A DNA stretch of 10,363 nt, taken from assembly GCF_006345805.1 (NCBI RefSeq), contig NW_021827424.1:1-10363 (forward strand), given 5' to 3'. Under the pieces are notes generated by a model. The model made no database searches, was not told the origin of the DNA, and saw only the letters and a program-made list of their open reading frames with translations. This stretch comes from Octopus sinensis (Eukaryota). Numbering within the stretch: position 1 is the first letter of the stretch; every line of letters starts with the position of its first letter. The position numbers were made by a program, and so were the translations under genes. Below, piece by piece: positions 1-10,363 of this stretch.

Positions 1-27
1 TGTATTCCTTTTATTATTTTGAACAAT

Positions 28-141
28 TATCTATCTATATATATATATTATACATATATGTATAAGTGTATATGTATATATATATATATATATATACATA
101 TATATGTATGTGTATATATATATATGTATATGTATATAATA

Positions 142-183
<42 letters not shown>

Positions 184-345
184 ATGCTTGTATGTGTATG
201 TGTGTTTGTACGCACACAAGTATACCCAAATAAAAAATATGACATGCACATAAATTCATGTATGTATATAGGTATGTATATGTATGCATGTGCCTGCATG
301 TATGTATGCATGTATGTATGTATATATGTATATATGTACGTACGT
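28..345. repeat. Compound (AT)n/(GT)n/(ATGT)n microsatellite
   Basis: Directly visible low-complexity tract; explains the YI/HT/CV-rich ORFs at 19-399. Confidence 0.95.
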
Positions 346-743
346 ATTCTCCTATTAGATATAACTGCATCAAAGTCTGGTACCTCGAACAATGTGTAAT
401 TAAATCTTAATTACGATAAACATTTATTTCTTAATTGTATATGCTGCACATAATTCGTAAAGAACAGGGCTTAATTATGTTCGCAATATCAGTTCTGCCT
501 ACTTTATATAATAATATAACTTGGCATTTTATACGAGTTGTTATTGTTGTTTAAGCCGAGGTCGGCCCTAATCTGTTCCAGCTGTGATGAGAAGTAGTCT
601 CCTTGTCATTATCACGTCTTTCATTCATCTGCTCTTTATGTAGACCGAGCACAACTTGCCCTTCTTTGTACTTGGCTCAAAACATTTGCTCTGCCTTATG
701 CGCATATTTCGAATCTACATATAGTCGTCAGTGTCTGTTTGTA

Positions 744-744
<1 letters not shown>

Positions 745-800
<56 letters not shown>
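745..800. repeat. (ATCT)n = (GATA)n microsatellite, 5' flank of LINE copy 1
   Basis: 14 perfect ATCT units. Confidence 0.97.
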
Positions 801-1204
<404 letters not shown>

Positions 1205-1952
1205 CGAGAAACACGGGGCCGACCTGCCCGAGATGCGGTCAGAGCGACGAAACCGTTCTGCACGCACTCGTTCAGTGTCCAACAATTTCCGACCTGTGGG
1301 CTTATGTCGAACAACTGCTGTCACGTGTGGGACGAGTCGGTTTATCAGCTGAGTCTATCGTCAATATTGTCACGCCTCCTTCCTTCAAACGGGAAGGAAG
1401 AGCTATTTTCATCATCCTTGTGGCTATGGCGAAAGAATGTATCTGGTGGACGCGTCTGAAAGGATTGGAGACAACACACTTTCTCTCTGGTCAATCTCTC
1501 ATCAACTTCTTCTTCAAGTACCACTTGAAAAGGAAAGTGAGAGTAGAGAGCAAGTTTTTGTCTAGCGAATGTTTTAAAAAAAGATGGGTGAATGTAGCAA
1601 GAATGGCACGTATGAATGACGAAGCCACCTTGAGCATAGTCCTATGAACCCAGAAATCGAAAACAGAGAGTTGCTTATTTGCAAAAAAAAAACAAAAAAA
1701 AACAAAGAAATATAAAATGTGACTTCATTGACCGAGGTTACCGTGGTCTTTTCCGCAGGCTTTTCTTTCCACGGGTAAACCTCACCTGTCCTCCCTTTAC
1801 ACTTCATATTGACATTTCTGTGATAACGATCCCTATTGATCATTTTTTTTTCCTCTCCCCCCCTTTTTTTTTTTTTTTTTTTTTAACCCCCCTTATTTTT
1901 GTCCTTTTCTCTTCTCTCCTTTTACGATCCCTTTTGATCGAACCTCCCCCTT

Positions 1953-1992
<40 letters not shown>

Positions 1993-2064
1993 CCTTCAAA
2001 AGAAAGCTCTACCTTGTAATTTGTTCTATCTGTGTGCAGCCCTGTGTGGCTAATAAAGAAACAT
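1205..2064 (+). mobile_element. 5'-truncated non-LTR retrotransposon copy 2 (L1 clade, Tx1-like): ORF2 C-terminus plus ~417-bp 3' UTR
   Basis: Starts abruptly after (ATCT)n, carries the ORF2 zinc knuckle, then a poly-T/poly-C-rich UTR, AATAAA and an (ATCT)n tail. The Tx1 subgroup call rests on remembered similarity of the C-terminal segment and is not database-confirmed. Confidence 0.85.
1207..1647 (+). pseudogene. LINE ORF2 C-terminal fragment (zf-RVT-like CCHC zinc knuckle), no start codon
   Basis: The frame of the 1327-1647 ORF stays open upstream: [50 protein letters not shown]...KKRWVNVARMARMNDEATLSIVL*. C-x2-C-x8-H-x4-C with ET-x-x-H and a downstream W is the L1/Tx1 ORF2p knuckle pattern. 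Confidence 0.88.
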
Positions 2065-2187
2065 ATCTATCTATCTATCTATCTATCTATCCATCTATCT
2101 ATCTATCTATCTATTTATTTATGTATGTCTAACTATTTGTTAGTCTGTATGTCTGTCCTCTATCTATTTCTATCTATCTATCTATCC

Positions 2188-2227
<40 letters not shown>
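2065..2227. repeat. (ATCT)n array with the duplicated 35-bp island; direct-repeat partner of ~1015-1204
   Basis: Same order of landmarks as the left flank: ATCC, 5 ATCT units, ATTT.., island, ATCT units, ATCC, ATCT units. Confidence 0.93.
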
Positions 2228-2229
<2 letters not shown>

Positions 2230-2536
2230 ATAATATATTTATCTATCTGTCTAGCTATTTGTTTCTCTCTCTCTTTCTCTATCTACCTATCTATTGATAC
2301 ACATTTATATAGACGCACACACATATACCTATATGTGTATGTACTTTTATAAGCTATTGCCAGGCAAAGGTTGACAGTTTAATAAACATTTCCTCTACTA
2401 AAATGTATCCGGTATTCCTTCAGTTTAATGTTAAATTTATTTTGTACATAACTTGACAAAAATACCAAAATTATATGCGTGCGTGTGCGTGTGTGCTTTG
2501 GTGCGTTTGCCTGCCACGTGTGTGTGTGTGTGTTTG

Positions 2537-2890
2537 TACTGGACTTGCTGCAGTCATTGAACAGCCGCCATACAGGTGCACTTCTTTGAAGGGCTTTAGT
2601 TGAATATTTTGACCCCTGTGATTATATTCAAATTTTATACTTGTCCTGTCGTCCCTTTGTGCCGAACAGTTAATGCTACGGGAGGATTGTCAATTAGTGG
2701 GGTGGGGAGGGAGGCAAACACAAACACAAACATGTATTCAGGCAGGCTTCAACAGTTTCCGTTTTAGAAATACACTCAAAGGGCATTGGTCGATACGGGG
2801 CTGTTAGAATAAAACTCTAAGGCAAAATGCCGCGCGGTGACACTGAACCCGAAACCACCTGGCTGCCAAGCGAGCTTCTTATTCACAGTG
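2537..2890 (-). mobile_element. Degenerate tRNA-derived SINE (second family, CORE-like body)
   Basis: Minus strand reads TAAGAAGCTCGCTTGGCAGCCAGGTGGTTTCGGGTTCAGTGTCACCGCGCGGCATTTTGCC...GGAAACTG...CCCGTAGCATTAACTGTTCGGCAC...GGGGTCAAA...CAATGACTGCAGCAAGT; B-box-like GGGTTCAGT; resembles an abundant octopus SINE from memory. Confidence 0.65.
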
Positions 2891-2896
2891 AAATGT

Positions 2897-2927
2897 TTAT
2901 ATATATGTGGCATATATATACATATAT

Positions 2928-2977
<50 letters not shown>

Positions 2978-2999
2978 GCATGCGTGTGTGTGTGTGTTT
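2897..2999. repeat. (AT)n/(CA)n/(GT)n compound microsatellite
   Basis: Directly visible. Confidence 0.95.
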
Positions 3000-3032
3000 A
3001 CACAGGCAGATAGACAGATAGATAGATATATA

Positions 3033-3179
3033 TTTCTTTACTACCCACAAGGGGCTAAACACAGAGGGGACAAACAAGGCAGACAAAGGGATTAAGTCGA
3101 TTATATCGACCTCAGTCCGTAACTGGTACTTATTTAATCGACCCCGAAAGAATGAAAGGCAAAGTCGACCTCGGCGGAA
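3033..3179 (-). mobile_element. 5'-truncated tRNA-type SINE with LINE-like 3' tail, followed on its strand by short (ATCT)n (3008-3028)
   Basis: Minus strand: TTCCGCCGAGGTCGACTTTGCCTTTCATTCTTTCGGGGTCGATTAAATAAGTACCAGTT...GGTCGATATAATCGACTTAATCCC...TTTAGCCCCTTGTGGGTAGTAAAGAAA; same body as the SINEs at 4111, 4348 and 5022. Confidence 0.85.
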
Positions 3180-3673
3180 GAGAGAGAAGTCTTTGCCTTC
3201 ATACGCAATTGTGGATTTGCAGTTATCTTGTAAGCCGTTGCTTCCTCCCGTAGCTTTAGATTCCTGTAATGAAGACCATAAACACCATTATGTACATATG
3301 GATATCTTCAAGTATAAACATTTGCCATTATATAATTGTGTACGTGTCTACATATGTCTTCCTATATTGCCTTTCAAACACCCTTCGCTTCTTAGCGCCA
3401 GCTTCAACTCTCTCCACTTACGTCTCCCTATTCGTCGGCCGATATCTACCTTCCTGGCTTTGGCCTTAAGCTCTGTGCTACTTACAATTCCTGGATGTAT
3501 ATATATGGTATATACAGTGTTCAGAATACTTTTACCAGATTATAAATACATGAGTGTTATTCTACAGTGGAGAGTACAGATTAAAAGAATGAAACTTTTT
3601 GAGTTATTTCCACATTTTAACACACTGTATCAAGAACTGTAATGGCAAAACTCTTTAATTTACTTCTATTAAC

Positions 3674-3700
3674 CTCTCTCTCTTTCTCTCTCTCTCTCTC
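3674..3700. repeat. (CT)n microsatellite
   Basis: Directly visible. Confidence 0.9.
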
Positions 3701-3719
3701 AAATCTGCATTGCTGTGTT

Positions 3720-3989
3720 ATCATCAACAACCCACGAACATTACTTTCTCAAGCCATGGGGCTCATAAGAGTATTTACCGAGTTTCAACAGTTCATATGA
3801 GACCGATATTGATTACGATATTTACACCGAACGGAACGCCATTCTGTCATACGGTAAACCATTTGGACTGGAACCACATGTAATGAAGTGCTTCACTGAA
3901 AAATAAATGCACTGCCTGGCTCGGGAATCGAAACCGCGATCTTGAGATCGTGAGTGGAGCATCCAAACTCCTCGGCCACGCACTTTCAC
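3720..3989 (-). mobile_element. tRNA-derived SINE (third family)
   Basis: Pol III A-box TGGCCGAGGAG (3968-3978, minus) and B-box GGTTTCGATTCCC (3923-3935, minus) at tRNA-like spacing, followed by a non-tRNA body; 3' boundary approximate. Confidence 0.7.
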
Positions 3990-4110
3990 TTCCCAAACTT
4001 ATATATAAAAAAAAAGTGAATACCACTGAAGTGGCCGAGCAAATGAAATGACATATTCTGTGTCGCTGCCCACTAAAGGTTGACATTTTGTGTCATTCTC
4101 AACCATTATA

Positions 4111-4330
4111 AAGGCGGTGAAATGGCAGAATGGTTAGCACGCCGGACAATATGATTATCAGCATTTCGTCTGTCTTTACCTTTAAAGTCCGAATTCCGCC
4201 GAAGTCGACTTTGCCTTTTCTCATTTCAGAATCTATAAGATAAAGTAGCATTTTGTGCCCTGTGGTCGATGTATTCGACTTAACCCCCTCCTTCAAACTT
4301 ACTGGCCTTCTGATTCCATTTGAAACCATT
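4111..4330 (+). mobile_element. tRNA-derived SINE (GTCGACTTTGCC-body family)
   Basis: Head AAGGCGGTGAAATGGCAGAATGGTTAGCACGCCGG (A-box TGGCAGAATGG), body GTCGACTTTGCCTTT...GGTCGATGTATTCGACT, tail ...TTTGAAACCATT. Confidence 0.85.
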
Positions 4331-4347
4331 ATCAGAAAGCATGATAT

Positions 4348-4567
4348 GACGGCGAGGTGGCAGAATCGTTTGGACGCCGGGTAAAAAAAATCCTTAGCGC
4401 TATTTCGTCCGTCTTTATGTTTTGAGTTCAAATTCCGCCGTGATCGGCTTCGCTTTTCATCTTTCGATGTCGATAGAATAATAGCAGTTGAGAACAGTGA
4501 TCGATGCAATCGATTAGCCCCCTCCCTCCAAATTCCAGGCCTTGTGCCTATAGTAGAAAGGATTATT
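4348..4567 (+). mobile_element. tRNA-derived SINE (same family), head-to-tail with the previous copy
   Basis: A-box TGGCAGAATCG 4358-4368, B-box GAGTTCAAATTCC 4424-4436, tail CAAATTCCAGGCCTTGTGCCTATAGTAGAAAGGATTATT. Confidence 0.85.
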
Positions 4568-4800
4568 AGTAACCATTATATACTACAAAGTAATGTTGTA
4601 CGACTAAGATGGATATACTTTCAATATTTTTCAACTGGTAAAAATTAAGTAAAAATCGGGTTTCGTCGGCTGGTGAATAACCCTACTTCAAAATATGTCG
4701 TAGAACTTTTTTGGAATATCAGTCGCCCACCAGATATGAAGAAATTGATGTTTATCCTTCAATTTTGATAGATTGAGAAAGAAGACAAGTAGAGAAAGAG

Positions 4801-4804
<4 letters not shown>

Positions 4805-4835
<31 letters not shown>

Positions 4836-4848
4836 AAGAGAGAGAGAG

Positions 4849-4890
<42 letters not shown>
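4805..4890. repeat. (GA)n microsatellite
   Basis: Directly visible; explains the RERERE ORF at 4773-4970. Confidence 0.96.
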
Positions 4891-4891
<1 letters not shown>

Positions 4892-4996
4892 GATGATGCT
4901 TATTTTGTGGACAAATAATTCGTCTGTGAAACGCTTATATTACACGATTATTGCCAACACAGACCATTAACCAATTTCCTTGGATTCCAGAGACTT

Positions 4997-5017
4997 CATC
5001 ATCATCATCATCATCAT
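4997..5017. repeat. (CAT)n microsatellite just upstream of a SINE
   Basis: 7 CAT units. Confidence 0.9.
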
Positions 5018-5021
5018 TATT

Positions 5022-5232
5022 AAGGCGGCGAGCAAGCAGAATTGTTAGCACTCTGGACGAAATGCTTAGTGGTATTTCACCCGTCGCTAAATTCTTAGTT
5101 CAAATTCTGCCGAAGTCGACTTTGCCTTTCATCTTTTCGGGGTCCACACATTAAGTACCAGTCAAGGACTGGAGTCGATGTGATCTACTGTCTCCTTTCC
5201 CTCAAATTCCAGGCCTTGTGCCTATGAAAGAA
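5022..5232 (+). mobile_element. tRNA-derived SINE (same family) ending in an (ATT)n tail
   Basis: AAGGCGGCGAGCAAGCAGAATTGTTAGCAC...TAGTTCAAATTCTGCCGAAGTCGACTTTGCCTTTCATCTTTTCGGGGTC...CAAATTCCAGGCCTTGTGCCTATGAAAGAAATTATT. Confidence 0.87.
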
Positions 5233-5265
5233 ATTATTATTATTATTATTATATTATTATTATTA

Positions 5266-5332
<67 letters not shown>
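5233..5332. repeat. (ATT)n microsatellite (SINE tail; flank of the 558-bp element)
   Basis: Directly visible. Confidence 0.96.
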
Positions 5333-5890
5333 GAGTCAGAGAGCAATGCATGTCATCAAAGTGACACTGGGGTAAAATATACAAAGCTCAGTATACCCAT
5401 CATGACTACCCGTCTGATAAGGGTACACCAGACACATGCATCACAACCATATGTGCGCGACATGGTGATCTCATATCAAGATAAACAGCACATGACCTTG
5501 CAGTTGGGACCCAGTTAGAATTTTCTTCTGGTTGAGTAGCCCATCCCGCTCAAAAGGTCCCTGAATAAGGGTTGTTTAAGGATCTTGAACGAAACACCCA
5601 TGTTTCCAGAGGTGAATTATTCAAACCCCAAAGAATCCCTCTCAACACATGGCTATGATGCTCCCCCACTACTTCTGCTCGTGATCAGAGATGCACATAT
5701 CGTCAGCCACTAAGGGACATGCTCAACTCGTTAAGGTCAAACAACTGACAAGCAAATCTGTGGTATTGAGCAGAATATTGGCTGTAGCCCATCTTTTATA
5801 CCAAGACAAAACAATGTACATGATAACACTACCAATCAGTTAAGATCATAAGCCATGAGAGCCACTGCCTGGTACTGCATCAGGGCATTT
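5333..5890. mobile_element. 558-bp non-coding interspersed element embedded in (ATT)n/(AAT)n; probable non-autonomous retroposon
   Basis: Complex, more GC-balanced block with sharp boundaries and (ATT)n on both sides (5233-5332, 5891-5911); no ORF, no TIR; resembles a repeat I recall from octopus sequence. Orientation unproven (minus if the AAT tail follows the 3' end). Confidence 0.6.
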
Positions 5891-5942
5891 ATTATTATTA
5901 TTATTATTATTGTGGTCATTGTTGTTGTTGTTGTGTACCTTT

Positions 5943-6384
5943 CACAAGTGGCATAAGCAGAAGATCCTAGGATTTTGTCTCAAACAAATCTTGAGACTAG
6001 TGTCTTGTAATGCAGTACAAAACAAAAAGTAAAAAGGAAAGCATCGGGTGAACAAAATCAAAAGATATCGATTGAGTGAAATCCGAAAGGAGTGAATACC
6101 ATGGGAGTAAAGGAAAAGATGAGGTTGATAATGAGTTCGAAAGAGCAATCTTATGCGGTAAGAAGCCATGTGAATAAAAGGGCTTAGGACTAATGGGAAG
6201 CTCAACTAAGAAACGATGCCCCGAGAAAGAAAATAGTGTAACACGTTTAAGGCACGAAGTTCATCAGATTAATGGCAATAGAAATGCCTGTGGAAATGAC
6301 GGAAGGATGACACGCTTCGACGATGCGCTAAATACGCCAAACGAGAAAGCAGAAGAGGACACCGTGTTAACAACTCGATTCTGA
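5943..6384 (+). pseudogene. Possible highly decayed LINE (RTE-like) ORF2 C-terminal remnant
   Basis: Broken peptide pieces QKILGFCLKQILRL..VQNK, NKIKRYRL, SHVNKR, QLRNDAPRKK and NRNA..MTRFDD loosely follow the order of RTE post-RT motifs (CLRxILxI..W..V.N, RRLRW.GHV.R, GRPRKR, DR..WR). Many stops and frameshifts; judged by eye only. Confidence 0.3.
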
Positions 6385-6589
6385 ATTCGCTAAAGCGTGT
6401 TAAGACGTAAAGAGAAGGTACCAACCCAAAGATGACGGCAATATTCAATGCCAGGCAGATGGCTTTCAGTTAAGCCAACAGTCAAACCCACATCTGACGC
6501 GGAAATCAAATTCTTGGTCTGCTGACAGCATTGAGCGAGCTGACGACGCCAGTTACTTGGCTATTATTTTAATAGGAACCTGTTTAGGT

Positions 6590-7150
6590 TAAGTACTTGA
6601 TAAACACTTGCGAAACACACATACAATCCGTATTCTCTGTATTTATGCTACACTTGAATATTAGATACTTTGTAAACACTTAGAGAGCTTTAATTGCTAC
6701 TTTCTAACATTAGTACCCTATTACAGTTTCAATTTTATTCAAGCTAAACGCTTACTAAACACCTGCTAAACACACTCTTCTACTTTGTATCCGATAGAAT
6801 AATTTTTAAGCAGTTTACTATTAATTATTTTTAACATCGTTATTATTATTGTTATATCTCTCAATAACTAATTATGATCAAGCTAAACATTCGTTAAACA
6901 CTTGTTAAACAATTTCTAAACACGTAGTTACAGCCGAGATAAAACATTTATGTTGGTGTAGTGCTAGTATCGTTATCTATCACTTATTGTGTTCAGGCTA
7001 AACACTTGTGGCTAAACATGTGGTAAATAATTACTTCTCTCCAGCCGCCTTGTAAGAAGCAATTACTATTAAAGTTTAACATCGTTACAGTATTATCGAA
7101 TTATCTATAAGTTATTGTGTTCAAGAGGAACAGTTGTCGTTAAACACAGT
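6590..7150 (+). repeat. Degenerate higher-order tandem array: ~115-140 bp units containing 11-bp TAAACA(CTTG) subrepeats
   Basis: TCAAG/TCAGG anchors at 6739, 6878, 6993 and 7121; TAAAC(A/G) at 6745/6756/6767 and 6884/6895/6906/6917. Confidence 0.7.
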
Positions 7151-7175
7151 ACTCTCAACTACAAAGATTAACAGT

Positions 7176-7310
7176 GTTTGCTAACTTTGGCACAGGGCCA
7201 CGCATTTTAAAGGATTTGTCTAATCGATTTAAGCAGACCCAATACTAGACCGGTAATTATTTTATCGATCTCGGAAGCACGAAAAGTAAAACTAAATAAA
7301 ATCGACCCCA
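7176..7310 (-). mobile_element. Degenerate SINE fragment (GTCGAC-body family)
   Basis: Minus strand: TTCCGAGATCGATAAAATAATTACCGGTCTAGTATTGGGTC...AATCGATT...AAAATGCGTGGCCCTGTGCCAAAGTTAGCAAAC matches the body and tail of the 4111-type copies. Confidence 0.6.
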
Positions 7311-7369
7311 ATGGGACTTTAACATAAGAATGTAAAATAGAAGTAATTAAACATAGGAAAACCACCTTT

Positions 7370-7772
7370 GGTGCCGTCTAACATCGTACCATTTCTGGCC
7401 TGAATTGCTCTTCCTGACTGCAACATATTAATCTGCCAAATACCTTGACGAAGACATTTACTTTGTTCAAGCATTCCACTCTTTCTGTCCTCAACTGCTC
7501 TTTCCTGATCAAAGGTTTACACCGTCTAACCCCGCTACTATACCGACTACAAACTTGTATTTACTGCCAAACAGCTTGACTGAGATATTTAGTTTATTCA
7601 ACCATTCTACCGTTTGTGTTCTCGACTGCTCTTTCCCGGTCAAGCGATTTAGACTGTCCAACCCCGCTACAGTAGCAACTATAAAACTTCTATTTACTGA
7701 TCAATATTCTTTCCAGCATCTCACTACTTCTTTCATCAGCTGACCTTCCTGGCACATTCAGTCTGTCTAACA
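7370..7772 (+). repeat. Degenerate ~131-bp tandem repeat (about 3 units)
   Basis: 7466-7575 aligns with 7597-7706 (TTCAA.CATTC..ACTGCTCTTTCC..TCAA..GTC.AACCCCGCTAC..AAACTT.TATTTACTG); partial earlier unit near 7426. Confidence 0.7.
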
Positions 7773-8022
7773 CACTCTTTCCTAACCTACTTTCCCCCAG
7801 GCCCCACTATAACTTTTCAGTGGTTGGTAGAAAACTGCATTTTTAATATTCTTCATCACAACCAATTTAATACAAAAGACTCTACCGGTAACTGTTTTGT
7901 CTCGTACTGAGTACAGAAAAAAGTACATTATTGAATAAGAAAAAAAGGGAATCACTTTAATGAGATCCATAATTTTTTATGGCCCCACAGGTGGAGCGCA
8001 TGGCCCAAGTTGGGAAACAGTG
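7773..8022. mobile_element. 250-bp hAT-type (Charlie-like) MITE
   Basis: TIRs CACTCTTTCCTAACCT (7773-7788) and AAGTTGGGAAACAGTG (8007-8022) match 13/16; 8-bp flanks GTCTAACA (7765-7772) and GTCTACCA (8023-8030) match 7/8; GGCCCCA subterminal motifs at both ends. Confidence 0.72.
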
Positions 8023-8911
8023 GTCTACCACAATGGTAGCCTCCGCCCTTCTCATTAGTGGGGTTTTATAAATGCTTTTTCACGGTGTTTTACGAACAAA
8101 TAAATATATATTATACTTCAAATTATTTTAATCCGAGTAATTAATTGTGCGCAGTCGTTTAATATTCATACAAAAGAAAACGAGGACTTATGTAACTAAT
8201 TATATTGGACAATAGTGCTCCATTCTCAACCGTGTTACTGCTCACTGAAAATGCAATGTACTCCTCATGTTCTCATCGCATCAAAGGAATCATTGAAGAC
8301 GTGTTTTGAAATACAGTGTATTGTACCTGATGTATATTTTATTTCTAATAAAAATCATGTAACTTCTAAACACCCAACGCTTCAATAGACCTGACTTCAT
8401 AATTGCTGCCCTCTCACGAGCTCACAACGCCAACAAGAGGGTACCACCTACCATATTAAGAATCAATGGTAAGATATCTTTCACTTTCGGTTATAAAATA
8501 CAATTTCTATAGAAAGACAATTATCCATACAACACCCAGCTATTTCTATGCTCAATTACTCCTCCTGACCAAAGTTTTCAATCTTCTAACAGACGCTATC
8601 ATCAAATGCTTTATGTAAACAAGACAATGAGCTCCTGCAACAGCCCTGAATTTATGCTATTTGTTTACCCCAAGTCAACCATCATTCTGTGTTCTTTGCA
8701 CTCAAATAAACCTCTAGATCAAGATATCGTAAGTTACAGGTGTTCCACCCAGGTGAGCGTGATAGGCCAAACCAATAAAAAACGGACAGTCTGTTTGTCA
8801 CCAACCAGTAGATATATAAGTCTCTTTTCCTTTCGTTCAACAAAAGTGTTTGGCAATTTAAGGGCCGATCGGTTGATTTTCATAATTGTCCAAGTGACTA
8901 GATTACGGCCC

Positions 8912-9116
8912 GCAACGAGTTGGCAGAATTCTTACAGCACCCACGGAAAAGCATTGCGAAATTGATCGTTCAACAAGTCCTAAGTTCGAATCTCGTCGAA
9001 GTCAATATTGAAAGATATGCGTTAGCTACGGATAAAATGAATGCCTGTCATGTACTGAGGTCTTTTTAGCTGATATTTTTCCTCACCCAACTTCAAGTCT
9101 TCATGTAATGCTCTAG
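8912..9116 (+). mobile_element. Old, degenerate SINE (same head family as 4111/4348/5022)
   Basis: GCAACGAGTTGGCAGAATTC...AAGTTCGAATCTCGTCGAAGTCAA...GATAAAATGAATGCCTGT...GTACTGAGGTC; A-box-like and B-box-like motifs; followed by (AAT)n. Confidence 0.6.
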
Positions 9117-9360
<244 letters not shown>

Positions 9361-9464
9361 AATTGGCGTCGTTGATATATAAGGTATTGAAACAATATAT
9401 TATAAGTATAATGGAATATTGTAATAAAATACCGCAAAACGTACGGCCACAATTTCATTAAACT

Positions 9465-9526
9465 ACCACTACCACCACCACCACCACCACCACCACCACC
9501 ACCACCACAACAACAACAACAACAAC
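9465..9526. repeat. (CAC)n-(CAA)n compound trinucleotide repeat
   Basis: Directly visible. Confidence 0.95.
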
Positions 9527-9601
9527 TCCTACTACATTTTCATAAGGCATTTTACAACGTATAACTTTTGAAATTCAGCTTCTATGACCATAAATTCGTT
9601 G

Positions 9602-10023
9602 GTGTATATCTGTGTATGTGTTTCTGTATGTATGTGTGTATGTATGTATGTATGTATGTATGTATGTATGCATGTAAGTGGGCATGTATGTAAGTATATA
9701 AATATATGAATATGTACATCCGCATATATTGACGTATATAGATGTATTTTTTGAATATACATATATGTATATATAAATGTATATATATATGTATGTATAT
9801 ATATTTATATATGTATGTGTATATATGTATATATATATATATAATATATATATATATACATATATGAAAACATATATAAATAAATATATACATATATATA
9901 TATATACACATATATTCAAATATATACATATATATACATCATATATACATATATATATAATATATATACATATATACATATATATAATACACATATATTC
10001 AAATATACATATATGAATATTCA

Positions 10024-10050
<27 letters not shown>
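9602..10050. repeat. (ATGT)n/(AT)n compound low-complexity tract
   Basis: Directly visible; explains the YI-rich ORFs at 9532-10024. Confidence 0.93.
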
Positions 10051-10055
<5 letters not shown>

Positions 10056-10138
10056 TTATTATTCAGGCTGCGAGCTAGCACAATAGTTTACGCTATCTCT
10101 TTTTTAAAATCATTACACTGTACATTATATTTCAAAGG

Positions 10139-10161
10139 TGTATATATATATATAATATATA

Positions 10162-10199
<38 letters not shown>

Positions 10200-10240
10200 T
10201 ATATATATGTATGTATGTATTTATATATAAATATATGTAC
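10139..10240. repeat. (AT)n microsatellite
   Basis: Directly visible. Confidence 0.93.
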
Positions 10241-10273
10241 AAAAAGTGTATAATTATGAGTATAATTATATTT

Positions 10274-10320
10274 AGGGTTCAGCAAATTGCTTCACAACAT
10301 ACAGGCGATGTATGAACCCT
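10274..10320. mobile_element. Putative 47-bp TIR micro-element with a 10-bp TSD (Mutator-like signature)
   Basis: AGGGTTCA (10274-10281) ... TGAACCCT (10313-10320), flanked exactly by AATTATATTT at 10264-10273 and 10321-10330. Confidence 0.45.
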
Positions 10321-10363
10321 AATTATATTTAAATTCATAAAATGTTTGCATAAGTTTACGATA

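What the first reader, a model, noticed from the sequence alone, without database searches (positions are those of the whole stretch)
3008..3179. SINE sharing its 3' end and its (ATCT)n flank with the Tx1-like LINE: a SINE-LINE partner pair in one window
Seen: the SINE end (reverse complement of 3033-3073) TTGTCCCCTCTGTGTTTAGCCCCTTGTGGGTAGTAAAGAAA aligns without gaps to LINE 893-933 TTGTCCTGTCTGTGTGCAGCCCTGTGTGGCTAATAAAGAAA at 33/41. On its own strand the SINE continues TATAT-ATCT-ATCT-ATCT-GTCT-ATCT. Established: many SINEs borrow the 3' end of the LINE that mobilises them (for example L2, CR1 and RTE partners), whereas mammalian L1 relies on poly-A. Inference: a tRNA-derived SINE captured the tail of a sequence-specific L1-clade LINE and inherited GATA-repeat targeting.
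Basis: partly seen in the sequence, partly recalled or inferred. Interest (0 to 1): 0.8.

Follow-up and report, generated by a model that had tools for sequence, protein, structure and literature searches.

The report
Octopus SINE carrying a LINE's tail
A short mobile element in what looks like an octopus genome ends in about 50 bases copied from the end of a nearby L1/Tx1-type LINE, with the same ATCT repeat after it. This is the usual mark of a SINE that borrows a LINE's copying machinery, so it is a real but fairly ordinary case.

Summary
The reverse complement of 3033-3073 matches LINE 893-933 at 33/41. The match extends to 41/51 with one 3-nt gap. It sits at the extreme 3' end of both elements and is far above chance: score 43 against 16.7 +/- 2.5 in shuffles, with a maximum of 33 in 5000. 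Both tails run into (ATCT)n in the same orientation.

The same body-to-tail junction recurs at 91% identity at an unrelated locus in Octopus vulgaris. It is therefore a SINE subfamily and not a one-off chimera. Other copies of the same SINE body end in a different tail plus (ATT)n, which points to a tail swap.

The LINE has a CCHC C-terminus. Its distant full-length relatives have APE + RT + zf-RVT domains, which is the L1/Tx1 architecture. Tx1 membership itself was not tested.

- Both ATCT-type SINE copies lack the tRNA-like head, and no tRNA model matches any copy.
- The two LINE 3' ends in the window are one duplicated unit, not independent insertions.
- "Inherited GATA-repeat targeting" rests on one SINE copy with ATCT only on its 3' side, and the second copy has none.

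Verdict: a plausible SINE-LINE partner pair and a new member of a known kind. Targeting of (ATCT)n is unproven.

The parts
3096..3179 (-). SINE body, 3' half only. It is 5'-truncated just after the box-B-like motif, so the tRNA-like head is absent.
   Evidence: 81% identity to the SINE copy at 5105-5189 and 76% to the copy at 4194-4287. 83-85% identity to O. vulgaris copies. Alignments.
3033..3095 (-). Subfamily-specific 3' tail. The last ~51 nt (3033-3083) are LINE-like and end in ...GTGGGTAGTAAAGAAA.
   Evidence: 33/41, 34/42 and 41/51 (plus a 3-nt gap) identities to the LINE 3' ends. Score 43-44 against shuffles of 16.7 +/- 2.5. The same tail occurs at L009 24118-24187 at 91%. It is absent from the (ATT)n-tailed copies.
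3008..3032 (-). Terminal microsatellite of the SINE copy: TATAT (ATCT)3 GTCT ATCT.
   Evidence: TRF row 3008-3032, period 4. Read directly.
1204..1646 (+). 5'-truncated LINE (piece B). The last 147 codons of ORF2 are open and carry a CX2CX8HX4C motif.
   Evidence: Translation. zf-RVT at 21.3 bits, below the Pfam cut-off of 27.5. 248 relatives; the full-length ones P0224 and P0232 have Exo_endo_phos + RVT_1 + zf-RVT.
1647..2063 (+). LINE piece B 3' UTR. It has T21 and T34 runs. The last ~55 nt (2008-2063) form the tail shared with the SINE.
2064..2294 (+). (ATCT)n array after LINE piece B, interrupted by a non-repeat island (GTATGTCTAACTATTTGTTAGTCTGTATGTCTGTC).
   Evidence: TRF. Read directly.
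803..935 (+). LINE piece A: the last ~130 nt of the same LINE 3' UTR, tail included.
   Evidence: 116/125 aligned positions identical to 1900-2063. Alignment.
936..1203 (+). (ATCT)n array after LINE piece A, with the same island and the same ATCC variant units as the array after piece B. It abuts the 5' end of piece B.
   Evidence: 857-1146 matches 1982-2294. The island region is 86/86 identical. Read directly.
744..802 (+). (ATCT)14 array directly upstream of the 5' end of LINE piece A.
   Evidence: TRF: 100% matches, 14.8 copies..
5015..5332 (+). Reference copy of the sister subfamily: full-length SINE with the other tail (...CAGGCCTTGTGCCTATGAAAGAAA) followed by (ATT)34. Further copies lie at 4104-4330 and 4345-4581.
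   Evidence: TRF row 5233-5332.

Best explanation
The piece at 3008-3179 (minus strand) is a 5'-truncated copy of a subfamily of the abundant octopus SINE. In this subfamily the last ~50-55 nt, plus the terminal (ATCT)n, have been replaced by the 3' end of an L1/Tx1-type LINE. That LINE is the family represented at 1204-2063 and 803-935, or a close relative of it.

Proposed mechanism:
1. The tail was acquired by template switching during target-primed reverse transcription. The LINE reverse transcriptase started on LINE RNA and jumped to SINE RNA. (Inferred.)
2. SINE transcripts carrying this tail are then taken as template in trans by the LINE's ORF2 protein. Recognition works through the shared 3' module, through pairing of the (AUCU)n RNA end with the nicked (AGAT)n target strand, or through both. 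(Inferred from the eel UnaL2/UnaSINE1 precedent and the Tx1-Mar/SINEU precedent.)
3. (ATCT)n would then be both the terminal repeat of the element and a favoured landing site. (Only weakly indicated here.)

Shown: the significant co-terminal similarity; the same repeat unit and orientation; recurrence of the junction at a second locus; a sister subfamily with another tail; the L1/Tx1-type C-terminus of the LINE.

Inferred: direction of transfer, trans-mobilisation, and target preference.
For: Tail similarity:
- 33/41, extending to 41/51 plus a 3-nt gap. It ends at the last base before the microsatellite in both elements. No shuffle out of 5000 reaches it, and the best score elsewhere in the window is 20.
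- Both tails are followed by (ATCT)n in the same orientation.

A subfamily rather than a single event:
- The body-plus-tail unit is found again in O. vulgaris chromosome OX597836.1 (L009 24118-24259). Identity is 90.8% over 142 nt, with different flanks on both sides.
- That copy's tail is closer still to LINE piece A, at 36/41.
- This pair is more alike than any pair of (ATT)n-type copies, which are 73-85% identical. That fits a younger subfamily.

Tail swap:
- The (ATT)n-type tails do not match the LINE significantly; 33-345 of 1000 shuffles reach their scores.

The LINE:
- Its ORF2 end is open over 147 codons with a CCHC motif.
- Relatives have APE + RT + zf-RVT.
- Both 5'-truncated LINE pieces abut (ATCT)14 at their 5' ends although they are truncated at different points.

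Literature:
- O. vulgaris has 13 recently active L1-Tx1 families and 900 mostly unclassified SINE families (PMC13282606).
- Tx1 LINEs with microsatellite targets, and Tx1-mobilised SINEs, are known (PMC4494074).
Against: - Only two copies of the ATCT-type SINE could be examined. Only one of them carries (ATCT)n, and that one has it on the 3' side only. The O. vulgaris copy runs from ...AAAGAAAT straight into other SINE fragments.
- Both copies lack the head. It is therefore not shown that this subfamily has a Pol III promoter.
- SINE and LINE tails are only ~80-88% identical, so the true donor may be another LINE subfamily.
- No stable or conserved hairpin is predicted in the shared tail. Z-scores run from -0.33 to +0.28, and the consensus energy is -0.68 kcal/mol. 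This differs from several stringent-type pairs.
- The two LINE 3' ends share their downstream flank (86/86 in the island). The window therefore gives a single independent LINE 3' junction, and the array at the 5' end of piece B is simply the downstream array of piece A.
- Two (ATCT)n arrays in L009 (7094-7161 and 15930-16011) have no LINE or SINE tail next to them.
Confidence: 0.62

Rival explanations
1. Ordinary stringent-type pair without target specificity. The (ATCT)n is only the element's own terminal repeat, made or extended by reverse-transcriptase slippage, as (TGTAA)n is in UnaL2 or (TAA)n in the I element. SINE and LINE insert anywhere, and the long arrays are later expansions of tails.
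For: The SINE copy has ATCT units only 3' of the tail and unrelated sequence at its 5' end. The array upstream of LINE piece B is the tail array of LINE piece A, and A and B are one duplicated unit. LINE terminal repeats other than poly(A) are well known (PMC3747384), and an octopus RTE has a microsatellite in its 3' UTR (PMC9115989).
Against: LINE piece A, truncated at a different point from B, also has a perfect (ATCT)14 directly at its 5' end, with unique sequence beyond it. Plain (ATCT)n arrays that could serve as targets exist elsewhere.
Confidence: 0.3
2. Not a SINE. The ~150-nt unit (SINE-like body plus tail) is the 3' end of another LINE subfamily, or of a headless non-autonomous LINE derivative, whose 3' UTR shares a module with the SINE body. 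The window copy would then be a 5'-truncated LINE fragment.
For: Both known copies start within ~10 nt of each other, just after the box-B-like motif, and neither has a head. LINE-derived middle bodies of SINEs are documented (PMC5786205).
Against: The body matches the 3' half of full-length SINE copies over its whole length, at 81-85%. The 3' UTR of the LINE in the window has no similarity to that body. An (ATT)n-type copy (L009 7349-7484) starts at the same place. That points to a common truncation point for SINE RNA rather than to a LINE origin.
Confidence: 0.12
3. One-off juxtaposition. A very short 5'-truncated LINE fragment (~55 nt plus ATCT) happened to insert next to an older, 3'-truncated SINE copy, or a single chimeric retrocopy was made by template switching and never propagated.
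For: Within the window there is only one such copy.
Against: The same junction, base for base, occurs at 91% identity at a different locus with different flanks in O. vulgaris. The SINE tail differs from both LINE copies at the same positions in both SINE copies.
Confidence: 0.04
4. Chance resemblance of two T/G-rich low-complexity stretches next to a common microsatellite.
For: The tail is pyrimidine/G-rich, and the genome is full of microsatellites.
Against: 0 of 5000 composition-matched shuffles reach the score. The best score elsewhere in the window is 20 against 43-47 for the tail matches. The match is co-terminal and has the same repeat phase and orientation.
Confidence: 0.01

Closest known systems
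UnaL2 / UnaSINE1 of the eel (Kajikawa and Okada 2002), and the general rule that SINE tails come from LINE 3' ends (Ohshima and Okada; reviewed in PMC3747384)
   Same: A short co-terminal 3' module shared by SINE and LINE, followed by the same short tandem repeat. This implies trans-mobilisation by stringent 3'-end recognition.
   Different: Those LINEs belong to the L2 clade and have a defined stem-loop. Here the LINE has an L1/Tx1-type C-terminus, and no stable or conserved hairpin is predicted. Nothing has been tested experimentally here.
SINEU mobilised by Tx1-Mar LINEs in crocodilians (Kojima 2015, PMC4494074)
   Same: A SINE inferred to depend on a Tx1-type, target-preferring LINE. The shared insertion context is used as the argument.
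   Different: SINEU has snRNA-derived heads, its target is a Mariner transposon, and no LINE matching the SINEU-1 3' half was found in Repbase. Here the argument is a shared 3' tail plus a shared microsatellite, and the target preference of the SINE is not shown.
Microsatellite-specific Tx1 LINEs: Kibi (TC)n, Koshi (TTC)n, and crocodilian Tx1 families in (TTCC)n/(TTTC)n (Kojima and Fujiwara 2004, as cited in PMC4494074)
   Same: An L1/Tx1-type LINE embedded in a microsatellite array on both sides.
   Different: The repeat unit here is ATCT. The evidence is a single locus in which the two LINE pieces are not independent. Clade membership is untested.
L1-clade stringent pairs: maize/sorghum SINEs with a monocot L1 lineage, and Chlamydomonas SINEX-3_CR with L1-1_CR (Ohshima 2012/2013, PMC3472496 and PMC3747384)
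   Same: SINEs sharing ~80 nt of 3' end with an L1-clade LINE. This shows that not all L1-type LINEs rely on poly(A) alone.
   Different: Those pairs end in poly(A), and the maize/sorghum pair has a hairpin supported by compensatory changes. This pair ends in (ATCT)n and shows no hairpin.
Bivalve HCD-tRNA SINEs that use multiple LINE partners (PMC11481361; title and abstract seen)
   Same: One SINE body combined with different 3' tails. Here they are (ATT)n-type and (ATCT)n-type, which implies partner switching.
   Different: Different host class and SINE superfamily. The partner of the (ATT)n-type tail was not identified here.

Membership tests
SINE/LINE partner pair with a shared 3' tail (stringent type) | Significant sequence similarity confined to the extreme 3' ends of both elements | tested here: met
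   33/41, 34/42, and 41/51 plus a 3-nt gap. Co-terminal. 0 of 5000 shuffles reach the score.
SINE/LINE partner pair with a shared 3' tail (stringent type) | Same terminal tandem repeat in the same orientation | tested here: inconclusive
   Met for the window copy: (ATCT)3 GTCT ATCT against (ATCT)n. The only other SINE copy available has no repeat after the tail.
SINE/LINE partner pair with a shared 3' tail (stringent type) | The tail is a property of a multi-copy SINE subfamily, not of a single locus | tested here: met
   A second copy with the identical junction at L009 24118-24259, 90.8% identical, with different flanks. Only two copies could be sampled.
SINE/LINE partner pair with a shared 3' tail (stringent type) | Conserved RNA stem-loop in the shared tail (found in several, not all, such pairs) | tested here: not met
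   Fold z-scores from -0.33 to +0.28. Consensus structure -0.68 kcal/mol with 7 weak pairs.
SINE/LINE partner pair with a shared 3' tail (stringent type) | Trans-mobilisation of the SINE by the LINE that depends on the tail | not testable with these tools
   Needs a retrotransposition assay.
tRNA-derived SINE (SINE2) | 5' head recognisable as a tRNA, with box A and box B | tested here: inconclusive
   ARAGORN finds no tRNA in the window. There is no Rfam tRNA match at E<=1 on the window or at E<=10 on 5010-5140. By eye, full-length copies carry TGGCAGAATCG (box A-like) and GAGTTCAAATTCC (box B-like). The copy in question and its O. vulgaris relative have no head at all.
Tx1 clade of L1-type LINEs | ORF2 with an N-terminal APE endonuclease, an RT domain and a C-terminal CCHC (zf-RVT-like) motif | tested here: inconclusive
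   The window holds only the last 147 codons, with CX2CX8HX4C (zf-RVT 21.3 bits, below the cut-off). Distant full-length relatives (about 30% identity) have Exo_endo_phos + RVT_1 + zf-RVT. This architecture does not separate Tx1 from other L1-type LINEs.
Tx1 clade of L1-type LINEs | RT domain groups with Tx1 references in a phylogeny (for example with RTclass1) | not testable with these tools
   The window has no RT domain and no named Tx1 reference sequences were on hand. Indirect only: L1-Tx1 is the only L1-type class listed among recently active LINEs of O. vulgaris (PMC13282606).
Microsatellite-targeting LINE (Kibi/Koshi/Waldo/Dong type) | Independent copies flanked on both sides by the same microsatellite (more than 20% of copies in Kojima's criterion, PMC4494074) | tested here: inconclusive
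   Both LINE pieces have (ATCT)n on both sides. However, they form one tandem, duplicated unit, and no other copy with a 3' end could be obtained.

The most novel reading that the evidence does not exclude
Octopus SINEs may form a modular system. One body is combined with interchangeable 3' modules, each matched to a different microsatellite-ended and microsatellite-seeking LINE. The two modules seen here are ATCT with an L1/Tx1-type LINE, and ATT with a Dong/R4-type or RTE-type LINE. The ATCT-type subfamily would then be the first tRNA-type SINE shown to share both its 3' tail and a microsatellite target with a Tx1 LINE. Such a system would help explain the SINE expansion in octopuses and the way microsatellites spread together with retroposons there.
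Probability: 0.25. Interest if true: 0.55.

Novelty: new member of a known kind. Interest (0 to 1): 0.35.

Why it matters
SINEs make up about 12% of the Octopus vulgaris genome, and nearly all of its 900 SINE families are unclassified, with no partner assigned (PMC13282606). Linking one subfamily to an L1/Tx1-type LINE through a shared tail shows which autonomous element may have driven part of that expansion. It also adds an animal example of stringent 3'-end recognition in the L1 superclade, where mammalian L1 relies on poly(A). If the (ATCT)n preference holds up, the pair would also be a source of tetranucleotide microsatellite families with repetitive flanks. That matters for marker design and for genome assembly. 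The principle itself, that SINE tails are borrowed from LINEs, has been established since the 1990s, so the gain is incremental.

Tried and rejected
Searches for more copies that gave nothing useful:
- JGI metagenome contigs with the tail pattern: 0 hits.
- JGI metagenome contigs with a SINE-core pattern: 6 hits, all 21-26-nt chance matches.
- IMG/VR with both patterns: 0 hits and 1 chance hit.
- GTDB genomes with the tail pattern: 8 chance hits in bacterial MAGs.
- Protein search with the LINE C-terminus: only two short ENA contigs, neither with a 3' end.
- Protein search with the translated SINE tail, hoping for spurious ORFs called on host-contaminated contigs: no candidate.
- Full-text search of the paper library for four sequence strings from the tail and the SINE: 0 papers.

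The one productive route was indirect.

Ideas rejected:
- The (ATT)n-type SINE tail is also LINE-derived. Not significant, although its last ~20 nt show a faint co-terminal resemblance (CCTTGTG..TA..AAAGAAAT; 17 of 1000 shuffles reach the score for one copy).
- A conserved hairpin in the tail.
- A twin-priming inversion at 3183-3206. Score 20 against shuffles of 15.7 +/- 2.1, not significant.
- The Rfam microRNA-like hits in the window. All lie in TG/TA microsatellites and far below gathering scores.

Full report
**1. What the window is**

The 10.4-kb window is non-coding, repeat-rich animal DNA.
- It holds several copies of one ~220-nt SINE: on the plus strand at 4104-4330, 4345-4581, 5015-5232 and 8905-9116, and the piece in question on the minus strand at 3033-3179.
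- It also holds many microsatellites.
- The SINE matches copies in Octopus vulgaris chromosome OX597836.1 at 73-91% identity. The window therefore comes from an octopus or a close relative.
- Published annotations say SINEs make up ~12% of the O. vulgaris genome, and that L1-Tx1, Dong-R4, RTE and CR1 LINEs have been recently active (PMC13282606, PMC8967140).

**2. Checking the observation**

The two 41-mers are exactly as quoted and agree at 33/41 positions without gaps. The SINE then continues TATAT-ATCT-ATCT-ATCT-GTCT-ATCT on its own strand.

The match is better than reported:
- 34/42 against LINE piece A (803-935).
- 41/51 plus one 3-nt gap against the 3' UTR of LINE piece B. This reaches back to TCTGCCTTG in the SINE against TCTACCTTG in the LINE.

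A local-alignment score of 43-44 compares with 16.7 +/- 2.5 for 5000 shuffles (maximum 33), and with 20 for the best match anywhere else in the window. In both elements the match ends at ...TAAAGAAA. Three to five bases later the same tetranucleotide repeat begins, in the same orientation.

**3. One event or a family?**

This was the main open point, because a ~55-nt LINE fragment landing beside an old SINE would look the same. Public metagenome, viral and prokaryote collections hold no octopus DNA. I therefore reached octopus sequence indirectly. A rhodopsin query returned the O. vulgaris protein, and its locus gave 24.3 kb of genome, L009.

L009 24118-24259 (minus strand) matches the window piece at 90.8% over 142 nt, straight across the body-tail junction. 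The flanks are unrelated on both sides.
- The two SINE tails agree with each other at most of the positions where they differ from the LINE.
- The O. vulgaris tail is closer to LINE piece A, at 36/41.
- Taking the LINE-like state wherever the two SINE copies disagree gives 35/42 (my count from the sequences).

The similarity is therefore not lost at this minimal consensus level. The tail belongs to a SINE subfamily.

**4. Tail swap**

All other copies of the same body end differently, in ...CCAAATTCCAGGCCTTGTGCCTA(G/T)AGTAGAAAGGATT followed by (ATT)n. Examples are window 5015-5332 and L009 7349-7560.
- These tails do not match the LINE significantly.
- The subfamilies diverge just after ...GGTCGATRTAATCGACTTAATCC.
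- The ATCT-type pair is more alike (91%) than any (ATT)n-type pair (73-85%), which suggests a younger lineage.

The simplest reading is that an (ATT)n-type SINE replaced its 3' module with that of the LINE.

**5. The LINE**

Piece B (1204-2063) starts abruptly after an (ATCT)n array.
- It has 147 open codons ending at 1646, with the motif C-P-R-C-x8-H-x4-C.
- Its match to Pfam zf-RVT is weak (21.3 bits, below the cut-off).
- An exhaustive HMMER search found 248 relatives, mostly short fragments. The nearest is 71% identical.
- The long relatives (P0224, 1145 aa; P0232, 1153 aa) have Exo_endo_phos + RVT_1 + zf-RVT.

This is the ORF2 architecture of the L1 superclade, which includes Tx1. I could not test Tx1 membership, because the window has no RT domain and I had no named references. 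The only indirect support is that L1-Tx1 is the only L1-type class in the published O. vulgaris table (PMC13282606).

**6. Are the LINE copies evidence for targeting of (ATCT)n?**

Only partly. The two LINE 3' ends are not independent.
- The ~250 nt downstream of each carry the same interruptions: an ATCC variant unit, then five ATCT units, then the island GTATGTCTAACTATTTGTTAGTCTGTATGTCTGTC, then a second ATCC.
- The island region is 86/86 identical in aligned positions, whereas the LINE parts are 116/125.
- The unit [LINE 3' end + flank] was therefore duplicated. The likely causes are unequal exchange within the arrays, or retrotransposition of a read-through transcript.

In favour of targeting, the two pieces are 5'-truncated at different points and each abuts a clean (ATCT)14 at its 5' end (744-802 and 1149-1204). 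The array in front of piece A is preceded by unique sequence. This is suggestive, but it is one locus.

For the SINE there is no support beyond the 3' repeat.
- The window copy has unrelated sequence at its 5' end.
- Its short ATCT run passes into (CA)n/(TA)n/(TG)n.
- The O. vulgaris copy has no ATCT at all. After ...AAAGAAAT it continues into other, oddly permuted SINE fragments.
- Two plain (ATCT)n arrays in L009 have no retroposon tail beside them.

**7. Other caveats**

- Both ATCT-type copies begin within ~10 nt of each other, just 3' of the box-B-like motif, and lack the head. One (ATT)n-type copy (L009 7349) begins at the same place. This may be a preferred stop for reverse transcriptase at the edge of the structured head. 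It also means that a Pol III-competent master copy of the ATCT-type subfamily has not been seen.
- "tRNA-derived" is not verified. ARAGORN and the Rfam tRNA model find nothing, even in full-length copies. Only box A/B-like motifs are visible.
- The shared tail is not predicted to form a stable or conserved hairpin.

**8. Comparison with what is known**

- L1-clade examples exist in maize/sorghum and Chlamydomonas (PMC3472496, PMC3747384).
- Tx1 LINEs with microsatellite targets are known: Kibi, Koshi and the crocodilian (TTCC)n/(TTTC)n families. SINEs inferred to be driven by Tx1 are also known (SINEU) (PMC4494074).
- One SINE body with several tails and partners is described in bivalves (PMC11481361).

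I found no paper that describes this octopus pair. The recent O. vulgaris repeat annotation does not contain the words "tail" or "partner", and sequence strings from the tail occur in no paper that I could search. Repbase and Dfam could not be consulted, so the consensus sequences may already be on file.

**9. Verdict**

The finding is a genuine SINE-LINE tail match and a credible partner pair, and I class it as a new member of a known kind. The attractive extra claim, that the SINE inherited targeting of GATA/ATCT repeats from a sequence-specific Tx1 LINE, remains an inference. It rests on one SINE copy and one compound LINE locus. My confidence is about 0.6 in the partner-pair reading and about 0.3-0.4 in the targeting claim.

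Noticed in passing
window 803-1203 compared with 1900-2294: The LINE 3' end plus ~250 nt of downstream (ATCT)n array, including a 35-nt non-repeat island and the same ATCC variant units, is present twice in tandem. The island region is 86/86 identical, whereas the LINE parts are 116/125. The cause could be unequal exchange within the arrays or retrotransposition of a read-through (3'-transduced) transcript.
   Followed up: partly
window 5233-5911: A ~556-nt unclassified element (5333-5888) sits between (ATT)34 and (TTA)8, directly after the (ATT)n tail of the SINE at 5015-5232. It looks like an insertion into, or next to, an (ATT)n array. This hints at a second retroposon system linked to a microsatellite (Dong/R4-like or RTE-like).
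   Followed up: no
L009 24000-24260 (minus strand): In O. vulgaris the ATCT-type SINE piece is followed directly by two further SINE fragments in permuted order: 3' part with tail, then the middle part, then the head. There is no microsatellite between them. This may be a rearrangement, nested insertions or an assembly artefact.
   Followed up: no
window 3170-3179; L009 24250-24259 and 7345-7355: Three 5'-truncated SINE copies from two subfamilies all start within ~10 nt of one another, just 3' of the box-B-like motif. This could be a preferred stop for reverse transcription at the edge of the head, or a headless sub-element.
   Followed up: partly
window about 2540-2885 (minus strand) and 3850-3990 (minus strand): Other SINE-like elements lie here, with tRNA-like box-B motifs (for example GGTTTCGATTCCCGAGCC at about 3925-3945, read on the minus strand). 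The first ends next to an (AC)n run at 2518-2537. ARAGORN calls no tRNA in either.
   Followed up: no
window 1864-1884 and 1955-1988: The LINE 3' UTR carries T21 and T34 runs on the sense strand. The second run is only T7 in LINE piece A, so its length is unstable.
   Followed up: no
window 7433-7699 and 6740-7150: There is a tandem duplication of a ~133-nt unit (7433-7566 against 7564-7699, 79% identical). There is also a region of repeated GCTAAACAC-type motifs with a 55-nt repeat (6965-7018 against 7091-7146).
   Followed up: no
window 2894-3009, 168-236, 9668-9732 and others: Rfam hits to mir-297, mir-3149 and similar families all fall in TG/TA microsatellites and far below gathering scores. 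They are low-complexity artefacts.
   Followed up: yes
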